Origin: Escherichia phage UGJNEcP1
Sequence record: OV754623
Direction: 5' to 3' (one strand)
DNA length: 64,000 bases
A model generated the notes under the pieces. That model worked only from the letters and a program-made list of their open reading frames with translations, made no database searches and had not been told where the DNA came from. Of this stretch, positions 1 to 64,000 are shown piece by piece. The position numbers and the translations under genes are program-made. Within the stretch, counting starts at the first letter, position 1. Each line of letters opens with the position of its first letter.

Positions 1-1367
1 GTAGAATTCGACTTTTAGATTACAACCGTTTGTTACCATATGGACTTGTAGGACAAATAAAAAAGTTCTGTAACAATATGAGTTATTCTGTATGGATTGA
101 CCCTAAAATCTTTGAGACCGAAGACCTTACCAGGGAAGATTTTGACGCATGGCTTTCTAAACAAGAAATTTATTCCGGCAACGCCAAAATCGAACCACAT
201 TGGTATCAAAAAGATGCAGTATATGAAGGACTAGTTAATCGTCGTCGAATTTTAAACCTTCCAACATCAGCAGGTAAATCACTAATCCAAGCACTTTTAG
301 CTCGGTATTATCTAGAGAACTATGAAGGTAAAATTCTCATTATCGTCCCTACAACAGCATTGACAACCCAGATGGCTAATGATTTTGTTGATTATCGCTT
401 GTTTAGTCATTCGATGATTAAGAAAATTGGCGGTGGTGCTGATAAAGCGGACAAATCTAAAAACGACGCTCCAATTATTGTTGGCACATGGCAAACGGTA
501 GTTAAGCAGCCTAAAGAATGGTTCTCTCAGTTCGGTATGATGATGAACGATGAATGCCACTTAGCAACAGGCAAAAGTATTTCTTCAATCATCTCAGGAT
601 TAAATAATTGCATGTTTAAATTCGGTTTATCTGGCTCATTAAGAGACGGAAAAGCCAATGTAATGCAGTACGTAGGTATGTTCGGCGAAATCTTCCGTCC
701 TGTTAGCACGTCTAAATTAATGGAAGACGGACAGGTAACTGAGCTTAAGATTAATAGTATTTTCCTTCGTTATCCGGACGAATTCACCGTTAAATTAAAA
801 GGTAAAACATACCAAGAAGAAGTTAAAATTATTACCGGACTAAAACGTCGTACAAAGTGGATTGCTCAACTTTCGGTCAAATTGGCTAAGAAAGACGAGA
901 ACGCCTTTGTAATGTTTAAACACGTTACACATGGTAAAGAAATATTTGAAGCTATTAAAGAGCTTGGATACGAAAAAGTTTATTACGTATCAGGTGAAGT
1001 CGATACTGAAACACGTAACGCTCTTAAGGTCATGGCAGAAAATGGTAAAGGCATTATTATTGTCGCATCATATGGAGTATTCTCTACTGGTATTTCAGTC
1101 AAGAATCTTCATCATGTTATTTTTGCCCATGGTGTTAAATCAAAAATTATCGTACTTCAAACCGTAGGTCGCGTGCTTCGTAAGCATGGTTCTAAAGCTG
1201 TTGCTACAGTTTGGGATCTCATCGATGACGCAGGTGTAAAACCTAAATCATTAAATACTAAAAAGAAGTATACTCATCTTAATTACTTGTTAAAACACGG
1301 TATTGATCGTATCCAACGTTACGCTGATGAGAAATTTAACTATGTAATGAAAACAATTAATTTATAA
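1..1367 (+). CDS. uvsW: UvsW helicase (5' partial; frame opens at nt 3 and runs off the window start)
   Basis: ORF 30..1367 stays open in frame to the window edge. SF2 helicase motifs present (LPTSAGKS Walker A, DECH). Long near-identical stretches to T4 UvsW as recalled. Confidence 0.9.
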   Translation, partial: RIRLLDYNRLLPYGLVGQIKKFCNNMSYSVWIDPKIFETEDLTREDFDAWLSKQEIYSGNAKIEPHWYQKDAVYEGLVNRRRILNLPTSAGKSLIQALLARYYLENYEGKILIIVPTTALTTQMANDFVDYRLFSHSMIKKIGGGADKADKSKNDAPIIVGTWQTVVKQPKEWFSQFGMMMNDECHLATGKSISSIISGLNNCMFKFGLSGSLRDGKANVMQYVGMFGEIFRPVSTSKLMEDGQVTELKINSIFLRYPDEFTVKLKGKTYQEEVKIITGLKRRTKWIAQLSVKLAKKDENAFVMFKHVTHGKEIFEAIKELGYEKVYYVSGEVDTETRNALKVMAENGKGIIIVASYGVFSTGISVKNLHHVIFAHGVKSKIIVLQTVGRVLRKHGSKAVATVWDLIDDAGVKPKSLNTKKKYTHLNYLLKHGIDRIQRYADEKFNYVMKTINL

Positions 1368-1379
1368 GGGCTTCGGCCC
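1368..1379 (+). terminator. UUCG-tetraloop hairpin after uvsW (GGGC-UUCG-GCCC)
   Basis: Perfect 4-bp GC stem with UUCG loop right after the uvsW stop; no clear U-tract. Confidence 0.35.
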
Positions 1380-1392
1380 TTAGGAGATAAAA

Positions 1393-1626
1393 ATGGTACT
1401 TGAATTTAAACAATTTTTATACGAAGCATCTATTGACGAATTCATGGGTAAAATTGCTAGTTGTCATACCTTAGAAGGGCTTGAAGAATTGGAAGCTTAT
1501 TATAAGAAACGTATAAAAGAAACGGAATTAAAAGATACAGATGATATTTCTGTCAGGGATGCCTTAGCAGGTAAGCGTGCCGAACTTGAAGGCGACGATG
1601 ATGAGGATGAGGAAGAAGACTTCTAA
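1393..1626 (+). CDS. uvsW.1: UvsW.1, small acidic protein
   Basis: 77-aa ORF directly after uvsW with AGGAG SD; size, position and acidic C-terminus match T4 UvsW.1. Confidence 0.75.
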   Translation: MVLEFKQFLYEASIDEFMGKIASCHTLEGLEELEAYYKKRIKETELKDTDDISVRDALAGKRAELEGDDDEDEEEDF

Positions 1627-1683
1627 TTAAAAAAGGCCCGACCTTTTTGGAAGGGCCAAAAACCATAGGCAAAAAAGGTAACA

Positions 1684-1851
1684 CTATAGTAAAAGTTGGG
1701 TTTCGTTCAATTGCTCTTCTGAACTTTCTGAAACCGGCAATTGTTGGACATAATTATAACAAGGACCAGGATGTGCTGGACCTTTGTCTGTTTCAACAAC
1801 CAATGCAGAATCGATTGGAGTTTTACAGACAACACAAATCTTATCTGACAT
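1684..1851 (-). CDS. small Cys-containing protein (uvsY.-1 position), 55 aa
   Basis: Hand-translated minus ORF (MSDKICVVCKTP...) with GGAGG SD before the ATG; below the 60-aa ORF-track cutoff; fits the minus-strand uvsY cluster. Confidence 0.4.
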   Translation of the reverse strand: MSDKICVVCKTPIDSALVVETDKGPAHPGPCYNYVQQLPVSESSEEQLNETQLLL

Positions 1852-1883
1852 GATTGCCTCCTAAGTTGAAATTACATATCTAT

Positions 1884-2108
1884 TTATACCACTCGCATGC
1901 ACATATCGATACCCATATCTTTTGTATAAAAATACTCGTCGATATACCCAGCAAACTTCCCTTTAATATAAAGGACGTCTTCGCCACAAGGGTGGTCTGC
2001 TAGAATACGAATATCCTGGCGACGTAGACGATACTTTTCCATTAAGAATTTAATTTCAGTTTCAAATTCTTCATCATTATTAAAGGCATCTTCAATTGAA
2101 TAACGCAT
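1884..2108 (-). CDS. hypothetical protein (uvsY.-2 position)
   Basis: ORF track; start overlaps the uvsY stop by 1 nt (TAATG), typical T4 coupling. Confidence 0.5.
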   Translation of the reverse strand: MRYSIEDAFNNDEEFETEIKFLMEKYRLRRQDIRILADHPCGEDVLYIKGKFAGYIDEYFYTKDMGIDMCMRVV

Positions 2109-2521
2109 TATTGCCCCGCTTCAAATTCTCGCATGTCCTGGATATGTTTAAGTGCAAAACTACGAGACTTAACCGCGTCAAGTGCACCACTACAGAACTC
2201 AAGTAAAATTCCCCAGTATTGTAAAGTAGTCTCTATTTTAAGCACATCTTTATCAGCAGCCAGGACAGTTTTCATTTCAGATTTCTCGTATCGGTCCATA
2301 CTGAATTCATCACCGTCACCTCGTCCCGAGTAGTAGTCTAATCTTGCTTTTAGAGCAGTTTTCTTCTGAGTCTCTATACGCAACATTTCTTTACGAATAA
2401 ATGAGTGCTTACGTAGCCATTTGCTGTATAACTTAACATTATTCGCCGTCTCATATTGCAACTTTGACATATCAATAGCTAAGTCTGCGTCTAACTCTTC
2501 CTGTAAATCTTCCAGCTTCAT
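2108..2521 (-). CDS. uvsY: UvsY recombination mediator
   Basis: ORF 2108..2602 trimmed to internal Met 28 (MKLEDLQEEL...), giving 137 aa as in T4 UvsY; near-identical segments (KARLDYYSGRGDGDEFSMDRYEKSEMK). Confidence 0.9.
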   Translation of the reverse strand: MKLEDLQEELDADLAIDMSKLQYETANNVKLYSKWLRKHSFIRKEMLRIETQKKTALKARLDYYSGRGDGDEFSMDRYEKSEMKTVLAADKDVLKIETTLQYWGILLEFCSGALDAVKSRSFALKHIQDMREFEAGQ

Positions 2522-2601
2522 AATATTCTCTCTTTTAACTAATAATCTCCCGGCTGTATCGGAAGGACCTAAAACCATTATACATAGGTTGCCTTGAAGC
2601 A

Positions 2602-3000
2602 TTACACTCTATTGCTTGATGCTAATTGAAGTTTGATTTGTTCGATATCATCAGGGTTATCTACGACCGAAAATCTAATCTCTACTATAACTGTATAGTC
2701 ATCATATACTGGCGTTACACTTACAGAAAGTTTGTCGATGCGCGGCTCATAGTTACGGACGGCTGCCTGGATATTACGCTCAATCGTATCGGCTGTAAGT
2801 GGTGTCATGTTCTCGAAAAGTTCATCAACCAAATCGCATCCAAATTCTGGGTCGAAGGGGCGTGAGCCTTTTCTAGTTGTCACTATACCAAGAAGACTAT
2901 TTTTAATAGAACGAAGTCCTACAGAACGAGCAACGTCCTTGTTCCAATCCATACGCATTTCTGGGTCGATATCTGAATAAAGTTTATTGATATTAGACAT
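2602..3000 (-). CDS. 25: baseplate wedge protein gp25
   Basis: 132 aa, same length as T4 gp25; synteny uvsY-25-26. Confidence 0.85.
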   Translation of the reverse strand: MSNINKLYSDIDPEMRMDWNKDVARSVGLRSIKNSLLGIVTTRKGSRPFDPEFGCDLVDELFENMTPLTADTIERNIQAAVRNYEPRIDKLSVSVTPVYDDYTVIVEIRFSVVDNPDDIEQIKLQLASSNRV

Positions 3001-3626
3001 TATAGTAACTCAAAGAATTCTTTGAGGCCTCGTATTGTGTGAACATGTGACGCCCCACATTTGGGACATTTAATAGGGGTTGCCAGATAAATTGATGGCG
3101 ATACCAAAAGATTTTTAATATTGATCATGTCATCTTCTGTTATAAGGCCGTAAAGGTCGTTTATTTCAGCTTCAGTTAAATCTTCAACAGGGATGGACTC
3201 TCCATTGACAAAAACGGCCTCAATACATGAAGCAATCATTAATGCGATATTTTTATCGTCAAATAATTTAGGTTGGCGGAACTTAATTTTAATACCACTA
3301 AACGAATACCAGGGATCGGCCTGTTCATCTAATTGAGTGTGCAATAAATTCATATAGACTTGAAATGAATGCCCACAGGAACAATTCCAGGTGTGTTCTT
3401 GATTCACTTCACCTAACGAATGTGCCCACAGATTTACCAACAATAGCTCGGCTTCTTGTTTAGTCAAGTTTTTAGCATTAGAGCAATTAGTGATAATATT
3501 GTTCACTGCTGATTCAATAGTACCGGTAGCCCGCGCACCTATGAGTCCTAAATATTCTTTTAAAGTAAAGGCTCTACAATTCACTTCTTTATCGCCTAAA
3601 CGTACGGTAAACGTATATTTGTACAT
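3000..3626 (-). CDS. 26: baseplate hub subunit gp26
   Basis: 208 aa as T4 gp26; divergent from gene 51 across a shared late-promoter region. Confidence 0.8.
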   Translation of the reverse strand: MYKYTFTVRLGDKEVNCRAFTLKEYLGLIGARATGTIESAVNNIITNCSNAKNLTKQEAELLLVNLWAHSLGEVNQEHTWNCSCGHSFQVYMNLLHTQLDEQADPWYSFSGIKIKFRQPKLFDDKNIALMIASCIEAVFVNGESIPVEDLTEAEINDLYGLITEDDMINIKNLLVSPSIYLATPIKCPKCGASHVHTIRGLKEFFELL

Positions 3627-3644
3627 GTTAACTCCTTTATTGTT

Positions 3645-3656
3645 TATTTATAAATA
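3645..3656. promoter_or_regulatory. bidirectional late promoter (overlapping TATAAATA on both strands) for genes 26 and 51
   Basis: Palindromic TTATTTATAAATAA between the divergent starts at 3626 and 3674. Confidence 0.55.
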
Positions 3657-3673
3657 ATAGAAAAGGAGTAATT

Positions 3674-4426
3674 ATGGCTAATATAATTCGTTGTAAATTA
3701 CCGGATGGTGTTCATCGTTTCAAGCCGTTCACCGTAGCGGATTATAGAGACTTTTTACTAGTTAGAAATGATATCGAACATCGTTCGCCACAAGAACAAA
3801 AAGAAATAATTGCCGATCTGATTGATGATTATTTTGGCGAGTACCCTAAAACATGGCAACCATTTATATTCCTGCAAGTTTTTGCAGGCTCTATAGGCAA
3901 AACAAAAGTTCCCGTTATTTTCACTTGCCCTAAATGCTCTAAAGAAAAAACTGCACCATTTGAGATATATCAAAAAGAACTAGTCGAACCTGAACTTGAT
4001 GTTGCTGGTATAAAAATACGTTTTTCTTTCCCTGAAAAGTTTTATGACAACAAGGCATTAATGATAAGTGAAAACATAAAAGAAATATATTATAATGATG
4101 AATGGTACCCGTGGAATGATTTGACTGAAGAGAACCAAATCCAAGTAATAGAAGCAATAGACATTGACTCGCTCGAGAAGGTTATTGCTTCTATGAACCC
4201 TATTAATTTGACCCTTAGATTAGGTTGTTGTGAACGTCATGTTAAAACATATACTGATATCTTAGAGGTTTTTAAATTGTTAGTTAACCCTGATGAGATT
4301 TTTACATTCTATCAGATAAACCATTCACTAGTAAAGAGTCAATACACGTTGGATTCTATTATGCAAATGATTCCTGTTGAACGTGGTATTGCTTTAACAT
4401 TAGTAGAAAAGGACCATAAAAAATGA
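3674..4426 (+). CDS. 51: baseplate hub assembly catalyst gp51
   Basis: 250 aa; AGGAG SD; TATAAATA 18 nt upstream; synteny. Confidence 0.8.
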
Positions 4427-5595
4427 CAGTATTCCAACGTCCAGGATATCCTAACTTAAGCGTTAAATTATACCAAGATTATTCGGCTTGGCAAGAAAAT
4501 AGATACGTTGAACTCGCAGCAACAATAACAACTTTAACCATGCGAGATTCGCTATATGGAAGAAATGAAGGGATTCTTCAATTTTATGACACTAAAAACA
4601 TCCACACTAAAATGGACGGTAGACAGATAGTTCAAATCTCTGTTTCAAATTCAAACACACCTCTCCAAGTTAGAACTCGAATTTATGGATGTAGACATTA
4701 TTCTGTGTCTGTGGACTCAAAAGGTGACAATATTATTGCAATTGAGCTTGGAACAATACATTCTATAGAGAACCTTAAATTTGGGCGACCATTCTTCCCA
4801 GACGCAGGAGAATCTATACGTGAAATGTTAGGTGTCATATATAAAGACCGTACATTAATTACTCCGCCAATAAACACTATTAATGCTTATGTTCCTGATA
4901 TTCCTTGGACAAGCACATTTGATGATTATTTGGCATATGTCAGAGAATTAGGACTTGCTACAGCGAGTGATAAGTTCGTATTCGTATGGCAAGATATTTT
5001 AGGCGTAAACATGATTGACTACGATACTCTTATTGGTCAGGAAGGCATTAAGATGATTGTAGGCGAGCCAAATACCGTAGGTCAGTATATTCAAGAGCTT
5101 GAGTATCCATTAGTATGGGATTTCACCTGGATGACTAAAGCTAACCAATTTACAAGAGACCCTATTAAAAACGCCACGATATTCGCCCATTCATTTTTAG
5201 ATACATCTATTCCGGTTATTGTTACAGGCGATGGTGATAATGCTATTGTTGTGTCAAGATCTGGTGGATATTCCGAAATGACCTATCGTAATGGATTTGA
5301 AGAAGCAAGTCGTCTTCAGACAATGGCTCAATATGACGGATATGCTAAATGCACTACTACAGGTAATTTTAACATAACGCCTGCTACTAAAATTATATTT
5401 GTTGACCAAAAGAACCAATTCAAATCCGAATTTTACGTAGATGAAGTTATTCATGAGTTATCAAATAACAACTCACAAACTCATCTGTACATGTTTACCA
5501 ACTCAATGGTGTTAGAACCTGTTAACCCAGTTAAGGTTAAAAATGAACTTAAATCTGATTCTACCTCTAAAGAAAATAATTCTACCACAGTCTAA
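4423..5595 (+). CDS. 27: baseplate hub subunit gp27
   Basis: 390 aa (T4 gp27 391 aa); synteny 51-27-28-29. Confidence 0.85.
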
Positions 5596-6076
5596 TAAAA
5601 AGGTAATGATTCCTAAATTAGGGCTCAAACATTATAATCTTTTAAAGGACGTTAAAGGCCCTGATGAAAACATGAAAATCTTAGCTGATTCTATTTGTAA
5701 AAATATGAGTCCCGCAGATTTTGATTTTGCATGTCTACACATATTGGAATTTAATAACAAACTTAAGTCTGAAGTTGAAAAAGATGGATTCACTTATAAA
5801 CTAGATGACGTCTATGTATGCCAACGAACAGAATTCCAATTCCAAGGTAATACTTTTTATTTTAGACCCCCAGGCAAATTTGAACAATTCGCTACAATCA
5901 GTGAAATGCTATCAAATTGCTTAATAAAAGTTAATGACGAAGAGAAAGAAATTTCTTTCCTTGAGATGCCTGCTTTTGTAATCAAATGGGCAGAAGACCT
6001 TTCGACAACTATTGCTATTCCAGGCCCTAATGGTCCTATTAAGGGTATAGCAGAAATTATTGGATTGCTTGAATGA
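5543..6076 (+). CDS. 28: baseplate hub distal subunit gp28
   Basis: 177 aa as T4 gp28; overlaps the 3' end of gene 27. Confidence 0.75.
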
Positions 6077-7845
6077 AACCTGAAGAAATGAAATCCATGC
6101 GTAGAAATAAGGTCATTGCCGATAATAAACCACAAAAAGTAGCTGCTGATGCAGCTACCGATTCATTAGAAGCATTGAATAACATTTCATCAAAACTAGA
6201 CGATGTCCAAGCCGCGTCTGAACTCACATCACAAAGTGTAGAAGATAAAGGCAATGGAATTATTGAATCAATTGGAGACTTAAAGAATTCGACAGATAAT
6301 ACTGCTGAAGGCACAGAGCTTATCGCAGAAGTTATTGAAAAACAAACTGAAGTCACTAAAAGTATAAACGAAGTTTCTAGTGCAATAAGCTCTAAGTTAG
6401 ACCGATTAGCTACATTATTAGAGCAAAAATTACAAACATCTACCGCTATTCAAAATACAGGAGGCACCTCTCTTGAAGTAATTGAGAACGCAATACCTGT
6501 TAAAGTGGTTGAGAATGAAACTTCTGATGAGCTGTTTAAAGCATTACCTACACCTGAAAAGATTGATAATAAGCCAGACGAAGATTTCTTCCCGGCTCCG
6601 GTTCAAGAAAGTGCTAATTCTACTTCCGATTCTAAAGGCGGAATTAGCTTTAAATTGAGCGATAAAATTGCAATGCTCACCAAAACAGTTCAAACCGGGT
6701 TTAATAAATCAATATCAATTTCAGACAGAATTGCTGGAATGCTTTTCAAATACACTATAACGGCTGCTATTGAAGCAGCAAAAATGGCCGCACTTATTCT
6801 CGGTATTGTTATCGGTATTGATTTATTGATAGTCCATTTCAAATATTGGACAGACAAGTTCACTTCTGCCTGGGATTTATTTGATGAAAACTTTACTAAA
6901 TTCTCCGATGAAGCTCAAGAGTGGGGTAAATTCTTAAGTGATATATTCACTTCTATTGACTCGATAAAACAATTGTGGGAAGCTGGAGACTGGGGTGGTT
7001 TAACTGTTGCTATTGTCAAAGGTGTAGGAACAGCATTAATGAACTTAGGTGAACTAATTCAATTAGGAATGGCTAAACTCTCCGCGTCTATATTGCGTGC
7101 TATAGGTTTTGGTGATACCGCGGACGAAATAGAAGGACGTGCTTTGGAAGGATTCCAAGAAACTACCGGGAACAAATTAAAGAAAGAAGACCAAGAGAAA
7201 GTCGCTAAATATCAAATGAAGCGTGACGATGGGGAATTAGGAACCGTTTCTAAAGGTCTTGATATGTTACAACGCGGCAAAACATTCGTTACTAACTGGG
7301 TTCGTGGTAATGACAATAAAGAAGAGTTTAGTACAAGCGATGAGCGTGCTGCGGAATCAGCAAAATTAAAAGAGTTACCTGAAGAGGAGCGTAAAGAGGC
7401 GTATATAAAAGCTAATGAAACTCGTGCGGCACTGGTTAGATTTGAGGATTATATCGATAAAATCGATATGACTAATCCGGAAAATGCTAAAAACGTCGAG
7501 AAGTCTTATGCTGATTTAAGTAAACTTATTAAAGACCCTGAACTTAATAAAACTCCTGTTATTAAAAAGGAATTAGATGCTAGATTTGAAAAGCTAAATA
7601 ATAAAATGGCTGAAGCCAAAAAGGCTCAGACAACGGTTAAGCCTGAATCTTCGTCTAAATCTCCGGAAGCAAAACAAGTTCAGTCAATAGAGAAAGGACG
7701 TGCTTCTGAATCTAAACAACAGCAACCGGTAGCGGCGATTAGTAACACAAATAATGTCGTCAAAAAGAATACCGTAGTCCAGAATATGACCCCTGTAACA
7801 AGTACAACGGCTCCTGGAATTTTCCATGCCACCGGTGTTAATTAA
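6073..7845 (+). CDS. 29: baseplate hub subunit / tail length determinant gp29
   Basis: 590 aa as T4 gp29; coiled-coil-rich N-terminal half; synteny. Confidence 0.85.
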   Translation: MKPEEMKSMRRNKVIADNKPQKVAADAATDSLEALNNISSKLDDVQAASELTSQSVEDKGNGIIESIGDLKNSTDNTAEGTELIAEVIEKQTEVTKSINEVSSAISSKLDRLATLLEQKLQTSTAIQNTGGTSLEVIENAIPVKVVENETSDELFKALPTPEKIDNKPDEDFFPAPVQESANSTSDSKGGISFKLSDKIAMLTKTVQTGFNKSISISDRIAGMLFKYTITAAIEAAKMAALILGIVIGIDLLIVHFKYWTDKFTSAWDLFDENFTKFSDEAQEWGKFLSDIFTSIDSIKQLWEAGDWGGLTVAIVKGVGTALMNLGELIQLGMAKLSASILRAIGFGDTADEIEGRALEGFQETTGNKLKKEDQEKVAKYQMKRDDGELGTVSKGLDMLQRGKTFVTNWVRGNDNKEEFSTSDERAAESAKLKELPEEERKEAYIKANETRAALVRFEDYIDKIDMTNPENAKNVEKSYADLSKLIKDPELNKTPVIKKELDARFEKLNNKMAEAKKAQTTVKPESSSKSPEAKQVQSIEKGRASESKQQQPVAAISNTNNVVKKNTVVQNMTPVTSTTAPGIFHATGVN

Positions 7846-7853
7846 GGATTATT

Positions 7854-8963
7854 ATGATTAGTGTAAAAGAAATAGTAGTAGATGCAAAGGATTTAAATAA
7901 AGCAATCCCAGTCTCAGAAAGTGCCGGGCAAAGCACTAAAACCGAAACAACTACTAAAACTTATGTTGCTCAATTTCCTACAGGAAGAGCAGCCGGAAAT
8001 GACTCCACAGGAGACTTCCAGGTAACAGACCTTTATAAGAATGGATTATTATTTACCGCGTACAATATGTCTGCACGCGATTCAGGATCCCTCAGGAATT
8101 TACGTCCGGCGTATGCCGGGACTTCATCTAATGGTATCATATCAGATTTAACTGATAATGTAAAAGATGCAGTGACTAAATTCTCAAATGGATTGCTTCC
8201 TGCCGGAGCTAATAAGTCTACTATAAACAAAACTCCTGTTGCTAATATACTTTTGCCACGTTCCAAATCCGATGTTGATACAACTTCGCATCGTTTTAAT
8301 GATGTCGGTGATAGCCTTATTACTAAAGGTGGAGGTACTGCTACAGGTGTTTTAAGTAACATTGCTTCTACCGCAGTTTTTGGTGCATTAGATTCTATTA
8401 CTCAAGGGCTTATGGCCGATAATAACGAGCAGATTTATACGACTTCTCGTAGTATGTACGGCGGCGCTGAGAACCGTACTAAAGTCTTTACATGGGATTT
8501 AACTCCACGTTCAACTGAAGACCTTATGGCTATTATAAACATTTACCAATATTTTAACTATTTCTCATATGGTGAGACAGGTAAATCACAGTACGCCCAA
8601 GAGATTAAAAGTTATTTAGACGAATGGTACCGTTCAACGTTTATTGAGCCTATGACACCAGACGATGCAGTAAAAAATAAGACATTGTTTGAAAAGATTA
8701 CTGCGTCATTAACAAATGTATTAGTTGTAAGCAACCCTACAATTTGGATGGTTAAAAACTTTGGTTATACATCTAAATTTGACGGGTTAACTGACGTATT
8801 TGGCCCATGTCAAATTCAAAGCGTACGTTTTGATAAAACTCCAAATGGACAATTTAATGGTCTTGCTGTTGCTCCTAACTTACCATCAACATTTACGTTA
8901 GAGATAACAATGCGAGAAATTATTACATTAAACCGTTCTTCACTTTATGCGGGGACTTTCTAA
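7854..8963 (+). CDS. 48: baseplate tail-tube cap gp48
   Basis: 369 aa; synteny 29-48-54. Confidence 0.8.
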   Translation: MISVKEIVVDAKDLNKAIPVSESAGQSTKTETTTKTYVAQFPTGRAAGNDSTGDFQVTDLYKNGLLFTAYNMSARDSGSLRNLRPAYAGTSSNGIISDLTDNVKDAVTKFSNGLLPAGANKSTINKTPVANILLPRSKSDVDTTSHRFNDVGDSLITKGGGTATGVLSNIASTAVFGALDSITQGLMADNNEQIYTTSRSMYGGAENRTKVFTWDLTPRSTEDLMAIINIYQYFNYFSYGETGKSQYAQEIKSYLDEWYRSTFIEPMTPDDAVKNKTLFEKITASLTNVLVVSNPTIWMVKNFGYTSKFDGLTDVFGPCQIQSVRFDKTPNGQFNGLAVAPNLPSTFTLEITMREIITLNRSSLYAGTF

Positions 8964-9925
8964 TGTACTCTTTAGAAGAATTTAATAACCAAGCTATAAA
9001 TGCAGATTTCCAACGAAACAATATGTTTAGTTGTGTATTTGCTACTACACCATCAACCAAATCGTCTTCACTAATTTCGTCAATTGGTAGTTTTGCTTAT
9101 AATAACTTAGGGTTGGATTCAGATTGGCTAGGATTGTCTCAAGGTGATATCAATCAGGGCGTAACAACCCTGATTACAGCAGGAACACAGAAATTAATTC
9201 GAAAATCAGGTATAAGTAAATATCTGATTGGAGCAATGAGTCAACGTACGGTACAAAGCTTGTTAGGTGAGTTCACAGTAGGAGCTTATCTGATAGACTT
9301 CTTCAATATGGCATATAATAATACAGGTTTAATGATTTATTCTGTAAAAATGCCTGAGAACCGATTATCGTATGAAACGGATTTCAACTATAACTCCCCG
9401 AACATCCGAATTACCGGTCGTGAAATGGACCCGTTAGTAATAAGCTTTAGAATGGATTCTGAAGCATCTAACTTTAGAGCAATGCAAGACTGGGTAAACT
9501 CGGTCCAAGACCCTGTAACAGGTCTTCGCGCTTTACCACAAGACGTCGAAGCAGATATTCAGGTTAATTTACATGCACGAAATGGTTTACCACATACCGC
9601 TGTCATGTTCACTGGATGTATTCCTGTTAGTGTCTCTTCTCCTGAGTTAACGTATGATGGTGATAATCAGATAACAGTTTTTGATGTAACATTTGCTTAT
9701 CGCGTTATGCAATCAGGTGCTGTAAATAGACAGGCTGCTTTAGAATGGCTGGAATCAGGACTTATTAGTAGTGTTTCAGGAATGTTTGGAAATAATCAGA
9801 ATGATTCTGGACTAGGAAGTGCAGTATCAAGACTTTCTAGATTAGGTGGGACTGCTGGTGGTGTGTCTAATATAAACACATTGACAGGTGTTGTGAATTC
9901 TGCGTCAAGAGTTTTAGGACTATAA
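8963..9925 (+). CDS. 54: baseplate tail-tube initiator gp54
   Basis: 320 aa as T4 gp54; followed by a hairpin. Confidence 0.8.
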   Translation: MYSLEEFNNQAINADFQRNNMFSCVFATTPSTKSSSLISSIGSFAYNNLGLDSDWLGLSQGDINQGVTTLITAGTQKLIRKSGISKYLIGAMSQRTVQSLLGEFTVGAYLIDFFNMAYNNTGLMIYSVKMPENRLSYETDFNYNSPNIRITGREMDPLVISFRMDSEASNFRAMQDWVNSVQDPVTGLRALPQDVEADIQVNLHARNGLPHTAVMFTGCIPVSVSSPELTYDGDNQITVFDVTFAYRVMQSGAVNRQAALEWLESGLISSVSGMFGNNQNDSGLGSAVSRLSRLGGTAGGVSNINTLTGVVNSASRVLGL

Positions 9926-9931
9926 GAAAAA

Positions 9932-9948
9932 GGGAGACAACGTCTCCC
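9932..9948. terminator. hairpin GGGAGAC-AAC-GTCTCCC between genes 54 and alt.-1
   Basis: 7-bp stem; T-run follows on the minus strand, A-run precedes on plus. Confidence 0.5.
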
Positions 9949-9957
9949 TTTAGGGGT

Positions 9958-10251
9958 TTATTTACGGAATGAAAGGAATGCTGGTGCTCGGAATGGAGTA
10001 TCATCTTTAGAGTATTTAACTAATACGACCATTGGTACCTCTGTTTCTAAATGACCTGTCACTACACCGATAAAAATTTGATCAGTGTGCTCAGGGTCAC
10101 GAAAGTTTTTAAGAGGTTCCATAGCAATATGGAATGCACCTGGGAATACTCGATTCAATTCGTCAATCACAGCTTCGTTAAAAACATCATCTGCCGGGAT
10201 AACATCTTCAACTACCAGTTCTTGACCATTAAAGCGAAGCATAGATTTCAT
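9958..10251 (-). CDS. hypothetical protein (alt.-1 position)
   Basis: ORF 9958..10323 trimmed to Met 25, which has a GAGGAAA SD and sits just downstream of an early-type promoter. Confidence 0.45.
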   Translation of the reverse strand: MKSMLRFNGQELVVEDVIPADDVFNEAVIDELNRVFPGAFHIAMEPLKNFRDPEHTDQIFIGVVTGHLETEVPMVVLVKYSKDDTPFRAPAFLSFRK

Positions 10252-10280
10252 AACGTTTTCCTCATGTTGTTGATGGGATG

Positions 10281-10310
10281 ATAGTATCACACATCCATGT
10301 GTTTGTAAAC
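10281..10310 (-). promoter_or_regulatory. T4 early-type promoter (GTTTAC-N18-TACTAT)
   Basis: Read on the minus strand; overlaps the alt stop; spacer carries the palindrome ACACATCCATGTGT. Confidence 0.5.
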
Positions 10311-12397
10311 TATCCTTGGACAAATTTAAACGGAACTGATTCTAAATCCATTAAAGATGCTAACAATTTCAAACCTTTAGGTGCACTAGTTTTTTCTACA
10401 AATGAGGAGAACGATACCGGCTCATCTGATTCGATTTCACCCGTCATAGCAACCACCTCGCCTGTTTCCATGAGAACATCACCGTCGTAAATGACAGCTT
10501 CATCTAACTGGTCTGAGGACATGACTTCAGCTTGAATAAATTTAAGGTTGGATTCTAAACCTGCACCAGTATCAGATGACGCATCTGTAATTTTATTTAT
10601 CTGCAAGAGAATGCCTCTAGGCAAAATAATTTCTTGCTCATTAGGGTGATTACTCAACTGTCCTGGATAAATCACATTAACTTTATGGGCGCCATCAATA
10701 GCCCATCCAACGTTAACACGGATTTGTTCTGGTGCATGCATAGCTGTTCTTACTTGACTAGGAGAAATAGTAACACCTTCGTCATTATTGTCAATGTTAA
10801 GCTCTTTGCGAACTTCTTCAGGAGCAAGTCCAAGGGCAACGTTCTCTTTAAACCCACCGAAAATAATAGGAGCTAGTGAAGTGGAAACATAGTTTCTGAA
10901 ATAGAATACCTTATTTTTAACCATTGCTTCGTAAATAGGCATTCTGATAGACTGAGCTCTATATAACGTTAGTCCTTCAGGTAAACGGTCTCCATTTAAA
11001 AACGCCGAATCAAGACCATCAATAGCGCGTTTAACTTCATCTTCATCTGCAACATCGTAAAAATCTGGTTTATAACGACCTAACAACATATTATTGATAT
11101 CTATATATGCAGAAGAGGCATATTCACGAATAGCTCGTTTTTCAGCAACAGAGTATTGTTTAGGGTCCCGATTCATTGTTATATTAAAGGTGCCTCTAGC
11201 CGATTCTCGTGCATAAGTATACATCACATTAGACAAGAACGCTGATTTACGTTGTTTCCAAGTTCTTTCAGATACTTCAGCTAAAACGTCGTCAGGCAGT
11301 TGGAAATTATCACGTCTAAAATCTTCAAACCATTCGTCTTTAATAGAGTCTGCAATTTCATTTGCAGCTTCAACAAAAGCAGCTAATGCTTTAACAGATG
11401 TTGTTTTTTCGGTTTTAATTTTCTTAGCAAACTTTTCTAAAGTCGGCTTAATAACACTACCATAAGAAACTTCATCAGCAAATTTAAAGGATTCATCAAT
11501 ACGATTATAAATCTTATTTTCGATATCAGCAACTAAAGTGCCTTTTGCTGTGGACGATGCTTGGGCTAGTACGATTTCATATGCTTCAGGAAGTAATTCG
11601 GCTGTAGCCGGGCCACTAACTTCTTTAGCAGAATTTTCGTATTTCTGGAATAACTCACCTTCTTGTCGGTCAGCTTCTAAAGATTGACTTGCTGCAATAG
11701 CACGACGAGAAATTTTGGTGCGAGCAATAACAGGCTTATCTTTACGTTTTTCTTCTACCGCGGCAATAGAACCAGCGATAGCCGTTTCTTTGGTGACCTT
11801 TTCACCGGTCTTTTTACTCACATAAACTTCGCCAACATCAGAATCTACTTTCGTGTACAACTCTGTGTTAATGTTAGGGATGCCTTTAATATCTTCAATG
11901 TTGGCATTTTTACGAACCATCATCACATAGGTGTGTTTACCTGTGAATTGATACATTGCCGACAATACTTTAAAACGACCACCGGTTTTAGTAGAAACTA
12001 AACGAGCAAGAAGAGTTTGAAGCTGTTGTCCACGTCCTTTCAATTTCTTGGTAGGGAATCGGAACAGAACTGCATCCATACGAAGAGCTTTAACTTGTTC
12101 ATATACTGTATTGAAAATGGTGTTGATTGCATCAATAGGAGCAGGACCAAGGCCATTTTTCAATTCAGCGAGATTACCCTTTTCAGACAGACTCATAATA
12201 ACAACATGAGCGTATTTGTCGCCAAGTTTAACTTGTTTTACAGCGTCGCCTTCGGAAAGGTAAGAGAATAAACGAACTACGATGTTTGTATCGATATCAC
12301 CAATTTTCCAGACTTGTGGAACTTTAGCTTTAGGGTTCAAATTGACGACAGGAAGACTGCCTTCAGATTCAAACACTTCATTTAATTGTTCAGACAT
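10310..12397 (-). CDS. alt: ADP-ribosyltransferase Alt (packaged, modifies host RNA polymerase)
   Basis: 695 aa (T4 Alt 682 aa); position between gene 54 and DNA ligase; late-promoter-like ATAAATA upstream. Confidence 0.75.
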   Translation of the reverse strand: MSEQLNEVFESEGSLPVVNLNPKAKVPQVWKIGDIDTNIVVRLFSYLSEGDAVKQVKLGDKYAHVVIMSLSEKGNLAELKNGLGPAPIDAINTIFNTVYEQVKALRMDAVLFRFPTKKLKGRGQQLQTLLARLVSTKTGGRFKVLSAMYQFTGKHTYVMMVRKNANIEDIKGIPNINTELYTKVDSDVGEVYVSKKTGEKVTKETAIAGSIAAVEEKRKDKPVIARTKISRRAIAASQSLEADRQEGELFQKYENSAKEVSGPATAELLPEAYEIVLAQASSTAKGTLVADIENKIYNRIDESFKFADEVSYGSVIKPTLEKFAKKIKTEKTTSVKALAAFVEAANEIADSIKDEWFEDFRRDNFQLPDDVLAEVSERTWKQRKSAFLSNVMYTYARESARGTFNITMNRDPKQYSVAEKRAIREYASSAYIDINNMLLGRYKPDFYDVADEDEVKRAIDGLDSAFLNGDRLPEGLTLYRAQSIRMPIYEAMVKNKVFYFRNYVSTSLAPIIFGGFKENVALGLAPEEVRKELNIDNNDEGVTISPSQVRTAMHAPEQIRVNVGWAIDGAHKVNVIYPGQLSNHPNEQEIILPRGILLQINKITDASSDTGAGLESNLKFIQAEVMSSDQLDEAVIYDGDVLMETGEVVAMTGEIESDEPVSFSSFVEKTSAPKGLKLLASLMDLESVPFKFVQG

Positions 12398-12437
12398 AGT
12401 GTTTTCCTTTTAGTAATAATTTATATTTATGCCAAAA

Positions 12438-12453
12438 AGAGCCCGAAGGCTCT
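12438..12453 (-). terminator. intrinsic terminator (AGAGCC-UUCG-GGCUCU plus U-run)
   Basis: Tetraloop hairpin followed by TTTTT on the minus strand, between the ligase-region genes and alt. Confidence 0.55.
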
Positions 12454-12641
12454 TAATCCACAATCGGGAGCAAAGTACGATAAACTTCAAAATTAGGGCC
12501 TTTTTCGTACCCATTAACGTTATCTACGAAAACCCGATACGAATTTTCATTAGGAAAATCTAATATAATCTGAGAGCAAGAGGTGGAAACATCTCCACCA
12601 TCCTTCTTAGCTACAATAACTGTTTCTAAATAAGCTTTCAT
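12453..12641 (-). CDS. hypothetical small protein
   Basis: ORF 12453..12662 trimmed to Met 8, whose ATG overlaps the ligase stop (TAATG). Confidence 0.4.
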   Translation of the reverse strand: MKAYLETVIVAKKDGGDVSTSCSQIILDFPNENSYRVFVDNVNGYEKGPNFEVYRTLLPIVD

Positions 12642-14134
12642 TATAAACCTGTCTGGGACCACGGTCCAAATACGTCTTCAAATGAATCCGCTTCTGTTTT
12701 ATCAAAACGGAACCCTTTAATAATTGGAAGGAAAATACCTACAGTACCTTCACGGCCTTTAGAATGAACCCAACCATTACATTCACAATCAGCGATACGT
12801 CCAATTAATTTACCTTCACGAGCTTCGGTCATTAATCGTTCACGGTCTAAATCATGACGCTCGTCTAAAGGAATAAGAACCTTTACACCGTCAACTGTTT
12901 TATGAGTTGTATCTTTAAAACCTGAACCACAATCAGTTGTAATACGACGACAACGTGATACGAGTTCGACACCACCTAATTTGTTAGGGTCTTTAGAGTG
13001 TTCATAGTATCCTACAACTTCTAAAGCGATATCAATAACTTCTTTAAATTTAATTAGGTTCTTAGAGCGTTTGTTTTCCCAATATGAATCACGGTTTTTA
13101 AGGATAATACCTTCAAGACCTTGGTCAACATATTTTTTATAAACCACTTTAGCTTCGTCAAGATTACGAACTAACTGATTTTCAATTGGTTCAATTCGCT
13201 TAAAGCCTTCAGCCATATTTTCAAGAGCAGCAAAACGAACATCATATTTCTGACCTTTAATTTTGCCATCAGAATAGACTTCATCTAAAGGAACATAGTC
13301 CCAGGCTTGAAGAACCATACCTTCCGCTTCTTTAGGAGAAATAGTCCCTTGAAGAGATTTATTTGCTAAACCATTTGAAGTGCTACGGTCTGCAACTTGT
13401 ACTTCTTCGGATTCTTCATTATCGCCAAATAAGAACGACAGGTCATTTCCTGAGCTCACAGCCTTTTTAATATCAAATGAATGATAAACTAATTCACCGT
13501 CGATTAAAACCCCATTAGGGTGTCTTTCACGAGCTTCTTTAGTCATTTCCATTAGTTCATCTGCTAATAGGGTAAGACCATGGTATTCATTACCAGCACG
13601 AGAAAAGAATTGAACACCATCATCGCGAACTTCAGCGAAACAACGAGCACCATCTGCCTTTAATTGAGCAAATGCAGGCCATTTAATATTTTTAGTAATC
13701 AATTTCTCGTCATATGCAGATGCTAACATCTGTGGTTGCAATTGAATAAGTCCAGGCCACACCTTATTCGCAATAGACACTGAAGCACCTACTTCAAGGT
13801 CGCGCATCATTACACGACGAAGGACTTCTACATCATCAGGTTTACCGTCAGCGATATAACCCATGAGCTCTTTAATTGCCGCGTTACCAGTGAGTTTACG
13901 AGTGGCTAATGTGAACTCAATAAAATCCAACATGTCATCTAATTCAAGAAGACCATATGCTTGAGACCTTTCACCTGGTCCCGGCCATTTCTTAATATAA
14001 TACTGGATACCACGTGCATATGTTAAACGATACACACGTTCAAGTAATTTGTTGTCCTTATTTTTCTTAAGGATTTCTTGTTTTGTTTTAGTAGAACCGA
14101 TCGCAGCTATTTGGTTTAAAATATCTAAAATCAT
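12641..14134 (-). CDS. 30: ATP-dependent DNA ligase
   Basis: 497 aa; long near-identical stretches to T4 DNA ligase (YAFAQLKADGARCFAEV with the active-site Lys motif). Confidence 0.95.
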   Translation of the reverse strand: MILDILNQIAAIGSTKTKQEILKKNKDNKLLERVYRLTYARGIQYYIKKWPGPGERSQAYGLLELDDMLDFIEFTLATRKLTGNAAIKELMGYIADGKPDDVEVLRRVMMRDLEVGASVSIANKVWPGLIQLQPQMLASAYDEKLITKNIKWPAFAQLKADGARCFAEVRDDGVQFFSRAGNEYHGLTLLADELMEMTKEARERHPNGVLIDGELVYHSFDIKKAVSSGNDLSFLFGDNEESEEVQVADRSTSNGLANKSLQGTISPKEAEGMVLQAWDYVPLDEVYSDGKIKGQKYDVRFAALENMAEGFKRIEPIENQLVRNLDEAKVVYKKYVDQGLEGIILKNRDSYWENKRSKNLIKFKEVIDIALEVVGYYEHSKDPNKLGGVELVSRCRRITTDCGSGFKDTTHKTVDGVKVLIPLDERHDLDRERLMTEAREGKLIGRIADCECNGWVHSKGREGTVGIFLPIIKGFRFDKTEADSFEDVFGPWSQTGL

Positions 14135-14400
14135 TTGATGTCCTCGATTTTGGTTACGGTTCTATTATAAGCCACTTCATCTAGAAGCGATTTCAGCGTT
14201 TTCTGATAAGTGGTAATCCATTTACCGAGTCCTTCAACATAGTATTCTGAAATGTAGATGAACCCTTGTTCAACACACTCTTTAAATATTTCTGCGTCTT
14301 TTACTGAACGAAACAACGGCCAGTCTCGAAAGAACATGTTAACATGACCGTAGTCACGTGTGGTGTTTTTGCCATCTGTAATATCATGAACTACAAACAT
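14131..14400 (-). CDS. hypothetical protein (30.1 position)
   Basis: ORF track; ATGA overlap with the ligase start. Confidence 0.55.
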   Translation of the reverse strand: MFVVHDITDGKNTTRDYGHVNMFFRDWPLFRSVKDAEIFKECVEQGFIYISEYYVEGLGKWITTYQKTLKSLLDEVAYNRTVTKIEDIK

Positions 14401-14409
14401 AATTAACCC

Positions 14410-15234
14410 TTAACAATTTATAGACCAAGTCCATTTAGACGAATCTAAAGGAAAGTTTTGAATCGTCCACCACGGCTGCATATCAGTTGGTCCTGGGGTT
14501 CGCCAGGTATATGGAGTACGTGTTGTCGAGGGGCCACCAATTTGATTAGGCCATGCACCTGGACTTGTTGCACCAGATTCTTTAAGCAAATCCGCCAATC
14601 GTTTTAAAAGGTCTTCACGATCTGAATCTGAATTATTCTTAGGCAGAACCAAACGAGATTCAATATCATCCCACGTGTGTACACGTTGTGCAGTACGAGG
14701 AATGGCATCACGTTCACCACGAGCCAACCAATAAATCGGTACATTAAGAATTTCTGCCGCATGGTCACAATGATGAGCTAAATCGTCAACGTAACAAATT
14801 ACGTTATATTTTGTTTTAGCTAGTTCGAATAATTGTTCCTTTGAAGAATCATGACCACACATCATTACTTCAGAAAAAGCGCCTGGGAACAAAGCATTCA
14901 AATTAAATTGTCTATTCAATCGAGCATCAATTGAATCACCTAGCGCCGTCACGGCTACAAAATTATAGTCTTCTTTTAGTTTATTGATAACTCGAAGAGC
15001 ATCCGAATAAGGCGCTAAGTAACGAATAAAATCAGAGCGATTATATTTTTCTATTAATTGTTTACCAAGGTTATCGTCGGTATTGAACAGTTTACCAGGA
15101 GAAATAAATTTTTCGTCCTGAATCATTTTTAAAATATGTTCTAATGGAAGATTATATTTTTGGGCAAAATAAGGAAGTCCAGATTGCCAGCTTAAACATA
15201 CACCATCAATATCAGTCAAAATAGTAGGCTTCAT
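14410..15234 (-). CDS. conserved protein (30.2 position) with N-terminal HAD-like DxDG motif
   Basis: 274 aa; N-terminus ILTDIDGVCL resembles HAD motif I. Confidence 0.55.
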   Translation of the reverse strand: MKPTILTDIDGVCLSWQSGLPYFAQKYNLPLEHILKMIQDEKFISPGKLFNTDDNLGKQLIEKYNRSDFIRYLAPYSDALRVINKLKEDYNFVAVTALGDSIDARLNRQFNLNALFPGAFSEVMMCGHDSSKEQLFELAKTKYNVICYVDDLAHHCDHAAEILNVPIYWLARGERDAIPRTAQRVHTWDDIESRLVLPKNNSDSDREDLLKRLADLLKESGATSPGAWPNQIGGPSTTRTPYTWRTPGPTDMQPWWTIQNFPLDSSKWTWSINC

Positions 15235-15689
15235 AAAGAGTCTCTTAATAGGTTTAACACATCAATAAATTCAGCTTCAGTTAATATTGTATCATCTTTT
15301 GTTAGGTGGCTGGCCATGCTGTGCTTCAAAATTTTTCCTTTAGAGGCTTGTAAGGCATCGCGAAACCCCTTGTTTTGGATCGCTGCTTCAAAATATGCAT
15401 TTGTATATAATTCTTTCCATGCTTCAGAGTATCTTGAAAATGGAACTCCTAACCAGAAGAGAGTCCCATGGTCCTGAGCTCTTGCATAAGACCTTCCAGC
15501 TTGCTGTGCGGCCAGTCCTGACAGCCCAAATATACGTCTTTGTTGTTCAACATTTTTCACCTTACATCCTTGGAGAAATCCTTCAAGACCTCCGAATTGA
15601 ATACCATCCATAACGAAAGGCCATTGAGCAAAGTTACTTAATGCACATGACGGCCACTTGAAATTACTTCTTATTTCTAATTCAGACAT
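15231..15689 (-). CDS. NADAR/YbiA-like (DUF1768-type) protein (30.3 position)
   Basis: ORF 15231..15698 trimmed to the first ATG (Met 4); motif LSNF..PF..DG..F...E..LQ..K matches the YbiA/NADAR signature. Confidence 0.5.
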   Translation of the reverse strand: MSELEIRSNFKWPSCALSNFAQWPFVMDGIQFGGLEGFLQGCKVKNVEQQRRIFGLSGLAAQQAGRSYARAQDHGTLFWLGVPFSRYSEAWKELYTNAYFEAAIQNKGFRDALQASKGKILKHSMASHLTKDDTILTEAEFIDVLNLLRDSL

Positions 15690-15900
15690 CTTTAACACTT
15701 ATAATTTCAACATCAGCCCAATGACCGTATCCAGGTATACGGTCTTCGATAGATAAATTTCCGTCATTTTTAGGCATTTTAATTGACGTAACGTATGGTT
15801 CTAAACGGTTTTCTGCATAATACGGAAAAACGTCTGTTACACGATAAGTAACTTCAATCATTTCCGTACCAAACAATTTCTGGATTAATTTATTCAACAT
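15682..15900 (-). CDS. hypothetical protein
   Basis: ORF track; tight minus-strand array. Confidence 0.45.
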   Translation of the reverse strand: MLNKLIQKLFGTEMIEVTYRVTDVFPYYAENRLEPYVTSIKMPKNDGNLSIEDRIPGYGHWADVEIISVKDV

Positions 15901-16087
15901 GTTTCAACCCTTTAATAGGAGATAACTCTTTACCCATACGTATGTCAGAAGTCCAATCAACCCATTGAACAGCATACGCTTCATTGATAATTCCAGCGGC
16001 GGTTTTAAATTCAGGGAGAACTTTAAAAATCACCCCAGGAATTCCAACACCTTTTAATTGGACTGTTTGTGCTATTAAAAATTTCAT
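15890..16087 (-). CDS. hypothetical protein
   Basis: ORF track; promoter-like element upstream. Confidence 0.45.
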   Translation of the reverse strand: MKFLIAQTVQLKGVGIPGVIFKVLPEFKTAAGIINEAYAVQWVDWTSDIRMGKELSPIKGLKHVE

Positions 16088-16111
16088 ATTTTTCCACTTA
16101 CTAAAGAAATC

Positions 16112-16142
16112 ATTATACTCTAATCCGTCCTTGGATATAAAC
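16112..16142 (-). promoter_or_regulatory. possible early-type promoter (GTTTAT-N19-TATAAT)
   Basis: Upstream of the ORF starting at 16087; non-ideal spacer. Confidence 0.3.
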
Positions 16143-16756
16143 TACTTAATGAAATTAATTTCTACTGGATGAACAACAGGTTGAGCAGTGATATATTGAG
16201 TAATCGCTTTCATGACCAAAGCTTCAGAACCAGGATTTTTCTCAACGAATTCACGTGCTCGGTTATGAGCTTCGAGTTCACTCAATAAACCGGAACGCTG
16301 GCATCCACGGTCTTGAGTACCCTGTTCAGATAAAAGGACTACTACATATTTTTCATCGTCGTAGGGCTTAGCCAGTTGAGCAAATGTTCCTTTACTTCCA
16401 AAAGGAGAGTTATGACGCCACATCACACCGTGAGGAGTTTCAACCTTCGTATATTCGTGTGGGCCATTTTTCTTAGTTTCTTGCTGTGGAACTTCATAGA
16501 CCTTAGGGTTAGGACATTCAATAAAATGCTCATCTAAATCGGTCGAGAATATTAAAGTAAAACAATGTCTGAATTTACCAACACCTGCCTGATAAATTTT
16601 ACCTTCAGAAGTTCTAATTTCACAAACCGAGCCAGCATCAGTAACTTCTAAAACTTCAAAAGGCTCGATAAGGTCATATGAGAACATGTTTTTAAGGCGT
16701 GGAGTAATATCCCCATTTTTAAAATTCATTTTATAAAAAGTATTAACTTTAAACAT
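16142..16756 (-). CDS. hypothetical protein
   Basis: 204-aa ORF; tetraloop hairpin then GAGGAAA SD before the ATG. Confidence 0.55.
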   Translation of the reverse strand: MFKVNTFYKMNFKNGDITPRLKNMFSYDLIEPFEVLEVTDAGSVCEIRTSEGKIYQAGVGKFRHCFTLIFSTDLDEHFIECPNPKVYEVPQQETKKNGPHEYTKVETPHGVMWRHNSPFGSKGTFAQLAKPYDDEKYVVVLLSEQGTQDRGCQRSGLLSELEAHNRAREFVEKNPGSEALVMKAITQYITAQPVVHPVEINFIK

Positions 16757-16768
16757 AATTTCCTCAGT

Positions 16769-16784
16769 GGGAGCCGAAGCTCCC
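16769..16784 (-). terminator. tetraloop hairpin GGGAGC-UUCG-GCUCCC (terminator or leader stability element)
   Basis: Between the ORFs at 16792 and 16756; no U-run; directly precedes the SD. Confidence 0.35.
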
Positions 16785-16791
16785 AGTTAAA

Positions 16792-17157
16792 TTAGATATC
16801 GAATTCGTTCAGAACTACATCAAAGATTGCTTCCAGGTGTTCAGGTTTAGCTCGGTTACTCAGGATATGACGAATCCAAGTTTTAACCAGAAGTTTACGA
16901 TTAACACCGTTCCAGCAAGGATGAGTACCTAAATCACGCTGACGGAAATCATCATCTAATGCAATTTTAAAATTTGAACCTTCCATCGTGATTGAAACCG
17001 TGATGCCATTTTCAAATCGCATATAAACATAATTAGGAGTCATGCACTGTTCGATTTCACAAACTGTACCGTTTTCATGTTTCCATAAGCAAATAACTTC
17101 AGAAGAACCAGCGATACCGTTAGAAACATATTTACGTTCGAAGTTGATGTAGTTCAT
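16792..17157 (-). CDS. hypothetical protein
   Basis: ORF track; own early-type promoter at 17199..17227. Confidence 0.55.
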   Translation of the reverse strand: MNYINFERKYVSNGIAGSSEVICLWKHENGTVCEIEQCMTPNYVYMRFENGITVSITMEGSNFKIALDDDFRQRDLGTHPCWNGVNRKLLVKTWIRHILSNRAKPEHLEAIFDVVLNEFDI

Positions 17158-17198
17158 TTTATTCTCCAGATGTTTAAGTTGTTTGTTGGTACAGGTCT

Positions 17199-17227
17199 AT
17201 AATAACATAACCTGTACCAAAGTAAAC
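17199..17227 (-). promoter_or_regulatory. T4 early-type promoter (GTTTAC-N17-TATTAT)
   Basis: Upstream of the ORF starting at 17157; -10 sits between inverted repeats GGTACAGGT / ACCTGTACC. Confidence 0.55.
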
Positions 17228-17231
17228 TGTT

Positions 17232-17600
17232 TTATGCAACTTTAATCCAATTGTCTAAATTTAAAACACCTTTGGCTTTCATTTTTTCGATCAGGTTATC
17301 TGCTGTAATGCGTCCATTTTGATACCATGTAACATCTTCAGAGTAACCAGTTTCTTCGTCAACATATGTTTCTGAACGAATTTTACCGGTAATAATAGTT
17401 TTTAATTCGTATGTGTCACCTGTGAAAAAGTTTGCTAACACAATTTTCCAAGAGAAATCATCTGAAGGACCTTCAGGGGTCATACAACCTACGAACTCAA
17501 ATTGCTCTTTGTATAACATCCACTGGAATTCTTTAATTTCGATAGCTTTATAACCATCGTGGTCTTTACATTTGATGTATGAGTTCAGATTGATTTTCAT
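17232..17600 (-). CDS. hypothetical protein
   Basis: ORF track; own early-type promoter at 17643..17671. Confidence 0.55.
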   Translation of the reverse strand: MKINLNSYIKCKDHDGYKAIEIKEFQWMLYKEQFEFVGCMTPEGPSDDFSWKIVLANFFTGDTYELKTIITGKIRSETYVDEETGYSEDVTWYQNGRITADNLIEKMKAKGVLNLDNWIKVA

Positions 17601-17642
17601 TTTGTTCTCCGGTTTGTTTTATCGATTAGGTGGTACAAGTCT

Positions 17643-17671
17643 ATAGTAACACATCCTACAGGAGAGTAAAC
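17643..17671 (-). promoter_or_regulatory. T4 early-type promoter (GTTTAC-N17-TACTAT)
   Basis: Upstream of the ORF starting at 17600. Confidence 0.55.
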
Positions 17672-17707
17672 ATCTTTTTAAACTTTTTCTGCCCTAAACG
17701 CACAAAA

Positions 17708-17725
17708 GGGAGACCGAAGTCTCCC
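17708..17725 (-). terminator. intrinsic terminator (GGGAGAC-UUCG-GUCUCCC plus U-run)
   Basis: 7-bp GC-rich stem, UUCG loop, TTTT downstream on the minus strand. Confidence 0.6.
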
Positions 17726-17730
17726 TAAAA

Positions 17731-17910
17731 TTATGCAATAACCTTTCCAAAACGAGAAGCATCATCTCGAAGAACTGCACGTGCTCTGCGCATGATCTTC
17801 TCAACTGTTTGATTAATACGAGAGTTCGACCCACGCTTGTATCCAGCGCGTTTAGAGGTACCATCAACTTTCTTTTCAACTGCTTTCTTTGCTTTAGCTT
17901 GTTTTGCCAT
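17731..17910 (-). CDS. small Lys/Arg-rich protein (30.9 position), 59 aa
   Basis: Hand-translated (MAKQAKAKKAVEKK...); ends just before the hairpin plus T-run terminator at 17708..17725; below the ORF-track cutoff. Confidence 0.4.
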   Translation of the reverse strand: MAKQAKAKKAVEKKVDGTSKRAGYKRGSNSRINQTVEKIMRRARAVLRDDASRFGKVIA

Positions 17911-18074
17911 TATAAATTCTCTTTAAATGAAAATGCAGGACTTATTGACATTGCCTGCGCAAGCCCTCAAGGGGAACATAGGTTTTGGATATTTAACGAC
18001 AGGATAACCATAAACCTCGTCATCATACCAACCACGACTTAGACAGCTAACCTTTTGCTGACGCGTGATAGCAA

Positions 18075-18323
18075 TTATTTCAAAGTAATAACAAAATGAC
18101 GAACTGCTTTACGTGCGGCAGAAGCCAGAGGCTTAGCATATTTCAGTTCATCTTTTGCTTCCAGTTCAGAGGCCAAAGCTGCCTGTACCGGGTTCAGATG
18201 TTTGAAATAACGCAGGATTTCCAGTGCTTCGGCTTCAACATCAATTGACGCACCGTAGTTTTCGTGACCGTTATTCCATGCGTTGCGTTGCAGTTCAAGA
18301 GCGTGTTGTAATTGTTTAATCAT
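18075..18323 (-). CDS. rIII: rIII lysis-inhibition accessory protein
   Basis: 82 aa as T4 rIII; position next to gene 31; sequence resembles T4 rIII as recalled. Confidence 0.75.
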   Translation of the reverse strand: MIKQLQHALELQRNAWNNGHENYGASIDVEAEALEILRYFKHLNPVQAALASELEAKDELKYAKPLASAARKAVRHFVITLK

Positions 18324-18439
18324 TTTAAATTCTCAATTCGAGATAATATTTAGTAGCCACGTTCGTCTGAATTTCACCTTCTTTCGACAGGTCTCTCAGT
18401 TGTAGGCTACCGCTTAGAAGAGTGTTCTCTTCATATAGT

Positions 18440-18447
18440 TATTTATA
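18440..18447 (-). promoter_or_regulatory. late promoter TATAAATA upstream of rIII
   Basis: Exact TATAAATA on the minus strand just after the gene 31 stop; long leader to rIII. Confidence 0.35.
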
Positions 18448-18780
18448 TCACTTATAAAGACACGGAATAGCTTTATAGTGGCATGTTACGAATTTCTGTT
18501 TAATTTCTTTAGGTTGTTTAAGTCCCAAAGCCACAAATGGATGTGGAACATTTCGAATTTGTCCAACCGGTAGTGGAGTCAAATCACCGACTTCAACAAA
18601 ACCTTCAGGAACATCAGGACCTACAGAATGAACTACGCATAGTTCAGGAACTTCACCTTGAACACGTTTACCAATCACAAGTCCTGATTCGGTAACTTCT
18701 TCATCACCTGCTTGAGCGGGTTCAGAAACCAGAATAACATATTCACCAACAGCACGAATTGGGAGTTGTACTTCAGACAT
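18448..18780 (-). CDS. 31: co-chaperonin gp31 (GroES analogue for capsid folding)
   Basis: 110 aa; near-identical to T4 gp31 as recalled; MotA-box middle promoter upstream. Confidence 0.9.
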
Positions 18781-18810
18781 CTTATTTCCTTGTTGTTTGA
18801 CGATAGATTA

Positions 18811-18836
18811 ATAATACCATACTATTCGTAAAGCAT
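18811..18836 (-). promoter_or_regulatory. MotA-dependent middle promoter for gene 31 (MotA box ATGCTTTA, 12 nt, TATTAT)
   Basis: TGCTT-containing MotA box about 12 nt upstream of a -10 hexamer. Confidence 0.5.
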
Positions 18837-18837
18837 A

Positions 18838-19146
18838 TTACATAAGAAGCAAACGTTCTACCGGAGTACCATCAACCGAAATTACTTTATCAAGGCGGAA
18901 AGAACGCCACTGGCCTAACTTGGTATCGAATGCTCGAACTGATTCACGAGGTTCATAACGAACTTCTGTTGCCGGATTGTTATTTTCGTATTTGACTTCA
19001 AGTTCATCACGGGAGGCAAACATCGTACGAACATCACCGTTAGCCTTTTCAAATACAACACAATGAACGCCTACAGACAGAATAGTTTTAATACGTTCAC
19101 GAAGAACCATAGTTTCTTGTTCAGTTAAAATCATATTATTCACCAC
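18838..19146 (-). CDS. hypothetical protein (31.1 position)
   Basis: ORF track; synteny. Confidence 0.5.
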   Translation of the reverse strand: MVNNMILTEQETMVLRERIKTILSVGVHCVVFEKANGDVRTMFASRDELEVKYENNNPATEVRYEPRESVRAFDTKLGQWRSFRLDKVISVDGTPVERLLLM

Positions 19147-19717
19147 AAAAGTTTCGGATTTGTTCCCAATTCAGAGAACGAAGATTATTACGAGAGTACT
19201 GAATTACTTCAATACCAGCTTGTTTAAGAATGTCTGCCCAATTTTCAGGAGATCGGTCATATAATTCTGCATATACAACCTTTTTAATACCTGACTGTGT
19301 AATAGCTTTAGTGCAATCAGGACATGGAGAAAGTGTCGTATACAACGTAGCACCTTCAATAGAATTACCTTTACGAGCTGCAAACAAAATTGCATTCAGT
19401 TCCGCATGGATTTCGTTATTGGCAGACCATGCACTATGAGCAGCCCGATGTTCTTTAGCCAAAACAAAATTATCGGCCCGTCCAAATGCTGTAGTGCCTT
19501 CTTTATGCCCAGCAACGATGACTGGGATTGGTTTATTCTTCAACCAACCATTTTCAGATGCATGTTCGCAACAGTTAACGCCACCTGCAGGTGAACCGTT
19601 ATACCCAGTAGAAATAATGCGCCCATCTTTTTCAATGACTGCGCCAACTTTCCATGAACAACATTTTGATTCTTGAGAAATCAGATATGCAATCTGAAGG
19701 TATGTGCTAGCTTTCAT
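19136..19717 (-). CDS. cd: dCMP deaminase
   Basis: 193 aa as T4 Cd; zinc motifs HAE (HAELNAI) and PCxxC (SPCPDCTKAI). Confidence 0.9.
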   Translation of the reverse strand: MKASTYLQIAYLISQESKCCSWKVGAVIEKDGRIISTGYNGSPAGGVNCCEHASENGWLKNKPIPVIVAGHKEGTTAFGRADNFVLAKEHRAAHSAWSANNEIHAELNAILFAARKGNSIEGATLYTTLSPCPDCTKAITQSGIKKVVYAELYDRSPENWADILKQAGIEVIQYSRNNLRSLNWEQIRNFCGE

Positions 19718-20709
19718 TATTGAACCTTATTAATATAAGTTAACAGCTCTTTAGTTTGTTCCCAACTGATGCACGCATCGGTAACGGAAACGCCATAGGA
19801 CATATTATCAGAAATTTTTTGATTTCCTTCATGTAGGAATGATTCTATCATAATTCCTTTGACCAAATCATTAGCTGCTAAATTTTTACCAATACCAATT
19901 TGATTGCTATAATGCCCATCAGCGTTTGCATGGCTACAGTCAACCATTACATAATGATTCAGACCTACTGCCCTTGCTTTGTTAGAAGCTTCTTGAATAT
20001 CAGAAGAATGATAGTTCGGGCCGTTGGTCCCGCCACGCAATACGATATGCGTATTCTGATTACCTTCAGCTTCAACAATGCCTACAGTACCATCGACGTC
20101 CATACCCATATACCGATGAGGCCAGGCGGCACTATACATCGCGTCTGTAGCTACTTTAATAGAACCATTGGTTGCGTTCTTGAAGCCTACGCACATCGGT
20201 AGACCTGAAGCAATTTCACGATGTGTCTGACTTTCAGTCGTACGGGCGCCAATAGCAACCCATGAGAAAATACCAGAAAGATACTTAATCGTGAATGGGT
20301 CTAATACTTCAGTTGCTAATGGAAGTCCCATACGTAGAAGTTTACGACACAATGTTCGTGCAACTATAAGACCGTGGTTCATATCAAAACTTCCGTCAAG
20401 ATATGGATCATTTACAAGACCTTTCCAACCTACGGTAGTTCGAGGCTTTTCAAAATAAACGCGCATCACTAACAGAACATTAGGAAGACGAGTTTGAAGT
20501 TCAGCCAGACGTTTGCCGTATTCAACAGCAGCAATAGGGTCATGAATTGAACAAGGACCTACAACAATAAGTTTGCGTGGGTCTTCACCGTTCATAATCG
20601 AATTAACTTGTTCGCGATGAGAAGCCACTTGTGATGCGTAAGCTTCCGACAAAGGAATAATCTCAGCTAGTTCTTTTGGAGAAATAAGTTTTCCGACGAC
20701 AGGTAACAT
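19717..20709 (-). CDS. 3-deoxy-D-arabino-heptulosonate-7-phosphate (DAHP) synthase, class I (AroG/AroF/AroH type)
   Basis: 330 aa; GPCSIHDP, MRVYFEKPRTTVGWKGL, AIGARTTESQTHRE; putative metal ligands Cys (GPCS), His (CSHAN), Glu (IESFLHEG), Asp (TDACI), matching E. coli AroG as recalled. Confidence 0.85.
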   Translation of the reverse strand: MLPVVGKLISPKELAEIIPLSEAYASQVASHREQVNSIMNGEDPRKLIVVGPCSIHDPIAAVEYGKRLAELQTRLPNVLLVMRVYFEKPRTTVGWKGLVNDPYLDGSFDMNHGLIVARTLCRKLLRMGLPLATEVLDPFTIKYLSGIFSWVAIGARTTESQTHREIASGLPMCVGFKNATNGSIKVATDAMYSAAWPHRYMGMDVDGTVGIVEAEGNQNTHIVLRGGTNGPNYHSSDIQEASNKARAVGLNHYVMVDCSHANADGHYSNQIGIGKNLAANDLVKGIMIESFLHEGNQKISDNMSYGVSVTDACISWEQTKELLTYINKVQ

Positions 20710-20829
20710 AACAATCCTTAGGAGATATAAACAGATTCTGATTCAACAATACCTTTAACCGGATTAGACAGGCTAAGTTGGTAGTGCTTAGATTTATGAC
20801 CATTCTCGATAGTAATGAGATAGCTCTCA

Positions 20830-21066
20830 TTATAGTGTTCCATATACTCGAGTTGCTTCAACAAGACCATCACTGCCTAATTTAAGATTAGTAATTTGGT
20901 CACCATCTTTAGGATTAACGATTATGAGAAAAGAACGTGGAGATTCTTGAATAACTCGTAATGTTGCATCTTGGAAACGTTCAGACACTTTATTGATGAG
21001 TGCTTGAGCAAATTCTTTTACTTTAATCTGAAATTCGTGTACTGTAATTGGGTTTTCACTTAGCAT
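20830..21066 (-). CDS. hypothetical protein
   Basis: ORF track; early-type promoter and GAGGAAA SD upstream. Confidence 0.45.
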   Translation of the reverse strand: MLSENPITVHEFQIKVKEFAQALINKVSERFQDATLRVIQESPRSFLIIVNPKDGDQITNLKLGSDGLVEATRVYGTL

Positions 21067-21094
21067 TTCTATTTCCTCATTTGTTGGTAGAGTT

Positions 21095-21124
21095 ATAGTA
21101 TCACAACTCCACCATGTTGTAAAC
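21095..21124 (-). promoter_or_regulatory. T4 early-type promoter (GTTTAC-N18-TACTAT)
   Basis: Upstream of the ORF starting at 21066. Confidence 0.5.
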
Positions 21125-21126
21125 CA

Positions 21127-21402
21127 TTAAATTGCTTTGCATTCAATTTTTTGTGTACCGAAATTGATATCACACTGGATAACTAAATCACCATCAAGAT
21201 CAAATACCACTATGACGTGCGCAGACCCAGGGAGAAGAGTAATAGCAATAGAATCTACTTGGTCTGGGAGCAAAGCATTGAGTACATGAGTTAGTTGAGC
21301 ATGAACTCTGAGTTCGGCTGCATTATCAAGCACTTCAAACATATTATTAGCAATAATCTGACTGAAGACTACCTTTACAATTTCAGAATAAGTTGGGAAC
21401 AT
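21127..21402 (-). CDS. hypothetical protein
   Basis: ORF track. Confidence 0.45.
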   Translation of the reverse strand: MFPTYSEIVKVVFSQIIANNMFEVLDNAAELRVHAQLTHVLNALLPDQVDSIAITLLPGSAHVIVVFDLDGDLVIQCDINFGTQKIECKAI

Positions 21403-21409
21403 AATTACC

Positions 21410-21634
21410 TCAGTGTACAGTATTTACTTTAACTCGAACAACAAATCGCTCGGTCGGTTCACCTACAGGAACAAACTCTACATGATATTCGCCTTTGTAA
21501 CGAGTATTCAGATCATTACGAATTCCTGCGAGTTTGTTTATTAATGTAGGACTCATATTAAGTCCCACTAGTTCACGAAGCATTTTGTATGCTTCATCTT
21601 CGATTTCATGATGTTTATCGTACATAGTTTTCAT
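21410..21634 (-). CDS. hypothetical protein
   Basis: ORF track. Confidence 0.45.
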   Translation of the reverse strand: MKTMYDKHHEIEDEAYKMLRELVGLNMSPTLINKLAGIRNDLNTRYKGEYHVEFVPVGEPTERFVVRVKVNTVH

Positions 21635-21805
21635 TTAACCATTCAATTGCCTGGTCGACGTTATCAAATATACCGCCGTCCAAACGTTCTTCATGCTCAT
21701 AGTCCAGCACATCAATACCGAACTGTCCATTTACTAAAGGCCAGGCTACAAACAAATATTCTTTATGCTGTTCGATGGCCTCAATCACTTCATATAATCG
21801 TTTCA

Positions 21806-21806
<1 letters not shown>
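21615..21806 (-). CDS. hypothetical protein
   Basis: ORF track; directly upstream of pseT. Confidence 0.4.
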
Positions 21807-22892
<1,086 letters not shown>

Positions 22893-22893
<1 letters not shown>

Positions 22894-23192
22894 TATTTTA
22901 TTCCTAAGAAAATTTCAAGAATACGAATGTTATGCTCGCGCCGGTCTTTATTAATTTCAGCAACGTTTTTATTAATTGACGTACTTCTAACGTTTGAAGA
23001 AATAAATTTAATCATATGACTTTTGAGTTGTTGCAAATCCAACCCTTTTTCTTTAGCAGCTTTACGAAGAGCTTTACCTGCTTCATCTAGTGCCTTTGCT
23101 GCATCTTTGTCATAATTGCCAAGTGACATTCCACGACAGATATCAATATACTCATCGGACCGTTTGATGTAATTCTCTAGTAATGTTTTCAT
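22893..23192 (-). CDS. hypothetical protein
   Basis: ORF track; early-type promoter at 23221..23250. Confidence 0.5.
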
Positions 23193-23220
23193 TTAGATTT
23201 CCTCAATTATCCATAGGAGC

Positions 23221-23250
23221 ATTATACTCTGCTCCTGAGAGTTTGTAAAC
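23221..23250 (-). promoter_or_regulatory. T4 early-type promoter (GTTTAC-N18-TATAAT)
   Basis: -10 flanked by inverted repeat AGGAGCAGAG / TGCTCCT; near copy of the ndd promoter at 52148..52177. Confidence 0.55.
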
Positions 23251-23474
23251 TATTTTACTAAAGATTCAATATACTCGTGAAGAGCTTTAGTCGCTACTGC
23301 CCACTTATTCTGATATTCATTTTTCAGATTAGCACGAGACTGAACTAACAATCGGTCATTAGTCGGAGGCAAAGATTCTAATCGTTGAATCTGGCGCCCA
23401 TAAATCATAGCCGCCATTTCAGATTCATAGATAAGCCCTTTAATGTATTCATGTTGTTCTTTAGTCATTGGCAT
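23250..23474 (-). CDS. hypothetical protein
   Basis: ORF track. Confidence 0.45.
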   Translation of the reverse strand: MPMTKEQHEYIKGLIYESEMAAMIYGRQIQRLESLPPTNDRLLVQSRANLKNEYQNKWAVATKALHEYIESLVK

Positions 23475-23755
23475 TTTTCCTCTTTTAAACCACTACGATA
23501 ATAACATATCATAGTCTTCTGGTCATGTACATATCTTTTTACATCGTTTAACCAGATACGAAATTCTTGAGAGTCTTCAAACGGCATTCCAACCCACGGA
23601 TTACCATCAATAACCTTTACTTGCCATTTCTGGTTATATTCAACAATAGATTCAGGCCATGGCGGATGTAAAGTTTCTTTAGGGCTTAAGGGCACATCCT
23701 GGGCACATCCAGCCAAAATACTAATAGATAATACAACTGCGGTTAATTTAATCAT
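23465..23755 (-). CDS. pseT.2: outer-membrane spanin (o-spanin), lipoprotein
   Basis: N-terminal signal with lipobox LAGC; directly downstream of and overlapping the i-spanin candidate; position matches the T4 spanin pair. Confidence 0.6.
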   Translation of the reverse strand: MIKLTAVVLSISILAGCAQDVPLSPKETLHPPWPESIVEYNQKWQVKVIDGNPWVGMPFEDSQEFRIWLNDVKRYVHDQKTMICYYRSGLKEEKCQ

Positions 23756-24108
23756 TCTGAGAGCTTCCTGAGGTCTTCTGCAAAGGAATCGAAGGACTTG
23801 TTGATTTGTTTTTCGACCAATCCTGGTTTACTTGCCACCACGTTCTTCTTCTTCGAATCCTTACGGAGCTTTTCATTTTCAGCCTTAAGTTGGTCAACTA
23901 AAACACGATTCTTATAAGTCATTTCTTCGATTGACTGATATTGAGCTTTGAAGTCGTCTAATACTTTAGCATTGTTTTTAGCAGTCTCTTTAACAGAAGC
24001 TAATTCAGTATTCAACGAATCAACTTTGTTGTTTAAGACCACTATTGTTATCGTAGAAACTAGAGCAAAAGCTGCTACTATAGCATAAATCGGATTTACT
24101 TTAAGCAT
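23752..24108 (-). CDS. pseT.3: inner-membrane spanin (i-spanin)
   Basis: N-terminal transmembrane segment (IYAIVAAFALVSTITIVVL) followed by coiled-coil-like sequence. Confidence 0.6.
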   Translation of the reverse strand: MLKVNPIYAIVAAFALVSTITIVVLNNKVDSLNTELASVKETAKNNAKVLDDFKAQYQSIEEMTYKNRVLVDQLKAENEKLRKDSKKKNVVASKPGLVEKQINKSFDSFAEDLRKLSE

Positions 24109-24596
24109 GTTTTAATAATCTCAATGATTTCATCTCGGGATAAACCATTAATAAGAACGGTTTTCAAACCATCACACTGGATTTTGTACGATTCAAACAA
24201 TACACACAACTCTTCTGCTGTATGATACGGACTTGAAATTCCGAGGCGGTTGAATTTGTCGGTAAGAGGGTCGCAAATAATGTAGAATTTTATACCTGCG
24301 ATATGTACGTTTGGTTGACTAATATTAACGAAAACATTAGCGTCATATTTAGTCAAATTGTTTTGAAGAAATTCTACCATGGCATTAACTGCTTCTGGCA
24401 TCGCTTCGCGTTTCTCTTCAGCGTATCGGGTGGAATACTCTTTTTGTTTTACTTTCTTTTTAAGATTTTTGGCCAGTGTAACACGTAGGTCAGTAAGATA
24501 ACCAACTGGACGTCCTTTCTTAAAGACCCGGATTCCGTCAGTTGTGTCTCCAAAAGCGGTTACGACCATATCATTAGTAATCAATTGCATATTCAT
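24096..24596 (-). CDS. alc: Alc, inhibitor of host transcription on cytosine-DNA
   Basis: 166 aa (T4 Alc 167 aa); position between the spanins and rnlA. Confidence 0.6.
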   Translation of the reverse strand: MNMQLITNDMVVTAFGDTTDGIRVFKKGRPVGYLTDLRVTLAKNLKKKVKQKEYSTRYAEEKREAMPEAVNAMVEFLQNNLTKYDANVFVNISQPNVHIAGIKFYIICDPLTDKFNRLGISSPYHTAEELCVLFESYKIQCDGLKTVLINGLSRDEIIEIIKTCLK

Positions 24597-24626
24597 AATT
24601 TTCTCCTCGTGTTATTGATAAAAGCC

Positions 24627-24656
24627 ATAGTAACACCTTCCTTGGTGTTTGTAAAC
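24627..24656 (-). promoter_or_regulatory. T4 early-type promoter (GTTTAC-N18-TACTAT) upstream of alc
   Basis: Spacer contains CCAAGGAAGG. Confidence 0.55.
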
Positions 24657-24658
24657 CA

Positions 24659-25792
<1,134 letters not shown>

Positions 25793-25809
25793 TCAGTTAG
25801 TTTTTTTAA

Positions 25810-25839
25810 ATTGTACCACAATCCTTGTGGTATGTAAAC
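25810..25839 (-). promoter_or_regulatory. T4 early-type promoter (GTTTAC-N18-TACAAT) upstream of rnlA
   Basis: Spacer palindrome CCACAAGGATTGTGG. Confidence 0.5.
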
Positions 25840-26249
25840 TACTTTTTCTTATGTTGGATATTCCAAGGCGGGTTGAACTTTTTGATAAAAAGCGGTTCTT
25901 CAAGGTCCATTGTTGCGATGGTCATTGAACCAAGTTCGTTGGTGACTGAAAGGTCAAAACATTGGCGGGCCCAGAATTCAACCTTTTTGCCTTGCATTAA
26001 GGCATCCAAAATCATAAGTGATTTTCTTGAATCTGAAGTCTGGTCTTTTCGATTTATGGCTGTTCGATAATAGTTAATGCGTTTCTTTAAATTCTTGGTT
26101 TTACCAATATACACAAGTTCGTCATCTATAGCAATAGCATATATGACATTTTTCTTATTAGGGACATCAACTGTTTTAATTGTTGCATCTTCTAATAGCT
26201 CCAATTCTGTATATTTAATAAAGGAATATTCAGCGGCGATATCTTTCAT
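25839..26249 (-). CDS. denA: endonuclease II (GIY-YIG family)
   Basis: 136 aa as T4 EndoII; VIYAIAIDDELVYIGKTKNLKKRINYY GIY-YIG motif. Confidence 0.85.
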   Translation of the reverse strand: MKDIAAEYSFIKYTELELLEDATIKTVDVPNKKNVIYAIAIDDELVYIGKTKNLKKRINYYRTAINRKDQTSDSRKSLMILDALMQGKKVEFWARQCFDLSVTNELGSMTIATMDLEEPLFIKKFNPPWNIQHKKK

Positions 26250-26257
26250 AATAAAGT

Positions 26258-26271
26258 GGGACCGAAGTCCC
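26258..26271 (-). terminator. tetraloop hairpin GGGAC-UUCG-GUCCC between nrdB and denA
   Basis: Lies between an AAGGA SD-like sequence and the denA AUG. Confidence 0.35.
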
Positions 26272-26275
26272 GTCC

Positions 26276-27451
26276 TTAGAAATATTTTTTGTATGAATTG
26301 ATTACATTTTGGTCTACATCATTATCAATTTGTGCGACAAGATAAGAACTGATTTCAACTTCCTGAGGAGCTGCTTGAACTAAATCGGAGTTCAGATATT
26401 CACGAATCCAAGGATATGGATGCTTGGTCGGAGCATCAGTGATTGGGCATGGCAAACCACACTGTTTCATACGAGACACAGTCAAGTAATCAACAAAAGC
26501 ACACATACTCTGCGTATTGATACCTGGACATGTACCGTCTTTAAAGAGGTGTGCAGCCCATTCCTTCTCTTGTCTATTTACTTCCATAAAAATGTCAACT
26601 GCTTCTTGTTCACATTCTTTAGCAATTTGAACCCACTCATCACCATCAGTACCAGATTGAAGTTGACGGATAATATACTGAGTACCCTTGAGGTGGAGTT
26701 GTTCGTCACGAGCAATGAACTTCATAATCTTTGCATTACCTTCCATAATTTCCATATTTTTATGGAAGTTGAAAGTACATGCAAATGATACGTAAAAACG
26801 AATAGCTTCTAAGGCGTTGATAACATGCAAACAGAGATAAAGAGACTTCATTAAATCACGCTTGGCGTTAAACATTATTTCTTCGTACATCTCAATATCA
26901 TTCTGCTGGCATGAGCCTATTGAACACTCGTAAACTTCCTTAGCATTTTCCCAATGACGAGTCTTGACTAGAACATCATCGTAATATTTACCTATTGATT
27001 CAGCTCGTTTCATGATTGCTTCGTCTAATACAATTTCATCAAATACCTTAGATGGGTCAGTATAAAGATTTCGCATGATATGAGTATATGAACGACTGTG
27101 AATAGTTTCACTGAATGTCCATGTTGCAACCCACGTATCTAATGAAGGGTCAGAAATCAGTGCCATAAGTACCGCAGATGGGGCCCTGCCTTGGATAGAA
27201 TCTAATAATGATTGATACTTAAGATTGTTTGTAAAGATGTCCTGTTGGAACTGAGGAAGCTTATTGAACTGCGCAGAGTCCAACATCAAGTTTACCTCTT
27301 CGGGGCGCCAGAAAAATGACAATTGCTTTTCGGTCAAATCTTCAAAAACTTTATGGCGTTGAATATCATAACGCGCAATACCAAGACCAGAACCAAAGAA
27401 CATCGGCTCATTCAAAACATCGACTTGTTGTGTGTTAAAAACTGTACTCAT
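26276..27451 (-). CDS. nrdB: ribonucleotide reductase class Ia beta subunit (no intron)
   Basis: 391-aa continuous ORF; di-iron/tyrosyl radical protein; resembles T4 NrdB. Confidence 0.95.
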   Translation of the reverse strand: MSTVFNTQQVDVLNEPMFFGSGLGIARYDIQRHKVFEDLTEKQLSFFWRPEEVNLMLDSAQFNKLPQFQQDIFTNNLKYQSLLDSIQGRAPSAVLMALISDPSLDTWVATWTFSETIHSRSYTHIMRNLYTDPSKVFDEIVLDEAIMKRAESIGKYYDDVLVKTRHWENAKEVYECSIGSCQQNDIEMYEEIMFNAKRDLMKSLYLCLHVINALEAIRFYVSFACTFNFHKNMEIMEGNAKIMKFIARDEQLHLKGTQYIIRQLQSGTDGDEWVQIAKECEQEAVDIFMEVNRQEKEWAAHLFKDGTCPGINTQSMCAFVDYLTVSRMKQCGLPCPITDAPTKHPYPWIREYLNSDLVQAAPQEVEISSYLVAQIDNDVDQNVINSYKKYF

Positions 27452-27505
27452 TATATTTTCTCACTTAGTTTTAACTCATCCATGAGTAAATTATAATCAA
27501 AAGAC

Positions 27506-29761
27506 TTAAAGCTTACAAGCAGAACAATCTTCAGCTTTAGGTGTTTCTAATTCATAGTCATCTGTACCCGACCCATCACGAGTGTTATGATAGTAGAGGT
27601 TTTTTCCGCCAAAGTACCAGAAGTAAAGCAGATCGTCAAGCATTACTGACATTGGCACTTTACCTTTCTCAAATATCGCAGGGTCATAGTAGGTATTAGC
27701 AGAAGCAGATTGGCACACCCATTTCAACATGATAGCAACTTGAGTCAAATAAGGTTTATTACCTTTCTTAGCAAGTTTCCACGCGTAGTCGTAAAGACTC
27801 ATGTTATGTTCTATATTAGGAACAACCTGACGGAAGTTGCCTTCTTTAGATTCTTTAATACTTACTGGACCACGTGGTGGCTCAATCCCGTTTGTAGAGT
27901 TCGATACTTGACTGCTTGACTCACAAGGCATGAGTGCAGACAACGTTGAGTTACGAATTCCATGTTCTTTGAGTTCAGCTCGAAGTTCTTCCCAGTCACA
28001 GACGTAGTTCGGGGCTGCGATTTGGTCAATCTTTTTATTGTACCAGTCGATAGGTAATTCGCCTCTAGACCATTTAGTGTCTGAATAATACTCGCAAGGT
28101 CCTTTTTCTTTGGCGAGTTTGATTGAAGCTTTGATAAGGCCATATTGCAATCTCTCAAACAATTCATGGGTCAAATCGTTAGCGTCTTCATATGAAGCAA
28201 AGTTAGAAGCTAACCATGCAGCATAGTTCGTAACACCCACGCCAAGGTTTCGACGCTTTTTAGCTTTTAAAGCTTCTGGAACCGGATAATCTTGATAGTC
28301 TAACAGGTTATCAAGTGCACGTACTTGTACTTCAGCAAGTTCATTAATTTTATCTTGGTCTTGCCAATCAAATTTATCTAATACAAAAGCAGATAATGTG
28401 CATAAACCAATTTCAGCATCAGGACCATTCACATCATTAGTTGGAATAGCGATTTCACAACATAAGTTACTCTGTCGAATTGGAGCTTTTTCGCGAATAA
28501 ATGGAGTGTAGTTATTCGTGTTATCAACAAACTGTGGATAAATTCGAGCAGTGCCAGAACGTTCAGTCATGAACAATTCAAAGAGTTCTAGTGCTTTGAT
28601 TCTTTTCTTTCTGATTGTTGGGTCTTTTTCAGCTTTCTCATAAAGCTCACGGAATTTATCTTGATCTTCAAAGAACGAGTAGTATAGTTCGCCTGACATT
28701 TCGTGAGGGCTAAATAAAGTAATATAATCATTTTTACCAAGGCGTTCCATCATAAGGTCATTAATCTGAATTCCGTAGTCCATATGTCGAATACGGTTTT
28801 CATCCACGCCTTTGTTATTTTTCAGAACTAATAGGTTCTCTACTTCTAAGTGCCACATCGGATAATACGCTGTAGCAGCACCACCACGAATACCGCCTTG
28901 AGAACAAGATTTTACTGCAGTTTGGAAATGTTTCCAGAATGGAATAACACCAGTATGTCGAACTTCACCCATACCAATCTTAGAACCTTCTGCACGAAGC
29001 ATACCAACGTTGATACCTATACCAGCTCGTTTAGAAATATATTCAATAATTGATGCTGAAGTTTTGTTAATAGATTTTAATGAATCACCGGCTTCAATAA
29101 CTACACAACTAGAGAACTGGCGAGTCGGAGTACGAGCACCTGCCATAATTGGAGTAGGCAATGAAACTTGATGAGTAGAAACAGCATCATAAAAACGAAT
29201 AATATGTTTCAAACGGTCATGAGTTTCGTCTTGATGTAAGGCCATACCAATAGCCATGATAGCAAACTGGGGAGTTTCATAAATCTTCCCAGTTGTTTTA
29301 TCTTTAACTAGATATTTTTCTTTAAGCTGCATAGCACCAGCATAAGTCAGGTCGAAATCTCGCTCGTGTTTAATCTGTGAATCAAGATAAATGATTTCTT
29401 CTGCAGAATATCTAGACAACAGCTCAGGGTCGTATTTGCCTTCATTAACACAGTAAGAAATATGGTCGATAAAAGCAGGAGGTTCAAACTGTCCATATAC
29501 ATCTTTACGAAGTGCAAACATTAATCCTTTAGCGGCAACATATTGATAATCGGGTTCTTCGACAGAAATCGAGTTAGCTGCAACTTTAATACAAATCTTC
29601 TGGATATCTTTGGTGCTCATCCCATCGACAAGATGGGTCTTAATTTCTTCGTACAATTCATATGGGTCGATTTGTGTTCCTTCACATTGCCAAGTTAAGA
29701 CTTGAATAATTTTCTGTGCATCAAAATTTTGGGATACACCACTGCTCTTAGTTACTTGCAT
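27506..29761 (-). CDS. nrdA: ribonucleotide reductase class Ia alpha subunit
   Basis: 751 aa; near-identical to T4 NrdA across long stretches as recalled. Confidence 0.95.
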   Translation of the reverse strand: MQVTKSSGVSQNFDAQKIIQVLTWQCEGTQIDPYELYEEIKTHLVDGMSTKDIQKICIKVAANSISVEEPDYQYVAAKGLMFALRKDVYGQFEPPAFIDHISYCVNEGKYDPELLSRYSAEEIIYLDSQIKHERDFDLTYAGAMQLKEKYLVKDKTTGKIYETPQFAIMAIGMALHQDETHDRLKHIIRFYDAVSTHQVSLPTPIMAGARTPTRQFSSCVVIEAGDSLKSINKTSASIIEYISKRAGIGINVGMLRAEGSKIGMGEVRHTGVIPFWKHFQTAVKSCSQGGIRGGAATAYYPMWHLEVENLLVLKNNKGVDENRIRHMDYGIQINDLMMERLGKNDYITLFSPHEMSGELYYSFFEDQDKFRELYEKAEKDPTIRKKRIKALELFELFMTERSGTARIYPQFVDNTNNYTPFIREKAPIRQSNLCCEIAIPTNDVNGPDAEIGLCTLSAFVLDKFDWQDQDKINELAEVQVRALDNLLDYQDYPVPEALKAKKRRNLGVGVTNYAAWLASNFASYEDANDLTHELFERLQYGLIKASIKLAKEKGPCEYYSDTKWSRGELPIDWYNKKIDQIAAPNYVCDWEELRAELKEHGIRNSTLSALMPCESSSQVSNSTNGIEPPRGPVSIKESKEGNFRQVVPNIEHNMSLYDYAWKLAKKGNKPYLTQVAIMLKWVCQSASANTYYDPAIFEKGKVPMSVMLDDLLYFWYFGGKNLYYHNTRDGSGTDDYELETPKAEDCSACKL

Positions 29762-29848
29762 ATATTCCTCAGTATAGGTTGATAGACATTACTCCAAACG
29801 GGATAGTATTTATCCCGTTAATTTATTACACACTTTTAAACTGAAGCG

Positions 29849-30103
29849 TTAATTATTCTTAGCAATAATTTCTTTGTATTCTTTAGGAGTCAAGACCGTA
29901 ATATCGAAATAAACCAATGGTTCTTTTTCCATACCGTAACCACCACAAAATTCACGATATTCATAAATTCGTTCATGTGAATAGCAAATGAATCGTTCAC
30001 CTTTAACTGTGATTTCACTATTTGGTGAAGGGATATCTAGTTCGGTAGGATTTTTCATTTCAAAAATTGTGGTGCCATATGAATTAATAAAACGTAAAAT
30101 CAT
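29849..30103 (-). CDS. hypothetical protein (nrdA.1 position)
   Basis: ORF track; between td and nrdA. Confidence 0.5.
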   Translation of the reverse strand: MILRFINSYGTTIFEMKNPTELDIPSPNSEITVKGERFICYSHERIYEYREFCGGYGMEKEPLVYFDITVLTPKEYKEIIAKNN

Positions 30104-30104
30104 T

Positions 30105-30965
30105 TTATACCGCCATTTTAGCTTTGATAGCTGGATGTGATTCGTAATTTTTAAGAACGAAATCAGAATGTGTCATTGTTCCGGTAACCCAGTCCATTTG
30201 GATTTTTGTAGGCCAATTCTCAAAATTACTAGGCCAATTAATTTCAAGAGAACATAACTCTTTAGGTTCACGTCGAAGAACTTCTTTGCATTGTTCTACA
30301 TGATTGCTGTAGATATGCGTGTTGCCGCCTGAGAACACTAAATCACCTGGGATAAGATTACACATCTTAGCTACAATATGAGTCAAGGCAGCGTACGAGG
30401 CAATGTTGAATGGCAAGCCCAAGAAAACATCTACACTGCGTTGATACCATTGTAAATCAAGATGCCCATTACGCACATTAAATTGATAGAACATATGACA
30501 AGGAGGAAGAGCCATTTGGTCAATTTCGGCAGGGTTCCATGCAGAAACTATTTGACGACGGTCAGTTGGTAATTTTTTAATACGGTTGATTGTTTCAACT
30601 AATTGGTCTACACCACCGAAATCACGCCATTGCTTACCATAAATAGGACCAAGTTCGCCACTATGATATCCAAGGTCTTTTGCCTGATTTTCATAGTTGT
30701 CGTCCCAAATAGTTTTGCCTTCAATTAGACTACCATGAGTGCGAATACGCAAATCATTAACATTGGTAGAACCAGACATGAACCACAGTAGTTCGGCAAT
30801 ACAAGCTTTCCATGCTAATTTCTTAGTTGTTACTGCAGGGAATCCTTTAGTAAGGTCCCATCGCAATTTAGTTCCGAACAGGGCAATAGTGCCGGTACCT
30901 GTACGGTCGTCTGTTTCGTAGCCATTTTCTAAGATATCTTTAATCAGGTATTGGTATTGTTTCAT
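30105..30965 (-). CDS. td: thymidylate synthase (no intron)
   Basis: 286 aa continuous, same length as spliced T4 TS; active-site motif ALPPCH. Confidence 0.95.
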   Translation of the reverse strand: MKQYQYLIKDILENGYETDDRTGTGTIALFGTKLRWDLTKGFPAVTTKKLAWKACIAELLWFMSGSTNVNDLRIRTHGSLIEGKTIWDDNYENQAKDLGYHSGELGPIYGKQWRDFGGVDQLVETINRIKKLPTDRRQIVSAWNPAEIDQMALPPCHMFYQFNVRNGHLDLQWYQRSVDVFLGLPFNIASYAALTHIVAKMCNLIPGDLVFSGGNTHIYSNHVEQCKEVLRREPKELCSLEINWPSNFENWPTKIQMDWVTGTMTHSDFVLKNYESHPAIKAKMAV

Positions 30966-31549
30966 TTATAAACGCTCTCAGTAATTTCGGTGAGTTCATC
31001 AATTCTGTAGTAATGAGATTCTACCATAGAACGTTGAAGCATAATATCCTGGACGAAATCTTTATCAAGTTGAACATCAGAATTAACACGACATTTCTTA
31101 ATGATTTTAGTCATCACGATTTCATCGGCATAAGGCAGTGCTTGTTTAAGTAGAGCAGGACCGCCAATAACAGATACATCAACATGTTCAGTAGAAAGTT
31201 TAAACGGTACATCAGTTGCAGGGCTAAACAGGTTAATTTCACCACCTGTTACCAAGGTAATAAATTCAGATTGGGTGATATAGAACCGTGCAAGTTCATC
31301 AGTTTTAGTCCTAGGCAGTTTTCTGGCCATATCAGTGACAACCACATGAGTACGATCTGGGAGTAAACGAGGTAATGATGCAAAAGTCTTAGCACCCATA
31401 ACCATTACAGTGTTTTTAGTGCGAGCAACAAAGTTACTCATATCTTGTTTGATATGCTTCCATGGAAGTCCATCACCTAATCCAAAAGCATATTCCAGTT
31501 TATCATCAACTGTTTTAGACGGGGCACATGCGAATACTAATTTAAGCAT
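30962..31549 (-). CDS. frd: dihydrofolate reductase
   Basis: 195 aa; resembles T4 DHFR (GLGDGLPW); ATGA overlap with td. Confidence 0.9.
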   Translation of the reverse strand: MLKLVFACAPSKTVDDKLEYAFGLGDGLPWKHIKQDMSNFVARTKNTVMVMGAKTFASLPRLLPDRTHVVVTDMARKLPRTKTDELARFYITQSEFITLVTGGEINLFSPATDVPFKLSTEHVDVSVIGGPALLKQALPYADEIVMTKIIKKCRVNSDVQLDKDFVQDIMLQRSMVESHYYRIDELTEITESVYK

Positions 31550-31790
31550 TTTTAAGTCCTTTAATAACTTTTTGGATTTGTGATTTAGATGAAACTAGTT
31601 CTGTCTGAATTTCAAAACCGTCAGTTTGGTCAAATGTTGTAACACAAACACGAGGTTTTGTTGTGTATCGCCCAGACAAATCAAATGCGTCACCAATGAA
31701 TTCGGCCAAATCCGGATGGTCTAAATTAACTGAAGTATAAACTTCATATCCGACATCAGCGCCTTGAGAGTATTCAACAACAACATTCAT
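31542..31790 (-). CDS. hypothetical protein (frd.1 position)
   Basis: ORF track. Confidence 0.5.
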   Translation of the reverse strand: MNVVVEYSQGADVGYEVYTSVNLDHPDLAEFIGDAFDLSGRYTTKPRVCVTTFDQTDGFEIQTELVSSKSQIQKVIKGLKNA

Positions 31791-31792
31791 AA

Positions 31793-32041
31793 TTATTTCC
31801 TCAGATTTTTCTTAACAACTTTCCAATCAGCTTTAAACTGATCGACGTCAGAATGATAAATCCAGAATCCTGCACTTTCACCATCTTCGTAGAGTGGACA
31901 TCCATCACATTCTTCGTTCCAACCCATTTCGCGTAAAGCTTCTTCAGCTTGTTCAAGGAGTTCGGCGTCTTTACCAACGATGTTGAAGTACCATTTACCT
32001 CTAACTTCAGAATCTTTGATGCTCTGGCGTTGCAATCTCAT
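31793..32041 (-). CDS. hypothetical protein (frd.2 position)
   Basis: ORF track; promoter-like element upstream. Confidence 0.5.
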   Translation of the reverse strand: MRLQRQSIKDSEVRGKWYFNIVGKDAELLEQAEEALREMGWNEECDGCPLYEDGESAGFWIYHSDVDQFKADWKVVKKNLRK

Positions 32042-32075
32042 TTTATTCTCCTCTTCACTTTTATTTGATAGGGCT

Positions 32076-32105
32076 ACTATAACATAGCCCTATCTGATTG
32101 TACAC
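32076..32105 (-). promoter_or_regulatory. early-type promoter variant (GTGTAC-N18-TATAGT)
   Basis: Palindrome TAGGGCTA...TAGCCCTA around the -10; homologous to the elements at 52409 and 52921. Confidence 0.4.
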
Positions 32106-32509
32106 TACTTTTTAAAAGTTTTTTGCAAAAGTTTGATGATTTCGTCGACGTTGGTTTCATCTACGATACAATGGATTTTTGTTACACCTAAAGTTATACC
32201 TTCGTTAGTAGGTTGAGGCTTTTCTAAAGTTACCTCAGTAAAGTACTCAATAAAGTATTTGAACTCGTCAGGATAAATCTCAAAATAAGTTTCAATTTCA
32301 CCACCGGCAGAGCATACAGTACCATCTTCCATAGTTACACTTACTACGTTTGACGTATCGCTATCATAATCAGGTTCCATTCCGTTTACAACAAAACTAG
32401 GCCCGTGGAGTTCAATCAATTTTAACATCTTAGCGTTATTATGTGGTGCTTCTTGAACAAAGTCGTCTTTAAATAAAGGGTTAATGATATAAGATTTTCC
32501 GATTTCCAT
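32105..32509 (-). CDS. hypothetical protein (frd.3 position)
   Basis: ORF track; early-type promoter and GAGGAAA SD upstream. Confidence 0.5.
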   Translation of the reverse strand: MEIGKSYIINPLFKDDFVQEAPHNNAKMLKLIELHGPSFVVNGMEPDYDSDTSNVVSVTMEDGTVCSAGGEIETYFEIYPDEFKYFIEYFTEVTLEKPQPTNEGITLGVTKIHCIVDETNVDEIIKLLQKTFKK

Positions 32510-32538
32510 TTTGATTTCCTCATGTTGTTGATAGGTCT

Positions 32539-32567
32539 ATACTAACACATCCAGGGAAGAAGTAAAC
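32539..32567 (-). promoter_or_regulatory. T4 early-type promoter (GTTTAC-N17-TAGTAT)
   Basis: Upstream of the ORF starting at 32509; leader TATAGACCTATCAACAACATGAGGAAA. Confidence 0.5.
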
Positions 32568-32598
32568 AACTTTTTCGGCAATTTACAGATACTCAAAA

Positions 32599-32616
32599 GG
32601 GAGACCGAAGTCTCCC
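32599..32616 (-). terminator. intrinsic terminator after gene 32 (GGGAGAC-UUCG-GUCUCCC plus U-run)
   Basis: Identical hairpin to 17708..17725; TTTT follows on the minus strand. Confidence 0.6.
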
Positions 32617-32622
32617 GATTTA

Positions 32623-33525
32623 TTATAGACCAGCTAACAGGTCATCGAGGTCACCATCATCAGAGGATGAGGTAGAGCTCATGAAGTCATCTTCAGTTTT
32701 TGCAGAACTAAAGGCTTCCATGTCTTTATCAAAATCGTCAAGGTCAGAAGCAACTTTATCTGCAACAGAAGCTGCGGCAGCTGCTGCACCGCCCAGAGCG
32801 GCAGTACCAAGAACCTTAGCGAAAGATTCATTTAATTTTTCAAAGGATTTGAACTGGTCTTTAGCCGTCAAAGTGGTAAGGTCTACCATCTGGTCATATA
32901 GTTCTTTCTGGAATGCTTCATCATTAATACGAGGAATTTCAGATTGACCCAAGAATTTAGATTCGTCATAGTTGCTAAAACCAGAAACCTGCTTAGCTTT
33001 CAGAACGAAGTTAGCACCTTCAAATGGACAAGTAACATCAACTGGAGTTTCACCCATTTCGGTATCAACTGCAATCATTGCATTGATTTTGTCCCAAATC
33101 TTTTTACCGAAACGATATTTAAATACTTTACCTTCGTTATCTGGAGCTTGAGGGTCTTTAACAACCAGAATATTAGCCCAATAAGAAGTTTTACGTTTCA
33201 GTTGAGAATATTCAGTTTTGTTGGTATTGTACAGGTCATTTTTAATAATGTACTGACATACAGGACAAGAGTCGTAATCCCCATGTGTAGAAGAGCAATT
33301 TTCAATATACCATTTACCATTTTTCTTGAAACCGTGGTTAACAAGAATTGCAAATGGTAGTGCATCATCAGTTTTTGCTGGCAAGAAACGAATTACCGCT
33401 TGACCATTACCTGATGCATCTAGCTTCAGCTTCCATTCGCCTTTATCTTCTGAAGAGAAACCTTTGTTACCGTTCAGTTTAGCCATTTGAGCAGCGAGGT
33501 CAGCAGTAGATTTACGTTTAAACAT
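32623..33525 (-). CDS. 32: single-stranded DNA-binding protein gp32
   Basis: 300 aa; zinc-binding H-x12-C-x9-C-x2-C region and acidic C-terminus; near-identical to T4 gp32 as recalled. Confidence 0.95.
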
Positions 33526-33612
33526 TATATTTACCTTTATTTAGATTATTTAATTTATTTACAGTTGGTTGCTACGACACTTATACCTCGTAGCTGGTAT
33601 GTTTTATTTATA
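33526..33612 (-). promoter_or_regulatory. gene 32 leader: A/U-rich translational operator, upstream hairpin, and TATAAATA late promoter (33605..33612)
   Basis: mRNA-sense leader AAAUAAAUUAAAUAAUCUAAAUAAAGGUAAAUAUA before the AUG; hairpin GCUACGA...UCGUAGC further upstream. Confidence 0.5.
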
Positions 33613-33641
33613 AAGTAATTTTAACACGCAAGAAATAAAGC

Positions 33642-34295
33642 TTAATACTTACATGATTTGATTGTTTCTATGAACAATTTCTTAGCAGCATTTCCATCGA
33701 TTTGAAGTATTTTTCGATATGCCTTTAATTTGGTAGAATAATTTTGCCAGACTAAATTGTCGGTAAGTTCGTCATGCTTATCTATAATATTCAAGAATGA
33801 ATCTAACAACAAGAAGGTTTCAAATGAAATTATATTGCTTTGTAGCAATTTAAATATGTAGCTCGACTGAACTTTATTATTATAATCAAATATCTCTTGA
33901 AGCGCACTAACTTCCACTTTCTTACTGAAATAGTAGATGTTACGTACGTCTTCAGCAAACGTCTCCTTGGCTTGTTTGAGACGTCCAATGTATTCCCTAT
34001 AGAAAACTAATGCATCAGCGTCTGATATCTCACCAATCCATGCGTCTTGGTTAGCAACTAAGTTGCTTATGAATATCAAGGTGAGTTCCTTCAATTTATA
34101 TTTCTCTGCTAGTTTTTCAAAGAAATATTTATCTCGGCGTTTTTGATACGCATTATCCGAAACACGCATGCACCAGTTATATTTGATTACGTCATACCGA
34201 CCACCAAAATGGTTTTTGCACATCAAGTATAGTTTATATACTGATTTTCCATTAATATAACGTTCTCCATCAGGAGGCATGCGTATTTTAATCAT
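33642..34295 (-). CDS. 59: helicase loader gp59
   Basis: 217 aa as T4 gp59; near-identical segments (DVIKYNWCMRVSD, AWIGEISDADALVFYREYIGRLKQ). Confidence 0.9.
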   Translation of the reverse strand: MIKIRMPPDGERYINGKSVYKLYLMCKNHFGGRYDVIKYNWCMRVSDNAYQKRRDKYFFEKLAEKYKLKELTLIFISNLVANQDAWIGEISDADALVFYREYIGRLKQAKETFAEDVRNIYYFSKKVEVSALQEIFDYNNKVQSSYIFKLLQSNIISFETFLLLDSFLNIIDKHDELTDNLVWQNYSTKLKAYRKILQIDGNAAKKLFIETIKSCKY

Positions 34296-34971
34296 ATTTC
34301 CATCCGGGCCATTTTGAAGATTTAAGTCTATATGTAACTAAAGACGCAGAAATATTAAAAACATTTGAAACTTCTTTACACGAGGCGTATTTTATACCAT
34401 CAATAGTTATAGGTTTTTGTTTTTTAATAGTCCTTTCTCTAGAATGTGGTTTTGAATTTGCTATTCTAAGAGCTTCTTTAGTGGAATCAGGCATCGCCTT
34501 ATTCGTTTTTCTCCCTTTTCGGACTTTACTCAAGGCCAATTTGTGAGCTTCAGATAGTTTCTTACCCTTATTAGGGGACGGTATTTTTCTTTCTAGTCTT
34601 GTTTTAGATACTTTAGCCTTAGTCTCTTCAGATCTAGGTTTACCTAATTTAGAAAGTGAAATGGCCCTTTTAGCTTCATCACTTTGTTTTTTGCCAGGAC
34701 CACCTTTACCACCGGGAACTAAGTTATAAGTATCATCTCGCAAAACAAAATCTTCATTAACCAATTCTGCTTCTTTTTTATAGGCGTCCTTGTCATTATC
34801 ATATTCATAAAGAATTTCGGTATAAAAATTTTTTAGTCCATATTTAGCTTTGGCCGCTAATATAGCGCGGCCTGATCCAATATACCAATCTTTCTCTTTA
34901 TGTTTTTTATGTACGCCTATATAAATTTTACCATTTATTTTATTGGTAGTTTTATACACAACGTATTTCAT
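34288..34971 (-). CDS. GIY-YIG homing endonuclease (Seg/I-TevI-like) with NUMOD3 repeats and C-terminal HTH
   Basis: N-terminal YVVYKTTNKINGKIYIGVHK GIY-YIG motif; repeated basic NUMOD-like motifs; C-terminal helix-turn-helix-like segment. Confidence 0.8.
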   Translation of the reverse strand: MKYVVYKTTNKINGKIYIGVHKKHKEKDWYIGSGRAILAAKAKYGLKNFYTEILYEYDNDKDAYKKEAELVNEDFVLRDDTYNLVPGGKGGPGKKQSDEAKRAISLSKLGKPRSEETKAKVSKTRLERKIPSPNKGKKLSEAHKLALSKVRKGRKTNKAMPDSTKEALRIANSKPHSRERTIKKQKPITIDGIKYASCKEVSNVFNISASLVTYRLKSSKWPGWKYD

Positions 34972-35306
34972 AATAAGAAATCTAACGTATTAGTTTTTTC
35001 ACCACGAGCAACTGATGGGCGAAGCATGTTTTCGTCAATTGCTTCGCTTGTAATTTTTTCAACAATTCCTGTAGGAATAAATTTAGCAAATTGTGTTTCT
35101 GGAATAGAATTTTCTTCCAAGAAAGCAGTTGTTGCTTCTAAATAAGACATACCAAATTGTTCAACCATGGATTCAATAATGAATCCGTTTTCTTGCCGGT
35201 CAAGCAATTTAGCGATATCATCTTTATCGTGTTTTACTGCTAATTCTTGTTCAGATAAACCGGCCTCATCAACCGGTTTAATATCACTTAGTGAAAACTG
35301 TGTCAT
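34968..35306 (-). CDS. 33: late transcription accessory protein gp33
   Basis: 112 aa as T4 gp33; near-identical as recalled. Confidence 0.85.
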   Translation of the reverse strand: MTQFSLSDIKPVDEAGLSEQELAVKHDKDDIAKLLDRQENGFIIESMVEQFGMSYLEATTAFLEENSIPETQFAKFIPTGIVEKITSEAIDENMLRPSVARGEKTNTLDFLL

Positions 35307-35553
35307 AAAGCTCGACTACCTCTTCGTTTTCAGCTTCAAATTGGTCACGAGCATCTTTATGATAAAGAGCTAACAAACGATTAAACATTTTTCCATCAAC
35401 GCCAAGCTCTTCTTTAGCACGAGTACGAATGTCTTTAATCAGTTCATTATAACCAGAAATTTTAAGTTTGTTATCGGAAGCTTCCTTGACTAGTTTAGCC
35501 AGTTCTTCACCATGCACATCTTGATTAAATTCAACTGCTTCTTTCTTAGCCAT
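35284..35553 (-). CDS. dsbA: double-stranded DNA-binding protein DsbA
   Basis: ORF 35284..35571 trimmed to Met 7 (GAGGT SD), giving 89 aa as T4 DsbA. Confidence 0.75.
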   Translation of the reverse strand: MAKKEAVEFNQDVHGEELAKLVKEASDNKLKISGYNELIKDIRTRAKEELGVDGKMFNRLLALYHKDARDQFEAENEEVVELYDTVFTK

Positions 35554-35560
35554 GTTTACC

Positions 35561-36478
35561 TCAGAATTCATTAATTACACTTGTTAATTTAGAAAGACCA
35601 GATTTTACAAAATATGAATAAATCTTGCCTTTAGGTTGTTGTTTATATGAGTTATAATACTCTATAATGGTTGAAGCAATATTATCAGGGATATAATCAA
35701 AATCAATGAGAACCAAATTTTCTTGATACCGTTTATATTCTTCTGCACTTAATAATACTTCAGCTTGAGAACGGTCGTTAGCAATTGCTTCAATAATTGA
35801 TGTTTTCATGCTCGGAGTTCGTTCACCTTCAACTCGAGTAAACCAGAAGTCACCACGAACTCGAACAGATGCGACACCATCCTTACGGTCACCTTTAAGA
35901 ATTTTAGTCATGCAATCAATTTCAGCAGAACCATTCTTAATTTTAACCCATTTTTTCTGTGGTGGCGACCACTGTTTAACGTTAGGATATTTGTGTAATT
36001 GTGTAAAGTCACCATCTGATGCAACAATACATACCTTATGTCCAGCTAATGACAAATATTTGGTTAATACACCAATATGGTCATCCGCTTCATACTTGTC
36101 AATATCCATTACAACGTATGGCATGTATTTCTTAATCTCATCAACAACTTGATGGAGTGCAGTAAAATATCCTTCCCAATCCCACTTTGAAGCTTCACGA
36201 TCGGTTTTACGATTTTTCTTGTAATAGTAAGCAAAGTCACGTCGCCAATAACCTGAAGTAGCATTATCCATACACAATACAAATTTTGTATAGCCTTGCT
36301 TACGGAACATCACTACGTTTTTACGAATTGAATTCAAGATTACATGGCGAACCATCGGAACAGTAATTTTATCGCCGTCTTCAAAGTTGTTTAATGCAGC
36401 TGCCAATGCAATGTTACTAAAGTCGGCAAGTGCAATACCTTCTTTGTAATCTTCATCCAACATCATTTCTAAATCCAT
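35561..36478 (-). CDS. rnh: RNase H (5'-3' exonuclease / flap endonuclease)
   Basis: 305 aa as T4 RNase H; near-identical segments (KYEADDHIGVL, SDGDFTQLHKYPNVKQWSP). Confidence 0.9.
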   Translation of the reverse strand: MDLEMMLDEDYKEGIALADFSNIALAAALNNFEDGDKITVPMVRHVILNSIRKNVVMFRKQGYTKFVLCMDNATSGYWRRDFAYYYKKNRKTDREASKWDWEGYFTALHQVVDEIKKYMPYVVMDIDKYEADDHIGVLTKYLSLAGHKVCIVASDGDFTQLHKYPNVKQWSPPQKKWVKIKNGSAEIDCMTKILKGDRKDGVASVRVRGDFWFTRVEGERTPSMKTSIIEAIANDRSQAEVLLSAEEYKRYQENLVLIDFDYIPDNIASTIIEYYNSYKQQPKGKIYSYFVKSGLSKLTSVINEF

Positions 36479-36510
36479 ATGAACCTCTTGTTCAGTTAGT
36501 CAACTTGACT

Positions 36511-36540
36511 ATAGTAACACACTCATTTGAAAGCGTAAAC
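36511..36540 (-). promoter_or_regulatory. T4 early-type promoter (GTTTAC-N18-TACTAT) upstream of rnh
   Basis: In the divergent rnh / gene 34 intergenic region. Confidence 0.5.
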
Positions 36541-36543
36541 TGG

Positions 36544-36551
36544 TATAAATA
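36544..36551 (+). promoter_or_regulatory. late promoter TATAAATA for gene 34
   Basis: Exact TATAAATA about 30 nt before the gene 34 ATG. Confidence 0.55.
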
Positions 36552-36581
36552 AGTATTATTGAAACAATAAAGGAAAAACGA

Positions 36582-39500
36582 ATGGCCGACATCAAACGTA
36601 AGTTCAGAGCCGAAGACGGTCTGGACGCCGGTGGCGACAAGATTGTTAACGTAGCATTAGCCGACCGTACAGTAGGTACAGATGGCGTAAACGTTGACTT
36701 CCTGGTACAAGAAAACACCGTTCAAGTATATGATTCTACGCGTGGATATAACAAAGGATTTGTTGTTCTTTATGACAACCGTTTATATCAAGCAATAAAT
36801 GATATCGTGTCTCCTTCAGGGGCATTTAACCTTTTACAATGGCGTGCAGTTCGTACCGATGCACAATGGATAACTGTCGCTTCTGGGACTTATCAACTTT
36901 CTTCAGGTGAATCTATTTCGGTTAACACTGGTGCTGGCAATGATATGGTTTTCACATTGCCAAATGCGCCGGTTGATGGTGATACTGTTGTTTTGGCTGA
37001 TATTGGTGGAAGAACCGGGACAGTTAAAGTACAGATTAACGCGTCTGTGCAGAGTATTTTAAACTTTAGAGGTGAACAAGTTCGTACAGTTTTAATGACG
37101 CGCCCACGTTCACAACTATTGTTTGTGTTTAGTAATCGCTTGTGGCAGATGTATATCATTGATTATGGTAAAGAATCAATCACTGTTACACCTGCGACAC
37201 CATATCAAGCACAAGCAAATGATTTTATCGTTCGTCGTTTTACTAGTGCAGCACCAATCAACATTACACTTCCACGTAATGCTAACAATGGCGATATAAT
37301 CACCCTAGTCGATTTAGATAAATTAAACCCACTGTATCATACAATTGTTAAAACATTTGATGATACAACGTCTATTGGTGAAGTCGGGACTCATATTGCC
37401 GAAGGCAGAAATGACTCTGACGCGTTTTTTGTTTTTGATGCTTCAAATAGTTTATGGCGTATATGGGAAGGCGACCAGAAATCGCGTCTTCGTATTATCC
37501 GTGCGGATTCAAATATTCGTCCAAATGAAGAAGTTCTTATTTTTGGCACAAATAACGCTACATCCGGAACTATTAATCTTACGCTGCCTACAGGAATTTT
37601 GAGTGGTGACACTGTTAAAATTTCAATGAACTACATGCGTAAAGGCCAAACAGTAAAAATTAAAGCTGCCGAAGGTGATACAATTGCTTCTTCTGTTGCA
37701 TTGCTTCAGTTCCCTAAACGTTCTGAATATCCACCTGATGCTCAATGGGTCTCTGTTACTGAACTAGAATTCAATGGCACTACTTCGTATGTTCCTGTAT
37801 TAGAATTAGCATATATTGAAGATACCGATTCCGACACTCATTATTGGGTTGTGCAACAGAATGTCCCTACGGTAGAACGTGTTGATGCTGGAACTGATGC
37901 TACACGAGCTCGTTTAGGTGTTATTGCTCTTGCTACTCAAGCGCAAGCAAATGTTGATTTAGAGAATACTCCAGCTAAAGAAGTGGCTATTACTCCTGAA
38001 ACGTTGGCAAATCGTACAGCAACTGAAGCTCGACGTGGTATCGCTAAAATTGCTACAACAGCACAAGTTAACCAGAATTCCACAGCAACATTTGTGGACG
38101 ATACTATTGTTACGCCTAAAAAACTAAATGAGCGTACAGCAACTGAAACTCGTCGTGGTCTTGCTGAAATTGCTACTCAGGCTGAAACCGATGCTGGTCT
38201 TGACGACACAACGATTATTACACCTAAGAAATTGCAGGCACGTCAGGGTTCTGAAACACTATCTGGTATAGTTAAATATGTATCAACTACTTCTGCTACT
38301 CCTGCTGAAACTCGTGGGGCAGCAGGCACTAACGTTTATAATAAAACCGTAAATAATTTAACTATTTCCCCTAAAGCCCTTGACCAATATAAAGCAACTT
38401 ATGCTCAACAAGGTGCAGTAATTTTAGCTGTTGATAGTGAAGTAATTGCTGGACAATCTCAAGCAGGTTATTCTCACGCTGTAGTAACTCCTGAAACACT
38501 ACATAAGAAAACTTCTACTGATGGACGTATTGGTTTAATTGAAATTGCTACGCAAGCAGAAACTAATACTGGGACTGATTATACACGTGCAGTAACGCCT
38601 AAGACGTTAAATGATAGGAAAGCTACGGAAGGAATATCCGGCATAGCCGAACTTGCTACGCAAGTTGAATTTGATACTGGAACTGATGATACTCGTATCT
38701 CGACTCCACTGAAAATTAAAACTCATTTTGATTCTTCTGACCGTACCAGTGTTAATTCTGATTCCGGACTTATTGAAGAAGGAACCTTGTGGAACCATTA
38801 TACTCTTGATATTTCTAAAGCAAATGAAACACAACGTGGTACACTTCGCGTAGCGACCCAGGCAGAATCTAATGCAGGAACTTTAGATGATGTTCTTATT
38901 ACTCCTAAAAAGCTTTTAGGGACTAAGTCCACTGAAACGTCTGAAGGCGTAATTAAGGTTGCTACTCGGGCTGAAACTGTAACAGGAACTTCTGCTAATA
39001 CTGCTGTATCTCCTAAGAATTTAAAATGGATTGTCCAGAACGAACCAACATGGGCTGCTACTACGGCAATTCGCGGATTCGTTAAAACTTCATCCGGTTC
39101 TATTACATTTGTTGGTAATGATACAGTTGGTTCAACACAACCTTTAGAATCATATGAGAAAAATAGCTATGCAGTATCACCATATGAATTAAACCGTGTA
39201 CTTGCTAACTATTTACCATTAAAAGCAAAAGCTGCTGACGCAAATTTATTAGATGGCCTAGATTCATCTCAGTTCATTCGTAGGGACATTGCACAGACGG
39301 TTAATGGTTCACTAACCTTAACCCAACAAACGAATCTGAGTGGCCCTCTTGTATCATCTAGTACCGCTACGTTTGGTGGATCAGTTTCGGCAAATAGTAC
39401 ATTAACTATTTCTAATACTGGAACGGCAACTCGTCTGATTTTTGAAAAAGGACCTCAGACTGGAACTAACCCAGTACAGACGATGACTATCAGAGTTTGG

Positions 39501-40457
39501 GGAAATCAGTTTGGTGGTGGTTCAGATACAACACGTTCTACCGTATTTGAAGTTGGCGATGAAACGTCTAATCACTTTTATTCTCAACGTAATAAAGCTG
39601 GTAATATAACGTTTAGCATTAATGGTACTGTAATGCCAATAAATGTTAACGCTTCGGGTTCATTGAATGCGAATGGCGTAGCAACATTTGGTAGTTCAGT
39701 TACTGCTAATGGCGAATTCATCAGCAAGTCTGCAAATGCTTTCAGAGCAATAAACGGTGATTACGGATTCTTTATTCGTAATGATGCTGCTAATACCTAT
39801 TTTATGCTCACTGCATCTGGTGATCAGACTGGCGGATTTAATGGATTACGTCCTTTGGCTATTAATAATGCATCTGGTCAAGTAACGATTGGTGAAAGCT
39901 TAATCATTGCCAAAGGTGCTACTATAAATTCAGGTGGTTTAACTGTTAACTCGAGAATTCGTTCTCAGGGTTCTAAAACTGCTGATTTATACACTCGTGC
40001 TCCTACTGCTGATACAGTCGGGTTCTGGTCAGTTGACATTAACGATTCAGCCACTTATAACCAATTCCCGGGTTATTTTAAAATGGTTGAAAAAACTAAT
40101 GAAGTGTCTGGACTTCCGTACTTAGAACGTGGTGAAGAAGTTAAATCCCCTGGTACTTTGACTCAGTTTGGTAATACGCTTGATTCTCTTTACCAAGATT
40201 GGATTACTTATCCAACGACACCGGAAGCGCGTACCACTCGCTGGACTCGTACATGGCAGAAAACTAAAAATTCTTGGTCAAGTTTTGTTCAGGTATTTGA
40301 TGGTGGAAACCCTCCTCAACCTTCTGATATTGGTGCTTTACCTTCTGATAATGCAACAATCGGAAACTTGACAATAAGGGATTTCTTAAGGATTGGTAAC
40401 GTCCGCATTATTCCAGACCCTGTGAATAAATCTGTTAAATTCGAGTGGATTGAATAA
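36582..40457 (+). CDS. 34: long tail fibre proximal subunit gp34
   Basis: 1291 aa (T4 gp34 1289 aa); TATAAATA late promoter upstream; internal repeats of the type ATExRRGxxEIATQAETxxG. Confidence 0.9.
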   Translation: MADIKRKFRAEDGLDAGGDKIVNVALADRTVGTDGVNVDFLVQENTVQVYDSTRGYNKGFVVLYDNRLYQAINDIVSPSGAFNLLQWRAVRTDAQWITVASGTYQLSSGESISVNTGAGNDMVFTLPNAPVDGDTVVLADIGGRTGTVKVQINASVQSILNFRGEQVRTVLMTRPRSQLLFVFSNRLWQMYIIDYGKESITVTPATPYQAQANDFIVRRFTSAAPINITLPRNANNGDIITLVDLDKLNPLYHTIVKTFDDTTSIGEVGTHIAEGRNDSDAFFVFDASNSLWRIWEGDQKSRLRIIRADSNIRPNEEVLIFGTNNATSGTINLTLPTGILSGDTVKISMNYMRKGQTVKIKAAEGDTIASSVALLQFPKRSEYPPDAQWVSVTELEFNGTTSYVPVLELAYIEDTDSDTHYWVVQQNVPTVERVDAGTDATRARLGVIALATQAQANVDLENTPAKEVAITPETLANRTATEARRGIAKIATTAQVNQNSTATFVDDTIVTPKKLNERTATETRRGLAEIATQAETDAGLDDTTIITPKKLQARQGSETLSGIVKYVSTTSATPAETRGAAGTNVYNKTVNNLTISPKALDQYKATYAQQGAVILAVDSEVIAGQSQAGYSHAVVTPETLHKKTSTDGRIGLIEIATQAETNTGTDYTRAVTPKTLNDRKATEGISGIAELATQVEFDTGTDDTRISTPLKIKTHFDSSDRTSVNSDSGLIEEGTLWNHYTLDISKANETQRGTLRVATQAESNAGTLDDVLITPKKLLGTKSTETSEGVIKVATRAETVTGTSANTAVSPKNLKWIVQNEPTWAATTAIRGFVKTSSGSITFVGNDTVGSTQPLESYEKNSYAVSPYELNRVLANYLPLKAKAADANLLDGLDSSQFIRRDIAQTVNGSLTLTQQTNLSGPLVSSSTATFGGSVSANSTLTISNTGTATRLIFEKGPQTGTNPVQTMTIRVWGNQFGGGSDTTRSTVFEVGDETSNHFYSQRNKAGNITFSINGTVMPINVNASGSLNANGVATFGSSVTANGEFISKSANAFRAINGDYGFFIRNDAANTYFMLTASGDQTGGFNGLRPLAINNASGQVTIGESLIIAKGATINSGGLTVNSRIRSQGSKTADLYTRAPTADTVGFWSVDINDSATYNQFPGYFKMVEKTNEVSGLPYLERGEEVKSPGTLTQFGNTLDSLYQDWITYPTTPEARTTRWTRTWQKTKNSWSSFVQVFDGGNPPQPSDIGALPSDNATIGNLTIRDFLRIGNVRIIPDPVNKSVKFEWIE

Positions 40458-40465
40458 GAGGTATT

Positions 40466-41593
40466 ATGGAAAAATTTATGGCTAAGTTTGGACAAGGATA
40501 CGTCCAAACGCCATTTTTATCGGAAAGCAATTCAGTACGATTTAAATTAAGCATAGCGGGCTCTTGCCCGCTATCAACATCTCCTGCTTATATTAAGTTC
40601 CAGGATAATCCACTTGGGTCTCAGGTTTTTTCCGTTGGATTAAACGTTCGTGTAATAAACCCTACAACAGGTACAGTAGTTGAATCTAAGACATATAATT
40701 TCTCTACTGAAAACGACACCACGTCAAGTGCATTTGTTACTTTCATGGACACATATGCTTCAAATTTTATATTTGCTCTTGTTACTAACGCTAAAACAAA
40801 CTTTCCACCTGAAGTTCTTGCATGGTTTAATAAAGCCGGAAGTTCTGCTATTCCATTAGCTCAACAAGTTTTAAATATAGTGGACATTTCTTATTCGGCA
40901 TTTTATATTTCTGGTAAGAATGCTATAGCACTAGAACATATTAAGTATAGTAATAAGAAAACTTCAACCGACTATAGTACACCACTTGATGTTGTGTATG
41001 ACACAATCGATGATATCGGTGCTACCGGCTTCCCTAGTCGTACGTATGAATCGTCAGACACATTTTTATCTGCCATTGGAGGTACTAATAATGAAATTAA
41101 AAGGATGCCTACAACATCCCTTATTACACCTCTCGCTGGGTATAAATTGAAGCCTGGAGATTTCCTTTATATGAAATTCCAACTAATGGCTGATGCCGAT
41201 TTGTTAGCACAAGGGACGACACGACTTTCTATTCGTTTCTTTAAATCTCCTTCTACTTCACCTATTTCATTTAAGGATACAAACTTTGATGGGGCTGCAG
41301 GTGAATGGAAGATATATGAAGACTACATAGAAATTCCTGCTGGTGCTGACGGGTTCACGATTTATTGTTATCGTACAGCTCCAGTCGGGCAAGGTGGATT
41401 AAGAAACGTTATATTCACTGAAGTATCATGTAATGGAAGCGTTTCAAAACCTGCCGAGTTTGGTATAAATGGTATTCGTGTAAATTATGTTTCAGAATCT
41501 TTAAGTGCCCCAGACATAATGACATTACCTACTCAATCTTCAACTGATACTGGTAAGGTATTTGGACAAGAATTTAAAGAAGCATCAGAATAA
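40466..41593 (+). CDS. 35: long tail fibre hinge gp35
   Basis: 375 aa; synteny 34-35-36-37; terminator hairpin after the stop. Confidence 0.85.
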   Translation: MEKFMAKFGQGYVQTPFLSESNSVRFKLSIAGSCPLSTSPAYIKFQDNPLGSQVFSVGLNVRVINPTTGTVVESKTYNFSTENDTTSSAFVTFMDTYASNFIFALVTNAKTNFPPEVLAWFNKAGSSAIPLAQQVLNIVDISYSAFYISGKNAIALEHIKYSNKKTSTDYSTPLDVVYDTIDDIGATGFPSRTYESSDTFLSAIGGTNNEIKRMPTTSLITPLAGYKLKPGDFLYMKFQLMADADLLAQGTTRLSIRFFKSPSTSPISFKDTNFDGAAGEWKIYEDYIEIPAGADGFTIYCYRTAPVGQGGLRNVIFTEVSCNGSVSKPAEFGINGIRVNYVSESLSAPDIMTLPTQSSTDTGKVFGQEFKEASE

Positions 41594-41598
41594 ATTTA

Positions 41599-41616
41599 GG
41601 GAGACTTCGGTCTCCC
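41599..41616 (+). terminator. intrinsic terminator after gene 35 (GGGAGAC-UUCG-GUCUCCC plus U-run)
   Basis: Hairpin followed by ATTTTTG on the plus strand. Confidence 0.65.
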
Positions 41617-41623
41617 ATTTTTG

Positions 41624-41631
41624 TATAAATA
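41624..41631 (+). promoter_or_regulatory. late promoter TATAAATA for gene 36
   Basis: Exact TATAAATA after the gene 35 terminator, about 25 nt before the gene 36 ATG. Confidence 0.55.
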
Positions 41632-41655
41632 TGGTATACATATAAGGAGACAACT

Positions 41656-42321
41656 ATGGCCGATTTAAAAGCTGGTAGTACAACTGGCGGTGCTGTTATA
41701 TGGCATCAAGGTAATTTCCCTTTAATGCCGGCAGGTGATGACGTCCTGTATAAAACGTTTAAACTCTATTCAGAATATAATAAGCCACAAGCGGCTGATA
41801 ACGATTTCGTTTCTAAAGCTAATGGTGGTACGTATGCCGCTCGAGTAACATTTAATAATGGTGTGCAAGTACCTTATGCCGTAAATAACACAAATCAAAG
41901 TGGTATTTATCCTGGCAATGGCGATGCTGCTACTTTTGATACAGCAAATATTGATATTGTTTCATGGTATGGCATTGGTTTTAAATCATCACAAGGATCT
42001 GCAGGTAGAACTGTTGTTGTTAACACTCGTACTGGTGATATCAGCACTAAAGGTGGTATTTATGCAACTGGTCCTGTCCGTTCTAACGCTACTGCTCCTA
42101 TAGCAGCGAATGACCTTACTAGAAAGGACTATGTTGACGGACGAATAAATATTGTTACGGATAACGCAAATTCCCGTGTATTGCGTAAAGGCGATACCAT
42201 GACTGGTACTTTAACAGCACCAAACTTTTTCTCACAGAATCCGGCGTCTGAGGCTAATCATGTTCCTCGTTTCGACCAGATTGTAATTAAAGATTCTGTT
42301 CAAGATTTCGGCTATTATTAA
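41656..42321 (+). CDS. 36: long tail fibre distal connector gp36
   Basis: 221 aa as T4 gp36; near-identical N- and C-termini; TATAAATA upstream. Confidence 0.9.
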
Positions 42322-42329
42322 GAGGACTT

Positions 42330-45300
42330 ATGGCTACATTAAAACAGATACAATTTAAAAGAAGCAAAGTGGCAGGAGTTAATCCTACTGCAGCACAATT
42401 AGCCGAAGGCGAATTAGCGATAAACTTAAAAGATCGAACTCTTTTTACTAAAGATGACCTCGGTAATATTATTAGCCTAGGCTTTGCTAAGGGTGGGGAT
42501 ATTAACGGTAATGTAACTCAAACTGGCGATTATTTACAAAACGGCACGTATAATCTCAATGGAAATCAGTTTGTTTATGCAGGAAAATACATTGAATTTT
42601 TACCTAAAACCACTGGAAATGGCGCTTGGGCTAACCAACATTCGAATAAAGCCCCTATCTTTACAGATTTAAGTTCAACTACTTCTGTTTCAGAATACCA
42701 TCCACTGATTAAACAACGCTATAAAGATGGAACTTTTTCTGCTGGTACATTAGTAAACGAAGGTAGTTTTAAATTCCATTATATTGATGAAACCGGGACT
42801 TCAAAATACTGGACTTTTAATCGAAACGGTAATTTTCAAGTTGATTCCGGAAGTTTATTAGTATCTAATGGATATTTAGTTACTCAAAGTAATATTGAAA
42901 CTAAAGCTGGTTCTTTAATTGGTCCTAAAGTTATTACCAAAAATATCAATGTGAGCACTAAATCTTGGGACACTAATATTGATACTGCATATGATTTAGT
43001 TTCATTACCGACTTGGCAGTATACTCCAACCGAAACAGATTTGGATACTAATGGTATAAACTACCTTCGTAAATTCCGCGGACATGTTTCTTCTGCTATT
43101 TTCCATGAAGTTGCTGATGCTCGTTCAGGTAAACCACAGAATATTTCGTATTGGACAGGACGTAATGCTGAAGTTTATCAATGGTCTTATACCACAGATG
43201 GGCGTATGTCTGTTGCTAATTCGATAGGTATAGGTCTTGCTGATGTTGGTGACCAAGGACGTTATCCATTGGTTTCGTTTGGTAAAGGTATTGCAATTGG
43301 TGACAATGATACTGGTATTAAATGGGTTCGTGACGGGGTTATCGATTTAGTTGCGAATGGTATTTCTGCCGGCACTATTCTTAATAACGGTATTAACAGT
43401 ACTAAAAAATTGATGGTTGGTTATAGTCGAGATTCTGGTTCTACTTGGGATTACCCAAATAACAACCAAGCAATGTTTACTGCGCGTACCGATGTTGATG
43501 GTAATAATAACGGTGACGGTCAGACTCATATCGGTTATAGTAGCAATGCCAAGATGTATCACTATTTCCGTGGCACTGGTCGTATGTCCGTTAGTATGGG
43601 TGATGGGCTTCTTGTTGAGCCTGGCATTTTAGATATTAAAACCAGTTCAAATAGGGTTGCTATTAGAGCAGATGGTACATTTGACTCAACCCAACGTATT
43701 TCAATGCGTACTGGGTTATTTTTATCAGGTGATGACAATACCAATGCTTTGACATTTAAAGCGCCTACAGGCGTTGACGGGACAAAAACCATTAACTGGG
43801 ATGCAGGTACTCGTAATGGTCAGAATAAAAATACTGTAACCATTAAAGCATGGGGTAACTCATTTAACGCTGAAAAGGGTAATAGAGAAACTGTATTTGA
43901 AGTATCAGATTCACAAGGTTATTATTTTTATGCTCAACGTACCAACCCGGCTTCTGGTGAAACAGTAGGTCCTGTTAACTTTAAATTTAACGGAACTGTC
44001 GAAACAGGCCATATCATAGGCCTTGGTAATATAAGTGCCTCCGGTACAGGTTCTTTTGGTGGCAATGTTACCATGACTAATGGCCTGTTTGTCCAAGGTG
44101 GTTCTTCTATTACAGGCCAAGTTAAAATTGGTGGAACAGCTGATGCATTAAGAATTTGGAATGCTGAATACGGTGCTATTTTCCGTCGTTCTGAAGATAA
44201 GCTTTATATTATTCCAACCCCGCAGAATGCTGGCGAATCAGGTGGTATTTCTAATTTACGTCCGTTCTATATTACATTAAGTACCGGTAAAGTTTCTATG
44301 GACCATGATGTAGATATCGGTGGTGGAATATTTAAAGTAGAAACTAGTGGAACAACAGCAGGGAAACGTATTACAGTTAATGCGGCGTCAGATGCTATTA
44401 GAATAAATGCCCCAACGCAAGAGTCTTCTAACTTTATTCAAGGACGTAAAGCAGATGTTACAAAATGGTATTTAGGTATTGGCGATGGCGGCAACGTCGT
44501 TCGTATGCATAGTTACACCTATTCACATGGTATTGCACTGAATTCTGATACTGTCGATATTACTAAACCATTAAAAGTTGGTAATGCTCAATTCGGTACT
44601 GATGGTAATATCACTGGTGGTTCTGGTAATTTTGCTAACTTGAATACCACAATAAATAACCTTAAGACAGATATTGTCTCAAGTTATCCAATTGGTGCTC
44701 CGATTCCTTGGCCTACTGATACACCTCCTGAAGGTTATGCCATAATGGAAGGCCAGACGTTTGATACTGACTTGTATCCTAAGTTAGCTGCGGTGTATCC
44801 TTCCGGCGCTCTGCCTGATATGCGCGGTCAAACTATCAAGGGTAAACCATCCGGGCGTGCTGTATTAAGTACAGAAGCAGACGGTGTTAAGTCACATAGC
44901 CATAGTGCAAGTGCGTCAAGCACGGATTTAGGTACTAAGACCACTTCTAGTTTTGATTACGGTAGCAAAACGACTTCAAGCTTTGATTATGGTACTAAAA
45001 CCAGTAATACTACTGGTAACCATAACCATACAGTGAGTGGTAATACTAGTGCCGCTGGTAATCACCAGCACTCACAGACAGGCCCAAGAGGACCTAGTAA
45101 CCAACCGACCGGGATATTTCCTAATGGGGCTACTCTAATTAGTGGGACTCAGGTTATTAGTTTTGGCCTAAGCAACGGTATCGTGCCTGGTACAAGCCAA
45201 TATATTGCAAAGTCGTCAACAGAAGGTAACCATACCCATAGTTGGTCAGGAACTACTAGCGCTACTGGTAACCATGCCCATACGGTAGGTATTGGTGCTC

Positions 45301-45443
45301 ATACCCATTCGGTAGGTATTGGTGCTCATTCTCATACTGTTGCAATTGGTTCCCATGGGCATACAATAACTGTAAATGCCACAGGAAATACAGAAAACAC
45401 TGTTAAAAACGTTGCTTTTAACTATATCGTTCGTTTAGCATAA
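42330..45443 (+). CDS. 37: long tail fibre distal subunit gp37 (receptor-binding tip)
   Basis: 1037 aa; C-terminal His-x-His repeats ([22 protein letters not shown]) typical of the T4 gp37 needle domain. Confidence 0.9.
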
Positions 45444-45449
45444 GGAGAA

Positions 45450-45463
45450 GGGACTTCGGTCCC
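45450..45463 (+). terminator. hairpin GGGAC-UUCG-GUCCC plus U-run after gene 37, within the gene 38 translation initiation region
   Basis: Follows the gene 37 stop; sits between an AAGGAG SD and the gene 38 AUG. Confidence 0.55.
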
Positions 45464-45473
45464 TTTTTATAAT

Positions 45474-46025
45474 ATGAAACTCTATCACTATTATTTTGAC
45501 ACTAAAGAATTTTACAAAGAAGAAAATTATAAACCATTAAAAGGCGTAGGATTTCCGGCTCATTCGACACCAAAAAAACCTTTAGACCCTAAAGAAGGCT
45601 ATGCTGTTATATTTGACGAACGCGAGCAAGAATGGGTATATGTTGAAGACCATCGTGGAAAAACAGTATGGACTTATGATAAGCAAAAAATTGTTATTGA
45701 CACTCCAGGTGCTCTTCAAAATGTTACTACAGAAGAACCTGGTGAATTTGACATTTGGACCGACGACGGGTGGAAGGAAGATGAAGCATATAAACGCGTA
45801 GTTCAACGTGATAAGAAAATTCATGAACTCTATAAATTATTCAGTGTTTTAAGTTCTCTTATTGACGCAGAGGTTGCTAATAGAGAAGAAAAACGAAAAT
45901 TTAAAGAGCTCAAAAAATTCTTTGCCCTTTTAGAAAAACATGAACATCTTGGCGGCGAATTCCCTAAATTCCCTGACCTTGAAAAAAAATCTATTGTCAA
46001 AGCGATTATAAATATCTTTAAGTAA
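45474..46025 (+). CDS. 38: tail fibre assembly chaperone gp38 (T4 type)
   Basis: 183 aa as T4 gp38; near-identical N-terminus (HYYFDTKEFYKEENYKP). Confidence 0.85.
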   Translation: MKLYHYYFDTKEFYKEENYKPLKGVGFPAHSTPKKPLDPKEGYAVIFDEREQEWVYVEDHRGKTVWTYDKQKIVIDTPGALQNVTTEEPGEFDIWTDDGWKEDEAYKRVVQRDKKIHELYKLFSVLSSLIDAEVANREEKRKFKELKKFFALLEKHEHLGGEFPKFPDLEKKSIVKAIINIFK

Positions 46026-46034
46026 GGAGGTATT

Positions 46035-46697
46035 ATGGCAACACCAAAAGTGTCATTTTCGCCTAGTGATATTCTATTTGGGTTGCTAGATCGTATTTTC
46101 AAAGATAACGCTACTGGAAAGGTTTTAATGTCCCGAGTAGCGGTAATTATTCTTTTGTTCCTAATGGCACTAATATGGTACAAAGGAAGTATTTTGCTGG
46201 ATTATTATGTAAGAGCTAAGTATGATACTTATACTGAAATAATCCAAAAAGAACGAGCTTTACGTTTTGAATCTGCGGCTCTAGAACAACTGCAAATAGT
46301 TCATATCTCATCTGGTGCAGATTTTAGTGCTGTGTATTCTTTCAGACCTAAAAACTTAAATTATTTTGTCGACCTTATAGCTTATGAAGGCAAACTACCT
46401 AGCACAATTTCTGAAAAGTCGCTTGGTGGATTCCCGGTGGATAAAACGGCTAATGAATATATAATTCATTTAAGTGGCCGTCATTTCTCATCTAAATCAG
46501 AATTTGCATTTTTGCCTACAAAATCTAAGACTGCCGAACTTTCTTATATGTATAGTTGTCCATACTTTAATTTGGATAACATCTATGCTGGAACTGTGGC
46601 GATGTATTGGTATAAGGGGAATAATAATATACTTGAGGAAGATCGCTTAGCGGCTATATGCAACCAAGCGATCCGAATACTAGGAAGGGCTAAATAA
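46035..46697 (+). CDS. t: holin T
   Basis: 220 aa; single N-terminal transmembrane segment; near-identical to T4 holin as recalled. Confidence 0.9.
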   Translation: MATPKVSFSPSDILFGLLDRIFKDNATGKVLMSRVAVIILLFLMALIWYKGSILLDYYVRAKYDTYTEIIQKERALRFESAALEQLQIVHISSGADFSAVYSFRPKNLNYFVDLIAYEGKLPSTISEKSLGGFPVDKTANEYIIHLSGRHFSSKSEFAFLPTKSKTAELSYMYSCPYFNLDNIYAGTVAMYWYKGNNNILEEDRLAAICNQAIRILGRAK

Positions 46698-46970
46698 TTA
46701 GTTGTTAGAATACATCGCTAAATGACGATAAATATTTTCAAAACCTTCATTGAATTCACTAATCAGTGTTTTCTTTTCTTCGGCAGTTAAATTTGTAATT
46801 AGTTTTCTAAAAGAATTCTGATTTAGCTGCCGACCATCTTTTTTAATTCCAATCTCATTCAAGAATCCGATGAAACTTGCTCGGTCTTCAACAATATCTT
46901 CCCTAGAGAATTTAATCAAAATAGAAGCAATAGTAATAATTTCACGTACAATTTCAATATCTTTATTCAT
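46698..46970 (-). CDS. asiA: anti-sigma70 factor AsiA
   Basis: 90 aa as T4 AsiA; near-identical (ILIKFSREDIVE, FLNEIG). Confidence 0.85.
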   Translation of the reverse strand: MNKDIEIVREIITIASILIKFSREDIVEDRASFIGFLNEIGIKKDGRQLNQNSFRKLITNLTAEEKKTLISEFNEGFENIYRHLAMYSNN

Positions 46971-47016
46971 AACGTTTTATTCATTCTACTTAGTTGATAT
47001 GGATATAGTACCATTA

Positions 47017-47232
47017 TCAGTGTTGATTGTAAACAGCTTTTTCTACGCTTTTAACGTAATTGACGTAGTCTTCCTGTTCGTACGAGTGTAAGGCTAAGAA
47101 CAGAGCTAATAGTTCATTATAGACTAAAGCCTCACGCTCGCGTTCGGCCTCTACTACGTTCTGAAGATTATGGCTCATACCGTTCCTTATAACTATCAAT
47201 ATAGTCCTGTATGTCGAAGAATGACATTTCAT
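47017..47232 (-). CDS. hypothetical protein
   Basis: ORF track; overlaps the next ORF; start uncertain. Confidence 0.3.
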   Translation of the reverse strand: MKCHSSTYRTILIVIRNGMSHNLQNVVEAEREREALVYNELLALFLALHSYEQEDYVNYVKSVEKAVYNQH

Positions 47233-47467
47233 ATTCTAGGGCATTAAGAGCCCGTTCTTCAGTATAGTCAGAACCAAAGACGATAGTGATTTCACCAGGC
47301 TTCATGTGATTGAAATCAACACTAAAAGGAATACGAGAACATACTTCGTCTGCCATATCTGCAACAACACTACGATACACTTCTCGGTTAACCTGATAAA
47401 GCTCTGCAAGTTCTTCGCATCGAATAACAAGTTCAGTGGCAGGATTTTCTTTGATTTTAGTAAGCAT
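47168..47467 (-). CDS. acidic protein, possible Arn-like anti-restriction protein
   Basis: ORF 47168..47554 trimmed to Met 30 (about 99 aa, acidic); position between asiA and motA as for T4 arn. The upstream ATG at 47554 with ATGA coupling is an alternative start. Confidence 0.35.
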   Translation of the reverse strand: MLTKIKENPATELVIRCEELAELYQVNREVYRSVVADMADEVCSRIPFSVDFNHMKPGEITIVFGSDYTEERALNALEYEMSFFDIQDYIDSYKERYEP

Positions 47468-47550
47468 AGTCTTTACCCTTATGTTTTTGTTTGCGTTTAG
47501 ATTGAAGTTCTGATTTCTTCTTGTCCTTATGGACAGAAGCCTTATTGAAA

Positions 47551-47769
47551 TCATGTTTTGCTACAAGATTGTTCATAATGATTTATAACCTCATTTAAGC
47601 ATTTATCGGTAAAAGAAAACTTTTTAGCCACAGAACATTCGATAATGTGCTCTTTCAAATCTTTAGAGTCGGTATATCCCATCTCAGTAATAAAGTGGCG
47701 AATTAAAGCTTTATTCTTATCATTGACAGAATTAAAATAATCTGCTTTAGAATCAATTATTCTCATCAT
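47551..47769 (-). CDS. hypothetical protein
   Basis: ORF track. Confidence 0.45.
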   Translation of the reverse strand: MMRIIDSKADYFNSVNDKNKALIRHFITEMGYTDSKDLKEHIIECSVAKKFSFTDKCLNEVINHYEQSCSKT

Positions 47770-48034
47770 CTAATTTCCTTAATTGATATTGCAACGAGCT
47801 AATAATTTCTTCATTCATTTTAATATACATGTCACACAAGAAAGATTTTAACCCGTCACGAATAATTGCTAACTTATCACCTTTACATAAATTGACCAAA
47901 TAAGGATGATCTAAAGCATCCCAACCAGGCTGATTAGCATACATACCATAGTTTTCTTCCATCATATGATTAAGACGTTTGATATCTTGGATACGTGTTT
48001 CAATAGCATCTTTCTGGAGTTGTTTAATATTCAT
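47753..48034 (-). CDS. hypothetical protein
   Basis: ORF track. Confidence 0.45.
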   Translation of the reverse strand: MNIKQLQKDAIETRIQDIKRLNHMMEENYGMYANQPGWDALDHPYLVNLCKGDKLAIIRDGLKSFLCDMYIKMNEEIISSLQYQLRKLDDENN

Positions 48035-48495
48035 TAATAAAGGTCCTCTGAATAAAGTTCTTTCTCACTTCCGCCACGTTCAATACGTACCTGTCCAGCA
48101 TATGTTGCAATAATCATTGCTTCTTCACGAGTCCAGTAATTAGAGTATTGGTCGATAAAGCCTTGGTCGTCACCACAAACTTGTTGCGAGACTAATTGAG
48201 GACCAACTATATCAAGTACTTCAGCCATATCTTTAGAGTAATGACGAACTCCAGGAATAACCAGAGTTCCACCGCTCTTCAATTTAAACCTATTAGCTGC
48301 ACATACTATAACACGTTGAACTTTTTGGTCATTATTCCAATAGCATGTTTGCCAACAGATTTCAGGAACTTCATTCATTATATCATCAGCAGAATAATTA
48401 TAACCGTAGGACTGGAATTTTTCTGCTAGACTTTCAGGAGTCTCACGAGACAAGGCCAAATCTAATAGCTCTAAACGTTCTTTAAATGATTTCAT
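48034..48495 (-). CDS. hypothetical protein
   Basis: ORF track; ATGA overlaps at both ends. Confidence 0.5.
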
Positions 48496-48836
48496 TTAAA
48501 CCATTCCTTAATACGTTGCCAAATAGATTTTTGTGCTTGTTTATTTACACCAATCGAACGAATAACTGGTTGTGACTGCTGATATTCTTTATAATCTTCT
48601 TTATAGATTTCGTAAGCTGCATCAACAAATGAACTGATCGCTGCCATGTAGTTTTTACGAAGACCACCAGGAGCTACTCCATTAGGGAATTCGGAATTTT
48701 CGCGAATAATTAAATATAACCCAGCTTTAACCTTTACAATTGTCCCTAAATAAGCCCCGTGGTACCAAATATCCCATCCTTCCTGAGTAGGTTCTGCACA
48801 TTTACGAAGTTCGTTAATAATATTCAGCTTATTCAT
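48492..48836 (-). CDS. hypothetical protein (motA.1 position)
   Basis: ORF track. Confidence 0.5.
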
Positions 48837-48846
48837 TATGTATTCC

Positions 48847-49479
48847 TCACAGTACGTTAGTTACAAGAGTAATGATTTCTTTGGACACATTAGGGAAGTC
48901 AATGTAAGTATATTTACCACCGATCTTAATCTTAACATCATTTTCAAGAGAAGTAAACAGCTTTGATTCAGTTTCTGACATGTTGTATGCAAAGATTCTA
49001 AGAGCGCCATCTCGTCGAATTTCAATTTGGCGAATGCCTAGAACTCGTTTAGCGAATCGAACTTCTAAGTTACTACGGTTTTCACCAATTTCTTTAACTT
49101 CAACTTTATCTTTAATATTTTCAAAAACAAAGTTTGCTAATTCATGCATTTCAGGAGTAACTCCACGTGCTTTTCTAGTGTTACGTTTCTGAAGAAGTTC
49201 TGGAGCATTTTCTTGGGCAAAGAGGTCTGCAGCTTTTTGGATAATATCCATTGCTTCGCCTGTTGCTATAAGTCCATCACCAGATTTTTCGACTAAACCT
49301 TTCTTAATCAATACACCAATGTTAGAGTTAACAACCGATGCATTGTATTCAGCTTCCAGAGCTTCACGGACATTAGCAGCAGTGGTGAAGTTGTTCTTAA
49401 TGATATAAACCATTATTGCAGCAGTTTTTTCATTCAGAGCGTTTTCAGAAGCTTTGATGATGTAAGTAACTTTAGACAT
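48847..49479 (-). CDS. motA: middle-promoter transcription activator MotA
   Basis: ORF 48847..49539 trimmed to Met 21 (MSKVTYIIKAS...), 210 aa versus T4 MotA 211 aa; early-type promoter upstream. Confidence 0.85.
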   Translation of the reverse strand: MSKVTYIIKASENALNEKTAAIMVYIIKNNFTTAANVREALEAEYNASVVNSNIGVLIKKGLVEKSGDGLIATGEAMDIIQKAADLFAQENAPELLQKRNTRKARGVTPEMHELANFVFENIKDKVEVKEIGENRSNLEVRFAKRVLGIRQIEIRRDGALRIFAYNMSETESKLFTSLENDVKIKIGGKYTYIDFPNVSKEIITLVTNVL

Positions 49480-49547
49480 TTTATTTCTCCAATTTGGTTG
49501 TTTTGTTTTGATATGTCTATAATACCATGTTTGAAGCAAAAGTAAAC
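49474..49547 (-). repeat. promoter-leader cassette, copy 1 (motA)
   Basis: 74 nt, about 93 percent identical to 49795..49868. Confidence 0.7.
49519..49547 (-). promoter_or_regulatory. T4 early-type promoter (GTTTAC-N17-TATTAT) for motA
   Basis: Spacer includes a TGCTTCA MotA-box-like motif. Confidence 0.55.
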
Positions 49548-49584
49548 TTTATTTTGGGCTCTTTTTCAAAAGCCCTGGTAAAAT

Positions 49585-49800
49585 TTACAAACTCATTTCT
49601 TTAATAAGGCTAATAAGTTTTGCCTTTTTAGAACGAAGCTTTTCTAAATGATGCCCATTTGAACCGCGAACCACTAAAGAATTGATTTCAACTTCTAAGA
49701 AATTTAATTCTTCAACAAGTGCTTTACGGAGAGCATTCATACCAGGTTTAACTTTACCGAAACGAGTAGTTGTGTTTTGAGTTAATTTCATTTTAGACAT
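49585..49800 (-). CDS. hypothetical small protein expressed from a duplicated motA promoter-leader
   Basis: 71-aa ORF; its upstream 74 nt (promoter, leader, SD, first codons MSK) is a near copy of the motA upstream region. Confidence 0.5.
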   Translation of the reverse strand: MSKMKLTQNTTTRFGKVKPGMNALRKALVEELNFLEVEINSLVVRGSNGHHLEKLRSKKAKLISLIKEMSL

Positions 49801-49868
49801 TTTATTTCTCCAATTTGGCTGTTTTGTTTTGATAGGTTTATAATATCATGTTTGAAGCAAAAGTAAAC
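49795..49868 (-). repeat. promoter-leader cassette, copy 2 (upstream small ORF)
   Basis: 74 nt, about 93 percent identical to 49474..49547; includes -35, -10, leader, SD and the first codons. Confidence 0.7.
49840..49868 (-). promoter_or_regulatory. T4 early-type promoter (GTTTAC-N17-TATTAT), duplicate of the motA promoter
   Basis: Near-identical copy 321 nt upstream of the motA promoter. Confidence 0.55.
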
Positions 49869-49896
49869 TGTTTTCGTGAGAAAAAAATGCACAAAA

Positions 49897-49912
49897 GGGA
49901 GCTTCGGCTCCC
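49897..49912 (-). terminator. intrinsic terminator after gene 52 (GGGAGC-CGAA-GCUCCC plus U-run)
   Basis: Hairpin followed by TTTTGTG on the minus strand, upstream of the duplicated promoter. Confidence 0.55.
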
Positions 49913-49988
49913 TAATCATGTTTGTCTAACCAATACAGCCAAATCACTAGTGCAGCTATTGCACCGAGAAATCCTAAGGCTAGGGCAC

Positions 49989-51314
49989 TCAAAGTGCCTC
50001 CAAGTCTTTAGTGTACTCTGTCACAACATCAGTAGACTTCCAATACTCGTTTTCTTCTTTCTTAGCTTTAGCTTCTTCTGCTAGTTTACGTGCTTCGTCG
50101 GAAGTGATATGGAAGATGTTAAGACCTACCAGTTTATCGACATGTTCTTTATACATTTCGATTTGTGCTAGCTCTTCAGTCAAAGCTTTACGAGTCTTGC
50201 CTTGAATCACAATTTCACCGGCAATAACTTTTTTGATGAAGTGTGCCTTAGCAAAAGCAAGTTTAAATGCTTTTTCAGATTCAAGGATTTTGTTGTCAAT
50301 ACGTTTCTGAACGTAAGTCTTACGGACTTCAACAAAATCTTTGATTAAGTCCACTACGTTATCGTAGACCGCTAATTTACCCTTTTCATTAATCACTGTG
50401 ATGTTTTGTGAACGACGTTCGATGAGACTAAAATCTTTCATGATTTTTTCGTGACGTAGCTCTTCATCATCAGGAAGCGAGTACTCTTTACGGAACTTCA
50501 CCTTAAACCCAAAGCCGTGTTCACCACAATCATCTTCCCATGAGATTAGACCTTTGTCTTCCAACGGGTCAAGAACCTTACTCACATACGTTTCACGGTC
50601 GAATTTATATGGGATTTCAGTTATCTGCATTTGAGTGCGAGATGTGAACTTATATGTTCCGTGAATCTCATAACGCCCATCAACTTCATGTACTTCACCA
50701 CGGAATTCCGGGAATTCAACTTTTGGCTTAGTGACATTTTTACCTTGAAGAGCTTGTAATACAGCCTTTTTAACTGATTTAAAACTATGAGGCAGAATAT
50801 TTGTTGCGTAACCGGTTGCAATACCAGAGACGCCATTCAAAAGAACTGTCGGAATAATAGGAAGATAGAATTTTGGTGGAACGTGTTCTTTATCTTCATG
50901 AGCTGGAGCGTATTCAGTATCTTTATAGACATTATAGAAATTTTTACTTACACGAGCAAAAATATAACGAGATGCTGCAGCTTTTTGGACTGTTCTAGAA
51001 CCAAAGTTGCCCTGGCCGTCTAACAGTGGATAGTTGTTGTTCCATGTGTTAGCCATCAATGCACCTGCATCTTGTGCAGAAGATTCGCCATGATGATAAC
51101 CTAAATCTGCAACACCTCCTGCAATTGACGCAAGTTTATGAAATTTTTCTTTATTACCACGAGCCAAATCTAATGCCCGATGAACAACAAAACGTTGAAC
51201 CGGCTTAAATCCATCAATCATGTTTGGGATTGCACGGTTTTCAACGGTGTACATCGCATATGCTAAGGCTTCGTTATCAATAATACTTTTTAGATTACGA
51301 GAATTCAATTGCAT
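49989..51314 (-). CDS. 52: DNA topoisomerase II medium subunit gp52
   Basis: 441 aa (T4 gp52 442 aa); GyrA-like N-terminus; near-identical to T4 as recalled. Confidence 0.9.
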   Translation of the reverse strand: MQLNSRNLKSIIDNEALAYAMYTVENRAIPNMIDGFKPVQRFVVHRALDLARGNKEKFHKLASIAGGVADLGYHHGESSAQDAGALMANTWNNNYPLLDGQGNFGSRTVQKAAASRYIFARVSKNFYNVYKDTEYAPAHEDKEHVPPKFYLPIIPTVLLNGVSGIATGYATNILPHSFKSVKKAVLQALQGKNVTKPKVEFPEFRGEVHEVDGRYEIHGTYKFTSRTQMQITEIPYKFDRETYVSKVLDPLEDKGLISWEDDCGEHGFGFKVKFRKEYSLPDDEELRHEKIMKDFSLIERRSQNITVINEKGKLAVYDNVVDLIKDFVEVRKTYVQKRIDNKILESEKAFKLAFAKAHFIKKVIAGEIVIQGKTRKALTEELAQIEMYKEHVDKLVGLNIFHITSDEARKLAEEAKAKKEENEYWKSTDVVTEYTKDLEAL

Positions 51315-51318
51315 ATTT

Positions 51319-51459
51319 TCACCATATTAATGAACGAATAACCATTATAACATCTGAAATGAAAAGCACTACTTGGATTAGTCCAAACATCACACCATAA
51401 TACAGAACCGTAAGCAACAACAAGAGCCCGAAGGCTCCTGCTAAGATTTTCTTAATCAT
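51319..51459 (-). CDS. small hydrophobic membrane protein, 46 aa (ac/52.1 position)
   Basis: Hand-translated (MIKKILAGAFGLLLLLTVLYYGVMFGLIQVVLF...); start overlaps the upstream small ORF stop; not in the ORF track. Confidence 0.35.
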   Translation of the reverse strand: MIKKILAGAFGLLLLLTVLYYGVMFGLIQVVLFISDVIMVIRSLIW

Positions 51460-51604
51460 TACTCGCCTTTAACACGTTAAGAAGAGCTAAGACCGCTAAG
51501 GTGCCTTGTGATACGGCTTGTTGAAATACTGTTGTTTCGCCTGTAACTAAAGTGTTAACGAATAAAAACAACCAACACAGCAATGCAATAATCCATGATA
51601 CCAT
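51452..51604 (-). CDS. small hydrophobic membrane protein, 50 aa
   Basis: Hand-translated (MVSWIIALLCWLFLFVNTLV...); GAGGT SD; directly downstream of ndd. Confidence 0.35.
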   Translation of the reverse strand: MVSWIIALLCWLFLFVNTLVTGETTVFQQAVSQGTLAVLALLNVLKASND

Positions 51605-51656
51605 TTTAATTACCTCAAAAATAAATTAAAGGACTATTAAGCTAGGCCCGTATAAA

Positions 51657-52103
51657 TTAGTAACTCTGCAGAATGAATTTGAAATTATCTGCCAGAAGAC
51701 GGTTCATTTCAGTGAGTGTTTGATATTCTGATGTATGATTGCGAGTGAATGCCAGAGCCAATTGTCCTTTACCATAACCAGTAGTCAGGGGTTTCATGTT
51801 CTTAGCTGCAACAAAGATTACATCATATTCAATATTGTTAGTGCCCATAGTACGGGCTAGTTGTGAACGGCCTTGACGAATGTGAGAAAGAATTGCATCC
51901 AACCCTTGTTTAGAACGTTGACGTCCTACAAAGAATCGTGCTGCTACTTGTCGCCAATCAGATGAACCTTTAACAAAGAAGTAAAAACCTTCACGAGAAC
52001 GAAACTCTTTAGAAACTTCAGAACCGTATTCACCATTACGAACTACTGCAACAACTTCACCGCCAACTGCCAGAAGGTCTTTACGAGTTAAATATTTGGA
52101 CAT
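51657..52103 (-). CDS. ndd: nucleoid disruption protein Ndd
   Basis: 148 aa (T4 Ndd 151 aa); position between gene 52 and denB; promoter upstream. Confidence 0.65.
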
Positions 52104-52147
52104 GCTAATTTCCTCAATTGATTAATGTTTTTGTAATCCATGAGAGC

Positions 52148-52177
52148 ATTATACTCTGCTCTCAAGAGTTTGTACAA
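52148..52177 (-). promoter_or_regulatory. early-type promoter variant (TTGTAC-N18-TATAAT) upstream of ndd
   Basis: -10 flanked by GAGAGCA / TGCTCTC. Confidence 0.45.
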
Positions 52178-52179
52178 TT

Positions 52180-52380
52180 TTATTCGGCCATATCAGAACG
52201 TTCAAAAAGCTCTTCAACAGTTAAACATTCAGTGTCATCCTCAATAAAGAATCGAGTCCAACACGTTGGGGCGATACAGTTATGAGTTTGTCCGGCGATA
52301 GAAGCTACACGAATAAGCTGCTGACCGTTATTCAGAACAAATTTTTCACCAATTTCAACATCTTTAAAAAGCTTAGCCAT
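52180..52380 (-). CDS. hypothetical protein (ndd.1 position)
   Basis: ORF track; promoter at 52409..52438. Confidence 0.45.
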   Translation of the reverse strand: MAKLFKDVEIGEKFVLNNGQQLIRVASIAGQTHNCIAPTCWTRFFIEDDTECLTVEELFERSDMAE

Positions 52381-52408
52381 TTTGTGTTCCTCATGTTTCA
52401 GTAGGACT

Positions 52409-52438
52409 ACTATACCATAATCCTACCTTGTTGTAAAC
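52409..52438 (-). promoter_or_regulatory. T4 early-type promoter (GTTTAC-N18-TATAGT)
   Basis: Palindrome GTAGGA...TCCTAC around the -10. Confidence 0.5.
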
Positions 52439-52630
52439 AATTAAATTACATTAAAATATGTTAAAGCCAACCATGTTCCTGTGAACGAACACGCAATGTA
52501 AAAACCCGTATCGCAAATTGTTCTTAGTACAATAAGAAGTGCATTTTTCATAAGTACCTCAATGCAATTGAAAATATTATACAAATCATAGGGATACTAA
52601 GCAACCATATTCCGATCCACATTTTAGAGC

Positions 52631-52894
52631 TCATAGCTCAACTTCCGCCAGTTCCATATATCCTTTGTTGATAGTCTCTTTAAGGTCTTTAGAAAGAATG
52701 ACATTAAAATGGTCGTTCATATGTCCGTTAACTAAACGAGTTATTTCGGCTTCAGATGACATATAAGGCACGTCTGAGTCCCAATGAGATAGTCCCAAAT
52801 GGGTATAAATCATCCCTTCGTCATCTGCAGTGTTGTACATTGAAACAAATTCGCCTGTTACTTTATGTTTTGCGTAGAAAAATTTAAATTTCAT
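52631..52894 (-). CDS. hypothetical protein
   Basis: ORF track; promoter at 52921..52950. Confidence 0.45.
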   Translation of the reverse strand: MKFKFFYAKHKVTGEFVSMYNTADDEGMIYTHLGLSHWDSDVPYMSSEAEITRLVNGHMNDHFNVILSKDLKETINKGYMELAEVEL

Positions 52895-52920
52895 AATGTT
52901 ATCCTCTTTTAGATAGGACT

Positions 52921-52950
52921 ACTATAACATAGTCCTACTTAGTTGTAAAC
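52921..52950 (-). promoter_or_regulatory. T4 early-type promoter (GTTTAC-N18-TATAGT)
   Basis: Palindrome TAGGACTA...TAGTCCTA around the -10. Confidence 0.5.
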
Positions 52951-52962
52951 ACTTTTATGAAA

Positions 52963-53520
52963 TTAAAGATGAAGATACCACCCGTTGTAGTTGCTCTTGC
53001 GGACGATTTTCTTTAGGTCTTCATGGTCTCCCACAAACTTTATAGAATAAGAGAAGACGTCAGGTGAGGTTTCTTTGACATCTAATATAATAATGCAATC
53101 TGCGACTCGATGATTCAAGAAGGGCCCTATATTGATTCCATTACCACCCGGATAATCACCGCTGTATCCTGTGGTAACCGAAATCCATTTAGAATCTATC
53201 TGATGGGTCTTTACTTCTACGCGTAGACCACAGTACTTAGGATGAGCTAAAACGTCCCACGCATACGTGTACGGGTCTTCTACGTCTTCAATACCTTTAT
53301 TAACATATCCGTCTAGCCAATTTGCTACTACGTACTCTGCAAAGACCGCAACCTTACAACGTCGAACTACATCTTCTTTGTTTTGGTCAGGATTTTGGCT
53401 CAGGGAATACCGAGCAGTGTCAGCAATCTTCACCTTCATTTCACTAGTCAAAAACTCATTCGACAGGATAAATGTCGGAAGATTCTTCAGTCTCAACAGT
53501 CCCAAGTTCGTCTTTACCAT
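52963..53520 (-). CDS. endonuclease IV-like protein (denB position)
   Basis: ORF 52963..53583 trimmed to Met 22 (GAGGT SD), giving 185 aa as T4 DenB; assignment by size and synteny only. Confidence 0.45.
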   Translation of the reverse strand: MVKTNLGLLRLKNLPTFILSNEFLTSEMKVKIADTARYSLSQNPDQNKEDVVRRCKVAVFAEYVVANWLDGYVNKGIEDVEDPYTYAWDVLAHPKYCGLRVEVKTHQIDSKWISVTTGYSGDYPGGNGINIGPFLNHRVADCIIILDVKETSPDVFSYSIKFVGDHEDLKKIVRKSNYNGWYLHL

Positions 53521-53743
53521 AGATACCTCTGATGTGTAGTTCGCCAAAATAAATGCGGTCACCTTCTTCAAGATATTCAGCATCTACAGATGGAATTTCA
53601 ATAACAACTTCGTCGCATTCTAACCAGCCGTAGTGTGCATCACCAGGATGTTTTACCAATTTAGCACAATAAACTGATTTACACTTATGATGACCACGAA
53701 GATTAGCAATTTTGGATTCTGATACGTCAAATGGATGAATCAT
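53456..53743 (-). CDS. hypothetical protein (denB.1 position)
   Basis: ORF track; SD after the rIIB terminator hairpin. Confidence 0.4.
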   Translation of the reverse strand: MIHPFDVSESKIANLRGHHKCKSVYCAKLVKHPGDAHYGWLECDEVVIEIPSVDAEYLEEGDRIYFGELHIRGIYGKDELGTVETEESSDIYPVE

Positions 53744-53763
53744 AATTACCCCTAAAGAAAAAA

Positions 53764-53779
53764 GGGGACCGAAGTCCCC
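53764..53779 (-). terminator. intrinsic terminator after rIIB (GGGGAC-UUCG-GUCCCC plus U-run)
   Basis: Hairpin followed by TTTTTCTTT on the minus strand. Confidence 0.6.
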
Positions 53780-53784
53780 AATTA

Positions 53785-54732
53785 TTATTCTGCAAATAAT
53801 TCAGTAACGTCTGAAATTACTTCATAACGACATGTACGCATCTTAGCATCACCATAGTCAACTGGGATGGATACAACATCACGTGGATGAACTTTAACCT
53901 TAACAACTTTATCTGAGCTAGAACCAAAGTAACGAATATATGATTTAGCACAAACGTGGAGACCGCGAGAACAGGTTTGTGTATCATCGTCGTTAACTCG
54001 AGTACGAGGCATTGAAACAACTTTACCAGGCGAGTTATCAAATGTGCCACTATAGCAATCTAAATAGTCTTTACGAACTACTTTCCATGCATAGAAATAC
54101 CCATCTTCAGTGATTTCAATATCGTTTGCAACCAAGAAGTCGAATAAACGTTGTACAGCTTTTTCGCTTGGGTTTTCTAACAGGTTTTCAAGGAATGGCA
54201 GATAGAATTTAAAGTCTTCACCTTTTTCCATGGAATCAATAATACGGTTAACCAGCCCTGAACGAATCTCTATACCTTGATAAAATAAACTACCACCTTC
54301 AATAGTAACATTACCGTCAACAAACTTACTAATAGCTTTCTTGATGTTAATAAGTTCGACAGCTTTACTAAGGTTTCCTGCGACCAAATTAGCTTTAATT
54401 TCTTCAAAATTTGCATGACTTGATGGGGTCGCATTGTATGCTACGCGTCCTTCAATGATTGAAATAAATTTAGATGACGCGTTCCATATGATTTCAGGAC
54501 GATGTCCGCCGATAATAGGTTCATCATTTTCTGGAACTTCTTCGATTACATAAGAGGCATCGTTTGCTTCAGGGACAACGCCTTCAGCTTTAAAATTCTT
54601 AACAATCTTACGAAGAGTATCTGTTGAAATGTCGAAGTAATCGGCAATTTCTTTACGAGTCCATTTGCCTGATTCAACCAGGCCGTAAGCTTCTAACTGT
54701 TCTTCTTGGGACAAGCATTTGATATTGTACAT
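53785..54732 (-). CDS. rIIB: rIIB membrane-associated protein
   Basis: 315 aa (T4 rIIB 312 aa); near-identical central and C-terminal segments (YFYAWKVVR, HVCAKSYIR). Confidence 0.9.
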   Translation of the reverse strand: MYNIKCLSQEEQLEAYGLVESGKWTRKEIADYFDISTDTLRKIVKNFKAEGVVPEANDASYVIEEVPENDEPIIGGHRPEIIWNASSKFISIIEGRVAYNATPSSHANFEEIKANLVAGNLSKAVELINIKKAISKFVDGNVTIEGGSLFYQGIEIRSGLVNRIIDSMEKGEDFKFYLPFLENLLENPSEKAVQRLFDFLVANDIEITEDGYFYAWKVVRKDYLDCYSGTFDNSPGKVVSMPRTRVNDDDTQTCSRGLHVCAKSYIRYFGSSSDKVVKVKVHPRDVVSIPVDYGDAKMRTCRYEVISDVTELFAE

Positions 54733-54741
54733 AATGTTTCC

Positions 54742-56955
54742 TTATTTGGCCGCTTCCACGGCCTTCATGAATTTAACGATTTGAGCGACCTGTTCTTTTG
54801 AAAGAGTACCACGTCGTCCCATGTATTCTGACACAATATGATAATTGGTTTCAAATTCAATAACCATTTTATCATCATTATCGTAAGCATTATCTTTAAG
54901 CTTATCGAAAATTTTAGCACACAATTCTAACTTCCTGTTCAGGTCTGTATTAGTAGCACCTGCGAATCGATTCCATCCCCAGCGATTATTTACTGTTGAG
55001 AGTTTTGCAAAGTCTTTACTGATTTCTTTGTTCTTAGAGCTAAAATACTTACTAAGGAAGTTAAGCTCTTCATTACGAGTAATATGATTCAAATAAGGCT
55101 GTGCTCTACGACTTGGTGATACATACTCATCATAATCTACTTTATCGATTAGCATAATATAGTCATTAATTGATTTTTCAAACAAACATTCTACTTCACC
55201 AAGTTTACGAACTTTCTTAGCAATCTGTGGGCGAACTACAGTGAACTCTTTAATACCTGACAAATCGGCAATACGAGTCAAGAAATTAGAATCATAGTTC
55301 AACCAACCTTTATCTGCGTCAAGACATTCAGCGTTAGAACGATTACGAATTACAACATAACCTTGAATCTCATCAGCTTTACCGGCCGGAATAAAGAGAT
55401 CTTCTGATACCCAAACATCGTTTTCATTCTTAAAGAACCGATGAGCACTCGGCGATTTAGGACGAGGCTGCGATGAACGTTCTTTAACTTCAATCCACGG
55501 TTTAACTAATGCAAGAATTTCAGATGTCTTATAAAATTTAAGGCTATCACCAGCGAAAATAACCTTTAATCGTTCCAGAAGTTTCATTGCAACTTCATCT
55601 TCCGGGTTAATGAATAATACGCTACTACCCCATCCGGAAGGAACCTTATCAACGAGTGTTGATGCATCGGTGGAAGTCAAAGCATCGTTCAGAGCACGCA
55701 TCATTGGTACGCGGCCTTTCACATCGTCAATAACGATATCAATATGCTTACGACTAATACCTAGCAGGCTATTAATTGAAATAGTTGCAGACGAGCTTCC
55801 GCTTTCACGAATACGACGAAGTCGTGGGTCTGAAACGATATCATATACAACGCCAAGGTTGCACCATTCAGGTCCCATTTTAAAACGTTTGTACAACTCA
55901 GAATAAGTTAGTTGTTCTTTAGAGTATTTCAGTGATTCAATATTAGAACCGGCTTTTTCCATATATTTACGAGCAGAGTAACCAAGAGAATCGATTTCAC
56001 GGAATACATGACGTGGATATTCACAATCAATCCATTTCTTAGAATCTTCAGCAAATAATTTTGCATCGATTTCTGCAACACGTTTATGGATATTTGCTAC
56101 TGTACGTTTATCAAATGACAATGCTTCACGAGACGGGGCTACATCTAGTTCACCCATAGGGAATTTAATATAAGCTGTAGTGCATCGCGTCATCATCCAT
56201 GTTTGTTCTTTAATAACACTTCCGATTGGATATACAATACCGCCATAAACAGCCATGATATTACCACGTTCACCCCATGGAGCTTCCTTGGCCAAATATA
56301 CATCGTCAAATTCAGGAAAGTATTTAATATCTTTAACACCGCGAACTTCTGCAATATCACCTAGAGGACGCATAACATATGCAATTTCAGATGCGAACTT
56401 TTCAAAATCTTCTGGGTTAACAGGTACAACTACTTCTACACCCGTACGGTCATCAGGACCCATCTTATCTACAAAGGTTGGCTTAATCTGTGGACCACTG
56501 TCATCTTGGTAGATTACGTAACCACGAACTTCACCGTTGTGATAAGACGTAAGGTTAAACGTATCAGTATATGCTAGCGGAGCTTTAGAGCCGAGTCCGA
56601 ATCCACCAATGAAATCGTTACTCGATGTTTTAGTTGAAGCAAAATATGAGTTATAGATTCCTGGCTCTTCGTCATTACCTCGAATGGTGAAATCACTCAT
56701 ACCAGGACCAAAGTCTCGAACTACAAAACGTGGGTCTAAACGACCTGGTGCCTGAACAATAAACTTATCAGTGCAACCATTAAGAATTTGTCCATCGATA
56801 CAGTTTGTGATTAATTCACGTACACAAGCCAATTCTTTGTTTGTATAAAGGTCATTAGACAAAATCTTATAAACTTTGCTATTGCCTTGAATAGTAAATG
56901 CTGTGCTCTTACCGCCTGAACCAATAATCGTTTCTTTAGCCGTTTCAATAATCAT
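54742..56955 (-). CDS. rIIA: rIIA membrane-associated protein
   Basis: 737 aa (T4 rIIA 725 aa); directly upstream of rIIB. Confidence 0.9.
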   Translation of the reverse strand: MIIETAKETIIGSGGKSTAFTIQGNSKVYKILSNDLYTNKELACVRELITNCIDGQILNGCTDKFIVQAPGRLDPRFVVRDFGPGMSDFTIRGNDEEPGIYNSYFASTKTSSNDFIGGFGLGSKAPLAYTDTFNLTSYHNGEVRGYVIYQDDSGPQIKPTFVDKMGPDDRTGVEVVVPVNPEDFEKFASEIAYVMRPLGDIAEVRGVKDIKYFPEFDDVYLAKEAPWGERGNIMAVYGGIVYPIGSVIKEQTWMMTRCTTAYIKFPMGELDVAPSREALSFDKRTVANIHKRVAEIDAKLFAEDSKKWIDCEYPRHVFREIDSLGYSARKYMEKAGSNIESLKYSKEQLTYSELYKRFKMGPEWCNLGVVYDIVSDPRLRRIRESGSSSATISINSLLGISRKHIDIVIDDVKGRVPMMRALNDALTSTDASTLVDKVPSGWGSSVLFINPEDEVAMKLLERLKVIFAGDSLKFYKTSEILALVKPWIEVKERSSQPRPKSPSAHRFFKNENDVWVSEDLFIPAGKADEIQGYVVIRNRSNAECLDADKGWLNYDSNFLTRIADLSGIKEFTVVRPQIAKKVRKLGEVECLFEKSINDYIMLIDKVDYDEYVSPSRRAQPYLNHITRNEELNFLSKYFSSKNKEISKDFAKLSTVNNRWGWNRFAGATNTDLNRKLELCAKIFDKLKDNAYDNDDKMVIEFETNYHIVSEYMGRRGTLSKEQVAQIVKFMKAVEAAK

Positions 56956-56967
56956 ATTTTTCTCTCA

Positions 56968-57168
56968 TCACAAGTTACGTTTAAAAATTTCTGCCACTTC
57001 GAGAAGTTCTTCTTTAGTAGCTGTATCGGTTTGTATTTTATATCGAATTTCTTTAAAGCGTTCTTTAAAGGACTCTGCTGACTCGATATCAAAAAATCTT
57101 TGGATAAGCCGGAATTCCCGGAGCACTGCTTTATCAAAAAGTTCCAAGTCCACGTTATATGTTCTCAT
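56968..57168 (-). CDS. hypothetical protein (rIIA.1 position)
   Basis: 66-aa ORF; preferred over the overlapping 56952..57137 frame on composition. Confidence 0.5.
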   Translation of the reverse strand: MRTYNVDLELFDKAVLREFRLIQRFFDIESAESFKERFKEIRYKIQTDTATKEELLEVAEIFKRNL

Positions 57169-57260
57169 AATATTCTCTTCAGTAGATTCCTAGGGCACTA
57201 TTACTAAAGACCATATAATCTATCATCTTATGTGTAATAGTGCCTCAGGCTATTCAGGAT

Positions 57261-58361
57261 TTACGCTGTGAAGATTTTATCCCACATCGCAACAACTGCA
57301 TCTCGGTTATACTTCTTCCATACTGCTTCAGCACGTTTAACTCGAGCTTCGTATGTGTCAGTGAATTCTAATACAGCTTTTGTGTAAAGCGCAACTACTT
57401 CTTTCTTAGGAGTAGAGGAATCAATTTCTACACGCACAGTATCTGGGTCGTATTCGAATGTCGCATGAGGATAATCCTTAAAAACTAACTGGATTACAGG
57501 GACACCTTTAGAGATGGCTTCAATAGAACTATTCTCTACAGTACCTGTGTCAGGACACGTATTAATAAGTGCTTTAGCTGTTTTAAGACGTTCCATAATT
57601 TCACTGTGTGGAGCATCAATAATAACAGGATATTTAGCTGGTGGCGCCCATTTGCTTGGACAGTATCCTGCACCATTTTCGCCTAGTGCTTTAATCGCTT
57701 CAAGAGCAACATCAGTACGACGCATTTTAGTGTCATAACGTTGTGCACTAATAATCAGATCCGTCGCCGGAAGAACTTCTGGCTTTTCAGTCAAACAAAT
57801 AACCGGATAATCTTCGGCTTCAAACAACGGATTTGCTCGCCAATAATCATAATCAATTTTGTCAGTCAGACCTGAAGTCATATAACAATATTTGCGTTCA
57901 AATTCACGGAAGGCTTTAGTAGGAGCATAACTCTTACCACCATTCTTATGAATTTGAATAGTCTGGTCCCAAATTTGAACAATGCCACGAGATACCGGTT
58001 CAAATGGTGTTGCCATAAAATTCTTATGAACTTTAGAGAGACCTGCGTCTTTAATTGCCTGAACGGTTAGTTTAGTCGGTTCCATAGTAACAACAAAATC
58101 GTATTCATGGATGCCGGCTAGTTCAACAATCTTACGAGCCATAGTATAACTCATACCTAGACTGAATTTAGTCAGATGACCAACAGGATGATGATTAACT
58201 TTCCAATCACCAAATGTGTCATTATCAAAACCGATATAATCAATATCAGCACCGATGGACACAAGATATTTCAACACGTTCAAATGAACCGCTTCAAGAC
58301 CACCTTGTACACGGTCAGGATTAAATGGGACTGCACGAGATGGGATAAACATAACTTTCAT
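57261..58361 (-). CDS. candidate GT-B fold glycosyltransferase
   Basis: 366 aa; Rossmann-like N-terminus (MKVMFIPS...GGLE) and C-terminal E-x(n)-E...G-PVI motif (VENSSIEAISKGVPVI). Confidence 0.5.
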   Translation of the reverse strand: MKVMFIPSRAVPFNPDRVQGGLEAVHLNVLKYLVSIGADIDYIGFDNDTFGDWKVNHHPVGHLTKFSLGMSYTMARKIVELAGIHEYDFVVTMEPTKLTVQAIKDAGLSKVHKNFMATPFEPVSRGIVQIWDQTIQIHKNGGKSYAPTKAFREFERKYCYMTSGLTDKIDYDYWRANPLFEAEDYPVICLTEKPEVLPATDLIISAQRYDTKMRRTDVALEAIKALGENGAGYCPSKWAPPAKYPVIIDAPHSEIMERLKTAKALINTCPDTGTVENSSIEAISKGVPVIQLVFKDYPHATFEYDPDTVRVEIDSSTPKKEVVALYTKAVLEFTDTYEARVKRAEAVWKKYNRDAVVAMWDKIFTA

Positions 58362-58387
58362 AATTAAGCCTTATTAAAATTAAAATG

Positions 58388-58405
58388 AAGCTCCCGAAGG
58401 AGCTT
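58388..58405 (-). terminator. hairpin AAGCUCC-UUCG-GGAGCUU at the 3' end of gene 39
   Basis: Overlaps the last codons and stop of gene 39; U-rich sequence downstream. Confidence 0.4.
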
Positions 58406-60221
58406 AGGACATCCATTCTTTACGAAGTTCTGAATCATCACCCATCAACATTTCAAAGAGTTCTTTCCAATTTTCAGGAAGTTTAACTACGTCGTACACA
58501 GGGTTCTGAATCATTTCACGATATTCTGACTTTTCAAGGGAGCCTAATCCCTTGATGTATCTAATACTATGCTTAGGCAGTGTATCTTTAACTTCTTCAT
58601 ACTCAGCTACAGTATAAAACCATTTTTGAGTTTTGCCAATTTGTGCAATAATTACAGGCGTTTTAACAAAACGAATACGTCCTTGTTCAAACAATTCAGG
58701 CCAATTACTAAAGAAAGCAAGCAAAGCCGGATAGATACTTCCAAGACCGTCGTGATCTGCATCGGTCATAATTGCAATATTACGATAGTTCGTATTCTCT
58801 GCCTTTTCACCAAGAATAAGACCTGTGATAGCACAGATATCGAAGAGCTCTTTGTTCTTCATCATATCGGCATATGACATACCCCAGCTATTCATCACCT
58901 TACCACGTAATGGGAATCCACCGTGTAGTTCACGGTCACGAACATCAATGAGATAACCAATTGCCGAATCACCTTCTGTTAAAAACAATGTTGTATCTGC
59001 ATCTTTACCGCATTGGTTAGCTTTAATATGCTTATGAACCTTAGCTTTAGTTGCCTTTTTAGCTGCTTTAGTTTCTGCAGCCTTTTCTGCCGCCAATTTA
59101 CGAGCTAATGCTGCTTCAACAATAGGCATAATCAAGGCTTCGTTTTTAAGAAGTGCCTGAGCAATTTTCTTAGCATCTAATTGGATATGATTACGAATAT
59201 CACCGTACGTTGACGTTAAACGCTCTTTAGTCTGAGAATCAAAACGCATGTTGCTCATGTCTCTAATAAACATCAACATTGTGAGACATTCTTTAACACG
59301 AGCTTTAGTGACTTCAATACCCTTATATTTCTTTTTAATACCTGGCAAAAGATGTTCACAGATATCATCCATTACACATTCAACATGATGACCACCATTT
59401 TTAGTATGGATGTTATTCACATAAGTTAAATGACGGAAGCCATCTGGTGATGTTGTGAATGCTATAGAAACTTTATCATTTTCTTGAATGATGTTATCTT
59501 CACCAAATTGTTTAGCAAATCGTTTAAAATTACCATCAACCTTTTTACCATTAAATGTGAACTTGATATCAGGATAAACGACTGCCAATGTTTGAAGTCG
59601 GTCTAAAGTAATATCTAAATAAATTTGAGATAAATTGTGCTCTTCAAACGAAGAGAAATCAGGAGTGAAGATTACTTTAGTGCCTTTACCTTTAGATTTC
59701 TTAGAAGACCATGATTTGTTTTCCATTCCATTTGAACAGTTAACAGTGATTTCATTTTCGCCATCTGACGTAATGCCTGTAAACAACGTAGAGAAGATAT
59801 TAGTTAAACTACTCCCGACGCCATTCATACCACCAGTCTTGCGTTCAGAGTCATCACCAAAGTTACCACCGGCCTTTGGAATAGTCCAGGCTGCTACAGG
59901 CCCAGGAATTTGTTCACCTGTTTGGTCGGTAACTAAACCTTGAGGAATACCACGTCCGTTATCTTCCACCGAAACTTGATTATTTTTAATTTGCACATCA
60001 ATTTTATTTGCAAACTTAAATGATGTACGAATAGCTTCATCAACCGAGTTGTCAATAATCTCATCGATTAATTTAACCAGACCAGGAACATATTCAACTT
60101 GTTGATATTTACCAAACAAAAAACGCTCATGTGCTTCTTTAGCTGAAGAACCAATATACATACCACTGCGTTTCTTAATATGTTCTACATCCGACAATAC
60201 CTTAATTTCATTTTTAATCAT
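58404..60221 (-). CDS. 39: DNA topoisomerase II large subunit gp39 (unsplit 39+60 form)
   Basis: 605 aa; GHKL ATPase N-terminus; one continuous ORF covering what T4 splits into genes 39 and 60. Confidence 0.9.
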   Translation of the reverse strand: MIKNEIKVLSDVEHIKKRSGMYIGSSAKEAHERFLFGKYQQVEYVPGLVKLIDEIIDNSVDEAIRTSFKFANKIDVQIKNNQVSVEDNGRGIPQGLVTDQTGEQIPGPVAAWTIPKAGGNFGDDSERKTGGMNGVGSSLTNIFSTLFTGITSDGENEITVNCSNGMENKSWSSKKSKGKGTKVIFTPDFSSFEEHNLSQIYLDITLDRLQTLAVVYPDIKFTFNGKKVDGNFKRFAKQFGEDNIIQENDKVSIAFTTSPDGFRHLTYVNNIHTKNGGHHVECVMDDICEHLLPGIKKKYKGIEVTKARVKECLTMLMFIRDMSNMRFDSQTKERLTSTYGDIRNHIQLDAKKIAQALLKNEALIMPIVEAALARKLAAEKAAETKAAKKATKAKVHKHIKANQCGKDADTTLFLTEGDSAIGYLIDVRDRELHGGFPLRGKVMNSWGMSYADMMKNKELFDICAITGLILGEKAENTNYRNIAIMTDADHDGLGSIYPALLAFFSNWPELFEQGRIRFVKTPVIIAQIGKTQKWFYTVAEYEEVKDTLPKHSIRYIKGLGSLEKSEYREMIQNPVYDVVKLPENWKELFEMLMGDDSELRKEWMS

Positions 60222-60270
60222 GTTGTCTCCTCGTTATGAAGGTATTCTATCATCCGAAATCTAAAGCAAA

Positions 60271-60286
60271 AAGGGCCGAAGCCCTT
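60271..60286 (-). terminator. intrinsic terminator (AAGGGC-UUCG-GCCCUU plus U-run)
   Basis: Hairpin followed by TTTTTGC on the minus strand, between gene 39 and the ORF at 60285..60728. Confidence 0.55.
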
Positions 60287-60728
60287 ATTTAAATTTAATT
60301 TTCTGAAGTGCATCAATTGCAGCTAAACGCCCTTGTTCACTTTTAACTGTAATGACCACATCGCCTGATACGATCACCGAACCATCAACAAATTCTATAG
60401 AGCCTTTTTTGAAATCGACAGCTGTATCTGGTTCCGGAACTTCTTCAAAGAATTTAAATTCTGCACCATAAATCAGAATATCACCTTGCATACTAATGAT
60501 TGTACGTCTAGGTCCATCGGTTTCAGCGGCAATCATTGAAACACCATAACCAATCATCTCTTCTACAATAAAATCTCTTGATAATAAAACTGTATGCAGA
60601 GTAGTGTTAAGACGTTTACCAGTTGTATTAAGAATTCTCAAGAAATTATCTTCTTGACCTTTGATAATACGATATTTCTTACCAACTTCAAAACCTTTAA
60701 AACCTTTAAAAGCCGTATTAAAAGCCAT
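60285..60728 (-). CDS. hypothetical protein
   Basis: ORF track; terminator hairpin at its 3' end. Confidence 0.5.
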   Translation of the reverse strand: MAFNTAFKGFKGFEVGKKYRIIKGQEDNFLRILNTTGKRLNTTLHTVLLSRDFIVEEMIGYGVSMIAAETDGPRRTIISMQGDILIYGAEFKFFEEVPEPDTAVDFKKGSIEFVDGSVIVSGDVVITVKSEQGRLAAIDALQKIKFK

Positions 60729-60730
60729 AA

Positions 60731-60910
60731 TTAACCCTTCTTAAGTAAGTCGTAAAAACCACCGTTCACATGTTTAGGAGCAGAAACCCGACGAGTAGAC
60801 AGACGATGACATTCAGGGCAAACATCGTTTTCTCGTTCAGAAATCCTTTTAATTTTTTCATATTCATGACCACAATCTTCAGATTGACATTTATAGTCGT
60901 ATAACGGCAT
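60731..60910 (-). CDS. FmdB-family zinc-ribbon protein, 59 aa
   Basis: Hand-translated ([20 protein letters not shown]...VCPECH...RRVSAP); two CxxC pairs and the FmdB-like MP.Y.Y.C..CGH..E pattern; TAATG overlap with the upstream ORF. Confidence 0.5.
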   Translation of the reverse strand: MPLYDYKCQSEDCGHEYEKIKRISERENDVCPECHRLSTRRVSAPKHVNGGFYDLLKKG

Positions 60911-61323
60911 TATTGTTCCTTAAAATGTGCTTTCAACATTTGATACAAAGACCATGCCTGGTCGTTATTTTCGATAGTAATCGTCATCACAGGAAATTCA
61001 GACAATTCGTCAAGTTCATCAGAATCTTGCTCTTCAGACGCTTGATATGGATTTCCAACTTCGTCAAAGAACTCTGCTTCATTCGTGGAGAGCCAGATAA
61101 AGTTTTCATCAAGGATATCACCGCCTGTTGCGTATCCAACCGTGCCAGTAGATGTTAAAATTTTAGTAGGACGTCCGAGATGGTCAACATCTAATACTTT
61201 AAATGGTTCCATGCCAAGACGTCGTGCATAAATCCCATTATCAGTGTGGTCTTTAATAAACTCTTCTTGGGCACGTTTATCTATAAATTGATACCATGAG
61301 TTAACGCGGAATTTATTAGCCAT
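60910..61323 (-). CDS. hypothetical protein
   Basis: ORF 60910..61341 starts on TTG in the track; trimmed to the ATG at Met 7, which overlaps the upstream stop (TAATG). Confidence 0.5.
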
Positions 61324-61550
61324 TAGTAAGTTTCCTTCCAATAAGTTGTACCATTTTCAGTGATTTCACGGAAGATACCATAGATAGGCATTTCATCGCC
61401 GAGTTTTTCGTAAACGTAAACCACTTCGGTGTAGCATAAAAATTCAGTCCAGTTTTTCTGTACAACAACTAAATCAGGATTAAACAGAACATCTTCAAAC
61501 TCATCGATGTTTGAATCGGTAGTTACGTTTTTAATGATTTGACGTTTCAT
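61323..61550 (-). CDS. hypothetical protein
   Basis: ORF 61323..61595 trimmed to Met 16 (GAGGAG SD); the track start falls inside the predicted promoter. Confidence 0.45.
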
Positions 61551-61578
61551 AATATTCTCCTCTTGTTTTGATAGGTCT

Positions 61579-61608
61579 ATAGTATCATAGACCATAGTTG
61601 TTGTACAT
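61579..61608 (-). promoter_or_regulatory. possible early-type promoter (weak -35, TACTAT -10)
   Basis: Conserved leader TATAGACCTATCAAAACAAGAGGAG; -35 deviates from GTTTAC. Confidence 0.3.
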
Positions 61609-62132
61609 CATTTTAGCAAAATAAAATCAACTTGTTCTGCCAATGAACGTCTGAACATTAATTGACAACTTCCAAGGATGAAATCAGGTGCTTCATAGAC
61701 CGCGATGTAGTATCCTTTAGCTTTCAAGAGTTCAACATCCACCTGGTCATCAAACCATGCATAGACCGCGTCAACACTTTCAAATCCAAAATAGAACTCT
61801 TGAGCCCAATCTTCGCTCAATTCAAATGTGTGCTCAATTCTATGGTATCTTAAGGTATTTTGTTCAAGGAGTTTGTCTTCATTTACTGTAGGACGATTAG
61901 GGACATTATAGTTGTCGCCATGATGGTAGAAGTTACCTGAGAGTATTCCATGCTTATCAAGGAACTCCCATGTTTCTTCAGAGTTGTCGGTGCCCGACCA
62001 ACCGTATGGCGAACGAGGTTCTTTATTCCAAGAGGTTTCCCAAATTCTGACGGCTTTACCGTCTTCAATAGCAATTCCTGGTAATGATTCACGTTGAGTA
62101 CAAAAACTACGTTCTACTCGGTAAACTAACAT
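61608..62132 (-). CDS. hypothetical protein
   Basis: 174-aa ORF; early-type promoter and GAGGAG SD upstream. Confidence 0.5.
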   Translation of the reverse strand: MLVYRVERSFCTQRESLPGIAIEDGKAVRIWETSWNKEPRSPYGWSGTDNSEETWEFLDKHGILSGNFYHHGDNYNVPNRPTVNEDKLLEQNTLRYHRIEHTFELSEDWAQEFYFGFESVDAVYAWFDDQVDVELLKAKGYYIAVYEAPDFILGSCQLMFRRSLAEQVDFILLK

Positions 62133-62158
62133 ATTATTCTCCTCTGGTTGATATGGTT

Positions 62159-62187
62159 ATAATATCAAAACCAGAGGAGAAGTAAAC
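62159..62187 (-). promoter_or_regulatory. T4 early-type promoter (GTTTAC-N17-TATTAT)
   Basis: Upstream of the ORF starting at 62132; inverted repeat CTCCTCTGGTT / AACCAGAGGAG. Confidence 0.5.
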
Positions 62188-62191
62188 AACT

Positions 62192-62611
62192 TTATGCAAA
62201 AGATGCTGGACAATATTTTTTGATTTGGAACTCAGGAACTACCATGAACTGACCAGCAAAAACAATGTTATAAAGCTTGACGCCATCTTCAACCCATTGG
62301 TCACTGATGAACCCAGCGACTTGATTCGTTGTCCACGGTGTTCCGTCTGTCGCAGAGGCAATGGTGAACTTGTGGTCTTTTACAACTAAAACCGATCTGC
62401 ACAGTTTCCATTTGAACGCTTTTTCTTCCGGTTCAATGAATTGGCTTTTAACGTAACCAATGTTACCATCGGCGTCACGAACTTTAATTTCGTTACGTCC
62501 AAAAACAGGATCACTCACATAAAGAACTTCAACCAACTTCCCGGCAACTTTAGAGCGAGAAGCATCCGATACGTGTACATAATCACCAATAGAGAGATTT
62601 GCAATATTCAT
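62192..62611 (-). CDS. paralogue A of a tandem family (KOW-like N-terminus, DQWVEDG C-terminal motif)
   Basis: C-terminus GFISDQWVEDGVKLYNIVFAGQF shared with the next two genes; N-terminus SIGDYVHVSDASRSKVAGKLVEV shared with paralogue B. Confidence 0.55.
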   Translation of the reverse strand: MNIANLSIGDYVHVSDASRSKVAGKLVEVLYVSDPVFGRNEIKVRDADGNIGYVKSQFIEPEEKAFKWKLCRSVLVVKDHKFTIASATDGTPWTTNQVAGFISDQWVEDGVKLYNIVFAGQFMVVPEFQIKKYCPASFA

Positions 62612-62620
62612 AATAATTCC

Positions 62621-63085
62621 TTAAGCTTTACGAGGAGACACATAGCGAGTGATTTCAGATTCTTCAACAACTCGGAAGTCACCTAAGAATACAATATTGT
62701 ATAGCTTTTTACCATCTTCAACCCATTGGTCGCTGATGAAGCCGCACATAGTATCAGTTTTGCTTGGATAACCGTATTCGTCGATGTAATCAAATTCTTT
62801 ATCGGTTATAAATTCAACGCCTTTGCAAAGGGCCCATTTGAACTGTGTAGTAGGCTCAACGATATCGCTTGAAGCAAATTGGACTCGTATATGTTTTTCC
62901 AGGAATTTAGGACTTACGTAAGCATACTGGGCATCTTGTCCGCCAAAACTCGGGATGATTCGAACTTTAACTTCTTTAACACGTCCCATGCCGTTAGTAC
63001 GAAGCCCTGCTACTTCAACCAGACGACCTGCAGCTTTAGAACGAGAAGCAGGAGATACACGAAGGATTTCACCAATAGTAATCAT
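62621..63085 (-). CDS. paralogue B of the tandem family
   Basis: ORF 62621..63148 trimmed to Met 22 (track start lies in the promoter); GFISDQWVEDGKKLYNIVFLGDF. Confidence 0.55.
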   Translation of the reverse strand: MITIGEILRVSPASRSKAAGRLVEVAGLRTNGMGRVKEVKVRIIPSFGGQDAQYAYVSPKFLEKHIRVQFASSDIVEPTTQFKWALCKGVEFITDKEFDYIDEYGYPSKTDTMCGFISDQWVEDGKKLYNIVFLGDFRVVEESEITRYVSPRKA

Positions 63086-63115
63086 AATTTCTCTCTCTTT
63101 GTTTAAATTGAATTC

Positions 63116-63145
63116 ACTATACTCCATCCATCCTTGGATGTACAA
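63116..63145 (-). promoter_or_regulatory. early-type promoter variant (TTGTAC-N18-TATAGT)
   Basis: Upstream of paralogue B (start 63085); spacer CCAAGGATGG. Confidence 0.45.
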
Positions 63146-63147
63146 CA

Positions 63148-63642
63148 TTAATTAAGGATATTAACCACAGCACTACGTGGAACAACACTAAAATCACCAG
63201 CATGAACAACGTTAATAAGTTCAACACCATCTTCAATCCACTGGTCAGTTACCCATCCACTCACTGGACCTGCGAACGGACGTCGAATTGAAACGGCTTT
63301 ACACAACAAATCAGTAGGCTCAATAGGCTTAATCAGAGTACCGTACATACAAGCGATGTCCATATCAAAGTGGAGACCATCTTTAACAGGTGCTTCTTCA
63401 ATCAACAGTTCAAAGTCTGTGCTTGGAAGGGCGGTAGTAGAAATTGTACCGTATGAATTTTTAATTTCTAAGAATAACCAAGGGCCTTCAGCTTGTTTGA
63501 TGAAGTTAACAATAGTGAAACTATTACCTTGAGTGGCACCTAAAATTTCACAAAACTTTTCATAAGCTCGCACTGAAGCACCGTACCAATTGATTTGTTT
63601 TTCGTCTTTCAGGATGTAAGTAGCCGTAGTATTGATATTCAT
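63148..63642 (-). CDS. paralogue C of the tandem family (C-terminal domain only shared)
   Basis: C-terminus GWVTDQWIEDGVELINVVHAGDF; own promoter and AGGAAA SD. Confidence 0.55.
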   Translation of the reverse strand: MNINTTATYILKDEKQINWYGASVRAYEKFCEILGATQGNSFTIVNFIKQAEGPWLFLEIKNSYGTISTTALPSTDFELLIEEAPVKDGLHFDMDIACMYGTLIKPIEPTDLLCKAVSIRRPFAGPVSGWVTDQWIEDGVELINVVHAGDFSVVPRSAVVNILN

Positions 63643-63673
63643 AATGTTTTTCCTGTTTGGTTAAGATAGAAAG

Positions 63674-63703
63674 ATTATACTCCAACCATCCTTGGTTGTA
63701 AAC
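63674..63703 (-). promoter_or_regulatory. T4 early-type promoter (GTTTAC-N18-TATAAT)
   Basis: Upstream of paralogue C (start 63642); spacer CCAAGGATGG. Confidence 0.5.
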
Positions 63704-63707
63704 TGTT

Positions 63708-64000
63708 TTATCGCTGTTTTACACTTAACGGGTCAGGATTCTCAGGGACATCTTCAAGGCCAAGCGCATAACGCTGGGCATATTTTAACATCAAAATATC
63801 TTTAGCACAATCATGAATACTATCATGGGCAACGAATCCTTTTAGCGTACCCATCGGTAATGGACACATACTTAATCCTCGTGTCAACGAGTAAGCTTCG
63901 ATTGCCGTACGAATATCACGTTGAGCCCAGAATTTAACAGGTTCTAATTTATCAGTATCAATATCTGGTTCAAGAACACCTTCATCACGATAGAGGTCAC
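63708..64000 (-). CDS. hypothetical protein (3' end only; start lies beyond the window)
   Basis: Hand-translated minus frame open to the window edge, ending ...ENPDPLSVKQR just upstream of the 63674..63703 promoter. Confidence 0.35.
   Translation of the reverse strand, partial: DLYRDEGVLEPDIDTDKLEPVKFWAQRDIRTAIEAYSLTRGLSMCPLPMGTLKGFVAHDSIHDCAKDILMLKYAQRYALGLEDVPENPDPLSVKQR

Follow-up and report, generated by a model that had tools for sequence, protein, structure and literature searches.

A 59-residue zinc-ribbon gene of an RB69-like Escherichia phage is T-even gene 39.2 (NwgI), whose product is a probable early modulator of GroEL

Whether a 59-codon open reading frame (ORF) of an Escherichia phage is a genuine gene, and what its small zinc-ribbon product does in the infected cell, are the questions raised by this locus. 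The window analysed here is a stretch of 64,000 nucleotides from Escherichia phage UGJNEcP1 (sequence record OV754623), for which a first-pass annotation had reported an unlisted FmdB-type zinc-ribbon gene at positions 60731–60910. The ORF listing and translation place 59 codons and a TAA stop at this interval on the minus strand, and the plus-strand reading of the same interval is interrupted by stops. The interval was right, but the strand had not been given; the protein fragments quoted in that annotation are those of the minus-strand translation. The gene is "unlisted" only in the sense that it falls under the 60-residue cut-off of the listing, whereas most related GenBank records annotate it. 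The features discussed below are collected in Table 1.

Table 1 Positions of gene 39.2, its neighbours and gene 31 in the window.
Feature	Position	Strand	Description and basis
Gene 31	18448..18780	-	GroES-like co-chaperonin, 110 aa; phmmer comparison with the T4 gp31 sequence, PHROG 931
GC-rich hairpin with UUCG tetraloop and T-rich tract	58388-58405	-	Directly after gene 39; likely terminator or mRNA-stabilising element
Gene 39	58404..60221	-	Fused 60+39 topoisomerase II large subunit, 605 aa; Pfam DNA_gyraseB/HATPase_c/Toprim, annotation in relatives
Terminator-like GC hairpin with UUCG loop and T-run	60271..60286	-	Between the 147-aa ORF and gene 39; consensus scan only
147-aa ORF	60285..60728	-	RB69ORF005c homolog; ORF list, PHROG, RB69/JS09 comparison
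Gene 39.2 (NwgI) CDS	60731..60910	-	59 aa, 6.9 kDa zinc-ribbon protein; ORF list, profiles, identity, dN/dS, AF2
goF	60910..61323	-	mRNA metabolism modulator homolog, 137 aa from ATG; PHROG 622/13003/2980 matches, JS09/RB69 annotation
Shine-Dalgarno AAGGA	60917..60921	-	6 nt 5' of the 39.2 ATG, within the last goF codons; read from sequence
cef	61323-61595	-	Pfam T4_Cef, E 5.5e-34
motB.2	61608-62132	-	Window gene order

The ORF is tightly embedded between its neighbours. Its ATG start codon overlaps the TAA stop of goF by one base (TAATG), in the minus-strand context ...TTTTAAGGAACAATAATGCCG..., and its 3' end reads GGT TAA TT ATG, which leaves a 2-nt gap before the ATG of the 147-residue ORF. 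Stop/start coupling had been claimed for both sides; it holds at the upstream junction, while the downstream junction is close-packed with no overlap. A consensus scan for a dedicated 39.2 promoter returned 19 sigma-70-like matches as compared with 19.0 in shuffled sequences, and because this equals the shuffle expectation no promoter is claimed. Terminator-like sites in the 6-kb region numbered 9, as compared with 3.6 ± 2.1 in shuffles. The hairpin that follows the 147-residue ORF is likely the 3' end or a stabiliser of a cef-goF-39.2-ORF transcript, and both hairpins in Table 1 are, judging from their sequences, likely terminators or mRNA-stabilising elements.

The 2.4 kb around the ORF are 99.5% identical to Escherichia phage UGJNEcP2 and show 96–98% identity to Mosigvirus (RB69-like Tevenvirinae) genomes such as those of JS09 and p000v, and the window genome is a Mosigvirus, that is, an RB69/JS09-like T-even phage. 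On the minus strand the genes are arranged in the order of MotB-like paralogs, motB.2, cef, goF, 39.2, the 147-residue ORF and gene 39. The order motB/cef/goF/39.2/x/39 is common to T4, RB69 and JS09, where x is the slot directly downstream of 39.2, which varies among T-even phages: it holds the 147-residue ORF in the window phage and RB69, and 39.1 in T4. Gene 39 is the downstream synteny anchor of 39.2 in RB69, JS09, T4, Moon, ECD7 and Miller.

The encoded protein has 100% amino acid identity to RB69 gp39.2 (NP_861696; locus L003 2973–3152), and the two genes differ by only two synonymous nucleotide substitutions. The JS09 record labels its ortholog "gp39.2 ... similar to NP_861696 [RB69]". 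Identity to the 58-residue gp39.2 of T4 GT7 (locus L008 1501–1677) is 81% in alignment A1, with 11 substitutions and one additional C-terminal residue in the window protein, and 82.5% over residues 1–57 by tblastn. The window protein thus resembles gp39.2 of T4 and RB69 in length (58–59 residues), in its position between goF and gene 39, and in its placement in the early-gene cluster. Farther orthologs in alignment A1 are those of Moon (57%), Krischvirus ECD7 (45%) and Pseudotevenvirus Miller (41%), all of which still lie upstream of gene 39; the Muldoon homolog (41%) has rearranged surroundings, in which the gene order differs. The length of the window protein lies within the 57–60 residues of the 39.2 orthologous group. 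As every property of the group that could be tested was present, the ORF is, on the evidence of sequence and synteny, the Mosigvirus ortholog of T-even gene 39.2 (NwgI), a gene already known, named and experimentally studied in T4.

Several paralogs were noticed in the same region. Both ORFs that flank 39.2 match PHROG 622 (60285–60728, E 3e-19; 60910–61323, E 2e-38) as well as goF-labelled PHROGs, which suggests that the 147-residue ORF and goF are distant goF paralogs on either side of 39.2; their pairwise BLASTP comparison was not significant (E 0.089). Farther upstream, three tandem minus-strand ORFs (62192–62611, 62621–63148 and 63148–63642, of 139, 175 and 164 residues, respectively) share the C-terminal motif GF(I/V)(S/T)DQW(V/I)EDG(V/K)(K/E)L(Y/I)N(I/V)V and are the counterparts of the MotB-like and motB.1 genes in RB69/JS09; they form a local paralog array.

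The length of the ORF says little by itself about whether it is a gene, because many spurious ORFs of 30–60 residues occur in the AT-rich window (ORF listing). Together with the fact that 39.2 is shorter than the usual gene-calling length cut-offs and that a frameshift shortens the T4 RefSeq copy to 45 residues, this abundance would be in keeping with a chance ORF or a decaying remnant without function. Profile searches and selection analysis speak decisively against that reading. The protein scored 49.3 bits (E 5e-13) against Pfam PF09723 Zn_ribbon_8, whose gathering score is 34.4, and 48.0 bits against NCBIfam TIGR02605 "FmdB family zinc ribbon protein", whose cut-off is 31.3; it also matched PHROG 1076 (E 1.9e-12). 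The FmdB-family membership proposed in the first-pass annotation is therefore borne out by two profiles above their curated cut-offs, and the Pfam comparison that it had named as a check gave a clear match. Another of its proposed checks, conservation in related phages, was answered by tblastn, which found homologs in 955 phage records, 912 of them with at least 80% coverage.

Among 21 distinct T-even orthologous nucleotide sequences, the pairwise Nei-Gojobori dN/dS had a median of 0.043 and a maximum of 0.17 (138 pairs with dS > 0.05), and the variable sites at codon positions 1, 2 and 3 numbered 11, 8 and 40, respectively. Gene 39.2 is under strong purifying selection. Its Shine-Dalgarno sequence is conserved and it is packed tightly against the neighbouring genes, and the 58-residue frame is intact in T4 GT7. 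With these results, the proposal that the 59-residue ORF is a genuine small gene stands, and the selection analysis rules out a chance ORF or non-functional remnant, to which we assign a negligible probability.

The shortened T4 copy has a simple origin. In T4 RefSeq (NC_000866), 39.2 is annotated as 45 residues at 5702–5839 (locus L002 2703–2840), ending ...RLVSAS*, because the RefSeq sequence carries one extra base near codon 45: it reads GCTTCCTAAG where T4 GT7 reads GCTCCTAAG. The full 58-residue frame is encoded in T4 GT7 at the locus cited above, but it carries no annotation there. The segment that follows also differs between the two records. In T4 GT7 (locus L008 1680–1940), 39.2 is followed by an 86-residue ORF whose start, MKYINRSIAALVLAVSLIGC, resembles a lipoprotein signal with a lipobox. 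The 39.1 gene of T4 RefSeq (locus L002 2399–2596) has 65 residues and lacks this N-terminus, and the RefSeq sequence or annotation of the 39.1 segment therefore looks unreliable.

The protein starts with MPLYDYKC and carries four cysteines in two knuckles, C8-x4-C13 and C31-x2-C34. Two CxxC pairs had been claimed from the sequence; this description is correct for the second pair, while the first is C-x4-C. The four cysteines are the predicted zinc ligands, and the protein would bind zinc on this basis. M1, P2, Y4, Y6, C8, C31, C34 and G51 are invariant in alignment A1. In alignment A2, which comprises 60 phage homologs gathered by an alignment-query search (a single-query word-indexed search gave 8 close relatives), Y4, C8 and C34 are invariant, and M1, P2, Y6, C13 and C31 are conserved in at least 90% of the sequences. 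The MP.Y.Y and SAP motifs described earlier were thus recovered as a conserved MPxYxYxC start and a conserved xAP in both alignments. The first knuckle is C-x2-C in 30 of the 60 homologs, C-x4-C in 12 (the T4/RB69 type and the jumbo phages) and C-x2-H in 5 (Krischvirus and Muldoon). Between the knuckles, 24 of the 60 have the motif (E)KIxKI(S/A)ER(E/D), and the tail motif xAP(K/R)x(V/I)(N/H)GG(F/Y)YD is present in 25, including all T-even-type sequences. The C-terminal tail of the window protein is SAPKHVNGGFYDLLKKG.

Compared with the FmdB family as a whole, the window protein shares the MPxYxYxC start, the two predicted metal-binding knuckles and the xAP after the ribbon, but lacks the Ser-rich C-terminal extension. 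Its first knuckle is C-x4-C instead of the C-x2-C of the family, and that of the Krischvirus and Muldoon orthologs is C-x2-H. The inter-knuckle (E)KIxKISERE motif appears to be specific to phages, since it was found in none of the 8 bacterial FmdB sequences examined. The T-even tail aligns with "F-K-G-S-G-F-Y-x-T-D-Y" in FmdB proteins from bacterial genomes, so that the G-G-F-Y of the window protein is equivalent to the bacterial "KGSGFYxTDY". Many bacterial matches with the MPLYDYKC start are longer proteins of 110–135 residues that end in RPWMISH and belong to NCBIfam NF053663 (loci L094–L109); these make up a separate family of FmdB-ribbon fusions, present in gammaproteobacteria and cyanobacteria.

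An AF2 model built on alignment A2 had a mean pLDDT of 80, with values of approximately 87 for residues 1–40 and 59–69 for the tail, which is probably flexible because of these low values. The model contains four short strands (residues 3–8, 16–20, 28–30 and 37–40). A sequence search of PDB chains gave no relative of gp39.2, the best and marginal match being the zinc ribbon of ribosomal bL31 (E 0.32). In a Foldseek search of the PDB with the model, no match was significant (best E 0.33, RMSDs up to 9 Å); the matches below significance were zinc-binding ribbon modules of MCM, RNAP subunit P/Rpb12, aRF1 and Sir2. Such matches are compatible with a generic zinc ribbon and uninformative on function. 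The zinc-ribbon fold class of gp39.2 is weakly supported by structure and strongly by profile.

Experimental information on the function comes from T4, in which the 39.2 product is NwgI, the subject of the Ang and Georgopoulos (2012, Genetics 190:989) study as summarised in PMC5153855 and PMC4396842. According to the summary in PMC5153855, one author of which also took part in the 2012 study, the genetics and biochemistry of T4 39.2 suggest that GroEL is shifted toward an "open" conformation, to which both host and phage co-chaperones can bind, and T4 deleted for 39.2 cannot grow at all in specific groEL mutant hosts. The account in PMC4396842 gives the same result for 39.2 and GroEL and places the gene among the T4 accessory genes that fine-tune host proteins. 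In both summaries T4 39.2 is reported to suppress groEL/groES mutant phenotypes (PMC5153855, PMC4396842).

RNA-seq places the transcript of T4 39.2 in the early class (Class_Tx). The protein was not detected in a T4 proteome (Class_P = NA), for which the reference for this very small protein was the frameshifted 45-residue annotation; this annotation may explain the lack of detection. In the original genetic work, the RB69 gene is said to have been the clone first isolated, the RB43 and RB49 homologs reportedly behave alike, and overproduction of 39.2 is reportedly lethal to the host. Our literature search found no text documenting the 39.2 experiments with RB69, RB43 or RB49. If RB69 39.2 was indeed the clone first isolated, the window protein is the very sequence that was selected. 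Additional targets of gp39.2 are possible because its overproduction is reportedly lethal.

We infer from sequence identity that the RB69-type protein of the window phage has the same GroEL role, and we consider it quite probable that this gp39.2 is an early zinc-ribbon modulator of GroEL that favours the state in which the chaperonin accepts a co-chaperonin. In the proposed mechanism, gp39.2 would be translated early, from its own AAGGA ribosome-binding site on a polycistronic cef-goF-39.2 mRNA, and would fold as a four-stranded zinc ribbon (C8, C13, C31 and C34) with a flexible conserved tail (SAPKHVNGGFYD...). It would then act on host GroEL, presumably through a surface that touches the chaperonin, and move the open/closed equilibrium toward the open state. 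Open GroEL would accept either host GroES or the phage co-chaperonin gp31, and the GroEL/gp31-dependent folding of phage proteins such as gp23 would be secured on hosts with an ill-matched GroEL allele. The major capsid protein gp23 is the best known GroEL/gp31 client. No gp39.2–GroEL complex was found among solved structures.

The co-chaperonin gene assumed in this mechanism is present in the window. Its product matched a T4 gp31 sequence (phmmer, E 2.6e-70) and PHROG 931 "head morphogenesis" (E 5e-50), and there is no physical linkage between the gene and 39.2. Other phage-encoded factors, gp31 of T4 and CocO of RB49, likewise fit the host GroEL to the requirements of the phage (PMC5649160). 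These are heptameric lids of the GroES fold that replace GroES, whereas gp39.2 is unrelated to them, being a zinc ribbon of monomer size, and is reported to bias the conformation of GroEL and not to cap it.

Two other functions have to be weighed against modulation of GroEL. The family name, used by Pfam, NCBIfam and PHROGs alike, suggests an "FmdB-like transcriptional regulator" that controls early transcription by binding to DNA or RNA polymerase, and gene 39.2 does share its early cluster with MotB-like "modifier of transcription" genes. The RNAP zinc ribbons (Rpb12/subunit P) and RbpA are also among the non-significant Foldseek matches (E 0.45–2). No fold match reached significance, however, and neither a helix-turn-helix nor any other DNA-binding module is present in the 59 residues. 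No functional study of the family came up in a literature search for FmdB and zinc ribbon, and the FmdB name was inherited from an untested "putative regulatory protein" of a formamidase operon. To our knowledge, the only FmdB-family member that has been studied is T4 gp39.2, which acts on GroEL. "Regulatory" in this name is a propagated family label, not a function. As the direct genetics on the T4 ortholog, in the summaries concerned, also lead to GroEL (PMC5153855, PMC4396842), we regard a role in transcription as very unlikely.

Alternatively, gp39.2 might be a general zinc-ribbon adaptor with a different or additional main host target, whose effect on GroEL would be indirect, for instance through client titration or induction of the heat-shock response. 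The case for GroEL rests on genetics and on "biochemical studies" that the summary in PMC5153855 leaves unspecified. Zn_ribbon_8 genes are widespread in phages in unrelated contexts, such as beside the portal gene of a 253-kb contig and in 80 IMG/VR loci with no chaperonin. The reported toxicity of overproduction would also fit an additional target. On the other hand, the homolog is conserved beside GroES in jumbo phages, and the reported effect is allele-specific, being seen in specific groEL mutant hosts, and was read by the authors as a shift in GroEL conformation (summary in PMC5153855). An adaptor acting mainly elsewhere is thus improbable, if slightly less so than a transcriptional regulator, and a modulator of GroEL remains the preferred reading of gp39.2.

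The jumbo-phage arrangement deserves a closer description. A Zn_ribbon_8 homolog is encoded 0–20 nt upstream of a Cpn10/GroES gene in both Yersinia phage fHe-Yen9-04 (69 residues) and Salmonella phage 7t3 (67 residues). For fHe-Yen9-04, the zinc-ribbon protein matched Pfam Zn_ribbon_8 with an E-value of 2.1e-10 and the adjoining product matched Pfam Cpn10 with an E-value of 9.7e-17. Cronobacter phage GAP32 and two metagenomic contigs have the pair as well. The Zn_ribbon_8 gene is directly upstream of GroES in 5/5 examined members of the GAP32/fHe-Yen9-04/7t3 type, at a distance of 0–21 nt in annotated records (pair coordinates: L012 2501–3017, L013 2501–2994, L110 2501–3019, L112 2501–2996 and L113 2501–2990), within a shared block of DNA pol B ... 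phosphoesterase - Zn ribbon - Cpn10. Like gp39.2, the jumbo-phage proteins have a C-x4-C knuckle and the KIVKI(S/A)(D/E)RE motif, with 53% identity over residues 1–34/35. They differ in their tail (...GDKGSNLYFRGNWFxxTGxY), in their length of 66–69 residues and in being coupled to Cpn10, not to goF and gene 39. As all belong to one syntenic lineage, the pair counts as one evolutionary observation, and it gives a hint that the chaperonin connection of this branch of the family extends beyond the T-even phages.

A family-wide genomic linkage to chaperonins was considered and is unsupported. When every ORF of 94 phage loci was compared with GroES/GroEL by phmmer, Cpn10 turned up in the two jumbo phages only, and the 80 IMG/VR loci contained no chaperonin neighbour of a 39.2 homolog. 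GroES was located within 6 kb of an FmdB-family gene in 1/16 bacterial loci, which came from a single-protein scan biased to proteins starting MPLYDYKC. The linkage is unsupported because of these counts (0/80 and 1/16), the homolog that adjoins the portal gene in the 253-kb phage contig, and the single jumbo-phage lineage.

A broader proposal can still be formulated, namely that the FmdB/Zn_ribbon_8 branch of enterobacterial phages consists of general chaperonin modulators. This branch would be marked by a C-x4-C or C-x2-C ribbon with KIxKIxERE, and would comprise T-even gp39.2, the homologs of Vequintavirinae and Ackermannviridae, as well as the jumbo-phage gene that shares an operon with GroES. 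The flexible Gly-Gly-aromatic tail (GGFYDLL) would dock on GroEL much as the mobile loop of GroES or gp31 (GGIVL / SGLIIG) does, and perhaps bacterial FmdB proteins would behave likewise. If this were true, thousands of bacterial "FmdB family regulatory proteins" with the KGSGFYxTDY tail would be chaperonin-associated proteins, not transcription regulators. We consider this extension speculative and unlikely.

As for significance, gene 39.2 in the window adds little by itself, being a known T-even accessory gene below the 60-residue display cut-off, and the jumbo-phage pair of zinc ribbon and GroES is a small independent hint that the chaperonin link may reach beyond the T-even phages. The practical value of the analysis lies in curation: hundreds of phage records, including RefSeq T4, RB69 and JS09, label 39.2 as "FmdB-like transcriptional regulator" or "hypothetical protein", while the sole functional evidence found for it is modulation of GroEL. 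Two further labels are evident annotation errors. The T2 ortholog (AP018813, 4978–5148) is annotated as "kilA: anti-repressor protein", and the homolog of phage 7t3 (locus L013 2501–2704) as "type I antifreeze protein".
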